This document shows positions 1 to 64,000 of a DNA stretch of 64,000 bases, one piece after another. How positions within the stretch are numbered: the first letter of the stretch is position 1; each line of letters opens with the position of its first letter. The position numbers and the translations under genes are program-made. Under the pieces are notes generated by a model, which searched no databases, was not told the DNA's origin, and was given only the letters and a program-made list of their open reading frames with translations. This DNA comes from Candidatus Brockarchaeota archaeon (lineage in GTDB: Archaea > Thermoproteota > EX4484-205 > JAAOZP01). The stretch covers positions 11,826 through 75,825 of the forward strand of contig JAFNIT010000002.1 of assembly GCA_017601345.1 (NCBI GenBank), in the 5' to 3' direction.

Positions 1-120
1 GTCAGGGAGAGCGTTATAAGGTGGATGATGGCTAATAACATTACTCATTTCAGAGACGTCGCTAGAGTCGTTACGGAGTTCCATGTTAAGAGGTCTGAAG
101 TCATTTCAAAGCTAAGGTGA
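1..120 (+). CDS. C-terminal end of a probable type II/IV secretion ATPase (FlaI/PilB/VirB11-like), partial
   Basis: Frame 1 reads VRESVIRWMMANNITHFRDVARVVTEFHVKRSEVISKLR*, resembling the C-terminal helices of archaeal pilus ATPases; directly upstream of a prepilin peptidase and a pilin. Confidence 0.5.
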   Translation, partial: VRESVIRWMMANNITHFRDVARVVTEFHVKRSEVISKLR

Positions 121-121
121 A

Positions 122-895
122 TTGCTCAACCATATTACGCTGTACTCTGCTAGAGGCGTAGTATCCATATTCCTTCTTTCCATAAGCTCTTTTCAAGACG
201 TTAAGAAAAGAGAGATAGACGACCGCGTTTGGATCGCCTTCATAATTGCAGCCTTACTCATAAACCTAGCAGGCGTGTTAACCGGCATAGTTGAACCAAT
301 GAGCTGGCTAGTGTTCGCAGGACTCCAGTCAGCATTATTCACCCTCCTATACTACGCAGGGGCTTTTGGAGGCGCTGACGCTAAATCGCTAATATGCTTA
401 AGCATCATGTACCCCACTTGTCTAACGGAGATTCTAACAGAACTGAGCATTGGAAGACTTACAGTACCCCTTTCCGCTTTCGACAATGCTATAATCCTCA
501 CCCTTGTATTCCCTGTGTTCAACTTATTATGGAACTTCTCGATGAGGCTGAGGGGTGTTGAACTCTTCAAAGGGTTAGAGAAGGAGGGATTGCATAGGAG
601 GATAGCTGCACTATTCCTATTAACGAAGATAAGTTTTTCATACTACCGTTCCAACTCCTTCAGATACGCGTTGGCTGAAAAATATAGTAGAAGCGGTGTT
701 AAAAGAATTGTCTTCACGAAGACTCTTGGAGAAGACTCTGGCAGCAGGCTTAGGGATGAGGAATATGTTTTCACAAACTTCCTCATCCCCCTTCAAGTCT
801 TCATACTGCTCGGCCTCGTCATACGCCTCCTGTATGGAGATATCCTATTGCTATTAACACTTGTAATAGTCAGACTGCTGATTAAGAGCTTTTAG
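122..895 (+). CDS. pibD: Prepilin/preflagellin peptidase (A24, PibD/FlaK-like)
   Basis: Multi-TM protein with SFQDVKKREIDD (first Asp) and FGGADAK (GxGD) motifs; next to a pilin. Confidence 0.85.
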   Translation: MLNHITLYSARGVVSIFLLSISSFQDVKKREIDDRVWIAFIIAALLINLAGVLTGIVEPMSWLVFAGLQSALFTLLYYAGAFGGADAKSLICLSIMYPTCLTEILTELSIGRLTVPLSAFDNAIILTLVFPVFNLLWNFSMRLRGVELFKGLEKEGLHRRIAALFLLTKISFSYYRSNSFRYALAEKYSRSGVKRIVFTKTLGEDSGSRLRDEEYVFTNFLIPLQVFILLGLVIRLLYGDILLLLTLVIVRLLIKSF

Positions 896-976
896 AACGA
901 AGTTTTAAAATAGTCTAATTAATTTATTGCTTTGCTTATGTTAAAAAAATTTAAAAGCATTCTCCTTTCCTAAGGA

Positions 977-1471
977 TTGGGTTTGGCGATAAGCCTTTTG
1001 AAAAGTAGAAGAGGCATTAGCCCAGTTATTACAGCAGTTATTTTAATAGCGATAGGAGTAGCCATCGTAATGCCGCTAATGCTGTGGGCCAGTGGCTTGA
1101 CCGGTTCTTTCACGAACCGTGAAAACATAAGGGCAGAGTTATATGAATGCTATAGTGAAGAAGATTTGTTCGTAATAAGAGTAGGATTGAAGAATCTAGG
1201 AGATACTCCTTCTAAAATAGCTGGCTTAACAATAAACGATGTCCCGTTAAGCGTTATGGAAGGCGTAGACTTACACTGGGTTTCTGAACAGGGAGAGTCT
1301 GGAGACGAGGTTCCAATACCCCTGAAAACGGGAGTTAAAGTTAAAGTTGAACTGAAAATACCATACGGAGCCTCTTACGACGGAGGTGTTTTAACCAGTG
1401 GCACGACCATTAGCCTGGGCTTCCACTCATCGAGAAATATCGACTATAAGATAACCGTGAGGCTCCCCTGA
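977..1471 (+). CDS. Archaeal type IV pilin-like protein
   Basis: Class III signal peptide SRRG|ISPVITAVILIAIGVAIV followed by a beta-rich domain. Confidence 0.85.
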   Translation: MGLAISLLKSRRGISPVITAVILIAIGVAIVMPLMLWASGLTGSFTNRENIRAELYECYSEEDLFVIRVGLKNLGDTPSKIAGLTINDVPLSVMEGVDLHWVSEQGESGDEVPIPLKTGVKVKVELKIPYGASYDGGVLTSGTTISLGFHSSRNIDYKITVRLP

Positions 1472-1530
1472 TAGAAAACCCTATCAGGTTAAAAACATAA
1501 AAAACACATTTGAATTAAAAAGCCCTAGCA

Positions 1531-2130
1531 TTGAGGCTGTTCGCATGCTCCGATATTCATCTGAGGCTTAACCTGCTTGAAGACGCTTTGAAGGATTCTA
1601 GGAACGCGGACCTTGCAGTCTGCCTTGGAGACATTACTGTTTTCAATAGGGGACTGGAAGCTGCTTTAGAGAATGTGAAGAGGTTGAACGAGCATGTGAT
1701 GATAATACCTGGAAACAACGAGCCTCCTAAGCTCTTGGAGGAGAAGGCTATGGAAAAAGGGCTGATTTTCATGCATGGTAGAAAGGTTTTCTTCAAAGGC
1801 TTTACCTTCGCCGGAATCGGCGGGAGCCTCTATACGCCTTTCAAAACCCCCTTCGAAATAGGTGAGGACGGTTTCAAACAGATACTTTCAGAGTTTAAGG
1901 GCTCTAAGAACCTTATACTCCTTTCGCACAGTCCTCCATTCAACACTACTCTAGACTCAACCTTCTCCGGCGAGCATGTTGGCTCACTGGAGCTCAGGAA
2001 GTTCATAGAAGAGGAGGCTCCGATAATTTGCCTATGCGGCCATGTTCACGAGAGAGCAGGATTATCCGAGAAGATTGGTAACACGCTCGTCGTAAACCCT
2101 GGAGCCAGGGGTATGCTGCTGGAGGTTTAG
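1531..2130 (+). CDS. Calcineurin-like metallophosphoesterase
   Basis: DIH, GD, GNNE, H and GHVH motifs. Confidence 0.9.
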   Translation: MRLFACSDIHLRLNLLEDALKDSRNADLAVCLGDITVFNRGLEAALENVKRLNEHVMIIPGNNEPPKLLEEKAMEKGLIFMHGRKVFFKGFTFAGIGGSLYTPFKTPFEIGEDGFKQILSEFKGSKNLILLSHSPPFNTTLDSTFSGEHVGSLELRKFIEEEAPIICLCGHVHERAGLSEKIGNTLVVNPGARGMLLEV

Positions 2131-2135
2131 CTGCT

Positions 2136-2690
2136 TTGAAGATTCTTATCACCGGCAGGCCTGGAATAGGTAAGACGACTCTTATCTCCAAAGTTTTCAA
2201 AGGTCTCAGGGACAAGGGGGTTTCAGCCGGCGGTATGATAACCTACGAGGTCAGGGAGAAGGGTGTTAGGACAGGGTTCATCGTGGAGGATTTGAAAACT
2301 GGTTTAAAAGGGATTATGGCTAGCATCACCCAGGGGCCTGGGCCGAGAGTCGGTAAATACATTGTCAACGTCGCCGAGATCGAGAGGGTTGGTGTTAAAG
2401 CTGTTGAAAACGCTTTGGCGGATGATGAAGTCATCATCATAGATGAAATAGGGCCGATGGAGCTTTACTCCAATTCTTTTAAAACGATTGTTTCTAAAAC
2501 ATTCTCTTCGTCTAAGAAAGTCGTTGCAACAATACACTATAAGGCTTCTCAGGATTCTTTTTGCAGAAGCATATTGTCTAAGACAGGTGTTAAAACCTAC
2601 GTTGTAACACTCGAGAACAGGAATAGTCTTCCAAACATTATTCTAGAGGAATTTAATTTGCCTGACGCTATCCGGAATCCTCCGGAATAG
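2136..2690 (+). CDS. Nucleoside-triphosphatase (THEP1/COG1618 NTPase)
   Basis: MKILITGRPGIGKTT Walker A; IIIDEIGPMEL Walker B. Confidence 0.9.
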   Translation: MKILITGRPGIGKTTLISKVFKGLRDKGVSAGGMITYEVREKGVRTGFIVEDLKTGLKGIMASITQGPGPRVGKYIVNVAEIERVGVKAVENALADDEVIIIDEIGPMELYSNSFKTIVSKTFSSSKKVVATIHYKASQDSFCRSILSKTGVKTYVVTLENRNSLPNIILEEFNLPDAIRNPPE

Positions 2691-2715
2691 GAGATTTAAT
2701 TAAGCTGGATAAGAC

Positions 2716-3059
2716 ATGAGGCTAGAGTTTAAGCCTAGCTGGGAAAGACATCTTAAATTGTTAGTGTTGGTAATTCTGGTAAAGTAATCGGAGGTAGATT
2801 TTAGAGAAGGCGAAATAAAGATTTAGAGAATTCTGTTAACCAACTTATCGAACCCAAGATATACCATGATTTTCAGATTATTCCTTATCGAGGAAAGTAG
2901 TTTTGAAGATCGATGTTAAAGCCGTATTTTTTATCTCGCTACGTGAGGAAGCAAAGGTTACGAGAAGACTTGATAGCGTTTTCTGTAATTGGTTTCGCAT
3001 AAAGCTTCTCTATATTTCATGGAGTTAGCAGAAAGGAAGCTCTTGCTAAAACTTTATGA
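2716..3059 (+). pseudogene. Decayed Schlafen/AlbA_2-domain gene remnant
   Basis: Fragments in shifting frames: MRLEFKPSWERHLKLLV / VGNSGKVIG / LENSVNQLIEPKIYHDFQIIPYRGK / VVLKIDVK, in the order expected for AlbA_2 motifs; several stops and frameshifts. Confidence 0.45.
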
Positions 3060-3158
3060 GAGAAGCATAGACGATACTTATCTAAACTTGAGAAACGGTT
3101 TTTTAATAAGTCTGAGGTGCTTCGGAGAAACTTTATAACGTTCTTTTACAACTGTTAA

Positions 3159-4859
3159 ATGCTAATGGATGTGGGTCAGCAGAAGCTCGATGAGAAAACT
3201 GTAGAGGTTGCTGGGAGGAAGATAGCAATAGGCGGTCCAAAGCCGGAGTTGAGAAGTGGAGAGGCTCTCGTAAGGAACACTCTGTCAGTCTGCCCAGAGT
3301 GCTACAGGCTTCTACCAGCAGTCGTATATGAGAAGGAAAGTAAGATATGGATAAGAAAGGCTTGTCCTGAACACGGTGAAGTCGAAGACCTATACTGGGG
3401 AGATGCTGAAATGTACAAGAAGGCTATGAGGTTTGAAGCCCCTCCTACGAAGGTGAAATATGCTTACAAGCAGCTTGAGAATCCTTGTCCGTTTTCATGC
3501 GGCATATGCTCTACACACACTACTCAAACAGCACTTGCCAACGTTGTCGTGACGAACAGGTGTAACTTCAGTTGTTGGTATTGCTTTTTCTTCGCCGAGA
3601 AATCTGGTTACGTGTATGAGCCAACGTTAGAGCAGTATAGGATGATGATGAAGCATTTGAGGAAGCAGTATCCATACGGTGCTAAGGCGATTCAGCTTAC
3701 TGGTGGCGAGCCATTGATGAGAGACGACATTGTTGACATAGTTAGAATAACAAAGGAAGAAGGCTTTACGCATATTCAATTAAACACTCATGGAATCTTC
3801 TTCGCATTGGACGGTGGTGTAGACCTGGCTAGGAGGCTGAGGGAGGCTGGCGTCAACACTGTCTACCTCAGCTTCGATGGCCTAGACCCGAAGATAAACG
3901 TGAAGAACCATTGGGAAGTACCTTACATTTTCGAAGCGTTCAGGAAGGCCGGTATGACTAGCGTAGTCCTAGTGCCGACGGTCATAAACGGCTGGAATAC
4001 TCACGAGCTGGGTAAGATAGTCAGGTTTGCAGCATACAATAGCGATATTGTTAGAGGGGTTAACTTCCAACCAGTATCCCTCGTAGGCCAAATGCCTAGG
4101 AGCGAGAGGGATAAGCATAGGATAACAATACCCGACGTGATCAGGCTTTTAGAAGAGCAAACCAATGGGGAAATAGGCAGGGATGCTTGGTACCCTGTTC
4201 CATTCACCCTCGTCTTAACAATGTTCTTGGAGAAGCTGACTAAGGGGAAGGAGAGGTGGCACATGCCTATTCACCCTGCCTGTGGGATGGCAACGTACGT
4301 TTACCTCGACAAGTCTAGGGATGATGTCCATTTCGTGCCGATAACCAGCTTCGTCGATGTAGAAGGCTTCTCCGAATACTTAAAGGAGAAGACCGTCGAG
4401 ATGGAGAAGGGCAGGAGCAGGTATCTCGTAATGTTAGAGCTACTCCGCAAGTTGGGAAGCTTCATAGAAAAGAAGAAGCAGCCTAAAGACCTCAACCTCG
4501 GGAAAATAATAGCCAACATTATCCTTAGGAGGAGCTATGGTGCGTTAAGCGTATTCCATTACAAGTTCCTCTACCTTGGTATGATGCACTTCATGGATCC
4601 TTACAATTATGATGTTGAGAGGGTCATGCATTGCGGTGTTCACTATGTGACTCCTGAGCCGAATGTTGTTCCCTTCTGTACCTTCAACGTTCTGCCGGAG
4701 CTTTACAGGGATAATGTTCAGAAAGAGTTTTCGGTGAGCCTTGAGGAGTGGAACAGGCTTAAGCCAGGGACCGTTGGCGACAGGGCTAAGTACAAGAGGG
4801 ACGTTAAGAAGCTCGCCTCCGGAGAGACGTATAGGAAGACATACGAGGGCTTTCTGTAG
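3159..4859 (+). CDS. tes: Tetraether lipid synthase (radical SAM, Tes/GDGT-MAS, MJ0619 family)
   Basis: N-terminal CPEC...CPEH and CPFSCGIC motifs, radical SAM CNFSCWYC, C-terminal HCGVHY...PFCTFN. Confidence 0.8.
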   Translation: MLMDVGQQKLDEKTVEVAGRKIAIGGPKPELRSGEALVRNTLSVCPECYRLLPAVVYEKESKIWIRKACPEHGEVEDLYWGDAEMYKKAMRFEAPPTKVKYAYKQLENPCPFSCGICSTHTTQTALANVVVTNRCNFSCWYCFFFAEKSGYVYEPTLEQYRMMMKHLRKQYPYGAKAIQLTGGEPLMRDDIVDIVRITKEEGFTHIQLNTHGIFFALDGGVDLARRLREAGVNTVYLSFDGLDPKINVKNHWEVPYIFEAFRKAGMTSVVLVPTVINGWNTHELGKIVRFAAYNSDIVRGVNFQPVSLVGQMPRSERDKHRITIPDVIRLLEEQTNGEIGRDAWYPVPFTLVLTMFLEKLTKGKERWHMPIHPACGMATYVYLDKSRDDVHFVPITSFVDVEGFSEYLKEKTVEMEKGRSRYLVMLELLRKLGSFIEKKKQPKDLNLGKIIANIILRRSYGALSVFHYKFLYLGMMHFMDPYNYDVERVMHCGVHYVTPEPNVVPFCTFNVLPELYRDNVQKEFSVSLEEWNRLKPGTVGDRAKYKRDVKKLASGETYRKTYEGFL

Positions 4860-4906
4860 AGGGCCAGTAAAAGTATTTAAAACTCCTAGGTTTTTAAACA
4901 GCTGGG

Positions 4907-5512
4907 ATGACTAAGCTAGGCGAGTCTGCCCCCGATTTCGAAGCCCCTACGACAAAAGGCAGGGTTAAGCTATCCGCATTAAAGGAGAAATGGGTCGTGT
5001 TGTTAACACACCCCTCTGGCTTCAACCCTGTTTGCACAACCGAGATCATATCTTTATCCCAGCGTATGGATGAGTTTAAGAAGATGGGTGCTGAAGTCTA
5101 CTCCATATGCTCCGGGAGCCTGCAGAGCCATATTGCTTGGATTAGGGATGTCGAGGAGAAGTATGGCTTGAAAATACTTGTTCCAGTGGTAGCCGACCCG
5201 GACAATAAGATACTGGGCTCCTACGGTGCTTTAGATGCTAATGGCAATGTTTCCAGAAGCGTTTTCATCATAGACCCGGCTGGTGTTTTAAGGTTCGAGG
5301 CCCATTATCCTCCTGAGGTTGGGAGGAACGTTAAGGAGCTTGTCAGAGTTTTAAAGGCTTTTCAAACTAGTGTTAAATCAGGCCTCTTGGCTCCTGCGAA
5401 CTGGGAGCCCGGGGAACCCATGCTAATGCCACCGCCTTCAACCATCGACGAGGCTGAGAAGAAGGTTAGAGAGGGGGCGGAGCGATGGTACCTTCAGAGA
5501 AAGCAGGTTTAG
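4907..5512 (+). CDS. Peroxiredoxin (Prx6-like)
   Basis: FNPVCTTE peroxidatic motif, RSVFIIDP, GRNVKE, PANW. Confidence 0.9.
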   Translation: MTKLGESAPDFEAPTTKGRVKLSALKEKWVVLLTHPSGFNPVCTTEIISLSQRMDEFKKMGAEVYSICSGSLQSHIAWIRDVEEKYGLKILVPVVADPDNKILGSYGALDANGNVSRSVFIIDPAGVLRFEAHYPPEVGRNVKELVRVLKAFQTSVKSGLLAPANWEPGEPMLMPPPSTIDEAEKKVREGAERWYLQRKQV

Positions 5513-6393
5513 ACTAGGCATCTCTTCCTAGCTGATTTAGCAATGGCTTGAAAAAGTATTCTTACTGCAGCCGCTGCTGAAGACCCTCCGCAGTCTAGGA
5601 TAGGGTTCAGCTCAACCAGGTCCATGCCTACGAGCCTGTCAGTCACGGAGTGTTCTAAGAGGTCTAGAAGGATACTGGTGGAGATGCCGCATGCTTCAGG
5701 GTTCCCCACACCAGGCGCGTAAGCAGGGTCGAGAACATCTAGGTCGATGCTGATGTAGAGGCTTCCAGCTTCCTCCACAATACGTCTAAGCATGCTGGAA
5801 GATTCCGAGAAGCTTTGAAGTATCTTCTTCGACGTAATGAAATCCCTGTCATGCGCGTACTCGACTTCTTCTCTACATGTTGCTCTAACCCCTACGTGGA
5901 CAACCTTGCAAACCTCTTCGCTTATCCTTCTCATAACGGTCGCGTGGCTAATCTTTACGCCCTGAGGATACTCATCCCTATAGTCGAAGTGAGCGTCGAA
6001 ACATAGCAGGAGCTCAGGCCTTAGGGCCCGGGCGGCTCCCAGTGTTATAGTGTGCTCCCCGCCCAGTAGCACGGGGATCTTAGAGTCCTCATGGACCTCT
6101 CTGCAAACGGTCTCAACCCTTTTCAAAACCTCTTCAACGCTGAAGGTTACTGCAACATCCCCCAGGTCTGAGATTGGTATTTTCTCCACGTCTATGTAGT
6201 CGTCTAGGCTAAGCATCTCTGCCTCGGCTGAGAAGAGCCTTATGCTCGCCGGCCCGAATCTTGAGCCGGGTCTGAAGGAAGTCGTGTTGTCAAACGGTAC
6301 TCCAATAACTGAGAACCACGAGTCTTCGTACCTATGTCTCGCTCCTGAGAAGCAGTAGGGGTTTTCAACTAGGTACAGCCCCTTCTTGTTCAA
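5509..6393 (-). CDS. speB: Agmatinase
   Basis: GGEHTIT, DAHFD, HAT and SIDLDVLDPAYAPGVG ureohydrolase motifs. Confidence 0.9.
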   Translation of the reverse strand: MNKKGLYLVENPYCFSGARHRYEDSWFSVIGVPFDNTTSFRPGSRFGPASIRLFSAEAEMLSLDDYIDVEKIPISDLGDVAVTFSVEEVLKRVETVCREVHEDSKIPVLLGGEHTITLGAARALRPELLLCFDAHFDYRDEYPQGVKISHATVMRRISEEVCKVVHVGVRATCREEVEYAHDRDFITSKKILQSFSESSSMLRRIVEEAGSLYISIDLDVLDPAYAPGVGNPEACGISTSILLDLLEHSVTDRLVGMDLVELNPILDCGGSSAAAAVRILFQAIAKSARKRCLV

Positions 6394-6471
6394 ACCGGCT
6401 TCTCTGCAAGCAGGCTGTAGATAAAGTTTCCCAGTGGCGGCTTTAAGCCTTTAAACACTAGTGATATTAGA

Positions 6472-7119
6472 ATGCTCTATGAATTCTTCAACCATATTAG
6501 GAACTTCATTCCCTTATTACTCTTAATTAAAGCTGCTGTGCAGGATTTTAAGCAGAAGGAGCTAGATGCTTCCTCATGGCTCCCAATAATCATACTAGGC
6601 GGATTATCCCTAGGCGTTGAGCTAGCTGTTTCTCTGAACATGGTGGAGGTCATTACGAGGCTCGTAGTCACGCTTACGGTATTTTTCACATTGTATTTTC
6701 TAAACCTTTATGAAGCAGGGGACGCGGTAATTATGATCGGTTTAAGCCTCGTCCATATCTCTACTAGAAAGCCTCTGGTGGGAGGATATTTTCTCCAAAC
6801 CCTATTCCCAGACTTCGGCTTCACAATCCTATGGAATACTGAGCTGCTCATGCTAATGCTAATCTCTTTGAAAACAGCTTTCAAAACTTTTTCAAGAGCT
6901 TTGAAAAAAGACATTGTTAATAACAGGATTTTTGACATTAAAACCGCTCACTTAATGTTTCCGGGGGGAATTAGGGAGAAAGATTATGCCGAACCTAATG
7001 TTTTAAAGCAAAAAATCCCCCTGGTCTCATTGCTATTACCAGGGTACGTGGCAACGATTCTCTTCGGAAGCATTGCCCCATTGCCTTTTCAACTTCTACC
7101 GTCCTCAGCCCTCGACTAA
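6472..7119 (+). CDS. Second A24 prepilin peptidase-like membrane protein
   Basis: AAVQDFKQKE and YEAGDA motifs; multi-TM; architecture parallels 122..895. Confidence 0.65.
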   Translation: MLYEFFNHIRNFIPLLLLIKAAVQDFKQKELDASSWLPIIILGGLSLGVELAVSLNMVEVITRLVVTLTVFFTLYFLNLYEAGDAVIMIGLSLVHISTRKPLVGGYFLQTLFPDFGFTILWNTELLMLMLISLKTAFKTFSRALKKDIVNNRIFDIKTAHLMFPGGIREKDYAEPNVLKQKIPLVSLLLPGYVATILFGSIAPLPFQLLPSSALD

Positions 7120-7141
7120 GAATGTAAAGACTGCGGTTCAA

Positions 7142-7699
7142 CTATGGTATGAATACTGCTGCTGCGACAACAGTTGTCCATAAACCATCCTTATTGCCTA
7201 CTGCAGACTGTGTTATGCTCATCGTCTTAACCCTCTTACCGCTTATCTTCCATATCTCCTTCTGCTCATCCCAGCTCTTGTCTATGTCGAATGGAACGCC
7301 CAGGGTAGAGGCCAGCATGAATGCCGCAAGGTCCTCAGCATAATCTCCAGCCTTCTTCTCAGTCTGGCCGAAAGAGTGGTGCTCGCTCAAATAGCCGTAG
7401 CTCTCATCGTCAAGCGGCTTAGCCATGCCTATTGAAGCTGCTATAAGCCTATTGGGCTCATTCGTCTCATTCCTAGCCAGGACAACGAATATTACCTGCC
7501 CGGGTTTAAGCTTGCTCAAGCCCTCTTCCCTACTTATCACCTTGCAACCAGGCGGGATTATGCTAGAAATAGGCACGAGGTTGAACTGAGCTATGCCAGC
7601 ATCCCTCAAAGCTATCTCGAACGACGCAAGCCTTTCCCTGTGAACACCAACGCCCTTTGTGAAGAAAACTTCCCTCGGTACGAAGCTGAATCCTTCCAT
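7142..7699 (-). CDS. pdaD: Pyruvoyl-dependent arginine decarboxylase
   Basis: [13 protein letters not shown]...[25 protein letters not shown]; likely start is ATG at 7699, not 7858. Confidence 0.9.
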
Positions 7700-7795
7700 T
7701 CTTAGTCTATTGAGAGAGAATTCGAAAAAAGGTTTAAGATAAAGTTTTCCCCAGACGGTAAAGCGTATTAGGGAGCTTCTCCAAAGAGCTTTGAA

Positions 7796-8791
7796 ATGAT
7801 TTCGCAGAACAAGGTTAGGATAATGATAGTTGGATGCGGCGGAATATCTTTCATGCATGTCAACAACCTGATTAAGCTAGGCAATGCCGAGATAGTTGGG
7901 TTATGCGATGTTAATCCCGGGAACACAAAGAGGCTTAAAGACCATTTCCCCATGCTACGGGCAGTAAGGGAATATAGTGATTACAGAGAGATGTACGACT
8001 CTACTGAGGCCGATGCTGTCCTAGTGTTGACGCCGCATACACTGCACTTTAACCAAGCTATGGATGCTTTAAAAAAGGAGATGCACGTGCTGGTTGAGAA
8101 ACCCATGACTACCAGGGTTGAACACGCTAAGAAGCTTGTTGAGAAAGCGTCGGAGGAAAAAAGGATTTTAATGGTCTCCTACCAGAGGCATTACGAACCT
8201 CCGTTCAGATTCATAAAAGCGAGGATTGAGTCAGGAAGCATTGGAGAAGTTCAATTCGCAACATCCCTACTGACCCAAGAGTGGATGAGGCTAACCAAGG
8301 GGACATGGAGGCAAGACCCCGAGCTGAGCGGCGGCGGAGAGCTTATGGATAGCGGGAGCCATATCGTTGATTTCATCCTTTGGTCAACAGGGTTAAAACC
8401 CTTGGAAGTATTTGCCCAAGTCGACTACAGGGGGTGTAGAGTGGATATCAACACCTCGCTTACCGTCAGGTTCTCAAACGGAGCCCTAGCCAGCGTAAGC
8501 ATAGTTGGAGATGCTCCCCGTTTCGAAGAATACCATGCGATCTACGGCACGCAGGGGGCGATTTTCTACGATAACGGTAAGATTAGGCTACTGGATGCTG
8601 AAGGATCTTTTTCAACGACGCCCTTAAAAATGCCTTTTGAACCCAGTAATCCTGATAGGAATTTCGTAATGAGCATACTAGGGCTTGAAAAGCCTGAGTC
8701 ACCGGGCGAGTGCGGCCTAAGGGTAATAGAGCTTACTGAAGCAGCTTTGGAAAGCGCTAGGCGCGGTGAGAAAATAAGCCTCCGAGAGTAA
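7796..8791 (+). CDS. Gfo/Idh/MocA family oxidoreductase
   Basis: VGCGGIS Rossmann motif, [18 protein letters not shown]. Confidence 0.9.
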
Positions 8792-8809
8792 ACGGGAGAG
8801 GATAAGAGG

Positions 8810-9448
8810 ATGCAGAGGTTCGACCTCCACATACATACTTTCTTCTCCAGAGACTCGTGGATAGACCCTAAGCTCCTCCCTAAAGTAGCTGAGTCAAGGG
8901 GTTTAAGGGGCTTTGCTATCACAGACCACAATCGTTTCGGAGCACATAGGATGATAGAAGCAGGGAGCATGCTCGTAGTACCTGGCGTGGAGATAAGGAC
9001 TAACGTTGGAGACTTGATCGCCCTATTCATACAGGAGCCTGTTGACTCCAGTGATCCTTTTGAAATCCATGATGTAGTAAAGTCGCAAGACGGCGTTTTG
9101 ATAGCGGCCCACCCCTTCGGATTTCCAAGGGTACAGAGAAGCGCAAGTAAAAAAATCTATGAGCTCTTGGATGGTGTTGAAGTAGTGAATGCGAGGAATA
9201 TTCTCCGAGGACAGAACGAGAAGGCCTTGGAACTTGCTAAAAGGCTTGGGAAGGCAGAAGTGGGCGGTAGCGACGCGCACACGATGCGGGAAGTTGGAAG
9301 AGCATACACTTTGGCGGACGCCTCAAGCCTAGAGGAGCTGCGTTCAGCAATAAAGAGAAAGAGTACTTGTGGATCCGGGATGTTGAGCACGCCTCTGGTG
9401 CACCTGGCTAGTTTTGCTGCAAGAATTATGCACATTATCTCGCATTAG
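8810..9448 (+). CDS. PHP-domain metal-dependent hydrolase
   Basis: DLHIHT, AITDHN, GVEI, AHP and GGSDAH motifs. Confidence 0.9.
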   Translation: MQRFDLHIHTFFSRDSWIDPKLLPKVAESRGLRGFAITDHNRFGAHRMIEAGSMLVVPGVEIRTNVGDLIALFIQEPVDSSDPFEIHDVVKSQDGVLIAAHPFGFPRVQRSASKKIYELLDGVEVVNARNILRGQNEKALELAKRLGKAEVGGSDAHTMREVGRAYTLADASSLEELRSAIKRKSTCGSGMLSTPLVHLASFAARIMHIISH

Positions 9449-9497
9449 AGATGTGTTTTTCTATATATTGCTTGATATTACTTGGAATAAGAATTGG

Positions 9498-9505
9498 AAA
9501 AAAAA
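9498..9505 (-). terminator. Oligo-T archaeal terminator candidate
   Basis: T8 on the minus strand just after the small ORF stop. Confidence 0.45.
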
Positions 9506-9522
9506 TAAGGGGGTGAAAAGTC

Positions 9523-9588
9523 TCAGCACTTACCCTTACTCTTCTTAGATTTACCCTTACTCTTCTTAGATTTTTTCTTCACTGCCAT
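9523..9588 (-). CDS. Small lysine-rich peptide MAVKKKSKKSKGKSKKSKGKC (21 aa)
   Basis: ATG at 9588 to TGA at 9523; built on a perfect 21-nt tandem duplication; TATA-like TTTATG about 25 nt upstream and T8 run 18 nt downstream. Confidence 0.55.
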   Translation of the reverse strand: MAVKKKSKKSKGKSKKSKGKC

Positions 9589-9652
9589 TTTTTCAAAAGA
9601 ATTGATGCTGAACATAAACTTAAACTTTTTGTTTTTTAACGTTTTGAAAAAA

Positions 9653-10828
9653 CTAGCAAGGAGTTTCAGTTAATGCGTCGAACGTTTCAATAAAAGCTTC
9701 CTCCATTCCAACAGGTATGACTCCGGAAGCAGCTACGCTGTGACCGTCTCCAAAACCACCGTGTTTACTGCAAGCCTCCGGTAGAACTCTTGATAAAGGA
9801 GGCCTAGAACCGTTTTCAATCATGCTCTTCAACTCTGACGGGGCTCTCGCAGAAACCTTCACATAGTCTTTCTCGAGAGAACCGTAGCCGGGGATATCCC
9901 TAGGCATCTTCATGAAGCCCAACAAGTATTTACTACTATCTACGAGCCTCTGGTAGCTTAAGTAAGAGGTGAAGCTGCCGAGCACTTTGCTCCCCATGTT
10001 CTTAAAGAAATCACGAGAGTCAAACCATTGAATATTATTCCTCTCGCCCAAGCCCTCTCTAGCTATTAGAGCCAACAGAGCCTTGTTAGCCTTCTTCCTC
10101 TCCTCCTCTAAGGCTTCTGAAAACTTCAGCATTTCAGACGTAAAGCCACTCGTACATGCTTCAAGGGCCTTTTCAACACCGCCGCGGTAATACCCTACTG
10201 AAGCAAGTATTGTAAGTATTTGCGAAGCCCTGGTCCTCGACAGCATAAAGCCTTCAACAGTAACTTTGAAATCTTTACCAGATTCTTCTAAAACTCCTTT
10301 CTCCAAAGCATCGTCTAAAGCAAGCTTGTTCAACCCTAAGGGTAACCCCGGTACTTCAACAGAGCCTATTAAAGCCAGGTATGAGAACCTACTAAGCTTC
10401 TCGTCGACGCTCTTCGCGAAGAAGTAAGCTACTGTGGAGGCTGAAGCATCCCTCTCCCCTCTGTATCCATATAGCTCAGGGTTGATGTTGAAAACATTAC
10501 TTTTGACTGTCAGCTCAGTATCGTGATGATCAATAATAACTGCTAGACTATCCTTATCAATAAGATCTCCTATCCTCTTAACGTGGGCTGAGCCAATGTC
10601 GGTGAAAACAGTAACCCTATAGCGGGACAATATTTTTTCAAGAACCTCCGGAAAAAGCTTATCTAAACATATAGTCTTGACAATGTAGCCCATCTTTTCA
10701 AGAGCTGCCTTAGTCAGAGCTGCGGAGCAAATGCCATCCGCCTCATCGTGATGTATTAAAACAGCATCTCCAACTTTTTTCCTCAGGGCTTCTATAGCCT
10801 TCTCCACGTTTGCCTTTAGTATCTCCAA
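9653..10828 (-). CDS. DHH family phosphoesterase (RecJ-like, DHH plus DHHA1)
   Basis: HHDEADGI, FTDIG, IIDHHD, VSAR...GDGHSVAASG. Confidence 0.85.
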   Translation of the reverse strand: MEILKANVEKAIEALRKKVGDAVLIHHDEADGICSAALTKAALEKMGYIVKTICLDKLFPEVLEKILSRYRVTVFTDIGSAHVKRIGDLIDKDSLAVIIDHHDTELTVKSNVFNINPELYGYRGERDASASTVAYFFAKSVDEKLSRFSYLALIGSVEVPGLPLGLNKLALDDALEKGVLEESGKDFKVTVEGFMLSRTRASQILTILASVGYYRGGVEKALEACTSGFTSEMLKFSEALEEERKKANKALLALIAREGLGERNNIQWFDSRDFFKNMGSKVLGSFTSYLSYQRLVDSSKYLLGFMKMPRDIPGYGSLEKDYVKVSARAPSELKSMIENGSRPPLSRVLPEACSKHGGFGDGHSVAASGVIPVGMEEAFIETFDALTETPC

Positions 10829-10934
10829 CCCCTATTTTTCAACGGCAGGGGTAGGAAATAAACTTGAAGCAATGTGAATTATTATACCAGAAAAAATCTC
10901 ATAAATATCCCTTATTACGTATGATTCTAAGCAG

Positions 10935-11450
10935 ATGAAGACATTGAGGCTTAGGGCTATGGTTTCCATCCTGTTCACTTTACTAATTACAGGATTCTTT
11001 CTAAAATTAGGCTTTTCAACCCCTCAAAAAACGGCCTTGTTTTGAGTGAAAACGGTAAAAAACGTACGAGCATTAGCTGCTACGTATGGTGCGAACCAAT
11101 TTCTTGGGGGGTTGTAATAAGTGGACCGCATTTCTGAACAGTTTCCTCTACAGTAAGCATTTGGCAGCGTCCCAGTTTATTAGAATCCTGGAGGATATTG
11201 GTAAATGTACAAGCAATAGCGATGGTTCGTATTCCTATGTGGCAAGCATATTCGACGTTGGTTTTCACGCTTTTCTACATGGATTCATGGCCGGGTGATG
11301 ATAAGAATCGTGGTGCAACAAGCGGTATGACTCCTGTTAAAGACTCATTCGCAGCCATTGTGTATTTTAGATACATATTTTCCCTTCCTTGTCAGTAAGC
11401 ATAGCAGTTTTATCCTGCGCCATGAGACGTTTGAAAAGCCATAGTAAGGA
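10935..11450 (+). pseudogene. Frameshifted remnant of a secreted Ig-like-domain surface protein
   Basis: Signal peptide MKTLRLRAMVSILFTLLITGFFL (stop at 11043), then fragments TSISCYV, TVSSTVSIWQRPS..SWRILVNV, SNSDGSYSYV, SWPGDDKNRGATS and a hydrophobic-plus-basic tail SVSIAVLSCAMRRLK spread over three frames. Confidence 0.55.
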
Positions 11451-11988
11451 AGGAGAGGGAGGCATATCAATACTCTTGCTGGATACAAGTATTTCAGCAA
11501 TGTTATATTAAACACTATCATTATAGGGTTAAAATTATCGCACGTGCGTTACATTCCTAATCTGAGTTTACAATTATCACGGCTAATAATACTTGCAAAC
11601 ATTATAGCTTTTTCTCGATGCTCTGTCTGCATATTATCCAAATATTTTTTGTAGAAAGATTTCTAAAATCAGAAAGAGAATTTTTATCACAACGGTATTC
11701 GTAATTGGATTTCTGATAGTTTCCTTTAATTAAATGCATCAATATACATCTTGGGAGAATTTTCTCAAGGAGAATATGCATAGCTTACTTAGACTGAGGA
11801 TATCGTAAACCCGGGAATAACGGTAGCCTTTGGTTAACCTTATGGAAAGTTGTAGCGTGAAAACTACTATTTTCTTGAACCATGAAATATATAATGTATT
11901 GGTGGTTGATGTTTTTACGAGAAGCACAGGAAAGGGTTAACTTGTGACGTAGAAAAAGCATGTGACTATGACAAAGTAGTTCAGTAAC

Positions 11989-12468
11989 TTACCGCTCTTC
12001 GAGCAGGATCTTCACAGCCTTTTTACTAAGCTCCCTTCCAGCCTGGTCGACCGTCACGTATTTCAACGCTTCCTTAGGACAATACTCGACGCACTTGGGT
12101 GAACCATATTTCTCACAGTAGTCGCATACGATTACTTTCCTCCTACCCAAGTGCAGCCTTATGACTCCGAATGGACATGCTTCAACGCACCAGCCGCACC
12201 CATTGCATTTGTTCTCGTCGATAGCTATTATACCATTCGGCTTCTGTTTTAAAGCGTCTCTGGGGCATGCTTTAACACAAACAGGGTCTTCGCACTTCCT
12301 GCATGTTACCGCGATGTTTAGAAACGGTTCTATTCTAACAACTCTTATCCTTGACTTCTTGATGTTCATAACACCCTCGCTAACGTAGGAGCAGACATAC
12401 TCGCATATCCTGCATCCGTTGCACTTATCCGGGTCGCAGACAATAACCTTCCTAAGCCTCGACTCCAA
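11989..12468 (-). CDS. 4Fe-4S dicluster protein, small partner subunit of AOR
   Basis: CNGCRIC, CRKCEDPVCVKACP, CNGCGWCVEACP, CDYC...CVEYCP; overlaps the aor stop. Confidence 0.9.
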   Translation of the reverse strand: MESRLRKVIVCDPDKCNGCRICEYVCSYVSEGVMNIKKSRIRVVRIEPFLNIAVTCRKCEDPVCVKACPRDALKQKPNGIIAIDENKCNGCGWCVEACPFGVIRLHLGRRKVIVCDYCEKYGSPKCVEYCPKEALKYVTVDQAGRELSKKAVKILLEER

Positions 12469-14302
12469 CTTCCTCAGCCTCTTTGTTAAGCCCCAGTTCT
12501 AAAAGCTTCCTCTTCGTAGGTATACCGTCTTTATTCCAGCCTCTACATTCGTAGTAACCGTCTAGGGCTTCGTCGTACTCCTCCCTCTTTATTACAGCGC
12601 CTTTAACAACATCATCTGGCAACGGGTCTTCGAAAGCCCTAGGAGGCGGATAATCGTCTTTCCTAGATATTCCACATTTAATGTTGAAACACCTTGCCAA
12701 ATTATGTATTCTCTCACCGGCCTTAATTATCTGCTCTCCAGTCATGCTCAAGCCAGTTACAAGCGTATAGAGTTTTGCAAGCTCGTCTACAGACTTGAAT
12801 ATGCCTCTCGTAAACTTGCATATTATCAGAGAGTCTATAATAGCATAAAGGTTCTCCCCGTCGTAGACTATCTTTCCCCTGCTCCTGTCTAGCCTAAGCC
12901 TGTCAACCTGACCTTTGACATCAACCTGGTATGAGCCTGACCTAAGGTAGTCAGCACCTCTGTTGGAGACTGCGAAACCTAGAGTGGAGGTTTGGAGAGA
13001 CCTAAGCTCGTAAGCAGCCCACTCTAACCCTTTACAGTGCATGGCGAATTTCTCAGAGCCCTTGCCAACTATTTGAGAAGCCCTCCTAACTCCTTCAGCT
13101 AGAAGACTACCCAGCCTTCCTTCTCTCAGGCAGAGCCTTCTAAGAGCATCCAGTAATGCTTCGCCGTTTCCAAACCTGAGGTCGATACCATCAGTCTCAT
13201 CCCTGCTTAAAATACCTTTTTCATAACACTCCATTGCCCATCCTACAACGTTCCCGGCAGATATCGTGTCAACACCTAGCGTGTCACATATTTCAACAGC
13301 TTTGGTGATAAAGTCAAGGCTTCTAATCCCACAGTTTGGGCCGAGCAAAGCCAAGCTCTCGTAGTCGACGCTTGAAGTCGACCCGGCGTAGGCCTCTCTA
13401 GCCTGGTTTACATGGTCGCATGCTATGGGGCAGCCTGCACAAGCAATAATCTTCTTAACATGAGTCTTCAACATCATTTCTCCAGAAACCTCTTCTGCAT
13501 ATTCGAACGTACCCCGTTGGAAATTGTACGAAGGCAAACATCCTAGCTTATTGTGGACTAGGACATTAGCAGGAGTTCCGTAGATCCTATACTTCTCTGT
13601 GGCGGGGCCTTGGCAACGCTCGTTAAGGTCTGCGATGAATTTAAGTAAGCTCTCGATGTCAGCAACCTCGACGTCTTTAGTCCCCCTTACGGCTACGGCC
13701 TTAAGGTTCTTAGAGCCCATTACAGCGCCCAGTCCGCATCTGCCTACTTGCCTATTCCTCTCGTTAGTTATGTTAGCGAGCTTAACCATCCTCTCCCCGG
13801 CTGGGCCTATTGATGCTACTACGAAAGACTCGTCTCCAAGCTCCTCTTTGATCATCTCCTCAGTTTCCCATGTGGTCCTACCCCAGAGATGGGAAGCGTC
13901 TCTAAGCTCAATATTGTCGTCGTCAATCATTAAGTATGATGGTTTCTCAGACCTTCCCGTGAAGACTATACCGTCCCAGCCTGCGCTCTTTAACTCTGAG
14001 GCGAAGAGCCCTGAGGAAATTCCGAAGCCGAATATCCCTGTCAACGGGGATTTGGCGAAGACAGAATACTTGTTACCGGCTGTAGAAATTGTCCCAGCCA
14101 ATGGACCAGTCCACCAGATTAAAACATTCTCCGGAGATAATGGGTCTATTTGAGCGGGATTAGGAAGCATATCGTATAGGGCTCTGGCGCCGAAGCCGTA
14201 GCCACCGATGTAGTTTATAGCCATATACTCGTCTACTCTATCAATTACAGTTTTACCACGCGTCAGGTCGATGGTCAAATACCTCCCAGCGTATCCTTTC
14301 AA
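12452..14302 (-). CDS. aor: Tungsten-containing aldehyde:ferredoxin oxidoreductase family protein
   Basis: KSPLTG, IGPAGE, GLGAVMGSKNLKAVAV, CAGCPIAC, CDTLGVDTIS, DSLIICKF. Confidence 0.9.
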   Translation of the reverse strand: MKGYAGRYLTIDLTRGKTVIDRVDEYMAINYIGGYGFGARALYDMLPNPAQIDPLSPENVLIWWTGPLAGTISTAGNKYSVFAKSPLTGIFGFGISSGLFASELKSAGWDGIVFTGRSEKPSYLMIDDDNIELRDASHLWGRTTWETEEMIKEELGDESFVVASIGPAGERMVKLANITNERNRQVGRCGLGAVMGSKNLKAVAVRGTKDVEVADIESLLKFIADLNERCQGPATEKYRIYGTPANVLVHNKLGCLPSYNFQRGTFEYAEEVSGEMMLKTHVKKIIACAGCPIACDHVNQAREAYAGSTSSVDYESLALLGPNCGIRSLDFITKAVEICDTLGVDTISAGNVVGWAMECYEKGILSRDETDGIDLRFGNGEALLDALRRLCLREGRLGSLLAEGVRRASQIVGKGSEKFAMHCKGLEWAAYELRSLQTSTLGFAVSNRGADYLRSGSYQVDVKGQVDRLRLDRSRGKIVYDGENLYAIIDSLIICKFTRGIFKSVDELAKLYTLVTGLSMTGEQIIKAGERIHNLARCFNIKCGISRKDDYPPPRAFEDPLPDDVVKGAVIKREEYDEALDGYYECRGWNKDGIPTKRKLLELGLNKEAEEVGVEA

Positions 14303-14305
14303 CCC

Positions 14306-14623
14306 TCATCCTCCTCCTGCTACAGAGGGCGATAAGACAACCTTATCTCCGGGTTTGACAACGTACTCGCTTAACTTCCCTAGGTTGACAGCCTTCCCAT
14401 TTAGAATTATTAGCGAATACTCTTCCATCAACTCCCCCTTAGATCCTATGAAGTGTGAAACAACGTCAAAACCAGCTTTCTCACCAAGCTTCTTTAAGAG
14501 GCTTAGTAGACTGGTTTCAGATTCTACATCGACCCTCATACTCTTACTGTTGAACAGCTCTTGGAACCTCCCTATGAACTCAACCTGGACCTCGCCCAAT
14601 CTGAGAAGTATTCTCAATAGCAT
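14306..14623 (-). CDS. moaD: MoaD/ThiS (SAMP-like) sulfur carrier
   Basis: Ubiquitin-like fold, IILNGK...GDKV...PSVAGGG C-terminus; first gene of the aor operon. Confidence 0.85.
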   Translation of the reverse strand: MLLRILLRLGEVQVEFIGRFQELFNSKSMRVDVESETSLLSLLKKLGEKAGFDVVSHFIGSKGELMEEYSLIILNGKAVNLGKLSEYVVKPGDKVVLSPSVAGGG

Positions 14624-14701
14624 ATTAATAAAGACTTTTCGTATGCCTAATTATTTGGCTAAAGCTTTTCTACCACCAAAACCAGCTCTTTCCCTGAGGA
14701 T

Positions 14702-15523
14702 TTGTCGATAAAGATAGATGATGGTCTTCCGTTAATCGTCGTTGAGAGACGTTTTTATACAGATTATATTAGGCTAACTATCGATAGGAGCAAGTGCATC
14801 TTCTGCGATGTCTGCATGAAAGTATGCCCTAAGAACGCTGTGAGAATAGCCAGGAGGAGCGACGGCTCGTTAACCCTATCCGTCAGCGACGACTGCAGCC
14901 TATGCGGAGCATGCGAGCCACTATGCCCCCCTGGAGCAATAGTCCTCACTGTCAACGGGAGGCGTGAAAACCCGATAGTCTCTTCCAAGGGGTTTCCACT
15001 TCCACTGCCGAAGGTTGAAGTAGATTCTTCAAAATGCAAGGAAGATTGTTTCGAATGCTATAAGACCTGTCCCAGGGGCGCTTTAACAATAGACAGTAAG
15101 CATAATATTAGGGTTGACGAAAGCAAGTGTCTGAGATGCCCATGGTGCGAGTATGCTTGCCCAGAGCACGCTATAAGCGTGAACCCGCTTTTCGAAGGCT
15201 CGATAACCGTCGACGAGTCTAAGTGCGAGGAGAAGTGCGAGGCATGCGTAGAAATATGTCCTACTAAAGCACTGGCTAAAAGCGACGGCAGAATTACTGT
15301 AGACCAGAAGTATTGCATACTCTGCAACGCCTGCACCCATCTGGACGTCTGCAGGAACCGCGCGATAACAGTAGTAAGGCGTAGGATACTTCACGGCGAG
15401 GGTTTCTCAGCTGTTTGGACGAATGCTTTGAAAAACCTCTTGGGAGGAAGGCTTATTGCGAGAGAGCTCGACGCCGGAAGTCACAGGAGGCTGAGCAAGC
15501 TGGTTGAGGAGGCTAAGCTATAA
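14702..15523 (+). CDS. Polyferredoxin (FwdF/MvhB-like)
   Basis: Repeated CxxCxxCxxxCP-type motifs; C-terminal FSAVWTNALKNL resembles FwdF. Confidence 0.8.
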   Translation: MSIKIDDGLPLIVVERRFYTDYIRLTIDRSKCIFCDVCMKVCPKNAVRIARRSDGSLTLSVSDDCSLCGACEPLCPPGAIVLTVNGRRENPIVSSKGFPLPLPKVEVDSSKCKEDCFECYKTCPRGALTIDSKHNIRVDESKCLRCPWCEYACPEHAISVNPLFEGSITVDESKCEEKCEACVEICPTKALAKSDGRITVDQKYCILCNACTHLDVCRNRAITVVRRRILHGEGFSAVWTNALKNLLGGRLIARELDAGSHRRLSKLVEEAKL

Positions 15524-17958
15524 TGTCTGAAGAGCCTAGGATAGGAGTATTCGTATGTCACTGCGGTAAGAACATAGGCGGCGTAGTTGACGTAGTCAAG
15601 GTAGCTGAATACGCTAAGACGCTTCCAAACGTGGTATATGCTTCGCATAATCTCTACACGTGCTCCGATGCTGGACAGGCTGAGATAAAGAGGATCATAA
15701 AAGAATACGGTTTGAACAGGGTTGTGGTTGCAGCATGCTCACCCAAGATGCATGAGCCGACTTTCAGAGCATGCGTATCTGAAGCAGGCTTAAACCCCTA
15801 TCTCTTCGAAATGGCCAACATAAGAGAGCACTGCTCTTGGGTTCACGCCAACGACCCCGAGGGCGCCACCCGTAAGGCAATGGACCTTGTTAAGATGGCT
15901 GTTGCAAAAGCGAGGCTTCTAGAGCCATTGGAGCCGGTAATAGTCCCGGTTGAGAAAACCCTGTTGGTAATAGGTGGAGGTCTAGCAGGCATGAGGACGG
16001 CTCTCGACGTTGCAAACGCAGGATACAACGTCATACTTGTGGAAAGGTCTTCGAAACTAGGCGGTAAGACAGCAATGCTCGGAAAAACCTTTCCGAAAGT
16101 GGATTGCACAGCCTGCTTGATAAACGAGATGATAAGCAGGGTTTTAACGCATCCAAGGATAAGGGTTTTAACGCTTTCAGAAGTAGTTAGCGTAGACGGC
16201 TACGTCGGAAACTTCATCGTCACGGTTAAGAGAATGCCTTCAAAAGTCTCAGATGAATGCATCGGATGTGGAAAGTGTGTGGAAGCATGTCCCGTTGAAG
16301 TTGAGGAAGAGTTTTCGCACGGCCTCTCCAAGAGGAAGGCAATATACCTAGTTGAGAAAACCCGGGGAGGCGCCAGTTGCGAATACGGGTATGAGAAGGT
16401 AATCCATATACCTGGCCTGGTTGGAAGCCCGTTGATTGCTGCAGTCGACACTAAGAACTGTACTAAATGTGGGAAGTGCGTTGAGGCATGTCCTGTTAAG
16501 GCGATAGACCTAGAGTCACCCGGCTTAGAGGAGGCTTTTAAAGCCGGCGCAATAGTATTGGCAACAGGTTTCGACCTCTTCAATCCGGAGAGAAAACCAG
16601 AGTACGGTTACGGAAGGTTAAGAAACGTTCTTACAAGCATGGAGTTCGAGAAAATACTTACGCCAAACGGGCCGACCCATGGGAGAATAATAAGGCTATC
16701 AGACAATCAGCCCGTTAAGAAAATAGCTTTCATACAATGTGTAGGGTGCAGGGACGAGGCTACAAACATATACTGCTCGAGAATATGCTGCATGATAACC
16801 CTTAAGCAAGCAGTCCTCGTGAAGAAGAACAACCCAAACATTGATGCGACAGTCTTCTACATAGACATCAGGGCAGGTGGAAAAGAGTACGAGACAATAT
16901 TCAGAATGGCGAGAGAGATGGGGATCAGGTTCATCAGGGGCAGGCCAGACTCGGTCAGTGAGGAGAACGGCATGCTCATCGTAACGGCGGAAGATACGTT
17001 AAGCGGAGAAAGAGTAAGAACCCCAGTAGACATGGTTGTGCTTGCAGTAGGCATGCAGCCATCAGAAGGAGCCGACAAGCTCGGTGAAATGCTGAGAGTA
17101 CCCAGGGACCAATACGGCTTCTTCATGGAGGCGCATATCAAGCTAAAACCGGTTGAAACAGTCGTAAATGGAATATTCCTAGCAGGATCATGCGCAGGCC
17201 CCACCGATATACCAATGACGGTAGCCAGAGGACACGCGGCAGCATCCAAAGCACTAGTGCTATTCTCAAAAGACTTCATAGAGCTGGAGCCGATAACAAG
17301 CTACATAGACCCGATGAAATGCAAAGGCTGCCTAGCATGCACCAAGATGTGCCCCTACCAAGCACTCAAACCAGTAGAATTAGAAGGGAGGAAAGTAATC
17401 CAGGTAACGCAATCCATGTGCGCAGGCTGTGGAACATGCACAGCAGGCTGTCCCTTCAACGCCCTAAACCAGCACCACTTCACCGACGAACAAATATTTG
17501 CACAAATCGATGCGGCACTCGAAGAACAACCCAAAGAAAAAATTATAAGTTTCAATTGTAACTGGTGTTCCTACGCGGGCGCCGACATGGCTGGCGTCTC
17601 AAGATTCGAGTATCCTTCAAGCGTGAGGATAATCAGAGTCATGTGCTCAGGCAGGGTCAGCGAGAAAATGATCATAAGAGCATTTGAGAAGGGTGCGGGG
17701 ATGGTTCTTGTCGCGCCTTGTCACCCCGCAGACTGCCACTACATCAGTGGCAACGAGTGGGCTAGGAGGAGGGTTGAGTCTCTTAAGAAGAGGCTTGGTA
17801 AGATGGGGGTTAATCCTGACCGCTTATGGTTCGTCTACGTTTCTGCTGCTGAAGGGAACGTTTATCAAAATACAATTATTAAAATGCATGAATATTTGCA
17901 GAAGCTTAAGAGTGGCGAGATGGGCTGGGGCGCTGAGGAGGCTAAGGCGGTAGCCTAG
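15523..17958 (+). CDS. hdrA: Heterodisulfide reductase subunit A fused to a C-terminal MvhD domain
   Basis: RIGVFVCHCG, AACSP..HE, NIREHCSWVH, IGGGLAG FAD motif, IQCVGCRD..YCSRICC; C-terminal CNWCSYAGAD..RVMCSGRV..CHPADCHY (MvhD). Confidence 0.92.
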   Translation: MSEEPRIGVFVCHCGKNIGGVVDVVKVAEYAKTLPNVVYASHNLYTCSDAGQAEIKRIIKEYGLNRVVVAACSPKMHEPTFRACVSEAGLNPYLFEMANIREHCSWVHANDPEGATRKAMDLVKMAVAKARLLEPLEPVIVPVEKTLLVIGGGLAGMRTALDVANAGYNVILVERSSKLGGKTAMLGKTFPKVDCTACLINEMISRVLTHPRIRVLTLSEVVSVDGYVGNFIVTVKRMPSKVSDECIGCGKCVEACPVEVEEEFSHGLSKRKAIYLVEKTRGGASCEYGYEKVIHIPGLVGSPLIAAVDTKNCTKCGKCVEACPVKAIDLESPGLEEAFKAGAIVLATGFDLFNPERKPEYGYGRLRNVLTSMEFEKILTPNGPTHGRIIRLSDNQPVKKIAFIQCVGCRDEATNIYCSRICCMITLKQAVLVKKNNPNIDATVFYIDIRAGGKEYETIFRMAREMGIRFIRGRPDSVSEENGMLIVTAEDTLSGERVRTPVDMVVLAVGMQPSEGADKLGEMLRVPRDQYGFFMEAHIKLKPVETVVNGIFLAGSCAGPTDIPMTVARGHAAASKALVLFSKDFIELEPITSYIDPMKCKGCLACTKMCPYQALKPVELEGRKVIQVTQSMCAGCGTCTAGCPFNALNQHHFTDEQIFAQIDAALEEQPKEKIISFNCNWCSYAGADMAGVSRFEYPSSVRIIRVMCSGRVSEKMIIRAFEKGAGMVLVAPCHPADCHYISGNEWARRRVESLKKRLGKMGVNPDRLWFVYVSAAEGNVYQNTIIKMHEYLQKLKSGEMGWGAEEAKAVA

Positions 17959-18205
17959 TCAGGGTTTTTAAGACATAATGGGAATGATTTACGCGCGCAG
18001 GAGCATCAAAACATAGAGACCCTATCTGCACCCTTCCATCCTTATATTCACAGATGTATCTACAACTAATAGGCTCCTGACAATATATTTCCCATTTTCT
18101 CTTCATTGGGTATGTTTCTATCTTAAATTGCTTATGCTTAATCTCATCATTAAACCTCTCGTTGAGAAAGTTTCTTAATTTTTCGAAAAACTCGCTATTC
18201 ATCAT
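17942..18205 (-). pseudogene. Truncated third copy of the 19163..19846 family
   Basis: EKLRNFLNERF..QFKIET..ISCRYICEYKDGRVQIGSLCFDAP closely matches the N-terminal part of 19163..19846; similarity stops after CFDAP, just short of the convergent hdrA stop. Confidence 0.7.
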
Positions 18206-18247
18206 TTCATTTTCCTCCCATGATATCCTTAATTATTTGTTCCACCT

Positions 18248-18942
18248 TCATTTTTTAACTTCCCCTGTTTCTTTTCTTACCTTGGCTAAGAACTCTCTTT
18301 TGAACTCTTTGTATTCTTCATTTTCATGCGATCTCTTATGCTCATCGTATAGTTTAAAGGCCGTGTAAACCGCTTCAACTCTTCTCAATACTTCATCGAT
18401 TATCTGTTCTTCTGTCATACCTTTTGAGTCAAAGAGTGACATGAAAAAGGAGTCGTATCCGGGGTTTATATAGTATATCACTTCCGCGGAAAACTTCTTG
18501 CTTACCCTCTTAACCACTTCATCTGCCCAGTATGCCGATATAATGAACCAATTATAGGGCTTTTTTCGATATCTTTTTCGAGGTACTTTTCCCACCTCCT
18601 GTTTACCACATCATTAAGTATTTCTTCTTTCTCTTTGTTGAATGCGGCCCATATTTTCTCTTTTTCTTCCTTACTTTTCGCTTCTTTAATTTTAGGTTCG
18701 TAAAGTGGGTATATCATAAACCAAATTCCATCATCCCAATCATCTACTACGTGGGTTGATACTCCAATCCTTCCATCAGTGAATCCGATAATTCCAAAAC
18801 CTCCATACATAGATGTGTTTATACGCCATTTTTCATCTTTAAAAACAGGGTTGGTATCTAACTCAAAGGGTTCAAACCATTTTATTTTACTTTTATACTT
18901 CTCGTTTAGTATGTCCCTCAACTTCTCAGACAGTTGGCTCAT
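18248..18942 (-). pseudogene. Frameshifted second copy of the 19163..19846 family
   Basis: ORF 18502..18942 supplies the N-half (..KEKEEILNDVVNRR) and ORF 18248..18595 the C-half (KPY..WAD..KKF..FDSKGM..RVEAV..KLYDE); frame changes around the A6 run at 18561-18566. Confidence 0.75.
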
Positions 18943-19162
18943 GTTCCTAGCCCTCCTTAATTGAAGAACCCTTCACCGATGCCTTCATCCTAATTTTATG
19001 ATAATCGTACAATCTTTTTAAACATCACTCCGATTTCAGTTTCTATAACATTAGAGTCAGGAAGCTTTTAAGCGAGACTTAGGGAGCAAGTTTTATTTTT
19101 CATCCCAGCATGACTAAAAATAAGATTCCGCAAAGGAAAACTCTTAATCGAGTGTTTTAAAA

Positions 19163-19846
19163 CTATCTTTGACCAGCCTTTGATCTTTCCAGCATTTCTC
19201 TGTGGAACTCTTTGTATCCCTTCTTGAAATCCTCGTCGTAGAGCTTGCGTGTAGCCGAGACTGCCTCAACCCTCTTCTTTATTTCTTCGAACTTGCGTTC
19301 CTCATCCATGCCCTTCGAATCGAAGGAGGAGATGAAATATGTTCTCCAGTGGTGGCTTGTCACGTCGATGAAGACTTTAACCTCAACGCCGAACTTCTTG
19401 CCGATTTCTTCAGCTATTTTGTCAGCCCATAATAGTCTTGTGAAAACACGTCCGTAGGGCTTCCTAATGTGCTTCTCGATATTCCTCCTATTTATAAAAT
19501 CGTCCAGTATCTCTTTCTCTTTTCTATCTATCTTAGCGAAGACCTCCTCTTTCTTCGTCTTGAACTCGCGTTGATGAAGCCTAACCAAAACCTCGCCGAC
19601 TTCATCCCCAGGAGCATCGAAGCATAGAGATTCTACTTGCACCCTTCCATCTTCATATTCATAGATGTATCTGCAACTAATGAATGCTCCAGTCCCTATT
19701 TCCCACCTTCCCCGCGCCAATTTTTTTTCATTTTCGTCATAACACATTACATCTCTTGTTTCTATTTTAAATTGCTCAGTATTTAGTTCATTCCTGAACC
19801 GCTCATTAAGATAGTTTCTCAACTTTTCTAGTAAGGCTTGACTCAC
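19163..19846 (-). CDS. Uncharacterised protein, candidate immunity protein (intact copy of a three-copy family)
   Basis: 227-aa ORF starting 4 nt after the nuclease-like ORF; paralogous to the two downstream broken copies. Confidence 0.75.
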   Translation of the reverse strand: MSQALLEKLRNYLNERFRNELNTEQFKIETRDVMCYDENEKKLARGRWEIGTGAFISCRYIYEYEDGRVQVESLCFDAPGDEVGEVLVRLHQREFKTKKEEVFAKIDRKEKEILDDFINRRNIEKHIRKPYGRVFTRLLWADKIAEEIGKKFGVEVKVFIDVTSHHWRTYFISSFDSKGMDEERKFEEIKKRVEAVSATRKLYDEDFKKGYKEFHREMLERSKAGQR

Positions 19847-19849
19847 TTC

Positions 19850-20524
19850 TTAGTCTCCTCTTATAATCATAGCAACCAACTCGTCTACACTCTTTTCCAT
19901 TATGTCAGACCTCTTAAATATTACTATGAATGGATTCCTATAATTACCCACGAACTCTGGGTAAACATCACTTAAGAGTAAGTGTACAGGGTCGTAAGCA
20001 AGTGAAGCCGCAATTCCGGCGTAAGCATTCAGGTTTTCTCCAATATGATCCTTAAGATCAGCTATTGCCCTTTCTATTTGTTCCCTAAACTGGCCCACAT
20101 TATCTGCTAGCGTTGTACTCCCAACCTCCACAATTGCGATTTTAGTTTCTTTAGGAATAGTTTTCCCTTCTATAACTATCTCCTTATTTGTAATCACATA
20201 GATATCAGGAAATCCAGGTCTCCCATATCCTTCTCCACTAGGCTCCAATCTCAAACTATCTGGGGAGATTTTATATGCTTCAGCAAACTTAGCAAGAATA
20301 CTGTCCTTATACTTCTCTCTAAGCGTAATTTCGCCAATCACCCCTATTTGCCATTTATGTGCTTCTGGGTCCTCTATTATATTGCAGAGCATCATCTTTA
20401 CCTTTATCTTCGAAGACTCTTCTAAAGAAACTATGTGTACTGTTTTTAATGTTTTGGCTTCCTGGGGTACATGGACTGCTAGCCTTTTGTTTCCACAATA
20501 CTTACCAGGACCCCGGTTCTCCAA
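19850..20524 (-). CDS. PD-(D/E)xK nuclease-like protein, candidate toxin domain; true start uncertain
   Basis: GVIGE helix, GFPDIYV, IVEVGS and Q..RAI..L pattern typical of the restriction-endonuclease fold; N-terminus overlaps the KaiC-like remnant. Confidence 0.5.
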   Translation of the reverse strand: MENRGPGKYCGNKRLAVHVPQEAKTLKTVHIVSLEESSKIKVKMMLCNIIEDPEAHKWQIGVIGEITLREKYKDSILAKFAEAYKISPDSLRLEPSGEGYGRPGFPDIYVITNKEIVIEGKTIPKETKIAIVEVGSTTLADNVGQFREQIERAIADLKDHIGENLNAYAGIAASLAYDPVHLLLSDVYPEFVGNYRNPFIVIFKRSDIMEKSVDELVAMIIRGD

Positions 20525-20662
20525 GGTTTAAACCTTAGAACATGTTGGCTTAAGATTATCTTACCCGTCCTAAGACATTGGAGACGGGGACGATGTTTCT
20601 CTTAGACATTCCGCCGCTAAGCATTTCATCCAGTCCCGGAATACTGGTCTTACCCTTCTCAT
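20500..20662 (-). pseudogene. N-terminal remnant of a KaiC/RecA-superfamily ATPase
   Basis: GGAGGT SD then ATG at 20662; with frameshifts reads MRRV/KTSIPGLDEMLSGGMSKRNIVPVS/TGKIILSQ/LGEPG, matching the RVKTGIPGLDExLxGG..GxGKT start of archaeal KaiC-like proteins. Confidence 0.65.
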
Positions 20663-20751
20663 TTCTCAATTACCTCCAATAACTACGCCATTCGAAATAG
20701 ATTGAATAAAAGTGTTATTATTCGGTTTTAAGCTAAAAACTTTATATATTT

Positions 20752-21399
20752 TCAAAGGTCTCCGAGCTTTATTCTATCGAGAACCTGTTTTAGGTTGCTG
20801 ACTTCATGTTTTCGCCTTGGAAGTTTGAAACGTTTTATAATGAGGCTCTTTATTCCTACAAATCTGGGTATTAAGAAATCATATATGAAGTTATCACCCA
20901 CGTGTAGGATTTCTCGAGGTTTAAAGCCAGCGTCAGAACAGACTTTGACGTAGAATTCAGCAGTCTTACGGGGCAACGAGTATGTTGAAACCGATGAGAA
21001 TACTTTTAAAAAATATTTTTTGAAATCGTCTAACACTGTTTCCAAGAGTAGCATGGGAAGATTTGACGAGACTATTAAACTATGGTTAGAAGATAATTCA
21101 GCAATCACCGGCTTGACATCGGGAAATATAGTTATCAACGGTTTCAATTCTCTAAGAAGCTCTTCAATACTTTCTTCAATACCAAGTTTCTTCATCCAGT
21201 ATTCTGGCAGATACCACCTTACGTCATCCGGGCTTATTGTTCCATACATCTGTTTAACATTGGAGAATGCTTTTTCAAAAGGTACTCTGTGTTTCCTAGC
21301 GTATGCTGAAGGTATAAGCACATCCCAGAAGTATTTAACAGACCTCCCGTCTACAAGCGTTCCAGTAACGTCTAGAGAAACCGCCTCTGCATTATGCAA
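20752..21399 (-). CDS. HAD-superfamily hydrolase
   Basis: LDVTGTL motif I, SSN motif II, K, HVGDN..YD motif IV. Confidence 0.85.
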   Translation of the reverse strand: MHNAEAVSLDVTGTLVDGRSVKYFWDVLIPSAYARKHRVPFEKAFSNVKQMYGTISPDDVRWYLPEYWMKKLGIEESIEELLRELKPLITIFPDVKPVIAELSSNHSLIVSSNLPMLLLETVLDDFKKYFLKVFSSVSTYSLPRKTAEFYVKVCSDAGFKPREILHVGDNFIYDFLIPRFVGIKSLIIKRFKLPRRKHEVSNLKQVLDRIKLGDL

Positions 21400-21471
21400 A
21401 GCCTCAACCCCATTTGTTTAAACTATTTTTAAGTTTTTATTTTAAAGACTGTTAGAAAAGCTAAAAAGACT

Positions 21472-22131
21472 GTGGGGAAGAAGTATTCCTTCCCAATGGA
21501 TGAAAGACTGGTTTGGACAGTGATTGTTGCAATCCTGCTAATTGTTCCCCTAGAGAAAGCTGTTTGTCAAAGGGAATATGCTCAAGCCGAGTACAATACT
21601 TTTCCACGCGGAATACTCGGAGATGTTCTGGATACGACGAGGCTGCATGGTCTTGTCGAGAACCTGTATACATTCAGAAACAGGGTTACTCACAGGGGTG
21701 GGCTTGATTACGAGTTTTTACAATGGCTTCTCCCCCGCTACAGAGAATTCTCTAGAGCAGTATTGGGATCCCCCTTATGGCCCCTTAAGCTGGTTCTCCT
21801 TCCAGCAGCCATCATAATATCTTCCTGTCTCCCACTTTATCCCCAGACAGGTCTGCTTGGAGTAGTGTTCGTCTCAGGCTTTCTAACAGGAATGGTGTAC
21901 GCGTTACCGCTCTTCCTGATTATTGAAGTCTTTTCTAAAGTAGGGCTGACGGCTATGCATGGCAAGACCATGCTTAAAATTCTTCTAGTACTCTTCATCA
22001 TCTCAGCACTCATCCTGCTTATTGCACACGGGTACCCTAATGCTCCACTACTGTTCTCAGCCTACGCAATCCTCACAGCCACACTCTGGTTCACGTGGTT
22101 CCTACCCATACTTTTATACTATTGGAGATAA
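21472..22131 (+). CDS. Membrane protein, possibly a degenerate CFI-box-CTERM-like domain
   Basis: Signal-like N-terminus, L..FRNRV....F......Y..FS..V...P..PLK..LLP pattern, then 3-4 TM helices; the CFIAT motif itself is absent. Confidence 0.45.
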   Translation: MGKKYSFPMDERLVWTVIVAILLIVPLEKAVCQREYAQAEYNTFPRGILGDVLDTTRLHGLVENLYTFRNRVTHRGGLDYEFLQWLLPRYREFSRAVLGSPLWPLKLVLLPAAIIISSCLPLYPQTGLLGVVFVSGFLTGMVYALPLFLIIEVFSKVGLTAMHGKTMLKILLVLFIISALILLIAHGYPNAPLLFSAYAILTATLWFTWFLPILLYYWR

Positions 22132-22177
22132 CTAGCAGTAATTAGAGTAAAGTTTAAACACTTGTTTCAGACGGAGG

Positions 22178-23512
22178 ATGCAAGAATTGAAGCCTGAGAG
22201 AATATTGTTCATAGTGCTCGACGGCCTGGGGGACCATGCTTGCAAAGAATTAGACGGACTCACGCCGCTTGAGAAAGCCTATTCAAACAATGTTAAGAAG
22301 CTAAAGGAAAACGGTTCCCAAGGGCTTATGGATATTATATCTCCCGGAATACCTCCGAGTAGTGACGTCTCCCATCTGATCATGTTCGGATACGATGTTG
22401 AAAACGAGTATTTTGGAAGAGGACCCATAGAAGCACTTGGAGAAGGCGTTGAACTTAAAGAGGGGGAAATAGCTTTTAGAGGCAATCTTGCGACAGTAAG
22501 GTTTGAAAACAACTATCCCATTGTGGTTGATAGGAGAGCAGGGAGGATAACCAGCGAGCAAACCAAGGAATTAGTAGAGTATTTAAATAGCGAGATAGAG
22601 TGTCCAGAAGGATGTAAGGTTGTTTTCAAGCCCTTGTCAGAGCACAGGTTCGTTATGATAGTCTCCGGAGAAGGCTTGTCGCATGAGGTTACTGATAATG
22701 ATCCGCATGCTGAGGGAAAACCCATACTCCTATGTCAGCCGATTGACGAGGCTAAGGATAGGAAGGGTGCGGAAAGGCTTGCGAAAATAGTTAATGAAAT
22801 AACTATACAGGCTATTGATAAGCTTAGCAAACACGAGTTGAATAAGAAGAGGGCTGAGAGCAAGCTTCCACAAGCCAATTCGATTTTAGTCAGAAGTGCC
22901 GGGACGATGAGGAAGATGAAGAGTTTTCAAGAGAAGTGGGATTTGAAAGCGGCTTGCGTTGCTGCGGGACTGCTTTACAGAGGCGTTGCTAAGGCCGTAG
23001 GCATGGATGTTTACGATGTTGAAGGCGCTAATGGACTGTTGAACACTAATATCCAAGGAAAAACTTCCAAAGCCTTAGAGCTTTTAAAATCGTACGATTT
23101 CGTATACCTTCATTTCAAAGGTACGGATGTTGCCAGCCATAGTAAGAATCCGATTGCAAAGTGCGAGTTTATCAGACGCTTTTATGAAAGCCTAAATCTT
23201 ATCGACGATGCCGTTTTAAACACTGTTACGATAGTGATTACTGGAGACCATACTACACCCTGTGACAGAGGGATGCATACTGGTGAACCCGTTCCAATAC
23301 TAATTGCTTCAAAAGGCTTAAGAAACGATGCTACCAAGTTTTTCTCAGAGAGGGAAGCTGTTTCAGGCGGGCTTGGCAGAATTAGGGGGAAAGACATTAT
23401 GCCAATCCTACTCGACTCGATAGAAAGAACTGTGGAATATGGTACAAGACCCTCGCCTAAGAAAATAAATTACATGCCCAAGAGTCTGGAGTATCTCAAG
23501 CTGAGCATTTAA
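22178..23512 (+). CDS. apgM: 2,3-bisphosphoglycerate-independent phosphoglycerate mutase (archaeal)
   Basis: DGLGD, SDVSHL, GRGPIEALG, FRGN..DRRAGRI, GDHTTP..H..EPVP. Confidence 0.9.
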   Translation: MQELKPERILFIVLDGLGDHACKELDGLTPLEKAYSNNVKKLKENGSQGLMDIISPGIPPSSDVSHLIMFGYDVENEYFGRGPIEALGEGVELKEGEIAFRGNLATVRFENNYPIVVDRRAGRITSEQTKELVEYLNSEIECPEGCKVVFKPLSEHRFVMIVSGEGLSHEVTDNDPHAEGKPILLCQPIDEAKDRKGAERLAKIVNEITIQAIDKLSKHELNKKRAESKLPQANSILVRSAGTMRKMKSFQEKWDLKAACVAAGLLYRGVAKAVGMDVYDVEGANGLLNTNIQGKTSKALELLKSYDFVYLHFKGTDVASHSKNPIAKCEFIRRFYESLNLIDDAVLNTVTIVITGDHTTPCDRGMHTGEPVPILIASKGLRNDATKFFSEREAVSGGLGRIRGKDIMPILLDSIERTVEYGTRPSPKKINYMPKSLEYLKLSI

Positions 23513-23641
23513 AAACGGCTTAATAGAGGTTGTCATTTTCTTTCATTAAAACATAAAGCTTTTGAATCTTAATATTAATTTTAATAAGGGAATAAGGATT
23601 ATAGAATATTAGAATAGCTTTGAGATCTCAGGTGTGGAAAT

Positions 23642-25555
23642 ATGGTGAAATATGTGAAAAGACATAGCGAAAACCCCATCCTAGTACCTATTAGAGAACA
23701 TGCTTGGGAGGCTTTTGCAGTTTTCAATCCATGCGTAATAAAGAAAAATGGACTGTATTACATGCTTTATAGGGCAGTCTCTTCATCAGACCTGTTGAGG
23801 AAACAGGGATCCAGCTTCAGCTCCATAGGTATAGCTAAAAGCAAAGACGGCATACACTTTACTGAGAGGAGAAGGTTCATAACACCGGAAGAAAAGTGGG
23901 AAAGCTTTGGATGCGAAGACCCACGGGTGACTTACATAAATGGGAAATACTATGTTTTTTACACGGCAATTTCTGCAATACCCCCTAATGCCGACAGTAT
24001 AAAAGTAGGGCTTGCAATAAGCAGGGATTTAGAAAAGATAGATGAGAAACACCTTGTGACACCGTTTAACGCTAAGGCTGCAGCACTTTTCCCTGAGAGG
24101 ATTAAGGGTAAGCTAACCATGGTATTGACGGTAAATACTGATAGGCCTCCTGCTCACATAGGGATTGCTCAACTCGGAGACGACCATTCCACGTGGTATG
24201 GCGAGTTTGAGAGATGGTATAGGGAGTTAAAGGAGCATGTTTTAACCCCAGATCCGAGGAGGTCGCCCATGGACCATATTGAGGTAGGTGCACCGCCAAT
24301 TAAGATTGAAAATGGATGGTTATTAATCTATTCGTATATTCAGAATTATTTTTCACCTAATCCTGAAGAAAGAGTTTTCGGAGTAGAAGCACTACTGCTA
24401 GATCCAGACGACCCTAGGAAGGTAATATCTAGGACAGAATACCCATTTCTCGTAGCAGAGGAGTACTATGAGTATTGGGGTCACGTACCTAAGGTTGTGT
24501 TTCCAACATCCACCATACGGGAGAAGGATGAAATAAGGATTTACTATGGTGCTGCAGACACGGTATGTTGCTTAGCAACTATTGGAGTTAAGGAAATTGT
24601 TGAGATAATCAGCTCGAGAACCGAACATGTATTTGAAAGATATTCTCACAATCCTATAATAAAACCTATTGAAAAACATGATTGGGAAGCGTTTGCTACT
24701 TTCAACCCAGCAGCGATAGAGCTAGACGGAAGAATATACATTCTTTACAGGGCGCTTTCAAGAGATAAAACTTCTTCAATAGGACTAGCAATCAGTGACG
24801 ATGGCCTTAGGATAGTTGAAAGGCTAAGTGAACCAGTATACTCACCGAGGGAAGGCTTTGAAATGAAGCTAATACCCGGCCATTCTGGTTGCGAAGACCC
24901 TCGCGTAGTCAGGATTGGAGACAGAATATATATGTTCTATACTGCTTACGATAATGTTAATCCACCCAAAGTCGCTTTAACATCCATAAGCGTCAAGGAC
25001 TTCCTTAATAGGAATTGGAACTGGACTAAGCCGAGAATAATCTCGCCCCCAGACATAGACGATAAGAATTCTTGCGTAATTCCTGAGCCTATTAACGGCA
25101 AGTACATGTTCATACATAGAGCAGGAGGGATAAACATTGTTTACGATTATATCGATTCTCTAGACAATATTGATCCAAGCAAATTAATGTCTTTTAAGCT
25201 TCTTAGACCAAGAACTGGAATGTGGGACGGTAAGAAAGTTGGTTTAGCAGCTCCACCCATAAAAACGTCTAAGGGCTGGCTTGTTTTCTATCACGGTGTT
25301 TCACATGATAATGTTTACAGAGTTGGAGCATTCTTGTTGGATTTGAAAAGCCCTGAAAACATTAAAGCCAGGACTTCATGGGCAATCTTAGAACCATCTA
25401 CCGTGTATGAGAAGGAAGGGCACACTAGGAATGTTGTCTTCCCCTGCGGTGCAGTGGTTAGAGGTGATACTATATACCTGTATTATGGTGCTGCAGACTA
25501 TTCCGTATGTGTTGCAACAGCATCGTTAAACAGAATACTGTCAATATTAACATGA
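23642..25555 (+). CDS. GH130-like glycosidase/phosphorylase with two tandem domains
   Basis: Two copies of the NPI..P..WE..A.FNP / GCEDPRV / VVFP..IYYGAAD five-bladed propeller motif set. Confidence 0.85.
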   Translation: MVKYVKRHSENPILVPIREHAWEAFAVFNPCVIKKNGLYYMLYRAVSSSDLLRKQGSSFSSIGIAKSKDGIHFTERRRFITPEEKWESFGCEDPRVTYINGKYYVFYTAISAIPPNADSIKVGLAISRDLEKIDEKHLVTPFNAKAAALFPERIKGKLTMVLTVNTDRPPAHIGIAQLGDDHSTWYGEFERWYRELKEHVLTPDPRRSPMDHIEVGAPPIKIENGWLLIYSYIQNYFSPNPEERVFGVEALLLDPDDPRKVISRTEYPFLVAEEYYEYWGHVPKVVFPTSTIREKDEIRIYYGAADTVCCLATIGVKEIVEIISSRTEHVFERYSHNPIIKPIEKHDWEAFATFNPAAIELDGRIYILYRALSRDKTSSIGLAISDDGLRIVERLSEPVYSPREGFEMKLIPGHSGCEDPRVVRIGDRIYMFYTAYDNVNPPKVALTSISVKDFLNRNWNWTKPRIISPPDIDDKNSCVIPEPINGKYMFIHRAGGINIVYDYIDSLDNIDPSKLMSFKLLRPRTGMWDGKKVGLAAPPIKTSKGWLVFYHGVSHDNVYRVGAFLLDLKSPENIKARTSWAILEPSTVYEKEGHTRNVVFPCGAVVRGDTIYLYYGAADYSVCVATASLNRILSILT

Positions 25556-25585
25556 GATTCGAAAACTATTTATAAATTCCAATAT

Positions 25586-26680
25586 TTAAAAAACTTTATC
25601 TAAGAACTCGTCTAAATAAGCTGTCGCAACGCAGACAAACATGTCGTTAGCACCATAATAAACGTATAGAGTATCCTTATGCAAAACTGCTCCACAGGGA
25701 TAAGCAATCCTACCCTCATAGGGAGATTCTGGTTCGAGAATAGGATCCTCAGACCTACAGATAACTTCAGTAGGGTCATTGTGTTTAAGAAGCATTGCAC
25801 CAATTCTATACCTGTAATATGGATCATCCCTATCAACCCCGTAATATATTCCTAACCAGCCTTCCCTTGTCTTTATAGGCGGCGCGCCCATGCCTATTTT
25901 CAAACTATCCCATTTACCCTCTCTCGGCGGGATTTCATACTGAGGCTGGAGAAATCTTGTCTCACCGTCCAGTTCTCTCAAATCCTTAACGAAGTCGATG
26001 AATATTGATGGGAATATTCTGAAGAACATGACGTAATTCCCATTAATTTTCTCGGGAAGTATACATGCGCTTTTAACAGTTATGCCCGGGGGAGATATTA
26101 TTCTTGACTCCTCCCATTCCCATTTTCTTGCGAAATTGTGTACGGGTATTGATGTTAACGCTATCCTCGGATTACTTTTACCATCGAAAAATACATAACA
26201 CATGTATACTTTAGAATCATCTTTAATCTCCGTTACACGAGGGTCTTCACAACCGAAGCTATAGCTCCAGTAGCTTGAAACAAAGCTTGTTTCAATATTA
26301 GGATTGTTAGATTTAGATAATGATTCTATAGGAATTTCGAAGACGGGCCTGGGATATCTTTCAAAATTAATACCGTCTTCGCTGACTGCATATCCGATTC
26401 TCGAGACAGAGTCTATTCCTATGGCTCTATAAAGCAGGTGAATTTTACCTCCCATATTTATCGCTGCAGGATTAAAAGTTGCTACAGACTCCCATTCATT
26501 CTCTTTAGATGGATATATGACTGGAAGTGCTGTTTTAGAAAGTTTCGGAACCTCTTTAACCCTTTCATGCCTTTCAAAACCCCTTGTCTTCTTGCCTAGT
26601 GTTTTAATCCAAGGCATTCTTAGGCTAAACCATTTTCTTAAACAAAGTATTTTTTGAACAACAGGGTTTTCCTTAATCAT
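25586..26680 (-). CDS. GH130-like glycosidase/phosphorylase (single domain)
   Basis: WESVATFNP, GCEDPRV, KIGMGAPP, YPCGAV..YYGA. Confidence 0.85.
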   Translation of the reverse strand: MIKENPVVQKILCLRKWFSLRMPWIKTLGKKTRGFERHERVKEVPKLSKTALPVIYPSKENEWESVATFNPAAINMGGKIHLLYRAIGIDSVSRIGYAVSEDGINFERYPRPVFEIPIESLSKSNNPNIETSFVSSYWSYSFGCEDPRVTEIKDDSKVYMCYVFFDGKSNPRIALTSIPVHNFARKWEWEESRIISPPGITVKSACILPEKINGNYVMFFRIFPSIFIDFVKDLRELDGETRFLQPQYEIPPREGKWDSLKIGMGAPPIKTREGWLGIYYGVDRDDPYYRYRIGAMLLKHNDPTEVICRSEDPILEPESPYEGRIAYPCGAVLHKDTLYVYYGANDMFVCVATAYLDEFLDKVF

Positions 26681-26861
26681 AACCCCATCCCCCCTCCCTA
26701 ACCATTAATATATAGATATTTCTTGCTAAATATAAGTTTTAAACTTTATGGAGAAATTTGGATTAAGAAATTTCGTGACGAAATGAGACGCGTATTATGA
26801 TGAAAACATTTTTATATTAAATACCCATACTTTTTGTCGCTTTAAGACAATATCATGATTT

Positions 26862-28211
26862 CTAACTCATGAACTTGATTATACCGTTATCATTTATAAA
26901 GCCCTCGATCTCTCCGTAGACCCCGTCGTAACCCGGTCTAATTCTAACCCTATCCTCCCTAACCATCCTTATTGCATAAGCCAATTTTTTATCATATTTC
27001 CCAAGGTCCTCAAGCGGTGTTTCAAGGAGTACACTATACTCGTTTCCGAACCTTCTTATCATATCATAATATATGTTCCAAGCTTTTTTAGAACTAGGCC
27101 TTATAGAATATACGTATCCTATTATTTCTGAAAGCGGTATGAGGTGGACATAATCCGAAGCATCCCTAGGCCTTACCCCCCTTGGGCGATCAGCAAGCTC
27201 CTCGATATGAGTTTCAACCCCTGGAGTGAGCCTCTTACCACAAATCGGACAGATTCCCTTTAACTCGAAATAATTATCCGGTTCAGCATAAAAAGAACAT
27301 CCCCTGTGACCAGGGTAGTGATACTTTCCATATTCTGGGTGGGTTTCAATAGTTAGGATTATCCTAGACTTGCCTTTTTTACGGACCGCATTCAATATGC
27401 TCTTATAGCTTAGTTCTTCGAGAAGCATGAGGTTAGCCTCTCTGCCAAGTCTCCAAGGGTAATGAGAGTGCGAATCACTATTGGAAACCAGAGTGTAACG
27501 GTCATTGCTTGAAACCCTCCAGTTCATTAACGGGTCTGAGGATAAGCCTGTTTCCAATGCATGTATCTCCTTATACTTGTCCTTGTAACACTCCTTCACA
27601 CTATTATAGCCGTGGATGCCGAAAATGCTGAAATGTGGAGTCCATACGTGGGCTGGGAAAATCTCTATCTCGTCTGAAACACTCTTTAAGATTTCAACAA
27701 GCTCTGGAGAAGAACATTCGAGCAAGGGCCTTCCGTCAGCACGGATATCACCAATATGCTTTAAAGCATCACAGACCTGTTCCACAGTTTCAAAATCCGG
27801 GAAGAGCAGCACGTGATGTATTCTCTTAATAGCATTTCCATCCCGATAAATAGTGCTAACTTCGCCTTGAATCAGAAACAACACTGCTTTTTCAGGTTCT
27901 TTCTCACTCTTAAGCATGTAGAGTCCGGAAAATGCTTCTACAAGTTTCTCCTTCAACTCCTTAAGCCACCGGGGATGAGTACAGTCGCCAGTGCCAACTA
28001 TTTTCAAGCCTTTCAGCCTAGCGCAGAAGGCAATGTTCTCAAGAGTCATGTCGGCACTTGTCGCTCTACTGTACTTGGAGTGGATATGCATGTCAACGTA
28101 GCAGGGAAGCCTGTCCCTGAGGTTTTTGAGAAGCTGTTCAATCCTTGTCGAAGCTAAAAGAAGCTCTGAAGATTTAACAGAAGGATTATCCATTCTCGGA
28201 TGCGAAAGCAA
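26862..28211 (-). CDS. Endonuclease Q family (PHP domain plus Zn finger)
   Basis: DMHIHSKYSRATS, GTGD.THP, AHVWTPHFS, ETGLSSDP..N, SNSDSHS..LGRE, YGKYH..GHR.C..CPICG. Confidence 0.9.
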   Translation of the reverse strand: MLSHPRMDNPSVKSSELLLASTRIEQLLKNLRDRLPCYVDMHIHSKYSRATSADMTLENIAFCARLKGLKIVGTGDCTHPRWLKELKEKLVEAFSGLYMLKSEKEPEKAVLFLIQGEVSTIYRDGNAIKRIHHVLLFPDFETVEQVCDALKHIGDIRADGRPLLECSSPELVEILKSVSDEIEIFPAHVWTPHFSIFGIHGYNSVKECYKDKYKEIHALETGLSSDPLMNWRVSSNDRYTLVSNSDSHSHYPWRLGREANLMLLEELSYKSILNAVRKKGKSRIILTIETHPEYGKYHYPGHRGCSFYAEPDNYFELKGICPICGKRLTPGVETHIEELADRPRGVRPRDASDYVHLIPLSEIIGYVYSIRPSSKKAWNIYYDMIRRFGNEYSVLLETPLEDLGKYDKKLAYAIRMVREDRVRIRPGYDGVYGEIEGFINDNGIIKFMS

Positions 28212-28367
28212 TAATCTAGATTTCGCTACCGATTTAATAAGGTTTATCAGGACTCTAGGAAAAGCCCTTGAGGATTAGCAAAATCCTCCCAACCCTGTAT
28301 TAGAAAAACGGGGTCGTGTTTCCAAGCCGAAACCCCTATTTCTAAGCTTGAGAAGGAAAGTTGTCAC

Positions 28368-28874
28368 CTAGATTTTAAAAATCCTTTTTAAAAATCTTCC
28401 GCAAATCCAAGACGATGCCCCGAGAACAAGTAGAGCTAATGACAAGTATGTTAGATCTCTCTCAAAACCCCAGAAGGTTAAAACTATCTCCACATCTACT
28501 GTTGATACCCCCCTATTCTTCACAACAACATAGTATTCTCCTCTCATAGGTATTTCGAAATTAATCACCTCGCTTTTTAATCCTTTGAATTCCTTCAGCG
28601 GAATGGCATACCCTGATCCAATGAGCGCATCGTAATTGGGCCTGTCGAAGATCAGAAGGTCTATCTCCCCACCGCTTAAATAAACAGCGATTCTAACGTT
28701 TCTAGGAGGCCAAATCGGAGGCATGAATAATTTGGAGGTAGAATTGCCCGGGGGACCTAAGTGTGAGGTAAAGACTTGGGCAGGGAGACCACGCAGAACT
28801 GTTAAAAGAGAAACTCCTAAGCCAACCATTATCATCACCGTCCCGATATAACAGAGTGCTGATAACCTAGTCAA
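28368..28874 (-). CDS. Membrane protein with N- and C-terminal TM helices flanking a beta domain
   Basis: Hydrophobic termini; stop/start overlap with the permease gene. Confidence 0.75.
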   Translation of the reverse strand: MTRLSALCYIGTVMIMVGLGVSLLTVLRGLPAQVFTSHLGPPGNSTSKLFMPPIWPPRNVRIAVYLSGGEIDLLIFDRPNYDALIGSGYAIPLKEFKGLKSEVINFEIPMRGEYYVVVKNRGVSTVDVEIVLTFWGFERDLTYLSLALLVLGASSWICGRFLKRIFKI

Positions 28875-29610
28875 GCTGCAACACCACTTTCATAAAGAAG
28901 AATGCGAATGAAAGGAGGGCAAGGGGGAAAAGTAGATGCATAAGTATTATCCCCCATGTGTAGACCGTTATCTCACCGAGAAGAACAAGCTTCAACAGGA
29001 TGTACGTGGGATCTATGTTTAGAGGATTTACAGTGCTTATCATTGAAGAAATGCTTAGAAGGAGGATGTTTTCTAAAAAGTAGATTGCTATCGCCACTAT
29101 CACGGCTCCAAACCTGCTTTTAAGAACAATGCTCATAAGAATAGTAATTGAAACAATGAGAAGAAGAGATATCGCATCTACAAGAACCATTGACATTATT
29201 GGGATAAGAGGTATCGATGCAGTTATGATCCATGTGGAAAACAACGTAGAAATAAAATCTATTAACAGTATCACCGAGAAATTGATTATAAGCTTTACAG
29301 CGAAAAGAGTTTCCTTCCTTACTGGAAGGGTCAACTCCCCCATTAAAACATCCTGCTCAATATCCCTGCCGAAGGAGTTTGCGAACGTTAAGATTGCTAT
29401 TAAGCATAGGAATAACTGTTTAAAGCCCCCCATGCTGGATAAGGCTATTCCGAAAGCGGATTCTTGAACATTTATTGGAGCTGCATTTCCCGGGCATCCT
29501 AAAATAAGCAGCATGAGCATTAAGCCCACGTAGGGAGCAGACCAGACCCTTTCAAGCTCAAACCTAATATTCTCAACCAGTGGAATATTTTTGATAAACT
29601 TAACTCTCAT
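28867..29610 (-). CDS. ABC-2 type exporter permease
   Basis: About 6 TM helices; FGRDIEQ..L.GELTLPV.K..LF..K ABC-2 pattern. Confidence 0.8.
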   Translation of the reverse strand: MRVKFIKNIPLVENIRFELERVWSAPYVGLMLMLLILGCPGNAAPINVQESAFGIALSSMGGFKQLFLCLIAILTFANSFGRDIEQDVLMGELTLPVRKETLFAVKLIINFSVILLIDFISTLFSTWIITASIPLIPIMSMVLVDAISLLLIVSITILMSIVLKSRFGAVIVAIAIYFLENILLLSISSMISTVNPLNIDPTYILLKLVLLGEITVYTWGIILMHLLFPLALLSFAFFFMKVVLQLD

Positions 29611-30508
29611 GCCTCTCCTCCTCTAAAGCCTTTAAAAACACGTTCTCCAAGCTCCTCCCAAACTGGTGGAAGCCCAATATCTCATTACCTGTTTTAATGA
29701 CCAAATTTAATAGTTCCTGGAGAAAAATCGAAGCATCGCCCTTAATATATACAGTGTCCTTAACAAGTCTGACTTTTAAACCATTTAAACCGCTTAGGGC
29801 TTCTGCAAGCTCTCTAGGCTTGGAAACCCTTATCGCATATATTTTTGAAGCATACTTGTCCAAAAGGTCGTCTATAAAACCCTGTTCGATAGCTCTTCCC
29901 TCATTCATCAAGCAAACCCATGAGCATACTCTCTGCAACTCAGGCAGAACGTGGCTAGATATTAGAAAGCTAATGTCTTCATCTCTATGCATTGTTTTAA
30001 TGAGTTTTAAAAGTTCGATACGGCCCCTCGGGTCCAGGTTAGAAGTAGGCTCGTCGAGAATCACTAGCTCAGGCCTTCCCACTATGGCTTTAGCAAGACC
30101 TAGGCGAATCTTCATGCCTGAAGAGTATCCAGAAACCTTTCTATCAGCATGATTAAGTAGACCAACTTTACGAAGCGCTTCAACGGCCTCCTTTTCCGGA
30201 AGACCCATCACCCTAATCACATGAAGCATGTAGCGCATACCACTAACGTTCGTAGGGAAAACAGGCCTCTCCAGCAATACTCCGACTTTCCTCATCAACT
30301 CATATCTCTGAGACCAAGGTTCCAAGCCCATGACCTCCACTCTCCCGGAATCTGGTTTAATCAACCCCGTAAGCACATGGATCAGCGTCGTCTTACCAGC
30401 ACCATTAGGACCTATAAGGCCATTTATACCTTTCGGCACTCTTATGTTCAAGCCATCAAGTGCATTAACTTTATTGAATGACTTGAATAATTCTTCTACA
30501 ACTATCAT
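29600..30508 (-). CDS. ABC exporter ATP-binding protein
   Basis: GPNGAGKTT, YSSGMKIRL, ILDEPTSNLD, SSH. Confidence 0.92.
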   Translation of the reverse strand: MIVVEELFKSFNKVNALDGLNIRVPKGINGLIGPNGAGKTTLIHVLTGLIKPDSGRVEVMGLEPWSQRYELMRKVGVLLERPVFPTNVSGMRYMLHVIRVMGLPEKEAVEALRKVGLLNHADRKVSGYSSGMKIRLGLAKAIVGRPELVILDEPTSNLDPRGRIELLKLIKTMHRDEDISFLISSHVLPELQRVCSWVCLMNEGRAIEQGFIDDLLDKYASKIYAIRVSKPRELAEALSGLNGLKVRLVKDTVYIKGDASIFLQELLNLVIKTGNEILGFHQFGRSLENVFLKALEEERHES

Positions 30509-31491
30509 CGAGGCTCCCTACCCTTCTTCTTTCTCCTGAAACGCAGGTAATAAGCAATGACGCTAGCTACGACTACCGAGGGTAGGACAAACAATAGTAA
30601 TATCCCGGTGAAAACACCTATCAGATTCTGGGGACCCAGATCAATGTTGGTGTAGACAAGCTTAAAATCTCCTCCTGAGAAATACACTATACCGAAGGCT
30701 GAGAGAAAAGCATCCTGTTCAATATCGCCTTCGATCATTATAAAGGTGTCAGCATCGTAAAGATTGATTCTCGGAGAAAAGTGTCTTATGGATTGTGCTT
30801 CCGCAGGGGTGATTACTTCATTCCCAATTATACCAATATACCCCCTACCTTGATGTTCTGACGCATCTACAAACAGTATGTCCTGTACTCCTTGAGGAGT
30901 GCTTAGACTCAAAACATTGTACGCAGTGGCAAATATGGTTGAATTGGCTTGACCAACATACGGAAACCTCTCTCCCTTTTTGCATGGAGGAATCCAAAAT
31001 ATTGTTTTTCCAAGATACGTGCCGTTTAATAAATACACGTCTCTTGTTTCTAAATCCACTCTCAGGCTTAGCGTCGAAGAATACTGTCCTATTTCCAGAG
31101 TTACTTGAAAAATACCAGTCGAGTCTTCAAGCTCCTTAAGAACTAAAGAAATACGGGCCGGCACTTCCTCCCCAAATTCCCCCAGCTGAACTATCACCCT
31201 AGCTGAACTGCCGTTTGACAATATTTTTGAGCCAGGCGTACTGAGCAGTGCCTGAGGAATCAATTTGTCATCAAAGAAGTAAAAATAAATCTCTCTTATG
31301 CGTGTCTCATAATCAAAACGTGCACCATTCCTCGTCCAAGCGGGTTTACATGCAGTAATTAAGGGTGATAGACTAAGTAGAATTAAAAAAAGGTAAAAAA
31401 ACAGTTTATTTTTTCTTCTCAGCAACTTTTCAACCCTCTCTACGGTTCGACTCCGGCCGACGCCCGTAGGGTATAAGTTGCAGGAGCCCAA
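30505..31491 (-). CDS. Secreted, C-terminally membrane-anchored protein of unknown function
   Basis: Basic-then-hydrophobic signal (RRKNKLFFYLFLILLSL), C-terminal TM and RFRRKKK tail; real start probably downstream of 31491. Confidence 0.7.
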   Translation of the reverse strand: MGSCNLYPTGVGRSRTVERVEKLLRRKNKLFFYLFLILLSLSPLITACKPAWTRNGARFDYETRIREIYFYFFDDKLIPQALLSTPGSKILSNGSSARVIVQLGEFGEEVPARISLVLKELEDSTGIFQVTLEIGQYSSTLSLRVDLETRDVYLLNGTYLGKTIFWIPPCKKGERFPYVGQANSTIFATAYNVLSLSTPQGVQDILFVDASEHQGRGYIGIIGNEVITPAEAQSIRHFSPRINLYDADTFIMIEGDIEQDAFLSAFGIVYFSGGDFKLVYTNIDLGPQNLIGVFTGILLLFVLPSVVVASVIAYYLRFRRKKKGREPR

Positions 31492-31949
31492 GGAACGAGA
31501 TTATAGGTGTATACAGATTCACCCTCTGTACAAACACGCCAGAATGATCCTGCTCTCAACTCTGCGTATCCTCCTGTTGTAGCGTCGTTGAACGTTTTTG
31601 TATAAGTATCGTAATTACGCGTCATTGTAATTTTAAGTTTCACAGGTGTGATCAGGAGGGACCAGAGGCCACTAGGCATAGATCTTGACGCAGAGTGAAA
31701 GGCATAGTCGAAACGAGTACCTTGTGAATCATATCTTCCTTCAGCAAGAACCCAGATACTCATAGCCCCGCCAAAAAGCTTATCCTCGCCTGTCAACCCC
31801 TTCCATGTGCCAGGTGTACCAGAACCAATCGTTATGAGCATTAGTCCGCTTGCTGCAAGTAGGGAGAGTATTGCAATTACACCGGAGATTATTAGACTAA
31901 GTCTCTTCAACTCTCTCAGTGTTACCACCTCCATAAGCCATGTATTCAT
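31440..31949 (-). CDS. Small secreted protein of unknown function (first gene of the exporter cassette)
   Basis: LKRLSLIISGVIAILSLLAASGLMLITIG signal or anchor followed by ~120 aa of beta-rich, Thr/Gly/aromatic sequence; AT-rich upstream region. Confidence 0.65.
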   Translation of the reverse strand: MNTWLMEVVTLRELKRLSLIISGVIAILSLLAASGLMLITIGSGTPGTWKGLTGEDKLFGGAMSIWVLAEGRYDSQGTRFDYAFHSASRSMPSGLWSLLITPVKLKITMTRNYDTYTKTFNDATTGGYAELRAGSFWRVCTEGESVYTYNLVPWAPATYTLRASAGVEP

Positions 31950-32160
31950 GGTGATATATATTACGTTTTAGAACGTTTCAGAAACAATTTTTAAATGTTT
32001 TCTGCCAAGAAAAAGGCCTAAAAACAGGCATTTTTCCACATTTTTTGAATGTCTCTATAAATGTGACAAGATGTCGTATTATGCATTAAATATAATATTA
32101 TACTTAAATTTTAACACATTACAAAGCATTTTAGAAAAACCCGTTATCCTCAGTCCTCCA

Positions 32161-32520
32161 CTATCTTGCTCCAGCCTCCGCCTCCCCCGCCTACTCCTCC
32201 ACCCACTCCACCGCCACGCTACTTGGAGGGCTCCACGTGGTTATTGATACGAATACTATAGACATTGTTTGAAGTATCTTCAGCTTCTCGATCTGAATTC
32301 CGAGTTCTCTCATCGCTTCAGCAACCTTCCCTACTCCCAGCGCTATACCGTAGACAAGCCACTCTTCCCATATTTAAATATCCTGTGGAGCATATTTTCT
32401 GATTAGGGCTAGGTCTGAAAGGAATTTCTTGAAGGCGCCCCGCCCAAGCTTCTCCCTGTAGTATGATGCTTTCCACCTGCAGAAGAGCGTTGTGGACATA
32501 GCCATCGCGTAAGCTTGTTA
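32161..32520 (-). pseudogene. C-terminal remnant of a DUF2207-family membrane protein
   Basis: [50 protein letters not shown], then a frameshifted Gly-rich tail GGGVGGGVGGGGG; in-frame TAA at 32374-32376. Confidence 0.75.
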
Positions 32521-32621
32521 AGCATGCTCTGCATATGTATTAGAAGTACTTCTTCTCACTGTTTGAAACACCTTGATGGAATCATGCTTTTAAACTTTTA
32601 CAAAATTCCTGAAAACGTTTT

Positions 32622-32822
32622 GGGCCCAGGCTGGTAGGCTCATCTCCCCCAATCCGCTTTTCAACAAGCCTGAGGAAGATGCTTTTACCCCGCAACGCTC
32701 CCGGGAAGGTGCTTCAACCTCCCTACGGGTTTCGAGCCCAATCCCCATAGTTGAGGCGGCTTGTCCCCCTCCGAGAGCGTTGAGACCTGCCGAGTATTCC
32801 CCGGCAGGAGCCTGGTCTACCC
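32622..32822 (-). ncRNA. Candidate structured non-coding RNA (~201 nt), family unrecognised
   Basis: Four nested helices found by eye, three containing G-U pairs that work only on the minus strand; TATA-like TTATTTA about 25 nt upstream; U-rich 3' flank. Confidence 0.55.
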
Positions 32823-32863
32823 GTATGAAGCGAGGGGTTGAGAAAGTAAATAAGAGTTGCGCT

Positions 32864-33430
32864 TCAGCCTTTCTCTCTTGGAGGCGCTTTAATAGAGAGA
32901 TAGAGTACTATTGCGAATGCTATGAGCAGGCTTACGGATATTGTTCGGGAAGCCTCTACGCTAATTCCTAAACGTGGGAGCGAGAGCTGTATCATCGGGA
33001 TTGCGAAGATTACTACTGCTGAGAGTAAGAATAGTATTTCTCTGAAGGATGGCTGGGTTAGTTTACCACCTTTTGCCGAAAATACGTAGGCAACTATTCC
33101 TATTGATGCTAGGAGGACTGAGGCTAAAACTGGCACGGTAGAGGCCCAGCCTCTGGTGAGCATCTGGACCCCCATGATTATTGATACTATGAAACTGGAT
33201 GCGAAGCATCTGACTCCCACGCTCCTAAGCCTCTGACTGATCTCCATCTCTTTAAGGATGATCGGTATTCCCGACCCGGATAATATGAGTATGGAGCTTA
33301 ACAAGTTGATCCCCGTCCTCAGGAATCCTGAGACTTCTACTACTGAGAAGAGGGCAAAGGAAACTAGTATCGCAATACCTATGAAGACTAGGAGGTTCCC
33401 GATTGAATATACTGCTTCTCCTTTCTGCAA
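32864..33430 (-). CDS. Hypothetical multi-pass membrane protein
   Basis: 188 aa with about 6 hydrophobic segments; follows trmI. Confidence 0.7.
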   Translation of the reverse strand: MQKGEAVYSIGNLLVFIGIAILVSFALFSVVEVSGFLRTGINLLSSILILSGSGIPIILKEMEISQRLRSVGVRCFASSFIVSIIMGVQMLTRGWASTVPVLASVLLASIGIVAYVFSAKGGKLTQPSFREILFLLSAVVIFAIPMIQLSLPRLGISVEASRTISVSLLIAFAIVLYLSIKAPPREKG

Positions 33431-33458
33431 GCCGGATGCCTACTGCAAGTTTCTTTTT

Positions 33459-34256
33459 TTAAATATTTTCCCTAACGACTTTGGCTCCGAACATGAGGTA
33501 CGCTGTATGGCCGATCATAATGGATTCTGGCCTAACCCTGCCCTCGAAGGGCCTTATTCTCCTGAGCATTATCTCAACCGTCTCCAAGTGAGCTACACCC
33601 GTCTCCAGCATCGCACGGTAAACCTTTTCAAGCTGGTTCATAGTTGGCACGATTATGCATATTCTTGCAGAAGGCTTTAGGAATCCGACTACTCTGCTCA
33701 GCGCATCCCACGGGTCTGGAATATCCATTATAGCAGCGTCGAAAAAACCTTCTAGAAAAATACTCTTAATATCGCCTTGCATCAGCTCAACGTATTCTGC
33801 CAAACCGGCTTTCTCAAGATTCTTACGCGCGATTCTTATGGACTCCTCGTTCACGTCGCAGGAGAAAACTCTACCGTTAGGCTTAACGATGCTCGCAACA
33901 ATCATCGTAGCAGCACCGCTCCCGGTGCCGGCTTCAAGAACCCTAGCTCCCGGCGATATTCCCAGATTCAGAACCATGTAGCCGATGTCCTTGGGATACA
34001 TTACTTGAGTCCTTCTTGCAAGCTTGGGAATATATTCTACTACGAGGGGCCTTAACGCGAGCATTTCCTCCCCTATGTGCGTCTTCACAACTGTTCCAGG
34101 GGGCTTACCTACAATATCCTTAGTAACCAGATAACCCTTGTGAGTATGGATTCTATCGCCCTGTATTTTCACTATACGTCTCTTAAATCTCGGGGAAACG
34201 AGTAGAACGTCATCGCCCTCTTTAAACACGTTGTCAAGATCCTGCTTCAAACCCAT
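33459..34256 (-). CDS. trmI: tRNA (adenine-N1)-methyltransferase
   Basis: RRTQVMYPKD, VLEAGTGSGA, DAAIMDIPDPW, HTAYL. Confidence 0.92.
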   Translation of the reverse strand: MGLKQDLDNVFKEGDDVLLVSPRFKRRIVKIQGDRIHTHKGYLVTKDIVGKPPGTVVKTHIGEEMLALRPLVVEYIPKLARRTQVMYPKDIGYMVLNLGISPGARVLEAGTGSGAATMIVASIVKPNGRVFSCDVNEESIRIARKNLEKAGLAEYVELMQGDIKSIFLEGFFDAAIMDIPDPWDALSRVVGFLKPSARICIIVPTMNQLEKVYRAMLETGVAHLETVEIMLRRIRPFEGRVRPESIMIGHTAYLMFGAKVVRENI

Positions 34257-35358
34257 TTAGCAAGGGTATTGAATTCCTTATATCTTCTTCCCTCGCTCCG
34301 AAGCTTATCCTGACATGATTCTCCCCTGAGGGGCCGAAGCCCTGGCCCGGAGCGAGAACTACCCCGGTTTTCTTAGCTAGTTTAAGACAGAAGTCGAATG
34401 ATTTGAAGGGTATGGATGGGAACACGTAAAGAGAACCCTGTGGTACGTATATTTTTATCAAGTCGCTTCTCTTAAAGCCGTTCATGAAAATCTTTAGCCG
34501 TTTCTCAATACTCATCCTCACGTAGCTAGATATCTCGTTGATGAATGGCAGGATCTTCAAAACCACGTGTTGACCTACGACGTTAGAGGTTAGGGAGGTT
34601 GCGTACCTTACGGTTGAAGCCTTACTGATAATGTTCCGCTCCGAAGCCAAGAATCCTACTCTCAACCCTGTCACACCCATGTTCTTAGAGAAGCTTCCCA
34701 CTATCATCGTGTTTTCAAGCTTAGTGTCGAATCCCCCGGGGCTTGCAGGCTTATTGTTGTTGAAGAATATTTCGAAATAGGTCTCGTCAGAGATTATTAC
34801 CGAATCCGTTTCACGCGCGTGTTCAACAAGCTTCTCCACATCTTTTGCAGAAACCACTCTTCCAGTAGGGTTGTTAGGTGAGCATATTAGCACGATGCTC
34901 CGCTCCCCCGGAACCTGCTCGCTTATATCCCTTTCCTGACTATAGTAGTTGATTCTAACGTTGTCGAAGAGGTTTGCAGCAAGAAAGTGCTGCGGATAAG
35001 TGGGGTCGGGCAGGATAATCCTGTCTCCAACATCTAGAACAGTCATTAAGGCTATGAGGAATGCTTCAGAAGCTCCGGCAGTGACCAGGATGTTTTCGAA
35101 GCCAACCTCCATCCCACGGCTATTCCTCAAGTATTCGGCGATGCTGCTCCTAAGCTCATTCAAGCCCTCAACCGGAGGGTAGGTTACGCTTGTCTCACCA
35201 CAGGTTTTCCTCAAAGTTTCCTCGACGAGCGGATGAGGGTCTATGAAGATGTCGCCGACGCTGAGGTTCATCACAGCCCTTCCGGAAGCCCTAGCCTCCT
35301 TCAGTATCCTCCTATGCGGCGGCTCGACAAGCCTGTTGATTCTGGAAGCGTGTTTCAA
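34234..35358 (-). CDS. PLP-dependent aminotransferase class I/II
   Basis: SPNNPTG, SDETY, GSFSKNMGVTGLRVG. Confidence 0.9.
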   Translation of the reverse strand: MKHASRINRLVEPPHRRILKEARASGRAVMNLSVGDIFIDPHPLVEETLRKTCGETSVTYPPVEGLNELRSSIAEYLRNSRGMEVGFENILVTAGASEAFLIALMTVLDVGDRIILPDPTYPQHFLAANLFDNVRINYYSQERDISEQVPGERSIVLICSPNNPTGRVVSAKDVEKLVEHARETDSVIISDETYFEIFFNNNKPASPGGFDTKLENTMIVGSFSKNMGVTGLRVGFLASERNIISKASTVRYATSLTSNVVGQHVVLKILPFINEISSYVRMSIEKRLKIFMNGFKRSDLIKIYVPQGSLYVFPSIPFKSFDFCLKLAKKTGVVLAPGQGFGPSGENHVRISFGAREEDIRNSIPLLNGFEAGS

Positions 35359-35432
35359 CCCAGGGGCTACGCGAACAACTCTTTTTAAACATTAACTTGC
35401 TTATCGACTAGAATATTCAGAGGGTTAATTCT

Positions 35433-37310
35433 TCATCGGGAAGAAGGTGCGAAATGTATTTCACAATGCTTTCCGGGGATTATGCTTTTAAAAGCCTCCC
35501 GTAGTCTAGTAGCCTCCTTGCGTGAGAAACGCTTACCCTCTAGAAGCCTCTCAACCAGTCTGGATGCCTCCTTATTCTTATCCCTGTTCCCCGGAACTAC
35601 GTAGGCGTATCTTACACATTTCTCCTTTACTTTCCTAAGGCTTCCGTAGACTATTTCGCCACTATCCGCGATGCCAATCCATAGTTTCAACTCCACGTTT
35701 CTTATGAAGTTCTTCTCACCTTGCACCATGAAAGCGCCCTTCGGAAGGTACTGGCCTGGGGGAGCCTGCTTGCTAAGCTGACTCCCCCTGACCCAGTAGA
35801 CGTCGAGATAAGCATACTTGCTCTCCCAAGCCTTAGTAGTATAGCACGCAGCCATTAACGCAGCCTCTTCAAACTCTTCTTGTGAAGGGTTTTCAACGTT
35901 GTATATGGTGACGAAGGGTGCGCCGACGAAGTCGGCATGCAGTACAATACTGTTCCGGTTAACATATTTTTTGACGAGAAGCTCATTGGTTCCAGCGTCT
36001 TTTCCAGCCAGTATCAAGCTTCCGTTCGCAGAAATATTCCAACGGAACTTCTCGTACCATTTCTTCTCCTCAGTCTTTTTCTTAGGCAGGATCCTGCTTG
36101 GAGCAATCTTCTCCTTAAGCGCAAGTATTTTAGCGTCTATCTCTGAAAGGTGTTTCTCTATCTTCTTAGCTTCTTCAAACATTTTTGAAGCATTTAACGC
36201 TGCTGAAGAATCCATTTCTAAAGCGTACTCGACGTCTTTGAATAGAGCTCTGACAATTCTCTTACTATAATTCTTTTCAATAATCTGGATTTCCTCAGGA
36301 GGCTCTCTCCCGCTCTTAACACTGTCCAAGACCGTTTGGAAGAGGTGGAGATTATCCATTAGCATTCTAGCCTTTAGCTTTAGCATGCTTGCTTCCGAAA
36401 CCATGTTGTCCCTGGCCCTAAGCAGTTTCTCCAATTCTCTCGAAGCCTTTTCAACATCTTTCCTCGCTTCAAAACCAGTTGAAGCATAGTATTCATCCAC
36501 GGCTTCCGACAGGGTTTCGAAATCTCTCTGCACAAACTCTTTCATTGAAGCCAAGAATATTCCTGAAGCATCCACCGGGGAGCCGTTAGAGTAGTAGAGC
36601 CTCGGCTTAGGGTTCTCCTCAGCCTCTTTAACCAGAATTCTCGCGGTCTCGATTATAACCGGTACCTTATCCTCAACTTTAGAACCGGGGTCTATCCCAG
36701 CCCTATTGCATATCTCGCTCATAATCTTAGAGCCGAAGCCTAGTTTGCCAGCTATGAAGCGATCAACCCTCTCCGATGCGGACTCCTTGAAAACTCCAGC
36801 ACTAGGCACATCCCTAGGGTCGATTATGTTTGAAGGAGGAAAAACGTATTTCTCACCTTCTTTCAGAGACCTTGCCCCAGTCTCCATCTTATGCGAAGTG
36901 AAGAGAATAGTCCAGTCTCCGGAGACGAGCACTATAACACCCCTTCTCAACCCTTCTATTATGAGCCTAGCGTTGAAGCCGCTTCTCGAAAGGCTTATCA
37001 CGATTATCCTGTCGAAATCGTGCTGAGTAACATCTTCAACCCTGAGGCCCCGGATAAGTTTCCTTAGCCTTGCCAAATGAGGGCTCGGCCTGCTTACAAC
37101 AGGGTAGTCGTACTTCGTCAGGAAAACTGCTTCACCGGGTACGGCTATGAGTCTTTTAACAACTCCCTCCGCCCTGAACTTCAAAAGGTAGTAGCCATAA
37201 TCCGTGTTCTCGTAAACGTTGTCAACCCAGGTGCCGCGCAGCTGGCTGGAAAGCTCTCTAGCTAGTATGAGGTAGTCGATGCTGGAAAGACTTATTTTTC
37301 GATTACTCAA
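35433..37310 (-). CDS. rqcH: Ribosome rescue protein RqcH (NFACT/NEMF family)
   Basis: NFACT-N (HDFDRII), KKWYEKFRW, AGKDAGTNELLVKK, HAD..GAP, LSK.APPG.YLPKGAFMV.GEKN. Confidence 0.88.
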   Translation of the reverse strand: MSNRKISLSSIDYLILARELSSQLRGTWVDNVYENTDYGYYLLKFRAEGVVKRLIAVPGEAVFLTKYDYPVVSRPSPHLARLRKLIRGLRVEDVTQHDFDRIIVISLSRSGFNARLIIEGLRRGVIVLVSGDWTILFTSHKMETGARSLKEGEKYVFPPSNIIDPRDVPSAGVFKESASERVDRFIAGKLGFGSKIMSEICNRAGIDPGSKVEDKVPVIIETARILVKEAEENPKPRLYYSNGSPVDASGIFLASMKEFVQRDFETLSEAVDEYYASTGFEARKDVEKASRELEKLLRARDNMVSEASMLKLKARMLMDNLHLFQTVLDSVKSGREPPEEIQIIEKNYSKRIVRALFKDVEYALEMDSSAALNASKMFEEAKKIEKHLSEIDAKILALKEKIAPSRILPKKKTEEKKWYEKFRWNISANGSLILAGKDAGTNELLVKKYVNRNSIVLHADFVGAPFVTIYNVENPSQEEFEEAALMAACYTTKAWESKYAYLDVYWVRGSQLSKQAPPGQYLPKGAFMVQGEKNFIRNVELKLWIGIADSGEIVYGSLRKVKEKCVRYAYVVPGNRDKNKEASRLVERLLEGKRFSRKEATRLREAFKSIIPGKHCEIHFAPSSR

Positions 37311-37330
37311 CCCTATGAAGAGTAGACAGC

Positions 37331-37612
37331 ATGAGATTTAAACCTGAAACCGTTATGTATTGGACGAGGGTCGGAATCGGAGCCATAATGGGCATTGTCC
37401 ACGCTCTGTTCTGGAGGCCCCCCTGGTCGATCCTATCATCTTTCTCCCTGATGTTGGCAATATACCTCGCAACATACCAATTGTTTAAGAAGCTCTACGG
37501 CGAGGCTTTAAGCAACAAGGATGCTGTATGGAGGGAGGGGGTTGGAAGCTTCTTCCTATCCTGGTTGTTCACTTGGTTCCTTCTTTACAACACTCTTTTT
37601 ACCAGCGGTTAG
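37331..37612 (+). CDS. EMC6/Rab5ip-like small membrane protein
   Basis: 3 TM helices; W.R...GAI.GI and EGVGSFFLSWLFTWFLLYN resemble the EMC6 family. Confidence 0.55.
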   Translation: MRFKPETVMYWTRVGIGAIMGIVHALFWRPPWSILSSFSLMLAIYLATYQLFKKLYGEALSNKDAVWREGVGSFFLSWLFTWFLLYNTLFTSG

Positions 37613-37906
37613 CTTTCTCAGGAAATCCATCCAAGCCGTGAAGTAACCCTCCTCCTCCCTACTCAAATAATGAGCCTCAATCGACTCCCTCATGCTCTTT
37701 AAGTGGGTCTTAGGGTCCCCGGAATTGACTATGCTGCCTTCAACAGGTTTCTGTAAAGCGTAAACTATTCCTCTCAAGCCCTTCAAATAGCCAGCCTCAT
37801 ACTCGTCACTAGGCTTAAGGCCCTCGATCTGCTTCTCAGCCTCCTCCAGATTCCTGCGGACAATCATCGTCAGAATCCTGTTCAAATGATCCTTATTCTT
37901 TCCCAA
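37556..37906 (-). CDS. Hypothetical protein
   Basis: 116-aa helical ORF with a repeated E.GY...(L/W) pattern. Confidence 0.65.
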   Translation of the reverse strand: MGKNKDHLNRILTMIVRRNLEEAEKQIEGLKPSDEYEAGYLKGLRGIVYALQKPVEGSIVNSGDPKTHLKSMRESIEAHYLSREEEGYFTAWMDFLRKLTAGKKSVVKKEPSEQPG

Positions 37907-38006
37907 GCCTTACGGATTCCAATCGATAAGCGTATAATAAGGTTTATCGGAAGAGGAGATTTGGAAAGTTTTAAAATATTGCTTAGCCTGGTAGAGCTTT
38001 CAAGCT

Positions 38007-39185
38007 TTGAAGTACCTGGTCGTAGTCGGAGACGGGATGGCTGATTATCCTGTGAGCGAAGCAGGGGGAAAGACTCCTCTTCAACTTGCCTACAAGCCCA
38101 ATATGGATTTCATCGCCAAGAGGAGCAGGATGGGGATGCTTAAAACCCTGCGTCCAGACCTTCCGAAGGGAAGCGACGTCGCAAACCTCATCATTTTAGG
38201 ATACGACCCATACGTGTGTTACACTGGCAGGGGGCCTATAGAGGCTGCTGCGAGAAAGATAAGAGTCGAAGGTGATGAAGTTGTTTTCAGATGCAATCTG
38301 ATAACCGTTGAGGAGGGTAGGATAATAGATTATTCAGGAGGACATATTACTAGCGAGGAGGCTAAGCTTCTCGTATCCGAGTTGAACGATGAGCTGGGGG
38401 AATTCGGAAGATTCTACAGTGGAGTAAGCTACAGGAATATCTTCGTCACCAGGATTGGGGAGAGGCTTGAGTCAACACCTCCGCACGAGATAATGGGAGA
38501 ACCCTATGAGAAATACTTGTTGAAGCCTGATAACGAGGAGGCGAGGAGGCTTAACTACATGATGCTTAAATCAATAAGCGTACTTTCCGATAACCCTGTT
38601 AACATCCGTAGGGTAAGCTCTGGCGAGAAGCCTGCAAACATGGTTTGGATCTGGGGGCAGGGGAAGACCCCGAGGCTCCAACCCTTCGCAGAGAAACACG
38701 GGTTGAGGGGCACGGTGGTATGTGCAGTAGACTTGATAAAAGGCATAGGGGAGCTTGCTGGCATGAATGTGCCACACGTGCCTGGTGCAACCGGGTATTA
38801 CGATACTAGTTACGAGAATAAGGCTCTCTACGCTTTGAAAGCGCTGGAGGATTCTGACTTCGTCTACCTCCACGTGGAGGCTCCCGACGAAGCTGGCCAC
38901 GAGGGGGTTTTGGAAACAAAGGTCAGGGTTATTGAGGAGATGGATAGGAGGCTTTTTGGAAAAATACTTGACAACATTGACATTGGCAAGGTTTCAATAA
39001 GCATTCTCCCAGACCACCCGACGCCGCTGGCAGTGAGGAAGCACACTATTGACCCCGTGCCCTTCTCTGTGATGAAGCCTGGTTTGAACGGTGAGGAGAA
39101 TCCTTTCGACGAAGATTCTGGGCAGAAAGGATCACTAGGGCTTGTCGACGGAATGGATTTCATCAAGCTGCTTAAAGAGGTCTAG
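38007..39185 (+). CDS. apgM: Cofactor-independent phosphoglycerate mutase family protein (second paralogue)
   Basis: GDGMAD, GSDVANL, GRGPIEAA, DYSGGHI, HVEAPDEAGH, PDHPTP..HT.DPVPF. Confidence 0.88.
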   Translation: MKYLVVVGDGMADYPVSEAGGKTPLQLAYKPNMDFIAKRSRMGMLKTLRPDLPKGSDVANLIILGYDPYVCYTGRGPIEAAARKIRVEGDEVVFRCNLITVEEGRIIDYSGGHITSEEAKLLVSELNDELGEFGRFYSGVSYRNIFVTRIGERLESTPPHEIMGEPYEKYLLKPDNEEARRLNYMMLKSISVLSDNPVNIRRVSSGEKPANMVWIWGQGKTPRLQPFAEKHGLRGTVVCAVDLIKGIGELAGMNVPHVPGATGYYDTSYENKALYALKALEDSDFVYLHVEAPDEAGHEGVLETKVRVIEEMDRRLFGKILDNIDIGKVSISILPDHPTPLAVRKHTIDPVPFSVMKPGLNGEENPFDEDSGQKGSLGLVDGMDFIKLLKEV

Positions 39186-39527
39186 GTGATGAAATACTCT
39201 AAGAGGAAAGGATATCTGGCTGAGCGAAAAGTGAGGAGGATCCTACACGAGCATGGTTGGACGACTGTAAGGTCTGGGGGGAGCCTTGGGTCAGCGGACC
39301 TCGTGTGCTTGTGGAGAGGAAGATGCTTACTGATTCAGGTTAAATCGACTAGTAAGAATGCTCTCTACACGAATCGTATTCCTATGGAAATTCAGGGTTT
39401 TCCGCTTTACGTCGTAGTGGATTTCGGGTATGGAAACATCAGGGTTTTTAAACCAGGAGATAAAGCGACGGAGAATGGGGGAATCCCTTTAAGCAAATTT
39501 TTGAAAAGCATTCAAAACAGCCGTTAA
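39186..39527 (+). CDS. hjc: Holliday junction resolvase Hjc-like
   Basis: KG..AER.V...L...G...VRSGGS...ADLV.....LLIQVKST. Confidence 0.8.
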   Translation: MMKYSKRKGYLAERKVRRILHEHGWTTVRSGGSLGSADLVCLWRGRCLLIQVKSTSKNALYTNRIPMEIQGFPLYVVVDFGYGNIRVFKPGDKATENGGIPLSKFLKSIQNSR

Positions 39528-39681
39528 CTCAGCATAAAAGCGAATGCGAAACCCTTATAGAGTCTTTCCGCAGGAAAAAGAAGAGGGCGATGAGACATCG
39601 AAACAAGCATTGTTGCGATAAAGCTTTGGAGCGATGGGAAGTCTCAGATAATTCTGAAGAAAGAGAATTGACTGGGAGGAA

Positions 39682-41247
39682 ATGACGACCTTAGAGAAGA
39701 TTGTTCAGAAGCTTCCTTTTGAAAAAATCATTGGGCAAACATTAATGGGGTATGTCAGGGACAGTGGGAGTATCGAGGATTTTAAAAAGATCGCGTTGGA
39801 GAATGCTTTAGGCGGGTTAATAATAGGGAGAGAGGTACTTTCAAGTACTCGTAATATCGGGAGAGAGCTTAGGGAGCTGGCGAAGCTTTACAAGAAGACG
39901 TATGGTTTCTCGATTATTCTAGCAACAGAACAGGATGGCGGTAGGCTGGAGAAGCTTCCACAGCCTTATACGGAGCTCCCGAGCCTGATGGGTATAAGTG
40001 CCACTGGAGACACGAAGTCAGCCTACATAGCGGGGTACATAACTGCTTTAGAGCTTAGAACACTCAGCATCAACGTAAACCTGGCGCCAGTGGCCAATCT
40101 CTATCCTTACGAAACTACGCGGAGCTTTGGAGAGAACAGTTTCGGTGAAGACCCGGATGAAGTATCTGATTACGTCGCAAGCTACGTGAGAGGGTTAAGA
40201 AACGGGGGCTTAATGTCTTTCGTCAAGTATTTTCCGAGGAGGTTTTTAGACCAGCGTGACAAGAACCTGGAGAACCTCGGCGAGCTCTACAAAAGAGATT
40301 TTAAGCCGTTCCAAACGGCTTTCAAAATGGGCGTGGAAGGGGTTGTAATAGGGCATACTCCACTCCCGGCTGTTGACAGTGCCAACACTCCGTCTTCGCT
40401 CTCGCAAAAGGTTATTGAGAAAGTAGTTAAGAGAGGACTTGGGTTTAAGAACATTCTTGTAACAGACTGCTTGAACAGCAAAGATAATTCAGTCCACATA
40501 GACCCTGAAAAGGCTGCTGTAGCAGCGTTGAAGGCTGGAAACCATATTGTAGTGCCGTCCACGGATGAGGAGGATGTTAGGACCGCGTTGGAGAGAATCC
40601 TTGAGGAAGCTGGGAAAGACAAGGAGTTCTACAATAATGTGAGGAGCAGGGCGCTGGAGGTTCTCAGCTTCAAGCTGAGAAAACTAGACAAGTTTAAGAA
40701 GACTCCTGAGAAGACTCGGGGAAGCCTCATAAACAGGAGCATGGCCTGGAAGATCTTCGTCAAGAGCATAGTCGTGGTGAAGGGGGCTGACGAACTCCCC
40801 TTAAGATTCTTCGGAAAACCCCTAATTGTTCTCTCCAACAGGCTCAACAACCTTTTCGAAGACGATGAGAAGAAGATGCTCTTACAGACCTTAGGAGAGG
40901 AATTTAAAGGCTTTGAACTCTTAGAAAACGTTGACGAAATGCCTGGAAGGAGGCTGAATGAGCTATACAGGAACACTCCGAGCAACACTCTGCTAATGGT
41001 GTTAACCTACAACATGCACGAAGACGGCAAGGAGGCTTCTGTTTTAAAGAAACTGGTCGAGTTCTTCAAGGAGAACATTGTAATATCGCTAGGATCCCCC
41101 AAGGACCTTGAGCTCTTCAGCAGTGCGAAAATATGCGTAGCAGCCTTCACGCCCAGCGTTACCGCAGTCAAAGCAGTCCTAAAGGTTTTAAAAAGCAAAA
41201 CACCATCCTCCGGGAGAATACCTATTGGAATAAGCCTATGCTCCTAG
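39682..41247 (+). CDS. GH3 (NagZ-like) glycoside hydrolase homologue with degenerate motifs
   Basis: QDGG, INVNLAPVA, RSFGEDP..V, GH, LGFK..LVTD, AAL.AG; the KHFPGHG motif is replaced by KYFPRR. Confidence 0.8.
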   Translation: MTTLEKIVQKLPFEKIIGQTLMGYVRDSGSIEDFKKIALENALGGLIIGREVLSSTRNIGRELRELAKLYKKTYGFSIILATEQDGGRLEKLPQPYTELPSLMGISATGDTKSAYIAGYITALELRTLSINVNLAPVANLYPYETTRSFGENSFGEDPDEVSDYVASYVRGLRNGGLMSFVKYFPRRFLDQRDKNLENLGELYKRDFKPFQTAFKMGVEGVVIGHTPLPAVDSANTPSSLSQKVIEKVVKRGLGFKNILVTDCLNSKDNSVHIDPEKAAVAALKAGNHIVVPSTDEEDVRTALERILEEAGKDKEFYNNVRSRALEVLSFKLRKLDKFKKTPEKTRGSLINRSMAWKIFVKSIVVVKGADELPLRFFGKPLIVLSNRLNNLFEDDEKKMLLQTLGEEFKGFELLENVDEMPGRRLNELYRNTPSNTLLMVLTYNMHEDGKEASVLKKLVEFFKENIVISLGSPKDLELFSSAKICVAAFTPSVTAVKAVLKVLKSKTPSSGRIPIGISLCS

Positions 41248-41290
41248 CTTTCAGAGAGATTAATATACTTCCAGTTATTCGAGTAGGCTG

Positions 41291-42970
41291 TTGAAGTGGT
41301 GGAGAGCACCGTTTAAAGCAGTAGAGGGGGAATCATGCTCCAATACTTTCAGGCTTGTGAACAGTCTTTCTGAAGCCGGTTTTAACGTTGGAAGACTCGT
41401 GGGACCAAGGAGTCTTAAAGGAACCGGGCTACAGCCCGGAGACTTCGTCGTAGGCGTTGAAGACCATTACTCGGAGCGCTTGATGAACAACCTGGGCGAG
41501 GAATACGGTGTTGATCTAAAGCCTTTGAAAGCATTCAACCCGGAGAGCGTAGTAACGGTGAGGAGCCCGCTCATAGGGGTTTATAGCGGCGAGGGAGCGG
41601 GACCGTCTTACATTCAAGACATTGTAGAGGCCTTGGAGGAGATGGGTTTCAGGAAGGTTTCTCTGCTAACTGGGCCGCTGACCCCGGGAGATTTAAGCAG
41701 TCTCGACGCGCTAGTCTTCGGTGGGGAAGACGGTTTCGGGATACTTAGCTCTATGAAGCCTGAGGAGGCCAGGCTTATCAGGCAATTCGTAGAGTCCGGT
41801 GGGGTTTACATAGGTGTTTGTGGGGGGGCAATGCTCCCAGTCAAGCCGGTTAACATTCTCGGAGCAGCATACGGCTTGCTCGGAGCCTGGGAGGAATTGC
41901 AGGTCGTAGAGTGTGAGATTCTTAGCGACAGTGTCTCAGAACTCCCGTGGCCAGTTTTCTCAGGCAGAAGACTGGGCGAGGTTTTGAGAACATACCCGGT
42001 TAATGGGCTTGTTAAATCGAAGATTGTGAAAAAGGGGCTCCTAACCCTAGGGTACAGGGGGGAGGTTACGATGCTCCACGCAGGCCCGTTGATTAAAGCC
42101 GCAGACCCAGAGCAAGTATTTGGAGTAATAGGATCGGTATTGGAGAGCGCTGAGTACGGGCTGCCATGCGAGAAGGCTGTTGAAAAAGCCCAGGGGGCGA
42201 GTAGCATCATCATGGTTGAACACGGCTCTGGGAAAATAGTTCTCTTCACCTCACACGTGGAGAGCAGTGAAACCCCTGCGGCACACGGTTTACTGGGGAA
42301 CGCCCTGTTCTTGAAAACATACGGCAACGGTGGGAAAAGGTTTGTGCAGCACGTTGAAGAGATTAAACCGGAGGATTTTATGGGGGCATCAGAGTCCTGC
42401 AGGATTTTAAAGCTTGTTAGGGATGCTGCTAACAAAGTGGTTGAACAGGTTGAAAATGTAATACCTGGGCTGTACGCCAACCAGCTTGTTCAAGAAGCAG
42501 CTAAATTAAGCATGCTTAAGCAGGTTATTAGCAGGATTGCAGCGAGGGAGAGCATTATACTGGAGTCGATGGAGGAGGTTCTTAAGGCTATGACTGTGCT
42601 CCACGAGCTTAGGAGAAAGGGCTTTGCGAATACTCAAGTAGGAATACTCTCGAGCAGTCTTGCGGAATGGAGCTACGTAGTGGGTAAGGCTAGGAAAGCA
42701 CTACCACAATTGCTTGAGAAAATCGTTGAGACGCAGGAGCTCATGGCAGACCTTTCTACAATAATGGTTTCCTCCGATAGAGGCGATGTGGAGAGAAGGC
42801 TCGCCGCCATATGGAATGCGCTGGCGGGCGGTAGAGCACGTCTTGAAAAAGGAGTACTGGCCTCGCCTGGGGTGGTTTCCCCCCTAGCCAGCTTACTCAT
42901 CAACTTTACCGACTCGCTTGAGAAGATGAGGCTCCTCAGGAAAATCCTCACGTACTTAAAACAGTCTTAA
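41291..42970 (+). CDS. Protein with BPL_N/class I GATase-like domain and long helical C-terminus
   Basis: IGVYSGEGA, LDALVFGG, FVESGGVYIGVCGGA; helical last ~200 aa. Confidence 0.6.
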   Translation: MKWWRAPFKAVEGESCSNTFRLVNSLSEAGFNVGRLVGPRSLKGTGLQPGDFVVGVEDHYSERLMNNLGEEYGVDLKPLKAFNPESVVTVRSPLIGVYSGEGAGPSYIQDIVEALEEMGFRKVSLLTGPLTPGDLSSLDALVFGGEDGFGILSSMKPEEARLIRQFVESGGVYIGVCGGAMLPVKPVNILGAAYGLLGAWEELQVVECEILSDSVSELPWPVFSGRRLGEVLRTYPVNGLVKSKIVKKGLLTLGYRGEVTMLHAGPLIKAADPEQVFGVIGSVLESAEYGLPCEKAVEKAQGASSIIMVEHGSGKIVLFTSHVESSETPAAHGLLGNALFLKTYGNGGKRFVQHVEEIKPEDFMGASESCRILKLVRDAANKVVEQVENVIPGLYANQLVQEAAKLSMLKQVISRIAARESIILESMEEVLKAMTVLHELRRKGFANTQVGILSSSLAEWSYVVGKARKALPQLLEKIVETQELMADLSTIMVSSDRGDVERRLAAIWNALAGGRARLEKGVLASPGVVSPLASLLINFTDSLEKMRLLRKILTYLKQS

Positions 42971-45900
42971 ACATACTTTGACAGGGGAATATCCTTGTGG
43001 AACTCGTCTAACGAGCAAGGTGTGTAGGCTGACGCATTATTATTCTTAAAGCGCATCGCCTCGATTATTCTTTCAGCCACTTCGAGACTCGTCACCACCG
43101 GTATCGCGAACTCCACTGCAGTTCTCCTTATAACATACATGTCTCTAAGAGTCTCCTTATCCCTTAGGTCTGGAGTGTTTATTACCAGCCCGATCCTTCC
43201 GCTCGTGAGGAAGCTCATCGAGTCCACACCCTCCTCAACCCTCTCGCTAAGCCTGTTGACGAGCATCACGTTTACAAACCCCCGGGAAGACAAGAAGCTC
43301 CTAGTGCCTCTTGTAGCAGCTATCGTAAAGCCCATTTCAACCAGCCTCTTCGCAAGCTCCGCTGCCCCAGGCTTATCCTCATCCCTCACCGTTATGAATA
43401 TGATGCTGTTCCTCGAGGGAAGGCTGAGCCCAGAGGATATCCATGCTCTCACAAAGGTGTCGATGAAATCGTAGCCTATGCAGGCAACCTCCCCGGTGGA
43501 CCTCATTTCAACGCCCAGAACAGGGTCGACGCCTTTAAGCCTGACGAAGGAAAAGACAGGGACCTTAACCCCGATGGTCTTCTCATTCCGTTTAATCATG
43601 CTGGAGAACTCTCTGAGCTTGCGGCCAGCCATTACTTTTCCGGCAAGCCATATCAAGGGTATTCCAGTAACCTTGCTGACAAAGGGCATTGTCCTGCTCG
43701 CCCTCACATTGGCCTCTATAACGTAGACCTCCGAGTTCTTAACAAGATACTGGATGTTGAACGGGCCGATGATCTGGAGCTCTCTCGCAATCCTCACTGT
43801 ATAATCCTTAATCCTCTCCACGACGCTTTCAGGAAGCCTCTGCGGCGGGATAATTATCGTGGCGTCACCGCTGTGAGTGCCCGCATACTCGACATGCTCC
43901 ATAACTCCTCCTATTAGAACATCCTCGCCGTCGCTAACTGCGTCGACCTCAGCCTCGTAAGCCTGTTCGAAAAACTTGCTTATAACCACAGAGTGCTCAG
44001 GCGAGATCTTAGTAGCGTTTCGAATATACTCCACGAGCTCCTCTTCATTCGCTGCAACATTCATGGCTGCACCGGATAAGACGTAAGAAGGCCTCACTAG
44101 GACGGGGTAGCCTAATACCCTGGCTCTGGAAACAGCCTCCTCGATGCTGGAAACCCTAGTCCAAGGCGGCTGCTTAATGCCCAATTTATCCAGCAAGAGG
44201 CTGAACTTAGCCCTGTCTTCAGCACGGTCTATGCTGACCGGCGAAGTCCCCAGTATTCTAACATTATACTCGTGAAGCTTCGGAGTAATGTTGATAGGAT
44301 CCTGGCCGCCTACGCTTACAATAACCCCTTCAGGCTTCTCAGCCTCCACAATATCCATAACTCTCTCGAAGGAGAGTTCTTCAAAGTAAAGCTTGTCAGA
44401 CATGTCGTAGTCCGTTGATACTGTTTCAGGATTGTTGTTTATGACGATAACCTCGTCAAAGCCCTCCTCCTTCATCGACCAGACAGTATGCATAGTACAG
44501 TAGTCGAATTCAACACTACTCCCAATTCTATTAGTGCCTGCACCCAAGATTATTACCTTCCTCTTACCAGGTTTCTCAGATATGTCGCTAGTCTCATCGC
44601 CGTATGTAGCGTAGAGGTAGTTTGTAACAGACTCCCATTCAGCAGCCATAGTGTCTATGAGTTTGAAAACAGGCTTAATGCCGTGCTTAATCCTGAAGCT
44701 TCTAACCTCGTCTTCACTCCACCCCAGTCTCTTGGCTATCTGAATGTCTGAGAAGCCGAGTCTCTTAGCCTCTTTAATCTTCTCAACAATCTTCTCCTCA
44801 TCCTCCTCGCCTCGGAGGGAATTAAGCTCAGAATCCATCCGGATTATATTCAGTATCCTGTAGAGGAACCACTTGTCTATGCCCGTCACCCGGCTTATCT
44901 CCTCTACGTTAACACCAGCCTTCAATGCCCTGACGATGTTGAAAAGCCTCTCGTCAGTTGGTTTGAGAAACTCAGATAATTCCGACGGCACGCCGTTTTC
45001 CTCCCCCTCGTTGCCAACAACCCCAATTTTACCTATTTGAAGCATTCTAACAGCCTTCTGCAAAGCCTCTTCGAAAGTCCTGCCTATAGCCATAACTTCG
45101 CCGACAGACTTCATCATCGTCCCTATCGTCCTATCCACATCACCTGGGAACTTCCTAAAATCCCACCTTGGATACTTCACGACAACATAGTCCAGCGCAG
45201 GCTCGAAACTGGCCTTAGTAATTCCAGTAACCTTATTGGTTATCTCATCTATCCTGTAGCCAATCGCTAGTTTGGCTGCGAGATAAGCCAGAGGATAGCC
45301 AGTAGCCTTAGAGGCTAAGGCACTAGACCTTGAAAGCCTAGGGTTGACTTCTACTACTATCAGTTCCCCGCTCTCAGGGTCAAGGCCGAACTGTATGTTG
45401 CATTCACCAACGATGCCCAGCTTCTCCACAATCCTCAGCCCGGCAGTCCTAAGCCTGTGATACTCCTTGTTTGTAAGAGTTTGAATAGGCACGACGACGA
45501 TCTTCTCCCCAGTATGCACACCCAACGGGTCGAAACCTTCCATGGTAGCTACAGCTACAGCATTACCATAGTAGTCACGCATATACTCGTACTCAAGCTC
45601 CTTCCAGCCGAAGTAAGACCTCTCGATAAGAACCTCACCGTTGAGACTCCACCTTAAGGCCTTTGAAACAGCCTCGTAGAGCTCATCTCTATTCTTAACT
45701 ATACCGGAGCTTTGACCACCTAGTGTAAACGATGTCCTGACTAGAAGGGGGAAGCCGAGTTCCTCCGAGACCTTAACAGCATCCTCAGGAGACCTCGCGA
45801 CACCGCTGGGAGGAACCTTTAGACCAATATCCAACATCGCTCTCCTGAAAAGATCCCTGTCTTCAGCTATTCTGATAGTTTCAATAGAGCACCCGAGCAC

Positions 45901-46251
45901 CTTAACACCATACTTGTCCAAGACGCCATTGTCGTGAAGAGCCAAGCCAAGGTTGAGAGCTGTTTGGCCGCCGAAGCCCAGGAGAATACCGTCAACGCCC
46001 TCCTTCTCAATAATCCTGGAAACAGAGTCAACAGTCAAAGGCTCAAGGTAAACCTTGTCAGCCATCCTCCTACTGGTCTGAATGGTAGCAATATTCGGAT
46101 TAACAATAATGGTTTCAATACCGTCCTCCTTCAAAGCCTTCAACGCCTGACTCCCACTGTAATCAAATTCCGCAGCTTGAGCAATGACGATTCCCCCGCT
46201 TCCTATTACGAGCGCTTTCCTTATGTTGCTCATCCTAGGCATGCGTAACAC
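42967..46251 (-). CDS. carB: Carbamoyl-phosphate synthase large subunit
   Basis: GSGGIVIAQAAEFDYSG, duplicated ATP-grasp halves, EVNPRLSRSSALASKATGYP, C-terminal MGS domain. Confidence 0.97.
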   Translation of the reverse strand: MLRMPRMSNIRKALVIGSGGIVIAQAAEFDYSGSQALKALKEDGIETIIVNPNIATIQTSRRMADKVYLEPLTVDSVSRIIEKEGVDGILLGFGGQTALNLGLALHDNGVLDKYGVKVLGCSIETIRIAEDRDLFRRAMLDIGLKVPPSGVARSPEDAVKVSEELGFPLLVRTSFTLGGQSSGIVKNRDELYEAVSKALRWSLNGEVLIERSYFGWKELEYEYMRDYYGNAVAVATMEGFDPLGVHTGEKIVVVPIQTLTNKEYHRLRTAGLRIVEKLGIVGECNIQFGLDPESGELIVVEVNPRLSRSSALASKATGYPLAYLAAKLAIGYRIDEITNKVTGITKASFEPALDYVVVKYPRWDFRKFPGDVDRTIGTMMKSVGEVMAIGRTFEEALQKAVRMLQIGKIGVVGNEGEENGVPSELSEFLKPTDERLFNIVRALKAGVNVEEISRVTGIDKWFLYRILNIIRMDSELNSLRGEEDEEKIVEKIKEAKRLGFSDIQIAKRLGWSEDEVRSFRIKHGIKPVFKLIDTMAAEWESVTNYLYATYGDETSDISEKPGKRKVIILGAGTNRIGSSVEFDYCTMHTVWSMKEEGFDEVIVINNNPETVSTDYDMSDKLYFEELSFERVMDIVEAEKPEGVIVSVGGQDPINITPKLHEYNVRILGTSPVSIDRAEDRAKFSLLLDKLGIKQPPWTRVSSIEEAVSRARVLGYPVLVRPSYVLSGAAMNVAANEEELVEYIRNATKISPEHSVVISKFFEQAYEAEVDAVSDGEDVLIGGVMEHVEYAGTHSGDATIIIPPQRLPESVVERIKDYTVRIARELQIIGPFNIQYLVKNSEVYVIEANVRASRTMPFVSKVTGIPLIWLAGKVMAGRKLREFSSMIKRNEKTIGVKVPVFSFVRLKGVDPVLGVEMRSTGEVACIGYDFIDTFVRAWISSGLSLPSRNSIIFITVRDEDKPGAAELAKRLVEMGFTIAATRGTRSFLSSRGFVNVMLVNRLSERVEEGVDSMSFLTSGRIGLVINTPDLRDKETLRDMYVIRRTAVEFAIPVVTSLEVAERIIEAMRFKNNNASAYTPCSLDEFHKDIPLSKYV

Positions 46252-46618
46252 CTCTGTTCTGAATAATTATGGAAAATCTTGCAAACGCATAGAAAAGACG
46301 AAATGCAGATCGCTAGAAAGTTCACGCCTGTTCTTTCACTATCTCGCGTTGCTTTGGCCACTGAATTATCTGAGGAGGAAGAAAAAGATATCGATACTAT
46401 TTAAACGTTTCCAGAAGATTTGGTGCACGCTAATCGATTGCTTACTCTTAAAACCGGGCCTGTTTCCAGATGGTTTTGTGCCCGAATAATATGAAAGCTT
46501 TATGAAGGAAAACGCTATAAGTCTATAATCTCCGTTATATTTCCAACAGACTAGTTTGGCTCCTGTCTTCAATCTGGCTTTTAAAAAAATCTAAAAACTG
46601 ACGAGTCTTACGAGTGGG

Positions 46619-46958
46619 TTAAGCAAGTAACCCCCAGATTCCGATTATTATGGCGATTACGCCGATTAGCGTTTGGAATTCTCTTAGCCATTTAGCAAGC
46701 TTTACTAAATCCTTTCCTATGAGAGGTATAGCGGGTAAAATGCTTAAGGCTAATACTAGTCCTGCAATAATTGCCACGATTCCCTGTAATCCTAAGTGCA
46801 AGATGCCGAGCATTATGGCTATGATTCCAATAACCGTTTGAAATCTCCTGAACCATCTAGCAAGCTTCGCCAAATCCTTCCCCAGCAAGGGCATGTCTGG
46901 CAGAATACTTATTGCAAGTATTTAATCCAGCTATTATGTTTGTTATTTCTATTATCAT
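46619..46958 (-). pseudogene. Small membrane protein of two tandem ~56-aa repeats, with a +1 frameshift near the 5' end
   Basis: ATG at 46958; removing one base near 46921-46923 gives MIIEITNIIAGLILAISILPDMPLLGKDLAKLARW..., matching the second repeat IIAGLVLALSILPAIPLIGKDLVKLAKW; span is 340 nt (3n+1). Confidence 0.7.
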
Positions 46959-47135
46959 AAAGTATTAACTGTCTTTTATACACCTTTTTAAGACTTTCTA
47001 AAGATGTACCCCGCATAATCCTATTCTACTTGCCTTCATGCATATAGATTAGGCTAAGACCCAACGTTTGATACGATTCATATTAGTTTATAGTTTTTTT
47101 AAGAATAAAAAAATCTGGACCATAGTGCGAATCCG

Positions 47136-47740
47136 TTACTTGCGGCGACGCAATACTACTAATATAATCGCCACTACTAACAAGGCCGTTGCTACGCTAC
47201 AGCTATTAACAGCATAGGAAATGCTTCTAGGACGGTGACAGTTATGCTACGGATGTCTGTGTTTCCAGCCCGGTCCTTTACAGTTAGCGTTACTGTGCAA
47301 GTTCCAGCTTTCTCATAGACAAACGTTGTTTTCACGCCTATACCACTTTCCCCGTCTCGAAGTCCCATTCGTAGCCGGCAATCCCTATATTGTCTGTAGA
47401 CATGCTGGCGTTGAAGACTACGGTATCGCCGACGTTCACCTTTTTGTCTTACCCAGCGTTCGCAACAAGTCTAGACTTGCCAAGCTTTATGCCGGTTATG
47501 AATTCGTGGACCTCCTCGTTTCCAGTATTGTCAACACTCCAGTATCCTAGGGTATTGTTAACACTCTCCACTGTTATAAGTGGATAATCGTCGACACTAA
47601 CCATTTTCGTCATACCGTTATTTATCCTGTAATAGGTTTCTGCGACACCACTCATATCATCAGTAGCCTCTAGGGTTATGATGAAATCTGAATTATGCCA
47701 TATATCCTCTATAAAGCCCTAGTCACCGGGGGTTAACGTC
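47136..47740 (-). pseudogene. Remnant of a surface protein: OmpL47-like Ig domain, PKD domain and C-terminal TM anchor
   Basis: IWHNSDFIITLEATDDMSGVAETYYRIN..YWSVDNTGNEE; VANAG*DKKVNVGDTVVFNASMSTDNIGIAGYEWDF/DG..G..TTFVYEKAGT.TVTLTVKDRAGN; TM plus RRRK*. Stop at 47449-47451 and a frameshift near 47355. Confidence 0.8.
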
Positions 47741-47897
47741 TCTTTTCTCAACAACCTGGCAAGTACGTTCCTGCGAAACGGTATAATTTGCACACGTTAT
47801 CTATTGTGAAGATTCTCCAACTGATCGTGAGCCAACGCGTTGAGCAGGCACCTTACTCACGTATGGTTCCTCACTGAAACCGTAGCCGCACATAGGC

Positions 47898-49037
47898 TCA
47901 GCTTTTGCCCTTATTCTTCTCAACGAGCTTCAAGAATTTTTCGAAGTATATTCTTGCATCGAAGGGTCCTGGTGAAGCCTCCGGGTGAAACTGTACGCCG
48001 AACACCGGTTTACCCTCTATTTCAACGCCTTCCACTGTCTCATCGTTTACATTCAAGTGCGTAAGCCTCAGTCCGGAGTCTCTGAGGCTCTCCTTACTGA
48101 CTGCGAAGCCATGGTTCTGACTCGTTATGAGAACCCTGCCTGTCTCAAGGTCTATGGACGGGTGGTTCTGACCCCTATGTCCGAATTTTAACTTATAAGT
48201 GGTTGCTCCAAGGGCTAGGGAAATCAGCTGGTTACCCAGACAGATACCGAAGACGGGTAGGCCGTATTCAATAAGTCCCCTTACTGTTTTGAAAGCATAG
48301 TCGAGTATCGCCGGATCACCCGGCCCGTTTGAAACCAGAATGCCATCTGGCTCTAAACCCATTATTTTCTCCAAACCAGTATCGTGCGGAACCTGGATTA
48401 CTCTAAAACCCAATTCCAAGAGGTTTAATATTATAGATTTCTTAACGCCGAAGTCCATCAGGACGATTTTAAAGCCGTTTTCTCTAACCGGAGCGTGTTT
48501 GATAATCTTCTTCGTGGAGACTTCTGCAGCAAGATTTCTCTTGTTAGGATCCTGAACCCTCTTAGCCTTCTCTAAGAGTTCGTTGACGTCTATACTCTCA
48601 TCTTCATAATACACCTTCAAAATGCCTAGTTGTGTTCCCTTCACTCTTATCTTCTGCGTAAGCATTCTGGTGTCTACTCTTGAAATACCTGGTATTGATT
48701 CCTTCTCCAACCATTCCGGCAGAGACATTACTGAAGTCTTGTGGCTCGGGGTGTCTATGCACTCTCTCACTACAAATCCTCTTATCTTAGGCCTGTCTGA
48801 CTCGAAGTCATCGGGGTTTACTCCGTAATTACCTATTAACGGATATGTTTGGATAAGTATCTGCCCCCAGTAAGAGGGATCCGTTATCGACTCAACGTAT
48901 CCAACCATTCCTGTGTTGAAGACAAACTCGCCGTCGACCTCAGTGACAGCGCCAAAGCCCTCGCCGTGGACAATTGTGCCATCTGCAAGAACTATAACAG
49001 CCTTCTTTGCTTTCCTCCCGTTCAGGCTTTCCCCCAC
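47898..49037 (-). CDS. carA: Carbamoyl-phosphate synthase small subunit
   Basis: GEFVFNTGMVGY.ESITDPSY.GQIL, SNGPGDP, GICLG.Q, QNHGF, QFHPEASPGP. Confidence 0.97.
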   Translation of the reverse strand: MGESLNGRKAKKAVIVLADGTIVHGEGFGAVTEVDGEFVFNTGMVGYVESITDPSYWGQILIQTYPLIGNYGVNPDDFESDRPKIRGFVVRECIDTPSHKTSVMSLPEWLEKESIPGISRVDTRMLTQKIRVKGTQLGILKVYYEDESIDVNELLEKAKRVQDPNKRNLAAEVSTKKIIKHAPVRENGFKIVLMDFGVKKSIILNLLELGFRVIQVPHDTGLEKIMGLEPDGILVSNGPGDPAILDYAFKTVRGLIEYGLPVFGICLGNQLISLALGATTYKLKFGHRGQNHPSIDLETGRVLITSQNHGFAVSKESLRDSGLRLTHLNVNDETVEGVEIEGKPVFGVQFHPEASPGPFDARIYFEKFLKLVEKNKGKS

Positions 49038-49145
49038 GAGTGTTATCGGAGATTCTAAAACGAGGAGTTGACTATTTAAGGTTATCTAAAGCCTTCTTCA
49101 CTAGAGTAGGTAAAGGAAATAAGCCAGTATCGAGGATGGGAAACA

Positions 49146-49886
49146 ATGTTGGAGAGCCTGTTTAAGAGAAGAATCCTTGATAATGCTTTTTACAGGAAGA
49201 GCAGGATTGTCCTGGCTTTCGACGAGTATGGCGATAGCGATGCTGTTTTAAACAGGCTCCATCAATTCTGCGAGCAGCTTGGAGAGCATTTAGCAGGCAT
49301 TAAAATAGGTTATCCAACGATACTGTCTACAGGTCTCCCGCAGTTGAAGAAGCCTCTGAGTAAATTTAGCGGTGAAAACGTTTTTATAGCCGATGTGAAA
49401 ATGGCAGACATATCTTTCACCAATAGCCTTATTGCCAGACTATTGTACGAAACAGGTTTCGACGCAGTTATAGCACACGGCTTCATAGGCTACGAAGGCG
49501 GGTTAGAAGGAGTTTTCAAAGAGGCTGAGAAGCTTAAACGAGGAGTTGTGATCGTGGTGAGCATGAGCCACGTTGGCTCCGTGGAGTTTATAGACCCGTG
49601 TGTTGAGAAACTGGTTCAAACAGCTTTGAAACACGGTGCCGACGGGGCTGTAGCCCCAGCGACTAGGATTCGTGTTGTTAAAAGAGTGAGGGAAATAGCG
49701 GGCAGTAGGCTTCTAATATTTACCCCAGGCGTCGGGGCTCAGGGAGCACCGTATGGAGCAGGGCTCTTAGCCGGGGCTGATTTCGAAATAATCGGTAGGA
49801 GCATAACTGGTTCCCAAAACCCTCTTGATACAGTTTTAGAGGTGAAGAGGGAGCATGATAGAGTCCTCGCTGGAGGAGCTTGTTAA
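49146..49886 (+). CDS. pyrF: Orotidine-5'-phosphate decarboxylase
   Basis: IKIG, DVKMADISFT, PGVGAQG, IIGRSI. Confidence 0.93.
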   Translation: MLESLFKRRILDNAFYRKSRIVLAFDEYGDSDAVLNRLHQFCEQLGEHLAGIKIGYPTILSTGLPQLKKPLSKFSGENVFIADVKMADISFTNSLIARLLYETGFDAVIAHGFIGYEGGLEGVFKEAEKLKRGVVIVVSMSHVGSVEFIDPCVEKLVQTALKHGADGAVAPATRIRVVKRVREIAGSRLLIFTPGVGAQGAPYGAGLLAGADFEIIGRSITGSQNPLDTVLEVKREHDRVLAGGAC

Positions 49887-50478
49887 AGACATCTACCTGG
49901 CTGGCGGGTTCAGAATTGGAGAGTTCAAGCTTACCTCAGGGGGAGTAAGCCCCTACTACGTGGATCTGAGGATACTAGTGTCCAGGCCTAGGCTCTTCGA
50001 AAGACTCGTAGACTCCTACATAAGTAGGATGAGGACTATAGGAGAAGACTTCGACGTTATCGCCGGCGTCGAGACCGCTGGAATACCGATAGCCACGCTA
50101 ATATCTCACAAGACCGGTCTGCCAATGGTGTATGTGAGGAGTGCTGAGAGAGAGCACGGTACTGGGAAAATGGTTGAGGGAGAGCTTGAGGATGGGAATA
50201 GGGTCGTCGTTATCGACGATGTTCTAACCACGGGAAGGAGCATAGAGGGTGCTGTAAAAGCCATAAGCATGGCGGGGGGCAGGGTTCAGTACGCACTAGT
50301 ATTCCTAGACAGGCTTCAGAATGGTGTTAAGAGGCTTAGGGAGGCTGGGATAACAGCATACTCCGTCATAGACGTTAAGAGTTTCCTCAAAATACTGTTT
50401 GAAAACATGCTTATACGGGACCCTGAGTATGAGAAGATAACAAGGTACTTGGAGGGGTTTAGCAGTGTGGAGGAATAG
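49855..50478 (+). CDS. pyrE: Orotate phosphoribosyltransferase
   Basis: FKLTSG..SPYYVDLR, VVIDDVLTTG.S PRPP-binding motif. Confidence 0.93.
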   Translation: MIESSLEELVKDIYLAGGFRIGEFKLTSGGVSPYYVDLRILVSRPRLFERLVDSYISRMRTIGEDFDVIAGVETAGIPIATLISHKTGLPMVYVRSAEREHGTGKMVEGELEDGNRVVVIDDVLTTGRSIEGAVKAISMAGGRVQYALVFLDRLQNGVKRLREAGITAYSVIDVKSFLKILFENMLIRDPEYEKITRYLEGFSSVEE

Positions 50479-51409
50479 GGACCTGGTGGAGATAACTGAT
50501 TTCACGAAGAGGGATATCGAGAGGCTTTTCAAGCAGGCGGATATTTTCCTAGAGGCTAAGCTGGCTCCCCTGAAGATTCTGGAAGACAAGATAATGGCGG
50601 TGGCCTTCTTCGAACCGAGCACTAGGACAAGGCTTAGCTTCGAGGCTGCGATGCATAGACTTGGAGGCTCAGTCATAGGTTTTTCATCTGCCAGCGGTAC
50701 ATCCATGGAGAAGGGGGAGAGCCCAGAGGATACTATAAAAATGCTGGACACATATAGCGATGTGATAGTCATAAGACACCCTAGGGAGGGGGTTATGGAG
50801 GAATTTGCTCGTTTAGCAGAACATCCTGTGATAAACGCTGGGGAAGGACAGGCCAGTCATCCGACTCAAGCCCTTGTGGATCTATATACTATTCTAAAGG
50901 AGAAGGGGAGAATAGAAGGATTAGAGTATGGTATTATGGGCGATGTTAAACACGCTAGGACTGTTAAGGATTTCATAAAAGGGTTAAGCATCTTCGGAGT
51001 TAAAGAAATAACCATAGTGTCGCCTAAGAAGCTTGCTCCAGATGAGAGCTTTGTTAAAAGCATGGAGTGGAGAGGAATAGGGTTGAATCATTATGAGAAA
51101 ATTGAAGACGTTTTAAGCAGGCTCGACGTGCTGTACCTCGTTAGACTCCAGGTTGAGAGGTTTAGTAGCTTACGCGAAGCCGAGGAGCTTAAGGGAAGCT
51201 ATGTTTTAACGTTGAAGACGCTAGAATCTGCTAAGAAGGACTTTAAGATACTGCATCCGCTTCCGAGAACTGAAGAACTACCCAGAGAAGTGGATAATAC
51301 TCCTTACGCAGCATATTTCAAGCAGGTTTTCTACAGCATACCTGTCAGAATGGCAATACTAAGCCTAATACTCACAGATATCGAGAGAGTTCAAGAAGGC
51401 TTGATATGA
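50465..51409 (+). CDS. pyrB: Aspartate carbamoyltransferase catalytic subunit
   Basis: FFEPSTRTRLSF, HPTQAL.D, GDVKHART, RLQVER, LHPLPR. Confidence 0.95.
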   Translation: MWRNRDLVEITDFTKRDIERLFKQADIFLEAKLAPLKILEDKIMAVAFFEPSTRTRLSFEAAMHRLGGSVIGFSSASGTSMEKGESPEDTIKMLDTYSDVIVIRHPREGVMEEFARLAEHPVINAGEGQASHPTQALVDLYTILKEKGRIEGLEYGIMGDVKHARTVKDFIKGLSIFGVKEITIVSPKKLAPDESFVKSMEWRGIGLNHYEKIEDVLSRLDVLYLVRLQVERFSSLREAEELKGSYVLTLKTLESAKKDFKILHPLPRTEELPREVDNTPYAAYFKQVFYSIPVRMAILSLILTDIERVQEGLI

Positions 51410-52224
51410 GAATGTTTGGGAAACTCCACTACTATGTTGAAGCAGAAGTAGTGCGCAACATAAGTGAAACGAGCAGAGTAAATACCCTCGTGCTAAAACT
51501 AGGTCAATGCATGGATATTAAGCCTGGACAGTTCCTAATGGTATGGAGACCGAGTGACGGGGAAATACCGATAACACCATCATTAACTCAGGAAGATACT
51601 GTTTGCCTCACGATAGAAAAAGTCGGCTTCACCTCAAGCAGGCTAGCTGGTCTTAAAGCTGGTGAGAAGATCTTCCTAAGAGGACCGTATGGAAATGGCT
51701 TCAACCTCGAATACCCTGGGAAATACCTTCTCGTAGGAGGAGGCACCGGCGCGGCCTCGTTAACACCAGCATATTTAAAACTGGTTGAGAAAGGTGTTCA
51801 AACCCTCTTCCTAGTTGGAGGGAGGAATAGTGATAATCTTGTCTACGTCAATAAGCTCAGAGAGCTTAAGGCGAATATTCGAATAGCCACTGACGACGGT
51901 AGTTTAGGGTTTCACGGCACTCTGCCGGAATTCTTCAAGGAAATTATTGCCGAGAGCTTTTTCGAAAACGTCTTGACAATAGGGCCGGAGAAGATGATGG
52001 TTAAAATAGCTGAAGAGTGTCATAGGAATGGGATAAGATGCCAAGTCTCTTTAGTCAGGATTGTGAAGTGTGGAATAGGATTCTGTGGCTCATGCGCTCT
52101 AGACCCCGTCGGCTTAAGAGTATGCGTAGACGGCCCCGTTTTCAACGCTGAGGAAATACTTGGCACAGACTTTGGAGCATACATGAGGAATGAGGCAGGT
52201 AGGAGAGTGGAGGTTACTCTTTGA
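51406..52224 (+). CDS. pyrK: Dihydroorotate dehydrogenase electron transfer subunit
   Basis: PGQFLMVW, RGPYGNGF, GGGTG, CGIGFCGSC..VCVDGPVF. Confidence 0.93.
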   Translation: MRMFGKLHYYVEAEVVRNISETSRVNTLVLKLGQCMDIKPGQFLMVWRPSDGEIPITPSLTQEDTVCLTIEKVGFTSSRLAGLKAGEKIFLRGPYGNGFNLEYPGKYLLVGGGTGAASLTPAYLKLVEKGVQTLFLVGGRNSDNLVYVNKLRELKANIRIATDDGSLGFHGTLPEFFKEIIAESFFENVLTIGPEKMMVKIAEECHRNGIRCQVSLVRIVKCGIGFCGSCALDPVGLRVCVDGPVFNAEEILGTDFGAYMRNEAGRRVEVTL

Positions 52225-53528
52225 CGCGTGTTGATACGCTCTTCACCGGCAGAGTGTACCACAGGGGCGAATTTAAAGAAGCCTGCATCGGAGTTGAGGA
52301 TGGAGTAATATCCTTCATAGGAAAAGAGGTTAACGCGCCTTCCTATGATGAGAAGATAGATTTCAAAGGGCTTTTCATCATACCCGGCCTAATAGACATA
52401 CATGCGCATTTAAGGGGGATGGGATTGAAGCACAAGGAGGATTTCTTTTCAGGAACCTGTGCTGCAGCAGCGGGTGGTTTCACGCTTGTCCTAGATATGC
52501 CTAACACCAATCCTCCTACCAACTCCCGTTTAAGGATGATGGAGAAGGTTGAAGAGGCGAAGACGCAGATAGTTGTCGACACAGGCTTCTTCTTCGGCAG
52601 GCCCGAAGAAGCGTCTGAAGCGGAGAAGCTCGTTAAAACCCATGCAGTAGGCCTTAAACTATACCCTGAGGATTACTCTAGAAACGTTCAGCCGAGCCTT
52701 GTTGAAATAGTCAACATAGTTAGGAGGAACAACAAGAAAATAGTTTTCCACCCGGAGGATTTTTCGATCATAGAGCAGAATAGAAAAGCCTATCCGGAGA
52801 TGCTTAAGGGAGTTGAGAAGCATTCTTTCATAAGGCCATTGGAAGCAGAGTTTTCGGCCCTGGACTTGTTCTACAAATCGTTTGGAACCGGTGCGCATGC
52901 AACCCACTTAACGAGTGTTGAAAGCATTACGAGGGCCAGGGTAAACGGTTTTACTTACGACGTTAGCGTTAACCATTTGACTTTAACCAATAACTACCTT
53001 TTAGCATTGGGCGGAATATGTAAGGTGAATCCTCCCTTGAGAAGCCCTGAGGAAAAACAAAGGCTGGTTGAAAGCCTCAACAAGGGCACTGTTCCAATAC
53101 TTACTACGGACCATGCTCCACACACGTTGGAGGAGAAGAACCTCACACTCTACGATGAGATACCTCCCGGAATACCCTGCTTCGAAACAGCGTTTCCAGC
53201 AATTCTAGACATGTTTCACAAGACAGGCTTGAATCTCCACGCAGCTATTAAGGCTTTTACACGTGGGCCAGCCGAGTTCCTAGGCGATAGGAGGCTCGTA
53301 GCTATAATCGAAGGTAATCTAGCGAACCTGACAATATTCGATCCGAAGGAGGAGTGGAAAGTAAAACCTGAAGAATTCTATACTAAGGCCAAGTATTCAC
53401 CGTTCGCCGGAAGGGTTCTAAAAGGCAGGGTTAAAGCAACCGTAGTAAGAGGCGTTTTAGTATTCCAAGACGGTGAGATAAAGGTTGAGAGAGGTTTTGG
53501 GGAAATATATGGAATGAGCGAGTATTAA
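52221..53528 (+). CDS. pyrC: Dihydroorotase
   Basis: PGLIDIHAHLR, AAAAGGFT.V.DMPNT.P, KVNPPLRS, TDHAPH. Confidence 0.92.
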   Translation: MTRVDTLFTGRVYHRGEFKEACIGVEDGVISFIGKEVNAPSYDEKIDFKGLFIIPGLIDIHAHLRGMGLKHKEDFFSGTCAAAAGGFTLVLDMPNTNPPTNSRLRMMEKVEEAKTQIVVDTGFFFGRPEEASEAEKLVKTHAVGLKLYPEDYSRNVQPSLVEIVNIVRRNNKKIVFHPEDFSIIEQNRKAYPEMLKGVEKHSFIRPLEAEFSALDLFYKSFGTGAHATHLTSVESITRARVNGFTYDVSVNHLTLTNNYLLALGGICKVNPPLRSPEEKQRLVESLNKGTVPILTTDHAPHTLEEKNLTLYDEIPPGIPCFETAFPAILDMFHKTGLNLHAAIKAFTRGPAEFLGDRRLVAIIEGNLANLTIFDPKEEWKVKPEEFYTKAKYSPFAGRVLKGRVKATVVRGVLVFQDGEIKVERGFGEIYGMSEY

Positions 53529-53604
53529 TCATTCTATAAGCATCTTATTTGGATTAATTTTTGAATCTTGAAAGGTTAATAATCGACTCGCTGTTTTTAA
53601 AACA

Positions 53605-54525
53605 ATGCATCCGGATATGAAAGTGGAGTTGGCTGGACTAGCCCTAAGGTCGCCTCTCATAGTGGCATCTGGAGTACTAGGTTCTTCAACAGGGCTGATC
53701 AAGAGGGTTTCTGAAAACAATAGCGTAGGCGCGGTAGTCACTAAGACAGTAACTTACAATCCTAGGAACGGTTACGAGAATCCTACTGCCGTAGACCTAG
53801 GGTTCGGTTTTCTCAACGCAATGGGGCTTCCAAACCCTGGCTACTTGGATTACAAGAACGAATTAGCTGAGCTCAGAGACAAAATCGAAATACCCTTGAT
53901 AGTTAGCATAGGACCTTCCAATAGTGAAGAAGCTGCTGAAATGGTTAAGGCTCTAAACGATGTCTCAGACGCCTTCGAGCTTAATCTCTCCTGCCCCCAT
54001 ACTGAGAAACTGGGATTAGAAGTCGGGTCGGATCCTGAGAAAGTCAGGAGCATTACAGCATCCACCAGAAAATATACTTCAAAACCATTGTTCATCAAAG
54101 TAAGCCCTAATGTGACTGATGTTGTGGAAATAGCCAGAGCCGCTGTAGAAGCCGGTGTTGATGCAATAACTGCAATAAACACTTTGAAAAGCATGGCTAT
54201 AGATGTTAATGCTATGAAGCCTGTTCTCTCAAATACTTACGGCGGGCTTTCAGGAAGAGCCATCCATCCGATTGCCGTGAGAATAGTCTACGAGTTGTAT
54301 GAAGCACTTGAAGTACCGATTGTGGGATGCGGCGGAGTCTATGATTGGAAGGATGCTATAGAGCTAATTCTAGCAGGGGCTTCAGCAATTCAAGTGGGTT
54401 CAGCAATAGCATATAGTAACGATTTTAAAATCTTCAACGACATAGAAAAAGGAGTTAACGATTATCTGGTAAATAAGGGATTTGGAAGCATTAAAAACAT
54501 TATTGGCTTAGCCCATAAATGCTAA
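53605..54525 (+). CDS. pyrD: Dihydroorotate dehydrogenase, catalytic subunit
   Basis: GAVVTKT, NAMGLPNPG, ELNLSCPH, KVSPN, INTL, YGGLSG.AI.P. Confidence 0.95.
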   Translation: MHPDMKVELAGLALRSPLIVASGVLGSSTGLIKRVSENNSVGAVVTKTVTYNPRNGYENPTAVDLGFGFLNAMGLPNPGYLDYKNELAELRDKIEIPLIVSIGPSNSEEAAEMVKALNDVSDAFELNLSCPHTEKLGLEVGSDPEKVRSITASTRKYTSKPLFIKVSPNVTDVVEIARAAVEAGVDAITAINTLKSMAIDVNAMKPVLSNTYGGLSGRAIHPIAVRIVYELYEALEVPIVGCGGVYDWKDAIELILAGASAIQVGSAIAYSNDFKIFNDIEKGVNDYLVNKGFGSIKNIIGLAHKC

Positions 54526-54527
54526 GT

Positions 54528-55448
54528 TTAAACGAACTCGAGCCATTGTAGATACTTTTCTGATTCCCCCTTCACTATCTTGTAGAATTCTTCCTGTATT
54601 CTTCTAGTAATAAGGCCTGGTTTACCGTCTCCAATCTTATAATTATCCATTTCAACCACTGGGACAACTTCAGCAGCCGTGCCCGTCATAAAGGCCTCGT
54701 CAGCGTAATAGAAGTCTATCCTCGTTAAGTCTCTCTCAACAACTTTAACACCGATGTCTCCCGCTATGTGGAAGACGCTATCTCTAGTTATGCCTTCAAG
54801 TATTCCGGACGCGGTTGAGGGAGTATATATCACACCGTCTCTAACCATGAAAATGTTCTCCCCACTGCCTTCTGAAACCATGCCGCGGGAATCCAGCATA
54901 ACCGCCTCATCGTAACCAGCCATCTTAGCCTCAACCTTGGCCAGGACACTGTTAATATACTGCCCGGTTGCCTTCACACCTGCTGGAATAGTGTTAACAT
55001 CTATTCTTCTGAAGGATGATGTTTTCACCCTTATACCATTTCTTATACCCTCGTCACCCAGGTATGTGCCCCAGGACCATGCTGCTACTACAACGTCCAC
55101 GGGAGAGTTCAACGGGTAAAGGCCCATCTCGCCGTAGCCTCGGAAAGCTATGGGTCTTATGTAAGCGCTCTTCAGACCGTTCTCCCTGACTACTGCTTTA
55201 CAAGCGTTTCTAAGCTCGTCTAGAGAATAAGGTATTTCCATGAAGTATATTTTAGCCGAGCGATAGAATCTTTTCAAATGGTCGGTTAACCTGAATACTG
55301 CTGTTCCCTTCTTGGTCTCGTAGGCCCTTATGCCTTCAAAAACACCAGTGCCATAGTGTAGACCGTGAGTGAGAACATGTACCTTAGCATCGTTCCAGTT
55401 TACTAACTTGCCGTTGAACCATATTTTGCTAACTTCCTGTATCGGCAT
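54528..55448 (-). CDS. ilvE: Branched-chain amino acid aminotransferase
   Basis: LHYGTGVFEGIRAY, YIRPI, KATGQYINS, EGSGEN, LEGITR, GTAAEV. Confidence 0.95.
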   Translation of the reverse strand: MPIQEVSKIWFNGKLVNWNDAKVHVLTHGLHYGTGVFEGIRAYETKKGTAVFRLTDHLKRFYRSAKIYFMEIPYSLDELRNACKAVVRENGLKSAYIRPIAFRGYGEMGLYPLNSPVDVVVAAWSWGTYLGDEGIRNGIRVKTSSFRRIDVNTIPAGVKATGQYINSVLAKVEAKMAGYDEAVMLDSRGMVSEGSGENIFMVRDGVIYTPSTASGILEGITRDSVFHIAGDIGVKVVERDLTRIDFYYADEAFMTGTAAEVVPVVEMDNYKIGDGKPGLITRRIQEEFYKIVKGESEKYLQWLEFV

Positions 55449-55523
55449 GGCTGATGCACTGCCAGCAGTAGCATTGTTGAAAAATCAAGATATAAACTTT
55501 CCTAGACTTGTATGCGAGATTAT

Positions 55524-57728
55524 TCAGACTATTATTATCTCCCTCTTCCTGCTGAAGGCGTAGAGCAAAAATATGATAACGATCAAACTGGCAGCGATGA
55601 GAATAATCATAAGTATGTTCAATCCGGTTTTCAAAGGCGGCGTCTCCCCACCGGGCTTCACAACGATACTAAGGCCCTTCCCCAGAGTAGGCTGGGCCAC
55701 CGAGTAGCTAAGCACCTCCGATTTCTCCCCCAGGTTATCCAGTATAGAATAGTCTACGGCTATGATTATCTTGGAATCTTCTGAGAACAATAGGCTGAGG
55801 CCCTGCCCATTCCAAAGGGTTAGGATATCCCCCTTGTCATGGGTGCGGAACTGGGTGATGGTAATGCTACTGTCTGAAACCTCTATTCCCAGATCCAGCA
55901 GGCTCTGCGTAACCGTAGAGTTCTTCAGCAAAACTCCTTTGAAAGTACCGTTGTAGTAAACCTTGACCGTCCTCACCCCAATCCTAGTGTCATTGTCGAA
56001 CAATATTGAGTCAAGCCTGAGGTAGTCTCCGTTCTTCGCAACAACCGGTTTAAAGATAACGCGTTCTTCGCTCTCAGTCTCAGGGGCTGAGAGCATTATC
56101 CGATTCTCGCCGTAATCCATGAGCTTGAGGAATGTGGAAAGCTCATCGTAGGCTTTTCTAAGAGAAGTCATATTGTTTTCCAAACTCTCTCTAATACTCG
56201 TCATGCTTGAAGAAGCGTTTTCAAGGAAGGGCATCATGCTCGACATGTTCGCACCCATCATGATGTTAGCCTCCCCGATTAGTCTCAGCATTGAACTAAT
56301 CTGTGAGAGCGCTAAAGAAACATGGTGAAGCCCAGAGAGCCCCCTGCTTAGCCCAGAGCCCATGCTCAATATGTTGGAACGGTATTCCTCAAGCATGTCT
56401 ACGAAGGACAATAGGCTGTTGAACAAGGGGTTTATTTGAGACTCAATTGATCCCAATTGATATTCAAGATTTTTCAAACTATTATACAGGGAGTCTATCC
56501 TCTCTATAGCATGGTCGATAAGAGCTATTTGATCCGGGTCTGTTAAATCGTTTCTCAAATCAACTAGAATCTCTCTGATCTCCAACAGGTCGTTCTCTGC
56601 GTCAATAATCATTCTAAGCACCGTGTTTAAAGCGTTTGAAGCAATGCTTTTAGAGGAATCGAGAAGCGCTCGAATTTGGTTGAAATCCACCTTAGAAATA
56701 TTCTCTATGATTATGGACAGCATTGAAGCAGCTTTAGATAGTTGAGAGGCTGCATGGCCGAGTTCAGATCCTATTCCTTCTAACATATTGCTCATTGCAA
56801 CAGCCTGATTGCCAGTGAATTCTAGAGTAGAGCTTAGGTTTCCAAGCATGCTCTTCATAAGGTTTACGAATTTTGTAAAATTGTTCAGAGGAGTGAGGAA
56901 CATATCCATCATGCTTATAGACATGTTTAAAGATTTCAATTGAGAACTCAGCAACTCTCTGATCGAATCCTCTATTGGTGAGAAAGACACTGATATCGGT
57001 GTCAACGGAATAGTGCCCCAGTCGTCGAAAGCCCTTATAACAGCCTTGACTTTAATTTCCGCTTCTTCTTTCAGTATGAACACCCATGAAACAGTGTCTT
57101 TCTCAAGCATACTGGTCATGTTGAACGGGGGATCGTAAACAATATCTTTGAAGTACTTTCCTGGAAGCGTTATCGAAACCGATACGAAAATAGGGGGTCT
57201 TGAAGAAATGTTCGTATCGGAGTCGAGTAGAACATTATTATTGTTTCTAAGCCTTATCCTCCACTCTACAGTATCGTTCTCTTTAGATTCCACGAAGAAT
57301 ATACCGTAGGCTGAAGAATAAGCGGGTTTCACACCATTAACCCTCGTCTCCACATCGATGCTGAGAGGAGCCCAGAGAGGTCTGCCACGTATTTCAAAAA
57401 TATTCGCACCAGGATTAGCTTGGACAATCCATTCGACGAGACAGAAGTCTCCGGAGTAGCCTACAAGCCTCGCTTCCCTCGGTAAATCCAGTGTCGAAGC
57501 ATCAACCCTAAATAACCTTTGTGTGAAGCGATGCTCTGCAACCGATTCACCGTCATTCTTAACAGTTATAGTAGACTTATACTCTAGGGTGTAGCTTCCA
57601 GTTAAAGGGTTTATTTCAGCGATGTACGTGAACAATTCGCTTACACTTATCTTCTCATTTGGCATTGCAAACAGCGCATGGGGCGTTACCAGAATTGTGG
57701 CGAGCAAGAGTGAAAGCAGGCGTTTCAA
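55524..57728 (-). CDS. Secreted, membrane-anchored protein with a long central helical region, associated with a MacB-like ABC system
   Basis: Signal peptide, beta-rich N domain, ~300-aa Ser/Leu/Met/Asn-rich heptad region, beta domain, C-terminal TM plus RKRE; overlaps the ABC ATPase stop. Confidence 0.75.
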   Translation of the reverse strand: MKRLLSLLLATILVTPHALFAMPNEKISVSELFTYIAEINPLTGSYTLEYKSTITVKNDGESVAEHRFTQRLFRVDASTLDLPREARLVGYSGDFCLVEWIVQANPGANIFEIRGRPLWAPLSIDVETRVNGVKPAYSSAYGIFFVESKENDTVEWRIRLRNNNNVLLDSDTNISSRPPIFVSVSITLPGKYFKDIVYDPPFNMTSMLEKDTVSWVFILKEEAEIKVKAVIRAFDDWGTIPLTPISVSFSPIEDSIRELLSSQLKSLNMSISMMDMFLTPLNNFTKFVNLMKSMLGNLSSTLEFTGNQAVAMSNMLEGIGSELGHAASQLSKAASMLSIIIENISKVDFNQIRALLDSSKSIASNALNTVLRMIIDAENDLLEIREILVDLRNDLTDPDQIALIDHAIERIDSLYNSLKNLEYQLGSIESQINPLFNSLLSFVDMLEEYRSNILSMGSGLSRGLSGLHHVSLALSQISSMLRLIGEANIMMGANMSSMMPFLENASSSMTSIRESLENNMTSLRKAYDELSTFLKLMDYGENRIMLSAPETESEERVIFKPVVAKNGDYLRLDSILFDNDTRIGVRTVKVYYNGTFKGVLLKNSTVTQSLLDLGIEVSDSSITITQFRTHDKGDILTLWNGQGLSLLFSEDSKIIIAVDYSILDNLGEKSEVLSYSVAQPTLGKGLSIVVKPGGETPPLKTGLNILMIILIAASLIVIIFLLYAFSRKREIIIV

Positions 57729-58603
57729 TGCTTAACCCTCAGCTCCTTATCCTCAAGGTTTTTCAAAGCTCTCTCATAGGACTCGCTCGATATCATTCTG
57801 CTTTTGAAAAGCCTCTCAATATTCTCCCTCTCAAGCCTCAAAATATCTAATTGAATCCTTCTCTTAGACTCTAAAGCCGCCTCATCCATGGGCATACGCT
57901 CCAAGAAGCTCCTCGGCGCCTCCTCGTATATCTGGCCGTCTCTCATGAAGAATATCTTGTTTGTTATTCTCGCAAGCTCAACGTTGTGCGTTACGATTAT
58001 TATAGTATTGCCGAAGTTGTTCAAAAGCTTTAGGGTAGCGATGATCTCTGCAGAGGATGATACATCCAGGTTTCCAGTGGGCTCGTCAGCCAATATGTAA
58101 GTAGGATTGTTGGCAAGTGCTCTCGCAATAGCGACCTTCTGCTGCTGTCCTCCGCTAAGCCTGTTAGGAGGGTTCCTCAACCTATCCTCCGGGAAGCCGA
58201 CTAGCCTCAGAAGGTGGAGGGCCTTAAGCCTAGCCTCTTTCAGCATATACCTTCTCGAAAGCAGCATGGGCAGCATAACATTCTCTATAGCTGAGAGGTT
58301 CGTTATGAGGTTAAAGAATTGGAATACAAAGCCTATCTTGTTCTTCCTAAATGCTGTGAGCTCGCTTTCGCTGAGCTCAGTCACGTCAACGCCGTCTATC
58401 AAAACCCTTCCCGAAGTAGGCCTGTCAAGGGTTCCAGCTATGTGAAGCAAAGTCGACTTTCCTGAGCCCGAGGGGCCGATTATCGATATGAAATCTCCTC
58501 TCTCAACCCTAAGCGAAACGTTCCTCAGTGCTTTAACCTCAATATCCTTACCCAAAAAGTATGTTTTCGAAACGTTTATGCATTCTAACGCTGGGCTACT
58601 CAT
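57725..58603 (-). CDS. ABC transporter ATP-binding protein (LolD/MacB type)
   Basis: GPSGSGKST, GFVFQFFNL, LSGGQQQKVAIARAL, ADEPTGNLD, VTH; extra helical C-tail. Confidence 0.93.
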   Translation of the reverse strand: MSSPALECINVSKTYFLGKDIEVKALRNVSLRVERGDFISIIGPSGSGKSTLLHIAGTLDRPTSGRVLIDGVDVTELSESELTAFRKNKIGFVFQFFNLITNLSAIENVMLPMLLSRRYMLKEARLKALHLLRLVGFPEDRLRNPPNRLSGGQQQKVAIARALANNPTYILADEPTGNLDVSSSAEIIATLKLLNNFGNTIIIVTHNVELARITNKIFFMRDGQIYEEAPRSFLERMPMDEAALESKRRIQLDILRLERENIERLFKSRMISSESYERALKNLEDKELRVKH

Positions 58604-59756
58604 ATCTCAACGCCTCCACAGGTCTTATTCTCGAAGCGTTGAGAGAGGGCAGGAGGCTGCTCAGGAAGCTGGCGGCGATAGCGATAATCAGGCCGTTTAC
58701 AAAAGGTTCTGGAGAAAGGATGAACGGCAGGTTTATCTCGAACCTGAACATTCTGGGGAGAACCTGTTTAATAACCACGTATCCCAACCCTATTCCTAAA
58801 ACAGAACCAGTGAAACCGCCCAGTAAGCCAAGTATCAGGCCCTCCATGAGGAAGATGTAGAGTATCTGCGCCGGGGAAGTGCCTATTGATTTTAAAACAC
58901 CTATCTCCCTTATTTTCTCCCTTATGCTCATCGTCACAGAGTTCATCGTGCCAACGCCTGCTACAACTATGCTTATCGCGCTTATCGTGAATATTACAGC
59001 GTCTATCGTGTTCAGTATAGACTGGGCTTGGTTGAGAACATCCTCCTCAGTGGAAACCGCGAGGCTAGGGTAAGTAATCCTAATAGCGTTTACGACGAGG
59101 CTCACGTTACTAGGGTCGTTAACCCGTATCAGTATCATGTCAGCAACCCCCCTCTTGTTCAAGAGCTTCTCACCCTGCTCCAAGCTTACTGCAACCACGG
59201 AAGCTGGCCCGGTTAGAGCAGCCTGGAGAAGCCCGCCTACTTCCGATAATCCTACTACCTTGAAGGAAACGCCCTCTTGCACATACGGCGTCACAAGCCT
59301 TACTGTTGAGCCTATTGAAATACCCATCCTAACCGCTGAGTCCTTGGGCATTAAGCACTCCAAGGCGTTGGGCGACGATATGCTGGACCCGTTCAGTATC
59401 GTTTGGAAAGACTGTATCTCGTCAATCGGGACGGCGAGTATGAAAGCATTGTTAGACTCTACTAGTCCTGAGCCCACTATTACTGGGACAGCCCTCTTCA
59501 CGCCAGGTATGTTATTCAGCAAGTGGACGACGTATATTGAAATCGGCTCGCTATTCCTCATCCTGACTATTACGGAGGAGCCTAGGAGCGTGTTTATGCT
59601 CTCCCCCACTCTCGTACGCAATCCTAATGAGACTATGAAGAGCGAGACTAGTGAGGCTATTCCTATGGCGATGCCCAGTATTGTGAGGCCTGTCCTAACC
59701 TTCTTGCCCCACAGGTCTCTCAGCGCGTATCTGGCCAGGTAGAGAAGCGTAATCAT
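58596..59756 (-). CDS. ABC transporter permease (MacB/FtsX type)
   Basis: RT.LTILGIAIGI, extracellular domain, SIREKIREIGVLKSIG, PSLNASRIRPVEALRYE. Confidence 0.93.
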   Translation of the reverse strand: MITLLYLARYALRDLWGKKVRTGLTILGIAIGIASLVSLFIVSLGLRTRVGESINTLLGSSVIVRMRNSEPISIYVVHLLNNIPGVKRAVPVIVGSGLVESNNAFILAVPIDEIQSFQTILNGSSISSPNALECLMPKDSAVRMGISIGSTVRLVTPYVQEGVSFKVVGLSEVGGLLQAALTGPASVVAVSLEQGEKLLNKRGVADMILIRVNDPSNVSLVVNAIRITYPSLAVSTEEDVLNQAQSILNTIDAVIFTISAISIVVAGVGTMNSVTMSIREKIREIGVLKSIGTSPAQILYIFLMEGLILGLLGGFTGSVLGIGLGYVVIKQVLPRMFRFEINLPFILSPEPFVNGLIIAIAASFLSSLLPSLNASRIRPVEALRYE

Positions 59757-59792
59757 TCCCCCGCTAGATTACTGCCGGCTGGATAAAAATCT

Positions 59793-60614
59793 TTACAGCA
59801 GGTATATTGCTGCACCCACTACTCCTGCTAACAGGCATGAAGAGAAGTTTACAGCATTATTGTCGAAACGCTTGAAACCCTTGATCAAGACGCATTCGCC
59901 ACCGCACTTACGCGGATCCTCGTAGAACAGGCCTGTCTCTTTAGAAACGTAGAGGGCTTGAACAGTAGCCCCGAGGAAGCTGTCTATAAGCATCCCCAGG
60001 AAGCCTGCGGAAGAGCTGGCAATGACCAGACGGGTATAATCCTTAAAGTTGAGAAATACCCCCGTGACCCCTGCCATACTAGTCGTCAACGGCACCAGGG
60101 CGATGGCCAGGGAGCCCAGTAGTCCCGCTAAAGTGCCTAGGAGGGTTACTCCGCCGGAAACACCCTTCTCAACCCTCTTACTCAAATCGGTAATCAGCCG
60201 GGGCTTAGACTTGCTGAGTAAGCCTATTTCAGTCGATAGGGTGTCTGAAGCTGCTGAGCAGACTGCTGAAAGAAAGAAAACAGTGAAAAGCTCCATACCA
60301 TACAAATACTCTAAGGCCAGCGGCAATACCGCTGGCCCACCGTTTGCAAGAACATTAACCCATGTTCTGACACCTCCCTTCTCCTGGGCCAGTGTGCCAG
60401 GAGCCTTCTCAGCATGCTTGTATTTCGTGAAGAAAACGCCGAGTAAGAGGAAGGTCAGGAGCACTATGAAACAATCCCAGCCGCCTAAGAAAAGCGTTAC
60501 CGTGCCCACGATTAGCGAAGCCAGTATCCCAGAGGGAGTTAGGGACTTGGAGAAGTACATTGCTGCTGCAAGCGCTACTAGGGTAGTAGCCTTGGCCAGT
60601 ACGTCACTTGCCAA
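59793..60614 (-). CDS. DUF92/TMEM19 family membrane protein
   Basis: RTWVNVLANGG, SDTLSTEIG, GGVTLLGTLAG, DSFLGATVQ, NN.VNF. Confidence 0.9.
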   Translation of the reverse strand: MASDVLAKATTLVALAAAMYFSKSLTPSGILASLIVGTVTLFLGGWDCFIVLLTFLLLGVFFTKYKHAEKAPGTLAQEKGGVRTWVNVLANGGPAVLPLALEYLYGMELFTVFFLSAVCSAASDTLSTEIGLLSKSKPRLITDLSKRVEKGVSGGVTLLGTLAGLLGSLAIALVPLTTSMAGVTGVFLNFKDYTRLVIASSSAGFLGMLIDSFLGATVQALYVSKETGLFYEDPRKCGGECVLIKGFKRFDNNAVNFSSCLLAGVVGAAIYLL

Positions 60615-60663
60615 ATACGGTGTTTAAGAAGACGAGCCTTATTTAACCTCTTCGCCTTTTCTC

Positions 60664-61422
60664 CTAACCAAGTGCGGAGAGCCTTTCTATAAGCTCTTCC
60701 GTCGAACTCAAGTTCGACAATGCCACAACTATTCCGTCTACCTTAGCTATCTCCGCGGCGACAGGATCAAGGTTCTTCGGACCGTGGAGGACGATCATCC
60801 TCGGCTTGAAGGGGAATAGGTGTACTCCAACAAGCGGACTCCTCCCGTGCTGAACGTTTGTGAAGACCAATGCCCTAATGTTAGTGTAGCCGAAGACGTT
60901 AACCATGTCGTACCATTTGAAGTAGAGTATTGTCTTAACGCTGTCTAACACGGTGTGACCGAAGACGAATTCGTTAAGAAGCTCCGGAAAGGTTTCAACC
61001 CTACCATCTATGGCGTCGATAACCTTGCATATTGGAACAGGCTTGGAGTACTCCTTCATATCGAGGATTATGCCCTTGAGAATAGGCTCCATTTTAAGGA
61101 GCTCTATAATATGGGTTCCGCCTCTTTCAGCATCGCTCTCAACAAGGCTTTGAACATAGTTCTTGAGGAAGTTTATGCCTGGGTTCCTCCTCCTACCGGT
61201 CTCGTAGTCACTTATGACGGATGCTGAAATACCCATTTTACTGGCAAGGGTCTTCTGCGATACTCCGAATTTCTCACGCCAGTTTCTTAAAACTACGAAA
61301 GGCTCGTCCGCCAAGACGACGTCGCTTATAATCCTCTTCATCGATGATTGCTTAGCCATGGATAGAAGCTCGTCGAGATAAGGAGTTAGTTCATCGCCCA
61401 TAGTCGAGTTAGGGTTAAGCAA
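60664..61422 (-). CDS. Archaeal HTH transcriptional regulator (COG1709-like)
   Basis: WREKFGVSQ.LA..MGIS.SVISDYETGRRRNPG; FT.V.HGRSPLV in the C-terminal domain. Confidence 0.8.
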   Translation of the reverse strand: MLNPNSTMGDELTPYLDELLSMAKQSSMKRIISDVVLADEPFVVLRNWREKFGVSQKTLASKMGISASVISDYETGRRRNPGINFLKNYVQSLVESDAERGGTHIIELLKMEPILKGIILDMKEYSKPVPICKVIDAIDGRVETFPELLNEFVFGHTVLDSVKTILYFKWYDMVNVFGYTNIRALVFTNVQHGRSPLVGVHLFPFKPRMIVLHGPKNLDPVAAEIAKVDGIVVALSNLSSTEELIERLSALG

Positions 61423-61708
61423 TAGCCGATACTTAAAGCTTACTCCAGTCTTAAAATCCAGCTGGAATCCCTTAGCTCTAAATCATTCTTTCTAACTCCC
61501 AATTGAGGCAAAGGTTAAGCGTAACACCTTTCTTAAGACAGTTCGTTCAAAATCAGAATGGAAAAATCCGCATATCCTAAATTAATTTCCTTCTATGCAA
61601 AAGCAAAAAGTGGAAGGAGAGGGGAAGATAGCCTTTAAGCAATGACTTCTCTATTGCTCATTTCAGCATTTTCGACAATTGCATTACAAGCTGGAGCCCC
61701 TGCATTGG

Positions 61709-62173
61709 TCAAACAGTGGAAACCTTTTTATCAATATGGTGTTCAGATTTTAAACCATAGACTTTTTGAGGGTTGAACTTCTTCTCTTCTACGTTTTTGA
61801 AGACGCCGCGGAGTAATGCTTTCCTGTAGAAGCATGTTTCATAACCCATGTGGCAAGCACCAAGCCCCTCTTGCTCCACGGTGAAAAGTAGAGAATTATT
61901 CTCGCAGTTTACTCTAACCTCTAGGACCCTTTGCTTAAATCCAGATTCCTCGCCCTTCATCCATATCCTCCTTCTACTCCTAGAGTAGTAGTGCATGTAT
62001 CCCGTGGTGAGCGTTTTTAGAAGGGACTTCCTGTTCATGAAGCCGATCATAAGTACTTTGCCGCGGCTGTTCTTCACAACTGCGGGGATAAGCCCGTTTT
62101 TGAAAATAATTTTAGAAACTAATTTTCTCGCATTCCCACTACTCATTTTGAAAAGCCTAGTCAAATGATTCAC
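61709..62173 (-). CDS. hisI: Phosphoribosyl-AMP cyclohydrolase
   Basis: GLIPAVV, YYSRSR.RIWMKGEESG, NCENNSLL, ACHMGYETCF. Confidence 0.92.
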   Translation of the reverse strand: MNHLTRLFKMSSGNARKLVSKIIFKNGLIPAVVKNSRGKVLMIGFMNRKSLLKTLTTGYMHYYSRSRRRIWMKGEESGFKQRVLEVRVNCENNSLLFTVEQEGLGACHMGYETCFYRKALLRGVFKNVEEKKFNPQKVYGLKSEHHIDKKVSTV

Positions 62174-62778
62174 CTCCTACAGTAATTAACGAAGTTGCTG
62201 AGTATCTTCAACCCTGAACGCCAACTCTTCTCAGGGTGGAATTGCGTTCCAAATACGTTCTTTTTTTCGAAAACTACTGGAAACCTGTAATCATCGTAAT
62301 TCGTGAATGCGAAAGCTTCGTCCGGATCATAATTTGTTGGGGCATAGGAGTGTACAAAATACATTTTGCAACCATTCTCTAAACCCTCTAGAATAACGGA
62401 ATTACCAGTCCTCTCTATACTATTCCATCCGATATGCGGTAAACGCTTAGCAAGCAGCTTTTTGACCACTCCCTTAAATAAACCCAGCCCCTCCTCTCCG
62501 GGATTCCCCTCTTCACTCCAGTTGAACATAAATTGTAATCCTAGGCAAATCCCTAGAATCGGATAACCTTCTCTAGCAAGCCTCTTAATACTACTCCTTT
62601 CTTCATCTATCTTTCTGAATGCCCCAGAGTAGCTTCCTACCCCAGGTAGGATCAGGCCGTCGAAACCCTTATCGGGAATGTTTGAAACTATATTTGGGAT
62701 TGCACCCACTTTTCTCAAAGATGCGCTTATGCTCGCAAGATTCCCGACACCACAGTCTAGTATTAGTATCGTTGTCAG
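62170..62778 (-). CDS. hisH: Imidazole glycerol phosphate synthase, glutamine amidotransferase subunit (likely CTG start at 62778)
   Basis: PGVGS, GICLGLQ, LPHIGWN, YFVHSY, TQFHPEKS; the N-terminal ILDCGVGNLAS motif lies upstream of the ORF-track start at 62718. Confidence 0.92.
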   Translation of the reverse strand: MTTILILDCGVGNLASISASLRKVGAIPNIVSNIPDKGFDGLILPGVGSYSGAFRKIDEERSSIKRLAREGYPILGICLGLQFMFNWSEEGNPGEEGLGLFKGVVKKLLAKRLPHIGWNSIERTGNSVILEGLENGCKMYFVHSYAPTNYDPDEAFAFTNYDDYRFPVVFEKKNVFGTQFHPEKSWRSGLKILSNFVNYCRR

Positions 62779-63056
62779 TGTCTGCGTCTGCCCTCCAGCT
62801 CTTTAACAACGTCCTCAAGCTCGATCCCAGAGGCGGCGAGGACTATGAAATAGTGAAAAAGAAGGTCGGCCGCTTCAGAAACCTTGTCGCCCGAGCCGCA
62901 TACTGCCGAAGCGAATTCAAAAGCCTCTTCGCCGAATTTCCCGAGAACCCGGCCCAATCCCTCCTTGACGATGCTCGCAACGTAGGAGCCTTCAGGCTTC
63001 TCCCGGGTCCTCTTCTTAACTACTTGGAACAACTCCTCTAAGTACTGTATCGTCAA
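62775..63056 (-). CDS. hisE: Phosphoribosyl-ATP pyrophosphatase
   Basis: [22 protein letters not shown]. Confidence 0.92.
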
Positions 63057-63811
63057 AGCCTGACTTCAACCCCCTTATCCTTCAACCATTTCTTAATCTC
63101 TACAACCGTATACTGCTTGTAGTGGAGGAGCGAAGCAAGTAGGGCTGCGTCAGCACCGCCTACTGTCAGAGCTTCGTACACGTGTTGCAGAGAACCTGCT
63201 CCTCCAGAGGCGATTATCGGTATGTCAACCGTTCTCCTAGCCGCCTGAAGCAACTCAATATCGTAACCAAGCCTAGTGCCGTCGCTATCTATGCTTGTTA
63301 ATAATATTTCTCCAGCACCCTCTTGCGCACATGTCTTAATCCACTCCATAGCGTCAATGCCTGTAGGTTCCCTACCAGCGTTAACGTAAACCTCCCATCC
63401 CCAGCTCGTCCTCTTAGCGTCTACGGCTACGACAACGCACTGGCTGCCGAATATGCTACTAGCCCTTTTCACAAGGCTCCTATCACGTACTGCTGCAGTG
63501 TTCACTGAAACCTTGTCTGCACCAGCCCTCAGCAGTTTTCCGAAATCTTCTACTGTCCTAACACCCCCTCCAACAGTCAAGGGGATGAACAGGTTTTCCG
63601 CAGTCTTCTTAACGACATCGATCATCGTCTCCCTGCCCTTTGGCGTTGCAGAAATATCTAAGAAAACAATTTCGTCGGCATACTGGTTCATGTACTCCAC
63701 GGCGAGCTCCGCCGGGTCTCCTATTTTCCGAAGGTTAGAGAATTTAACACCCTTTACTACAACGCCATCGTAAACATCTAAGCACGGTATTATCCTCTTG
63801 GTGAGACCCAT
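63053..63811 (-). CDS. hisF: Imidazole glycerol phosphate synthase cyclase subunit
   Basis: [54 protein letters not shown]. Confidence 0.96.
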
Positions 63812-63814
63812 TTC

Positions 63815-64000
63815 TCACAAGACCCCTTTCTCACTCGGGACTCCGGAGCCTGTAATGGAGACAGCTTGTTTAAGAGCTAACCCGAGAGCTTTGAACACAG
63901 CTTCAGACAAGTGGTGAGCATCACCGCTTCGGAAAACAATTACGTGGAGCGTTAAGCCTGAAGAGTTTGAGAAGCTCCTGAGAAAGTGCGGAATCATGCT
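63815..64000 (-). CDS. hisB: Imidazoleglycerol-phosphate dehydratase, C-terminal part (partial)
   Basis: MIPHF..SF, LHV..GD.HHLSEAVFKALG.AL..A..PSEKGVL. Confidence 0.9.
   Translation of the reverse strand, partial: SMIPHFLRSFSNSSGLTLHVIVFRSGDAHHLSEAVFKALGLALKQAVSITGSGVPSEKGVL

Follow-up and report, generated by a model that had tools for sequence, protein, structure and literature searches.

A conserved micro-gene predicted to encode a lysine-rich, cysteine-ended peptide in one genus of Brockarchaeia

Results

The locus and its features

The stretch of DNA analysed here, referred to as the window, is 64,000 nucleotides long and belongs to a genome assembly of 1.18 Mb with 43% G+C and an estimated completeness of 77%. 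In the genome collection used, the Brockarchaeia are a class with a single order and 26 species, placed within the phylum that holds the Thermoproteota; 17 of these 26 species, hot-spring archaea, belong to the genus of the window genome. The micro-gene described below occupies a gap of 204 nt between a DHH gene and a PHP gene, with the following features:

9653..10828, minus strand: upstream neighbour, a DHH/DHHA1 RecJ-family protein of 391 aa (context, outside the micro-gene)
9613..9640, minus strand: promoter, composed of a purine-rich BRE AAAAACAAAAAG and a TATA box TTTAAGTT, from the alignment of 17 orthologous loci
9635-9618, minus strand: invariant promoter core AAAACAAAAAGTTTAAGT, 18 nt, identical in 17 species
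9589..9612, minus strand: TATA-to-ATG spacer, ending in a conserved TGAAR directly before the ATG
9523..9588, minus strand: micro-ORF of 21 codons plus stop, encoding MAVKKKSKKSKGKSKKSKGKC, 11 Lys
9588-9586, minus strand: start codon ATG of the micro-ORF, read from the sequence
9530..9573, minus strand: perfect, in-frame tandem duplication of 21 nt, (SKKSKGK)x2
9526..9528, minus strand: codon TGC of the C-terminal Cys, followed by the stop codon TGA at 9525-9523
9498..9522, minus strand: 3' untranslated region and terminator, with ACTTTT (T4 at 9519-9516), a pyrimidine-rich stretch and T8 at 9505-9498
8810..9448, plus strand: downstream neighbour, a PHP-domain phosphoesterase of 212 aa, convergent (context only)

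The original prediction, made from the letters of the window, had pointed to an ORF running from 9588 to 9523 on the minus strand and encoding a peptide with 11 Lys that ends in Cys; this ORF was found in the sequence and in the ORF list. The list gives the same frame as 30 aa (9523..9615) owing to an upstream in-frame ATG at 9615. The 30-aa version was rejected: its ATG is located in the conserved block just 3' of the TATA box and, in the relatives, it either lies in another frame or runs into a stop. The peptide of the micro-ORF without its initiator Met is AVKKKSKKSKGKSKKSKGKC.

Tandem Repeats Finder recovered the perfect in-frame duplication of 21 nt that had been claimed (9530-9573, period 21, 2.1 copies, 100% matches, consensus TTACCCTTACTCTTCTTAGAT). 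A BRE/TATA-like element upstream and a T8 run after the stop are also present as described: the sequence AAAAAG-TTTAAG-TTTATG is located at 9630-9613, and TTTAAG begins 36 nt before the ATG.

A gene of the polyamine pathway, coding for a pyruvoyl-dependent arginine decarboxylase, was found at 7142-7858 on the minus strand, 1.7 kb from the micro-gene. Its ORF carries an N-terminal extension of 59 residues, which lies outside the Pfam domain and overlaps a GFO/IDH/MocA neighbour; the true start is probably an internal Met.

Conservation of the micro-gene in the genus

Orthologous loci were located in 40 relatives using the DHH protein as anchor, and the DNA 3' of its stop codon was read. One copy of the micro-gene was found in each of the 17 genus genomes, between the RecJ-like DHH gene and the convergent PHP gene. 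The DHH proteins of these genomes are only 68-88% identical, yet the micro-gene is kept in all of them. In the MAFFT alignment of the whole spacer across the genus, the micro-gene unit appears as an island of conservation: the promoter core is the best-conserved part of the spacer, and the stretches between the DHH stop codon and the promoter and after the T run are unalignable. Each ORF of the genus opens with ATG-GCN and is followed on its 3' side by ACTTTT and a T6-8 run; this oligo-T run of 6-8 was found 20-30 nt past the stop codon in all species.

A pattern blind to the reading frame (ATGGC-N4-AARAARAAR-N18-48-AARTGYTRR, any spacing allowed) gave exactly one match each in 14 of the 17 genus genomes, and the reversed pattern, used as a control, gave zero matches in >660 genomes. 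The micro-ORF is the only ORF of its kind in the 1.18-Mb genome; the window genome contains no paralogue and no second copy of the 18-mer promoter core. A scan of metagenomes with the promoter core followed by ATGGC, in which nothing else of the ORF was specified, yielded 19 contigs, and the micro-gene is present on 13 of them.

The absence of a conserved frame, start and stop in relatives had been named beforehand as the outcome that would speak against a gene; all three were found to be conserved. The variation in repeat number that had been predicted was also observed, with orthologous peptides ranging from 14 to 23 aa.

Promoter and terminator

The distance from the start of the TATA box to the ATG was 32-36 nt in 17 of 17 species. 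From the usual position of the archaeal TATA box, transcription is predicted to start 2-6 nt upstream of the ATG, and the predicted mRNA would be effectively leaderless. The promoters of 30 tRNA genes of this genome were found to consist of a purine-rich GAAAA(N) followed by TTTTAAA, TTTAAG or TTTATA approximately 30 nt before the RNA; the promoter of the micro-gene, AAAAAG-TTTAAGT, has the same canonical form. The view of the locus as an unannotated small gene, equipped with expression signals of its own and practically leaderless, is supported. The micro-gene also supplies, for an uncultured phylum, a clean unit of near-leaderless promoter and terminator.

The peptides and their terminal cysteine

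The 17 genomes and the 13 metagenome contigs yielded 16 distinct peptides of 14-23 aa, among them MAAKKKAKKKTKKTTKKC, MATKKKSKKSKAKKSKKC, MAEKKKSKKTKAKTKKSKTKKC and MAVKKKSKKSKAKSKKSKSKRVC. The peptides start with MA(A/V/T/E)KKK; about half of their residues are Lys, separated by the small spacers S, T, A and G, with no acidic or hydrophobic residues and essentially no Arg. The two species nearest to that of the window carry the same two repeat units, already diverged: SKKSKAK-SKKSKGK.

Cys is the last residue in 14 of the 16 distinct peptides. Of the 17 genomes, 16 have TGT or TGC directly before the stop (TGA, TAA or TAG), as do 11 of the 13 metagenome contigs, and the residues that precede the Cys vary (GKC, KKC, RVC, KTC). 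The Cys codon was lost in two lineages of Brockarchaeia, in both as a stop codon, and no other residue substitutes for it (TGT to TGA, then TAA in genome G003). In the first Cys-less variant, MAAKKKAKKKAKKKK, the Cys codon is replaced by TAA in G003 and by TGA on a related metagenome contig; in the second, MAKKKAKKKKTPKK, a TGA-TGA begins at the Cys codon. Selenocysteine at this position was considered and rejected: the 3' region contains no conserved structure, and the occurrence of both TAA and TGA at the same codon in one lineage argues that TGA is a true stop. Judged from this pattern of retention and loss, the terminal Cys is under selection, yet dispensable in two lineages.

The retention of the Cys in 14 of 16 peptides while the residues before it vary, and its replacement by nothing other than a stop, could mean that the thiol is the working group of the molecule. 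According to this explanation the peptide would be a gene-encoded cationic thiol: the polylysine part would localise it to DNA, RNA or acidic proteins, and the Cys, with a low pKa, would act as a scavenger of radicals or oxidants, as a metal buffer or as a redox sensor. The existence in Patescibacteria of look-alikes with several C-terminal Cys (see below) points in the same direction. We consider this explanation quite unlikely, however: two lineages live without the Cys, and no redox or oxygen-defence genes are linked to the micro-gene at this locus.

It had also been proposed that the terminal Cys could be lipidated. A peptide targeted to the membrane by its polybasic stretch and by a lipid on the Cys would be strikingly similar to the processed hypervariable region of K-Ras4B (KKKKKKSKTKC-farnesyl); archaea have membranes rich in anionic lipids and an ample supply of isoprenoid donors. 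This part of the original prediction was not sustained. The peptide failed the tests for prenylation and lipoprotein motifs: nothing follows the Cys, and the residue before it is K, V or T in all variants that have it, so that there is no CaaX, CC or CXC motif; the peptide has no signal peptide, hydrophobic segment or lipobox, and its only Cys is C-terminal. The loss of the Cys in two lineages would abolish anchoring and, to our knowledge, no archaeal enzyme prenylates a free C-terminal Cys. Membrane targeting appears extremely improbable.

Evidence that the ORF is translated

In 14 genus genomes the start-to-stop pattern had lengths of 57, 60, 66 and 69 nt, each divisible by three, and the gaps inside the aligned ORFs were of 3, 6 or 9 nt only, evidence that is weaker than usual because AAG-type repeats can slip in threes even in non-coding DNA. 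In the first nine codons, which are unambiguously aligned, the variable columns were distributed over the three codon positions as 2/2/7. As last sense codon the orthologues use TGT as well as TGC, and each of the three stop codons occurs.

The choice of codons was also found to be restricted. The 17 orthologues contain 175 Lys codons and a single Arg codon, in a genome in which Lys and Arg are about equally frequent (K 6.4%, R 5.7%) and in which the main Arg codon, AGA/AGG, is one transition away from AAA/AAG. AAG makes up 84% of the Lys codons in the ORF and 55% in the long genes of the genome; this bias fits an avoidance of slippery poly(A) tracts.

Candidates for a known or structured non-coding RNA were looked for and rejected, as all searches were null. 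No match to Rfam 15 was obtained for the whole window at gathering thresholds, and permissive settings gave only chance-level matches (E 0.5-9) between 9300 and 9800. RNAalifold produced a consensus fold of -0.45 kcal/mol with 6 weak pairs and no covariation, and the single-sequence fold, compared with shuffles, had a z-score of -1.29. No tRNA or tmRNA was found within the window.

It could still be argued that the locus is untranslated, either as a small purine-rich non-coding RNA or as a conserved pair of promoter and terminator enclosing an incidental ORF: conservation is higher in the promoter than in the ORF, and AAG repeats leave all frames open and slip by threes. These points are set against the joint conservation of the ATG, the MA start, the Lys-only pattern, the variation at third positions, the final TGY and the three stops. 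There is also no Rfam match and no conserved structure, and the analogous bacterial ORFs carry strong Shine-Dalgarno sites. We regard an untranslated locus as very unlikely.

A second explanation accepts translation but not a product: the ORF would be regulatory, sensing lysyl-tRNA or polylysine stalling, or it would control antisense read-through into the PHP gene. The ORF does resemble attenuator leaders in that it is short, contains 10-12 codons for one amino acid and precedes a U-run, and base pairing between the purine-rich ORF and the pyrimidine-rich 3' end is possible in the window genome. No co-oriented gene follows, however, the next feature being the 3' end of a convergent gene, and no alternative hairpins are conserved. 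The preference for AAG over AAA argues for smooth translation and not for stalling, and the conserved terminal Cys and MA start are left unexplained. We know of no attenuation of the leader-peptide kind in archaea. The probability of a regulatory ORF is accordingly considered low.

The conserved start, frame and stop, together with the codon-position bias, place the micro-ORF among protein-coding genes, and we find it very probable that it is translated. On the evidence of these sequence comparisons, the micro-gene is real, conserved, under coding-type constraint and restricted to a lineage.

Distribution and look-alike ORFs

Nine genomes representing the other three families of Brockarchaeia gave no match with the strict pattern, with the peptide profile or with a pattern of relaxed start; in these families different genes are located 3' of the DHH orthologue. 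As judged from these genomes, the micro-gene is confined to one genus of Brockarchaeia.

In a sample of 401 genomes of the phylum, the sole other in-frame match was a singleton in a genome of another family (G377), an ORF of 17 aa, MAKKKKASKKKGSKKKC, located in a long intergenic region (L046, 1501-1554) and preceded by its own TATA, a TTATAAAT box 33 nt upstream. None of 40 relatives carries it.

The pattern scan was extended to 185,579 species genomes, in which 101 stretches matched. Among the 80 of these 101 matches that were listed, most were the N-terminal parts of ordinary proteins (ribosomal S11 and L11, for example), and a few were complete look-alike micro-ORFs, from Nitrospirota, Nitrospinota, Patescibacteria and Aenigmatarchaeota. 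The Nitrospirota ORF, MATKKKAAKK(A/S)(T/A)KKGKC, occurs in three related species with synonymous differences and a GGGGGTGA Shine-Dalgarno site, and it is followed by two further polylysine ORFs of 17-18 aa, MATKKAKKAKPAKKAKKR and MATKKKAATKKATKKKK, each behind GGAGGTGA. Among 41 relatives, the first ORF of the three is present in those three species only. The Nitrospinota look-alike, MATKKKAVKKTAKKSTKKC, lies behind AAGGAGGTGA; the one from Aenigmatarchaeota, MAAKKKTTKKTTKSKC, is a singleton absent from relatives; and those from Patescibacteria, MAKKKKVKKVGKAKKSKKCCGKC and MAAKKKKKNKKLCPCCGCAPCKC, have several C-terminal Cys. The clear ribosome-binding sites of the bacterial look-alikes support the translation of ORFs of this type. 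For peptides of such low complexity homology cannot be demonstrated, and the look-alikes seem to have arisen independently, at the level of genera, as inventions of one type of product.

Several of these loci showed additional features. The triple cluster of Nitrospirota (MATKKKAAKKATKKGKC, MATKKAKKAKPAKKAKKR, MATKKKAATKKATKKKK) was found on contigs CAKKSE010000105 (L054), JACPZO010000136 (L060) and MHEK01000001 (L096), at about 4030-4370 of L054 on the strand of the micro-ORF; the species are of high GC, each ORF has its own Shine-Dalgarno site of the GGAGGTGA type, and only the first ends in Cys. In Patescibacteria, MAKKKKVKKVGKAKKSKKCCGKC (L102, 5132-5300) is followed by a second ORF, MAKKKKKVVKKKKVVKKKRK, and MAAKKKKKNKKLCPCCGCAPCKC comes from Nealsonbacteria (L127, 3501-3572); the Cys clusters of the Patescibacteria ORFs resemble metal-binding tails fused to a polycation. 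Lys-rich, Cys-ended micro-ORFs of 17-24 aa were also observed on four phage-like IMG/VR contigs: MAKKKKAAVKKVTKMDAKKKKTKC (L202) and MATKKKPAPKKMPGKMPMKKC (L204) lie behind Shine-Dalgarno sites, and MATKKKCKKCGKMKCKC (L207 and L216) has no evident one.

No family of Pfam, even at E<=10, or of NCBIfam matched the peptides, and seven of them (five Brockarchaeia sequences, one of them the 30-aa extension, and two Patescibacteria sequences) were absent from a set of approximately 15 billion predicted proteins. No description of such a peptide family was found in the literature. With 14-23 codons, the micro-gene would rank among the shortest conserved free-standing genes known from archaea, and it was missed by every gene caller.

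Discussion

A possible ribosomal micro-protein

A tiny basic peptide encoded by a stand-alone gene could be a component of the ribosome, and such proteins have repeatedly been missed by annotation. The peptide would then fill a groove of the rRNA as a lineage-specific analogue of eL41, bS22, bL37 or bTHX. Such a role would agree with the size and charge of the peptide, with a gene that stands alone and with a canonical promoter that is strongly conserved, and no eL41 gene is recognisable in the window genome.

Identity with eL41 itself was rejected. The original prediction had stated that the peptide is not L41e and, indeed, there is no sequence similarity between the two; a tblastn match of the M. 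jannaschii L41e on contig C9 turned out to be an out-of-frame artefact inside another gene. A scan of the 17 genus genomes with PF05162 gave nothing at the locus and nothing over the cut-off, a result to be read with the observation that this model stays below its cut-off in control archaea too. Spurious L41e tblastn matches were also produced by contig C21, in which a simple repeat at about 480-660 translates as (RW)n/(CW)n; this repeat is probably a microsatellite of the (TGG CGT) type at the contig end.

A different ribosomal protein is also not favoured by the data. Gain and loss of repeats has given peptides with lengths between 14 and 23 aa, which have essentially no Arg and no aromatic residues, whereas the known micro-proteins of the ribosome are of fixed length with specific R/W/K sequences. 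The micro-gene is found in one genus only, and sister families with the same ribosome are without it; there is, in addition, no Pfam or NCBIfam match. Because the length drifts by in-frame gain and loss of repeats, a role based on charge and not on stereospecific contacts is preferred over a fixed pocket of the ribosome, and we regard a ribosomal peptide as unlikely.

A proposed free polycation

The reading we prefer, to which we give roughly even chances, is that of a free polycation coating DNA or RNA in the manner of a histone H1 tail or a protamine, and produced from a free-standing, single-copy micro-gene. The canonical BRE/TATA promoter would direct the synthesis of an almost leaderless transcript of approximately 100 nt that stops at the oligo-T terminator, and its translation would give a peptide of 14-23 residues. 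The mature peptide, of approximately 20 residues and a charge of about +11, would be a disordered, diffusible polycation. Its contacts with DNA and/or RNA would be dynamic and non-specific, much as those of a protamine, of a long polyamine or of an H1 tail freed from its histone. Through the thiol at its end, two molecules may be joined reversibly by a disulfide, which would double the valence, or the peptide may be attached to a partner.

From the sequences we infer that the peptide is made in vivo, what its Cys does and that it binds nucleic acid; the last of these is our best guess, from the composition only. Lys binds phosphate more weakly than Arg, and the use of Lys only suggests either dynamic, reversible binding or a modification specific for Lys. 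A modulatory role of the Cys, such as disulfide dimerisation, or a thiol tethered to nucleic acid, would fit the pattern of its loss.

Several observations weigh against a polycation of this kind. By tblastn, the window genome was found to encode a histone and two Alba proteins, and no Cren7 or Sul7d; there is no obvious gap among the chromatin proteins and, since these genes are already present, the peptide would add to them and not replace them. Nothing links the peptide to DNA in preference to ribosomes, membranes or polyphosphate. The RecJ-like and PHP neighbours are nucleic-acid enzymes, but this linkage may be plain synteny. Finally, the Cys is replaced by a stop in two lineages and so is not indispensable.

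A broader proposal, which we consider speculative and rather unlikely, is that the look-alikes and the Brockarchaeia peptides make up a polyphyletic class, as yet unannotated, of ribosomally made oligolysine micro-proteins that act as genetically encoded "polyamines", with a Cys-ended subtype that is redox-switchable. Members would typically be 13-25 aa long and start with MA-x-KKK, and the class would range over Brockarchaeia, Aenigmatarchaeota, Nitrospirota, Nitrospinota, Patescibacteria and some viral contigs. In the redox-switchable subtype, formation of the disulfide dimer would raise the charge from +11 to +22 and turn a weak, dynamic counter-ion into a strong condenser or protector of DNA or RNA; alternatively, the Cys might serve as an antioxidant thiol tethered to DNA.

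If the Brockarchaeia peptide is made, hot-spring archaea and, apparently independently, several bacterial phyla would encode free oligolysine polycations. These would represent an overlooked part of the charge balance of the nucleoid and of RNA, beside histones, Alba and polyamines.

Comparison with known systems

The attenuator leaders hisL, pheL and trpL also consist of an ORF of 14-30 codons dominated by one type of codon, with a U-rich terminator next to it. The micro-gene differs from them in being archaeal, in having conserved peptide ends, and in its lack of a co-oriented operon downstream and of a conserved terminator/antiterminator pair; it does not belong to this group, because the downstream gene is convergent and the hairpins are not conserved.

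The polybasic-prenyl anchor of K-Ras4B, a run of Lys with S/T spacers ending in Cys, looks nearly identical to the micro-peptide, which differs from it in having neither a CaaX box nor an attached protein domain. The ribosomal proteins eL41 (25 aa), bS22 (33 aa), bL37 (24 aa) and bTHX (26 aa) are of the same size class as the micro-peptide, are also highly positively charged and encoded by stand-alone genes, and have likewise escaped annotation. They have a fixed length and specific R/K/W sequences across phyla, whereas the micro-peptide has essentially no R and no W, is variable in length and is found in one genus.

Protamines, such as the mammalian P1, and the adenovirus core peptide mu (19 aa) are likewise tiny polycations, which condense nucleic acids. 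The cysteines of protamine P1 cross-link molecules through inter-protamine disulfides, and the disulfide dimerisation of synthetic Cys-oligolysine DNA condensers can be likened to the role proposed for the Cys of the micro-peptide. Protamines and mu are rich in arginine, eukaryotic or viral, and belong to a specialised stage; the micro-peptide, in contrast, uses lysine only and is encoded by a cellular chromosomal gene.

The C-terminal tail of histone H1 and the chlamydial Hc1/Hc2 proteins (PF07382) resemble the micro-peptide in composition only, as no match to the H1-like/Hc2 profile was obtained among the Pfam and NCBIfam searches. The micro-peptide reaches only a fifth to a tenth of their length, lacks a globular domain, ends in Cys and comes from a free-standing archaeal gene. 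The likeness consists in a sequence made up almost wholly of K and A/S/T/G spacers, with Arg all but absent, in disorder and low complexity, and in the change of length by in-frame repeats; dynamic, non-specific binding to DNA is the action presumed to be common to all of them.

Follow-up and report, generated by a model that had tools for sequence, protein, structure and literature searches.

Background

The described systems closest to the locus reported here are the bacterial polymorphic toxins (CdiA-CT/CdiI, Rhs and WapA; Tox-REase-1 to -10; PMC3482391), in which a large exported protein carries a conserved trunk and a motif that precedes a variable C-terminal domain of nuclease fold. A small cognate gene follows immediately downstream, orphan cassettes of tip plus partner occur, tips are exchanged by recombination, and expansion is seen in one lineage (PMC3482391). 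In homogeneous polyimmunity loci and proteins (e.g. tandem SUKH genes; PMC3482391), diverged paralogues of a single partner family stand in tandem or are fused into doubles, and a complete toxin is often lacking. All of these features have a likeness in the archaeal family described below.

For Archaea, toxin/immunity pairs have been tested experimentally in a type VI-like system of haloarchaea (PMC11566945), while the computationally predicted polymorphic toxin systems were without experimental characterisation as of 2021 (PMC8416519). The VARTIG modules of Thermococcales, in which a large signal-peptide protein heads a variable, recombining gene array, were likened by their authors to polymorphic toxin systems; they consist of hypervariable Ig domains and possess no recognisable toxin domain (PMC8416519), whereas the family presented here combines a tip of predicted nuclease fold with a dedicated cytoplasmic partner.

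In this paper we analyse a 64,000-nucleotide stretch of Brockarchaeota DNA (hereafter the window). Makarova et al. reportedly predicted computationally, in 2019, toxins of archaea that carry DNase/RNase tips and have immunity genes next to them; the Brockarchaeota metagenome-assembled genomes (MAGs), which hold the closest homologues found here, are said to have been described only from 2021, after that survey. The original prediction for the window was an archaeal toxin-immunity cassette, composed of a nuclease gene and three paralogous partner genes. For the comparison with known systems we took the criteria for polymorphic toxin systems from Zhang et al. 2012 (PMC3482391). No study of the tip family or of the partner family (B) was found in the literature.

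Results

Layout of the cassette

Four minus-strand open reading frames (ORFs), A, B1, copy 2 and copy 3, lie where the original prediction had placed them, and their position wedged between hdrA and a HAD gene agrees with the coordinates and with the Pfam match of the latter:

15523-17958, plus strand: hdrA (811 aa), flank
17942-18205, minus strand: B3 (copy 3), truncated, N-terminal domain only
18248-18942, minus strand: B2 (copy 2), diverged; N half 18502-18942 and C half 18248-18595, with a 1-nt frameshift between them
19163-19846, minus strand: B1, 227 aa, GTG start; intact member of the partner (immunity-like) family
19850-20524, minus strand: gene A, 224 aa, TTG start; orphan, 5'-truncated C-terminal "tip" domain of predicted PD-(D/E)xK-like fold
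20752-21399, minus strand: HAD-family hydrolase (Pfam PF00702, E 1.7e-10), flank, outside the cassette

Only 3 nt separate the stop codon of A from the start of B1, and the G+C content is 0.36-0.40 over the cassette versus 0.48-0.50 in hdrA.

The paralogy of the B copies is far above chance, and the three tandem paralogues that had been proposed are indeed present. B1 matches the N half of copy 2 (E 2e-10), its C half (E 5e-20, 41% identity, with KKPY, WAD, FDSKGM and RVEAV..KLYDE in the aligned part) and copy 3 (E 2e-25, 51% identity, with ISCRY..EY.DGRVQ..SLCFDAP in the aligned part). The DNA similarity noticed between copies 1 and 3 is likewise real and breaks off abruptly past GATGCTCCTG. 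Copy 2 is a second, diverged copy as described, but not a single ORF: it consists of two overlapping ORFs with a 1-nt frameshift at a run of six A (18561-18566), where one additional A (seven in all), or else a -1 slip, would give back ...DIEKKPYNW.... The homology of B3 stops near 18000, and the tail of its ORF overlaps the 3' end of hdrA. On the E-values of the paralogy and the many homologous loci, chance ORFs and an assembly artefact were rejected as explanations for the whole array. B1, B2 and B3 would appear to form a small homogeneous 'polyimmunity' array with one intact, one frameshifted and one truncated member; compared with known polyimmunity loci it is short, two of its three copies are damaged, and the predicted fold is like that of type III chaperones and YbjN, not SUKH.

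Gene A, a truncated tip

A word-based homology search with A alone recovered only A itself, and A has no Pfam, NCBIfam or PADLOC match; its link to larger proteins was made not by this search but through the neighbours of B homologues. A shows homology to the C-terminal ~210 residues of proteins of 1360-1740 aa (hereafter giants) from Brockarchaeota-like archaea; for example, residues 1412-1598 of a 1601-aa protein (locus L011) match A at E 6.6e-14 (tblastn). A profile search against 1.8e9 representative proteins yielded 55 matches, in which the domain always occupies the C-terminal end of the long proteins, the short ones being fragments or orphans. The giants carry a signal peptide, so homologues fused to long secreted N-terminal regions, which had been proposed as a check, do exist.

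The combination of export signal, trunk and C-terminal toxin-like domain found in the giants of relatives is absent from the window, where A possesses neither trunk nor junction motif; the original remark that no N-terminal delivery domain is visible thus stands. The ORF starts at 20524 because a stop codon sits directly upstream, and homology to its closest relative, the copy in the congeneric genome G010, ends at 20504; A is therefore 5'-truncated. Possible starts are the TTG at 20524 and an ATG at codons 44-45, and the 5' end accounts for ~35 low-confidence residues in the AF2 model. The first residues, LENRGPG, were considered as a remnant of the FDNGK motif and rejected, since the DNA homology to G010 stops at 20504. 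The window probably holds an orphan cassette of a polymorphic-toxin-like system, not a complete system.

The PD-(D/E)xK-like motifs that had been read from A are there in part. A keeps the conserved G61, E65, D107 and E133, but the canonical Lys position is taken by G135; the catalytic motif E...(P)D...(D/E)xK is thus incomplete, and E-V-G-S does not represent a canonical (D/E)xK. This position is Gly in A and in its G010 copy and Ala (E-A-A) in a trunk-attached relative (locus L045); in the majority of the other tip types the motif is ExK, and in some gamma-type tips it is ExE. The missing Lys makes nuclease activity of the window subtype uncertain. Decay of an orphan gene was rejected as the reason for the Lys-to-Gly change, given the E-A-A of the trunk-attached relative and the dN/dS of A (see below).

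In the AF2 model of A (pLDDT 87, pTM 0.79) the core is αβββαβ (H57-70, E91-95, E108-112, E128-137, H143-161, E169-176), with E65, D107 and E133 at the places expected for a PD-(D/E)xK core. The model therefore agrees with the suggested restriction-endonuclease fold, but the structural search falls short of significance: the top Foldseek matches (PDB, BFVD) are mostly PD-(D/E)xK nucleases, the best having E 1.3e-3 and 6.6e-3 and none E <= 1e-3, at TM 0.2-0.33. Five of 23 tip members match PDDEXK_9 of Pfam (best E 7e-4) and one matches Tox-REase-9 (E 0.026), but these sequence matches to known nucleases are not significant either. A itself has no match above the curated threshold to Pfam Tox-REase-1 to -10 or PDDEXK families, and its profile returned only noise from PDB sequences, plus BpuSI at E 0.1.

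Giant proteins and the full module

In relatives the full module comprises three genes: a protein of ~400 aa with signal peptide, coiled coil and C-terminal membrane anchor; the giant; and, 3-4 nt downstream of it, a small cytoplasmic partner, which belongs to the B family for most tip types. The giants consist of a signal peptide, a ~730-aa ectodomain, three hydrophobic helices, a ~470-aa trunk common to 33 giants, the junction motif LFRLLGYDALKELE, conserved at ~215 aa from the C-terminus, and the ~210-aa tip. The third helix is followed by a strongly basic segment, and the three predicted helices with their hydrophobicity-charge (positive-inside) pattern suggest an N-out/C-in topology that would place the tip in the producer's cytoplasm. 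Pfam, NCBIfam and PADLOC scans with B1, B2, B3, the giants, the coiled-coil protein of ~400 aa and the partners other than B gave nothing meaningful. No curated model matches the trunk, the junction motif, the coiled-coil protein or the B family, and neither a release protease nor any known domain for secretion, cleavage or delivery was recognised.

At least eight tip types occur on three ectodomain groups, and identities in the ectodomain and in the tip correlate at 0.15. There are pairs of giants with ectodomains only 21-25% identical but tips 55-76% identical (e.g. 21% and 76% in P0030 and P0032), and the reverse also occurs. Judging from these comparisons, ectodomains and tips are shuffled independently, and recombination exchanges the C-terminal domains on a trunk that is itself conserved.

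Coupling of tip and partner

In 17 of 20 loci the tip is directly followed by a match to the B-family HMM, and the repeated family thus stands beside toxin-like genes, as supposed. Identities of tip and B co-vary (Mantel r 0.887, p 2e-4, 19 pairs), a co-divergence that could stem from linkage alone. L045, for example, encodes a tip that is attached to a trunk and shares 69% identity with A; a homologue of B1 (72% identity) comes 4 nt downstream. Other tip types have other partners, namely a convergent 448/523-aa protein (beta), a 470/471-aa repeat protein (epsilon) and a 196-aa protein (theta), and each of these non-B families is conserved across two loci. A tip-type-specific partner immediately downstream is thus found as a gene neighbourhood, with a putative role in immunity. 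There are more B genes than tips; they stand in arrays, remain beside degenerate tips and are also present in genomes that lack tips. Fused double-B proteins are encoded on contig C22 of the window's own genome (453 aa) and on C5/C30 (~405 aa). The ~405-aa double-B gene beside proB is kept in most genomes of the genus, some of which yielded no tip, and therefore not all B-family proteins are toxin-linked.

B1 has no signal peptide, and its 16 homologues are all in Brockarchaeota/Thermoproteota MAGs. Its AF2 model (pLDDT 93, pTM 0.89) resembles the fold of class I type III chaperones and YbjN-like proteins (alpha-beta-beta-beta-alpha-beta-beta-alpha), with matches below significance: the best is 3cxj (E 6e-3, probability 0.96), none has E <= 1e-3, and further ones are the type III chaperones ExsC, SicP, CesT, SchA and VecA and the YbjN family (TM 0.4-0.53, normalised to target, for ExsC, SicP, CesT and YbjN).

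Distribution, transfer and decay

The tip is present in 13 of 17 genomes of the genus (up to 13 copies), in one of nine others of the order and in none of 35 from the rest of the phylum; B is present in all 17 genomes of the genus. The tip family thus represents a lineage-specific expansion, the giants being apparently limited to one group of hot-spring archaea. Standalone cassettes of tip and partner occur in the window, on C22, in G010, in L042 and in L014-16. Orphan degenerate tips accompany an intact B on C22, in L014-16 and in L042, the last with a 76-aa tip fragment and a 245-aa B. In the window's own MAG no trunk was found beyond remnants on C22, and since this MAG is only 77% complete the absence of a full-length giant is not proven. 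A weak ectodomain-like match on contig C18 (24% identity over 176 aa) was rejected as a trunk.

The cassette DNA is 97.3% identical to the G010 copy and the flanks 74% (dS 0.07 versus 1.58), which indicates a recent transfer of the cassette. In G010 the left flank is also hdrA (74% DNA identity); on the other side pmbA/tldD-like genes stand in place of the HAD gene. The G010 copy of A is a 358-aa orphan damaged differently, at its 3' end. The tips form a decay series from the trunk-attached L045 over this orphan to the 224 aa in the window. Between A and the G010 copy dN/dS is 0.23 (binomial p 0.007), which suggests recent constraint, derived from 15 substitutions and possibly predating the truncation.

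Discussion

The observations behind the original prediction hold with the corrections given above (the frameshift in copy 2, the Lys-less E-V-G-S and the 5' truncation of A), and the comparison with related loci lends support to its interpretation as a cassette of toxin-immunity type. We consider it probable (roughly 65%) that a lineage-specific archaeal system, organised like the polymorphic toxin systems, has left an orphan cassette in this region, and that this cassette is decaying. The tip would be an effector that targets nucleic acids, the adjacent partner would bind its cognate tip and neutralise it, and spare tip-plus-partner cassettes would be retained and swapped by recombination. 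In the window only such a spare part, a tip followed by the B array, would remain; having lost trunk and junction, this tip can presumably no longer be recombined onto a giant or be delivered by one. A plausible present role is that B1 protects against tips of the same subtype from neighbouring strains. The family differs from its bacterial counterparts in several respects: its sequences were placed in no Tox-REase or Imm family of Pfam, the search for a known secretion apparatus was negative, the predicted location of the tip is the cytoplasm, and the host is a single-membrane archaeon.

The predicted topology, with three hydrophobic helices and a basic segment after the third, would also suit giants that act as membrane-anchored sensor-effectors in an abortive-infection type of defence. 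The ectodomain would then detect viruses or a damaged envelope, the nuclease tip in the cytoplasm would be freed from its inhibitor B, and the window cassette would be a leftover of such a system. Diverse, shuffled ectodomains would be appropriate for receptors, and domains for secretion, cleavage or delivery were not recognised. We nevertheless regard this as unlikely, because tipless partner arrays, orphan tips with trunk homology and tip-type-specific partners are the signature of inter-strain toxins and immunity (Zhang et al. 2012, PMC3482391); moreover, the PADLOC models of known anti-phage systems give matches at chance level only, and the loci examined show no consistent link to known defence genes. 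Alternatively, B could be a dedicated chaperone or export adaptor of the tip, like the class I type III secretion chaperones, instead of an immunity protein. The best Foldseek matches (3cxj, type III chaperones and YbjN-family proteins) and the tight coupling and co-divergence of B with the tip are in line with this, but none of these matches reaches E <= 1e-3, and a chaperone is useless without its client, whereas B outnumbers the tips, occurs in arrays and doubles, persists beside degenerate tips and is present in tipless genomes. A role of B as chaperone only is thus very improbable, although chaperone and immunity roles are not mutually exclusive.

Finally, A and B1 might be a self-contained and still active toxin-antitoxin-like pair, independent of the giants. 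The 3-nt spacing, the open frame with its candidate start codons (a TTG at 20524 and ATG at codons 44-45) and the constraint signal (dN/dS 0.23 versus G010, binomial p 0.007) speak for it. Yet A has a deletion scar as its 5' end, directly behind a stop codon and with ~35 residues of low confidence, the G010 copy is damaged at the opposite end, the domain is in the profile search always C-terminal in long proteins and otherwise found in fragments or orphans, the canonical Lys is absent, and the signal comes from just 15 substitutions that may predate the truncation; we give such a pair little credence. The decaying orphan cassette remains our preferred reading.

Conclusions

The family offers a clean, self-contained case, with a conserved three-gene module, a sharp junction for tip swaps, several tip types with matching partners, and orphan cassettes at varied stages of decay, and its layout would correspond to that of bacterial swappable contact toxins and their antidotes. 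The window contributes the end stage of cassette decay, evidence of recent cassette transfer between species, and a tip subtype that lacks the canonical Lys and still bears signs of purifying selection. A mechanistic question is raised as well, namely how an apparently cytoplasmic tip would reach its target across a single-membrane envelope. Tentatively, and with the odds leaning slightly against so specific a scenario, a Brockarchaeota-like genus may have evolved its own toxin-delivery system for cell-cell conflict entirely from undescribed families (an anchor protein with a coiled coil, a giant that spans the membrane, exchangeable tips of nuclease fold and an immunity family of chaperone fold). 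In such a system the tip would be held in the cytoplasm by its partner until contact is made between the ectodomain and another cell, and at least the window subtype would work without the canonical catalytic Lys.

The cassette and its paralogues

The four ORFs of the cassette, a gene A encoding a nuclease-like protein and three copies (B1, B2 and B3) of its partner family B, lie where the original prediction had placed them, between hdrA and a HAD hydrolase gene:

15523-17958, plus strand: hdrA, flanking the cassette
17942-18205, minus strand: B3, 87 aa, N-terminal domain only
18502-18942 and 18248-18595, minus strand: B2, two overlapping ORFs
19163-19846, minus strand: B1, 227 aa, GTG start, 3 nt downstream of the stop codon of A
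19850-20524, minus strand: A, 224 aa, TTG start
20752-21399: HAD hydrolase gene, flank on the other side

Protein alignments of B1 with the N-terminal half of B2 (E 2e-10), the C-terminal half of B2 (E 5e-20) and B3 (E 2e-25, 51% identity) confirm the paralogous array and contain the motifs initially listed for the B1/B2 and B1/B3 pairs. The visible similarity of B1 and B3 at the DNA level is likewise real and ends abruptly, and B3 is indeed a truncated third copy. B2 had been described as a second, diverged copy, which holds for its paralogy but not for its being a single ORF: a frameshift of 1 nt in the A6 run at 18561-18566 splits it, and one extra A in this run (GAAAAAAG), or slippage of tRNA-Lys by -1, would restore the full protein with the family consensus ...DIEKKPYNW.... 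B paralogues split between N- and C-terminal halves were also observed in several genomes (C14:27822-28506 of the same assembly, L020:12141-12837 and G012:C112:15002-15695), and such recurrent splits could reflect decay, homopolymer sequencing error or expression via slippage. Directly upstream of the split B on C14, a 147-aa protein (28582-29025) appears PIN-domain-like by eye.

The G+C content of the cassette is 0.36-0.40 vs 0.48-0.50 in hdrA, and scans of A, B1, B2 and B3 against Pfam, NCBIfam and PADLOC yielded no matches. Between the HAD gene and A, a spacer of 227 bp (20525-20751) contains an AT-rich, TATA-like stretch, AAAATATATAAAG, ~210 nt upstream of the TTG start; this stretch cannot be taken as a sign of a promoter for A.

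Large proteins with a C-terminal tip

A word-based search with A alone recovered only A itself, while B1 has 16 relatives, every one from Brockarchaeota/Thermoproteota MAGs. On their contigs the B homologue always starts 3-4 nt past a very large ORF, of 1601 aa in L011/L012 and, where truncated by the contig end, of at least 829 (L015), 850 (L016) and 484 aa (L010). A is homologous to the last ~210 residues (the tip) of these giant proteins (tblastn E 6.6e-14, plus alignment). A tip-domain profile matched only 55 of 1.8 billion representative proteins, and in every long match the domain terminates at the C-terminus; homologues fused to long secreted N-terminal regions, which the original prediction had proposed looking for, thus exist.

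The layout is common to 33 giants of 1360-1740 aa: an N-terminal signal peptide, an ectodomain of ~730 aa, two adjacent hydrophobic helices with a third ~100 residues further on, and a trunk of ~470 aa, with a well conserved junction motif (LK.xLFRLLGYDALKELE) ~215 residues before the end. The segment past the third helix is strongly basic, and together with the three helices this suggests, from sequence features, that the tip would reside in the cytoplasm of the producer. The start of the giant gene is overlapped by a gene of ~400 aa whose product has a signal peptide and a C-terminal anchor as well as a coiled coil and a beta-rich domain; neither this protein nor the giants had a match in Pfam, NCBIfam or PADLOC. 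Just upstream of the three-gene module, L017 (810-4018) and L042 (260-2348) carry small genes together with ATPase genes that Pfam weakly marks as DUF87/HerA-type or KaiC/RecA-like. Other loci lack them, so that a link to export would be tentative.

Three groups of ectodomains and at least eight types of tip can be distinguished, and the two combine freely (correlation between ectodomain and tip identity 0.15). For example, P0030 and P0032 share 21% identity in their ectodomains and 76% in their tips, and P0018 and P0019 share 82% and 30%, respectively.

In 17 of 20 loci the ORF directly downstream of the tip belongs to the B family, and pairwise identities of tips and adjacent B proteins are correlated (Mantel r 0.887, p 2e-4, 19 pairs). 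Other tip types have partners from other families, each kept between independent loci:

L017:10837-12408 and L042:8320-9666, minus strand: beta-type partner, convergent, internally duplicated, 448/523 aa, 65% identical between loci
Epsilon-type partner: repeat protein, 470/471 aa, 65% identical between loci
Theta-type partner: unrelated protein, 196 aa

The beta-type partner, with repeated FLRKMGFFxDYS motifs, starts 1-2 nt from the stop codon of the giant, a convergent orientation that is unusual for an immunity-type gene.

Among same-genus genomes, 13 of 17 have the tip (up to 13 matches each, many in frames of 1400-2450 aa) and all 17 have B (2-19 matches each). Outside the genus, the order contributed nine genomes, one of them with a tip, and the remaining phylum 35, all without a match. 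No full-length giant was detected in the MAG containing the window (1.18 Mb, 77% complete).

Predicted structure and catalytic residues

The AF2 model of A (23-sequence alignment, pLDDT 87, pTM 0.79) places G61..E65 in a helix and D107 and E133 in strands, followed by a helix and a strand; this alpha-beta-beta-beta-alpha-beta order is that of PD-(D/E)xK nucleases. Foldseek returned nothing at E <= 1e-3 from PDB or BFVD, and the top of both lists, all above this threshold, is dominated by PD-(D/E)xK proteins (Cas4 SSO0001, MGME1, CidB/CinB, HincII, NucC and RecE in PDB; PD-(D/E)XK superfamily, UL24, Cas4-like and RecB/RecE-like exonucleases in BFVD). In Pfam, PDDEXK_9 was weakly matched by five of 23 family members and Tox-REase-9 by one. 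A PD-(D/E)xK fold is likely for A, not proven.

The canonical Lys is present in most tip types, including that of the L011 giant, and is replaced by Glu in some gamma-type giants, by Gly in the window and in the congener G010, and by Ala in the trunk-attached E-A-A tip of L045. Since it is also missing from this last, trunk-attached relative, its absence is a trait of the subtype and not of orphan decay. A has a dN/dS of 0.23 against G010 (15 substitutions, binomial p 0.007). The model of B (pLDDT 93, pTM 0.89) is closest to 3cxj, class I type III secretion chaperones and YbjN proteins, none of them significant.

History of the window copy and other orphans

The closest relative of A, in G010, likewise adjoins hdrA; it is a 358-aa orphan that retains ~165 trunk residues, the junction motif among them, and downstream lies a B1::B2 chimera with a frameshift. 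The counterpart of 18223-20504 in this second species lies on G010:C17 (L041 6742-8115). DNA identity reaches 97.3% in the interval 19392-20504 and 92% in 18223-18501 vs 74% in the 4-kb hdrA flank, and dS is 0.07 in A vs 1.58 in hdrA, from which we infer that the cassette was recently exchanged between lineages. In both genomes the cassette is found at the 3' end of hdrA with different opposite flanks, which indicates, as far as sequence comparison goes, that the exchange took place at a shared hotspot. The window copy has since lost all sequence upstream of 20504. On Logan contig L045, the tip is trunk-attached and shares 69% identity with A, and 4 nt downstream of it lies a B with 72% identity to B1; together these loci form a decay series from full gene (L045) through long orphan (G010) to short orphan (window).

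A degenerate tip followed by an intact partner is a repeated pattern across loci, and further orphans and fused B genes were found (C22, C30 and C5 being contigs of the same assembly as the window):

L042: 76-aa alpha-type tip fragment without the ExK strand, then an intact 245-aa B
L014-16: 97-aa tip fragment, then a PQQ-type beta-propeller gene
C22:35387-38516: second orphan of the assembly, comprising a trunk remnant that includes the LFRLLGYDALKELE junction, a gamma-type tip broken by stop codons, a double B of 453 aa and one more B
C30:2976-4187 and C5:14814-16025: double B, ~405 aa, two tandem B-like units between a beta-glucosidase gene and proB/proA

The second B on C22 has an in-frame TAA, and a further weak junction/tip fragment of this assembly lies at C23:6387-6812. 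B-like matches in frames of ~405-422 aa occur in most same-genus genomes (including G001, G003, G004, G013, G014, G015 and G018), in some of which no nuclease tip was found. For the ~405-aa double B, two readings are conceivable: a polyimmunity protein that became fixed, or a housekeeping relative ancestral to the B family. The arrangement beta-glucosidase, double B, proB, proA recurs on C5 (12600-18300) and C30 (500-6400); the encoded proteins are highly similar, not identical, and the glucosidase is split on C5. The MAG seems to comprise two strains or a collapsed duplication.

Interpretation

The system matches polymorphic toxin systems (Zhang et al. 2012) in several respects: it has a conserved trunk and a junction motif, its nuclease-fold tips are shuffled, the adjacent partners are specific to the tip, cassettes occur as orphans and partners as arrays, and the expansion is specific to one lineage. 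B copies arranged in tandem or fused to each other are equivalent to the homogeneous polyimmunity loci and polyimmunity proteins of these authors. On the strength of this match, we take the window to carry an orphan tip that has reached a dead end, accompanied by a small putative immunity array. The toxin-immunity interpretation is supported by comparison, though not as a complete system, the cassette being orphaned and partly decayed.

The predicted cytoplasmic position of the tip means that either a further delivery step would be needed or a different reading is favoured, in which the giant would be a membrane sensor-nuclease defence protein restrained by B. The chaperone-like fold of the B model also allows B to be a chaperone for the tip. 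If the window is an orphan tip with its immunity array, B1 may still protect against the tips of neighbours. What is new here is a system assembled from undescribed archaeal families, of a kind that is already known.

Follow-up and report, generated by a model that had tools for sequence, protein, structure and literature searches.

The archaeal splicing endonuclease acts on the bulge-helix-bulge (BHB), a succession of helix, 3-nt bulge, 4-bp helix, 3-nt bulge and helix, and the piece excised at a BHB is circularized by RtcB (PMC4731332, PMC7714728). TACK-type EndA has two subunits and a relaxed motif specificity (PMC7714728, PMC4731332); for relaxed endonucleases one bulge may suffice (PMC4731332). 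The closest precedent for the RNA described here is the circular permuted SRP RNA of Thermoproteus tenax and T. uzoniensis (Plagens et al. 2015, PMC4731332). Its gene has a TATA element 26 nt upstream, the BHB formed by its leader and trailer is cut by a splicing endonuclease of the heterotetramer type, and RtcB makes a stable functional circle (PMC4731332). The stems of archaeal 16S and 23S pre-rRNA likewise contain BHBs, where excision is followed by circularization to give circular intermediates (PMC7714728, PMC12918454). BHB introns also release structured RNAs, among them the box C/D sRNA in the tRNA-Trp intron and the intron of the HVO_1309 5' UTR (PMC7714728).

We examined a 64-kb stretch of DNA from a Candidatus Brockarchaeota archaeon, referred to below as the window, which carries on its minus strand a gene for a structured RNA (Table 1). 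It is close to certain from the evidence presented here that this RNA belongs to an undescribed family, and that it is a real, independently transcribed member. Like the Thermoproteus SRP RNA it comes from a stand-alone structured RNA gene in Thermoproteota, with TATA at much the same place (~26 nt upstream in Thermoproteus). Unlike that RNA, which is recognizable as SRP RNA and is permuted, the new one matches no family and has no sign of permutation; moreover the window's genus lacks the leader-trailer helix, and for the new family cleavage and circularity are predictions from sequence. With the archaeal 16S and 23S pre-rRNA stems it shares flanking inverted repeats and the 3-nt/4-bp/3-nt BHB (PMC7714728, PMC12918454), but those stems are much longer and lie in operons, whereas here the gene is monocistronic, the outer helix short and the product ~200 nt. 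The geometry is also common to the archaeal BHB-intron RNAs, which are BHB-bounded segments released by EndA and circularized; these sit inside a host tRNA or mRNA, whereas the new RNA has no host and its "exons" would consist of the outer helix only. By these analogies the family looks like a set of stand-alone genes that are matured like miniature rRNAs.

Table 1. Positions of the RNA gene, its parts and nearby features in the window
Feature	Position	Strand	Remarks
RNA gene	32619-32822	minus	~202-205 nt; 5'-GGGUAGACCAGGCU ... AGCCUGGGCCCAAA-3'; full-length covariance model (CM) matches
BRE/TATA promoter GCAACTC TTATTTA	32845-32862	minus	TATA centre ~27 nt upstream of G1
P1 5' strand GGGU	32819-32822	minus	base-paired to GCCC, 32622-32625; forms the central helix (4 bp) in the BHB geometry
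5'-strand bulge AGA	32816-32818	minus	P1/P2 boundary; candidate splicing-endonuclease site
P2 5' strand CCAGGCU	32809-32815	minus	pairs with AGCCUGG at 32626-32632; closes the junction; 6/7 pairs compensatory
P3 hairpin (P2 of the initial annotation, 9 bp)	32786-32808	minus	lower 5 bp conserved; 5/5 modelled pairs covary
P4 arm (P3 and inner stems of the initial annotation)	32690-32785	minus	long interrupted helix, 32765-32782 pairing with 32693-32709; 5x5 internal loop ACAAG/AAGCA
P4 apical loop GAUUGGGCUCGAAA	32730-32743	minus	most conserved unpaired element of the family, G-A-Y-UGGGC-N2-3-GRAA
P5 arm (P4 of the initial annotation)	32633-32689	minus	GGUA/UACC, 4x4 internal loop AAAG/AGCC, 12-bp helix (32670-32681 with 32641-32652), cap GCUU-GUUGAA-AAGC
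3' tail GCCCAAA	32619-32625	minus	GCCC is the P1 3' strand; GCCCAA complements UUGGGC of the P4 loop
Inserted gene cassette	28368-31949		between RNA and EndoQ-like gene
Gene remnant, intact in sister species	32174-32501		between RNA and EndoQ-like gene

An initial annotation, made from the sequence of the window by eye, had drawn four helices on the minus strand and had chosen that strand for its G-U pairs. All four helices were found where it had placed them, its P1 corresponding to P1 plus P2 here, and G-U pairs make up 12 of the 75 pairs in the minimum free energy (MFE) structure, which supports the assignment to the minus strand. It had also proposed a comparison of folding energy with shuffled controls: the minus strand folds at -109.8 kcal/mol (z -6.2), and its 200 dinucleotide-preserving shuffles, at -79.0 +/- 4.95, include none as good; the plus strand reaches -79 kcal/mol (z -2.65). 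The RNA region has 56% G+C over a background of ~45%. The RNAalifold structure for the genus is a four-way junction, closed by P2 and bearing as arms P3, the long P4 and P5; the 4-bp P1 is set off from P2 by the bulge AGA.

The annotation had further proposed a comparison with Rfam, and had set aside SRP RNA, RNase P RNA, tRNA and 5S rRNA for want of their features. At gathering thresholds no Rfam 15 family matched anywhere in the 64-kb window, E-value mode up to E = 10 over 32300-33100 gave noise only, the best being tRNA-Sec (16 bits, E = 3.7), and ten homologous loci had no match at E <= 0.5. RNase P RNA (RF00373; type T) was rejected, with no model match up to E = 10; the conserved RNase P P4 sequence elements are by eye absent from the RNA, and the canonical RNase P RNA of the same genome is on another contig (G000:C22:47527-47818, 200 bits). 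Archaeal SRP RNA (RF01857) gave no CM match, and an SRP RNA is present throughout the genus (17/17 genomes), a canonical one lying at G000:C10:32827-33141 in this genome. There was no match to 5S rRNA (RF00001), a ~120-nt RNA with a three-way rather than a four-way junction; the 5S gene of this genome is at G000:C22:42011-42130, and 24 of the 26 genomes of the class have 5S. For tRNA, tRNA-Sec or a tRNA intron the weak tRNA-Sec score was the only Rfam signal, and ARAGORN found no tRNA in the 64-kb window or at 12 homologous loci. The annotation's exclusions stand; this genome encodes RNase P RNA, SRP RNA and 5S on other contigs, and its relatives have them too. A full-text literature search found no account of such an RNA. 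By these comparisons the RNA family matches no described one and is new to Rfam and to the literature searched, and the proposal of a new archaeal ncRNA is borne out: the RNA has a promoter to itself, its conservation stops sharply at both ends, its helices covary strongly and Rfam has no match for it.

BLAST found exactly one copy of the RNA in each of the 17 genomes of the window's genus, at 82-91% identity, and conservation among these has sharp borders, running from GGGU to CCCAAA. The family was extended with covariance models R1 to R3, built iteratively. CM searches place the RNA in 22 of 26 genomes of Brockarchaeia (class Candidatus Brockarchaeota, hot-spring MAGs); it was also found in four genomes of a second Thermoproteota class (G239, G411, G128 and G185), and seven metagenome contigs carry it, these having been found by a motif pattern and then confirmed by CM. 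Occurrence in the second class is patchy, with 4 of 41 genomes and, in one genus, one of two species. Model R3 found nothing at E <= 1 in 35 Thermoproteota genomes of other families, nor, even at that threshold, in the four Brockarchaeia genomes without the RNA; outside the two classes it had no hit. A motif pattern run over 401 genomes returned only G239 and apparent chance matches, its gap range being too narrow for G017 and G018 of the known members, and a scan of the flanks of EndoQ in 20 second-class genomes added only G185. The patchiness may be due to low sensitivity of R3, a model that comes from Brockarchaeia.

Pattern scans of IMG/VR yielded no full-length viral copy and only short motif matches, most of them in one conserved region that is common to related viral contigs and unrelated to the RNA; a viral origin was dropped on these grounds. 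Nor did the suggestion of an orphan mobile-element RNA survive, given a single copy per genome, conserved synteny (neighbors TrmI, small membrane protein and EndoQ-like gene) and the lack of a full-length viral copy. Compared with mobile-element RNAs such as the omega-RNA of IS200/IS605, group II introns and archaeal mobile introns, the RNA showed neither multiple copies nor a transposase, TnpB or homing endonuclease gene next to it.

The final alignment of 32 homologues is CM-based and fitted to the model, and hence somewhat favorable to it; standard pairs fill 93.1% of its cells and 60 of 67 pairs show compensatory changes, and not one of 500 shuffles reached any of these measures. When partners were slid by 1-3 columns as a control, pairing fell to 33-49%. 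A MAFFT-only alignment of the genus, made without a CM, already contains 14 compensatory pairs. Compensatory changes were found in 29 of 31 pairs of the P4 arm (helices 4-8) and in 19 of 20 pairs of the P5 arm (helices 9-11). P1 varies little: it is 4 bp long in 31 of the 32 sequences (3 bp in the metagenome member L100), and its GGG/CCC is near-invariant, each of these three positions being G-C in 31-32 sequences; at the fourth, U-G, U-A, C-G and A-U all occur. The bulge that follows on the 5' strand has 3 nt (AGA, AAG, AGG or AUA) in 25/25 genomes and in all but one of the seven metagenome members, the exception again being L100. The tip of P3 is variable in sequence and in length, from 23 nt to ~60 nt, and is of GNRA type in some members. 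The UGGGC of the P4 apical loop is invariant in 25 aligned sequences and present in 33/33 members, and the rest of the loop consensus is near-invariant.

In all 16 homologues from outside the window's genus, leader and trailer form an outer helix (P0). It is 7-12 bp long and stacks directly on the 4-bp P1, and its sequence differs between lineages and covaries; the 3'-strand bulge between P1 and the outer helix has 3 nt, AGA, AGU or AAA. For eight of the genomes outside the genus the flanks form duplexes of -15 to -21 kcal/mol that abut P1, and each strand has its bulge where one is expected. The outer helix is present in 7/7 metagenome members, and a 10-bp one was seen by eye in G185. Flank duplexes in the 17 genomes of the genus are at -1 to -5 kcal/mol (z ~0), with an AU-rich vestige in G004. 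The BHB is canonical in 11 of the 16 and relaxed in G017 (two mismatches in the motif), G018 (one extra nucleotide between P0 and P1), G185, L104/L110 (an internal loop between P0 and P1) and L100 (the 3-bp P1 with 4-nt bulges). The window RNA has the 4-bp central helix, the 3-nt bulge on the 5' strand and the 7-bp inner helix; an outer helix and a bounded 3'-strand bulge are absent from it, as they are throughout its genus. Because the genus is without the outer helix and its transcripts would start at G1, we do not count the window RNA as a full BHB substrate, though we do count the family as one. The genus nevertheless keeps GGGUAGACCAGGCU and AGCCUGGGCCCAAA invariant despite loss of the outer helix, which indicates that the terminal module has a role beyond that of a cleavage signal.

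Every one of the 17 genus genomes encodes two paralogues of the EndA family (PF01974, above the cut-off), or three in the case of G000, where the loci are C28:99847-100104, C11:265-522 and C5:276-533; two paralogues per genome fits a two-subunit enzyme of TACK type. We consider it likely, on the strength of the conserved geometry, that the family is processed at the BHB and circularized in most lineages; that the window's own RNA is circular we regard as doubtful. The BHB reading is evident only from homologues outside the genus, and the geometry had not been seen in the initial annotation.

Archaeal TATA elements lie at a characteristic distance from the transcription start, and this usual value was used for placing the start. 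With the TATA element of Table 1 at that spacing, the predicted transcription start falls on the first G of P1 or directly beside it. The sequence TTATTTA, already noted by the initial annotation as ~25 nt upstream, lies at 32847-32853, or -31 to -25 from the first G. In 17/17 genomes of the genus (C)GYAAC-N-CTTAATAC occupies -37 to -23, and other flanking bases vary. T-runs are found 3' of the RNA in some species, and most members with P0 have one after the outer helix; several members of the genus have no T-run. To judge from these signals this is a stand-alone gene with its own BRE/TATA promoter, its predicted start in the window's genus being the first G of P1.

The initial annotation had proposed a long-range pseudoknot or switch, with pairing of GGGCUC in the apical loop to GAGCCU near the 3' end (32636-32641). 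This specific pairing was dropped: 79% of cells are paired, there is no compensatory change, and 500/500 shuffles equal it. The general idea of a long-range pairing fared better, as another pairing of the loop with the 3' tail has modest support. The YUGGG(C) of the P4 loop and the (G)CCCAR of the 3' tail pair in 92% of cells, a level reached by 2 of 500 shuffles. At the Y:R position 13 sequences have U-A, 7 have C-G and 5 have C.A, and U-A arose separately in genus g1 and in G023. Covariation is confined to this one pair, with its five C.A exceptions; the remaining four or five pairs never vary and hence carry no information. We consider it plausible, at about an even chance, that the apical loop YUGGGC pairs with the tail GCCCAR. 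As (G)CCCAR consists of the 3' strand of P1 and the first bulge nucleotides, this pairing and P1 would be mutually exclusive.

The neighborhood of the RNA was also examined. Across the genus the order NFACT protein, aminotransferase, TrmI/GCD14 tRNA m1A methyltransferase, small membrane protein and RNA recurs, and the part from TrmI to the RNA is found in two further families; synteny conserved in the class consists of TrmI, small membrane protein, RNA and EndoQ-like gene. In the window TrmI is encoded at 33459-34256, and the small membrane protein belongs to no Pfam family. A conserved upstream protein partner was considered and rejected, the ~190-aa membrane proteins of genera g1 and g4 not being detectably homologous. 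The EndoQ-like gene is of family TIGR00375, with a full-length match that scores under the curated cut-off, and in many Brockarchaeia it is encoded on the strand of the RNA and starts ~70-210 nt downstream. In the window it is at 26862-28211, 4.4 kb from the RNA, with the cassette and gene remnant of Table 1 lying between. From the gene order we conclude that the EndoQ-like nuclease gene is the ancestral downstream neighbor of the RNA. In several members a BRE/TATA-like element separate from the promoter of the RNA precedes the downstream gene. The same 22 Brockarchaeia genomes have both RNA and EndoQ-like gene and both went undetected in the same four, but because the genes are adjacent and the assemblies incomplete this shared pattern counts for little as a sign that the two are functionally linked. 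Within the second class, RNA and EndoQ converge in one family and in one metagenome lineage; the other members show no linkage to EndoQ, and in them the RNA adjoins genes for XPD helicase, FAU-1-like RNase E/G protein, RtcA or RPA-like protein. EndoQ is found there in 34/41 genomes, against 4/41 for the RNA.

On balance we favor a stand-alone ncRNA gene of ~205 nt, BHB-processed outside the window's genus, whose product is, as a guess, a stable protein-binding housekeeping RNA. In members outside the genus the 7-12 bp outer helix of leader and trailer, P1 and the two staggered 3-nt bulges would together make the BHB. The two-subunit splicing endonuclease would cut at both bulges and RtcB would join the ends, giving a circle of ~200-230 nt with a 7-nt loop, (G/A)CCCAR-N, that caps P2 and is free to kiss the P4 loop. 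This geometry assumes that EndA cleaves after the second bulge nucleotide. With the 5' GGG strand removed, or outcompeted, CCCAR could pair with UGGG of the P4 loop and so lock a compact fold. Members of the window's genus no longer have the outer helix, and their promoter has moved up to P1, with transcription predicted to start at the first G; the window RNA is then most likely linear or only half-processed, and P1 and the loop-tail pairing would compete in it. This guessed housekeeping role may have a link to the EndoQ-like nuclease gene. A bolder version, in which BHB cleavage, by taking away the 5' GGG strand of P1 and so freeing CCCAR for the UGGG loop, itself switches the RNA into an active circular, knotted fold that is catalytic or recruits proteins, maybe as partner of the EndoQ-like PHP nuclease to which it has stayed linked in two classes, would make this a new functional class and appears to us quite unlikely.

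The invariance of P1, the AGA bulge and P2 in a genus that lacks the outer helix and starts transcription at G1 would suit a linear structural or RNP RNA that is never cut by EndA, with P0-P1-P2 as a terminal stem, perhaps a protein site, and the likeness to a BHB incidental. So would the near-invariance of the GGG/CCC of P1 across two classes, which goes beyond the needs of a mere cleavage motif. We nonetheless judge a linear RNA unlikely, since most of the 16 independent sequences from outside the genus share the exact 3-nt/4-bp/3-nt geometry, opposite placing of the bulges included, and the sequence of the outer helix covaries freely, a hallmark of known EndA substrates (PMC4731332, PMC7714728). 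Archaeal introns also typically give BHB-bounded, structured RNAs without ORFs, and the patchy occurrence in the second class, down to one of two species in a genus, could be that of a relic, left between genes by a mobile archaeal intron or by some other mobile-element RNA. This is extremely improbable for a one-copy RNA that has its own promoter and lies between the same genes class-wide, with no tRNA or rRNA around it as host exon and no viral copies.

The downstream EndoQ-like gene raises another reading, that of a cis-acting leader, riboswitch-like or protein-binding, for this nuclease gene. The short distance and shared strand of the two in many Brockarchaeia, the joint presence in 22 genomes and joint absence from four, and the lack of a T-run after the RNA in several members of the genus all point that way, but joint absence is to be expected of adjacent genes in incomplete assemblies, the two genes have separate BRE/TATA-like elements, and most members with P0 have a T-run behind the outer helix. 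With the two genes 4.4 kb apart in the window and convergent or unlinked in the second class, where EndoQ is common and the RNA rare, a leader is very unlikely. A ribozyme, whether self-cleaving, ligating or other, with apical loop, internal loops and pseudoknot as its active site, seems slighter still in probability. Its appeal lies in the four-way junction, conserved internal loops, GNRA-type P3 tips of some members and likely pseudoknot, in unpaired nucleotides that are invariant across two classes, and in a size and complexity like those of other large orphan RNAs; against it, no Rfam ribozyme matched, no conserved candidate cleavage site was identified, and the promoter and the BHB already account for the ends. 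We therefore return to the stand-alone gene with BHB processing outside the genus.

To our knowledge few stable archaeal RNAs are known besides rRNA, tRNA, RNase P RNA, SRP RNA and guide RNAs, and a complex RNA of ~200 nt that is class-wide and reaches a second class would lengthen this short list. EndA and RtcB have only a small set of substrates that are neither tRNA nor rRNA, consisting to date of the permuted SRP RNA and a few mRNAs, and this set would gain a new family. The window's genus offers a natural experiment, having dropped the outer helix and kept all else, by which the contribution of circularization in thermophiles could be tested; the invariant apical loop, with P1 and the loop-tail pairing in competition, makes a concrete and testable structural hypothesis.

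Among large orphan RNAs, OLE, GOLLD, HEARO and ROOL come from bacteria or phages and are for the most part larger; all have Rfam entries, none of which matched the new RNA. They resemble it in their multi-helix junctions, conserved internal loops, probable pseudoknot and restriction to certain lineages; we know of none that is BHB-processed. The type T RNase P RNA of Thermoproteaceae, at ~200 nt, is similar in size to the new RNA and has the same order of terminal helices, P1, P2 and P3 hairpin.

In sister species of the window's organism the EndoQ-like gene starts 160-210 nt 3' of the RNA; the window has this gene displaced to a site 4.4 kb from the RNA, with a gene cassette between the two. 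Several sister species have no such cassette at the corresponding position, so that it looks like an insertion splitting an older RNA-EndoQ pair. Also intervening, between the RNA and this export cassette, is a stretch that contains no long ORF and is probably the decayed remnant of a gene, whose intact counterpart in a sister species encodes 609 aa. The homologous EndoQ-like open frame is 804-873 aa in genomes G005, G007, G010, G037 and G411, with an insert of ~400 aa near residue 187 that looks intein-like.

Features in and around the RNA neighborhood (window coordinates unless a locus or contig is named)
Feature	Location	Strand	Remarks
EndoQ-like gene	26862-28211	-	TIGR00375 family; full-length match, score under curated cut-off
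Gene cassette	28368-31949	-	tightly packed; encodes small proteins, secreted or in the membrane, plus an ABC ATPase
Putative gene remnant	32174-32501	-	78% identity over 332 nt to part of sister-species gene
Intact counterpart of remnant	L064 3542-5371
Shared 50-nt stretch	L002 1704-1753; also L003, L004		just 3' of RNA
Region with FAU-1-like neighbor	L121 3146-5656; L079 1972-2988
EndA-family matches in G000	contigs C28, C11, C5

Directly 3' of the RNA, a 50-nt sequence, AAAGTATAAAATGCTGTCCGTTAATGATGTTCGGTTGAAATGAACATTTT, is identical in three species (G014, G004 and G011), despite differences of ~10% among their RNAs. The first bases of this flank in G004 pair with the 7 nt upstream of the RNA. 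This AU-rich pairing is a vestige of the outer helix, the leader-trailer pairing that flanks homologues outside the genus.

In the further Thermoproteota class with homologues of the RNA, a gene for a FAU-1-like protein (RNase E/G and DUF402 domains) adjoins the RNA in two separate lineages, followed at one of these loci (L121) by the gene for RNA 3'-terminal phosphate cyclase (RtcA). Both are RNA-processing proteins; their linkage to the RNA is not general.

About 14 related viral contigs from IMG/VR (within L146-L174) have a conserved region containing GGGATTGGGCGCGAAACC, identical to the apical-loop motif of the RNA. The match was taken as coincidence because the surrounding viral sequence is unrelated to the RNA.

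The EndA family (PF01974) has three matches in the window's own genome (G000), vs. one or two in each of its 16 congeners. Since two of the three lie at contig starts, contamination of the MAG or strain heterogeneity may account for this count.
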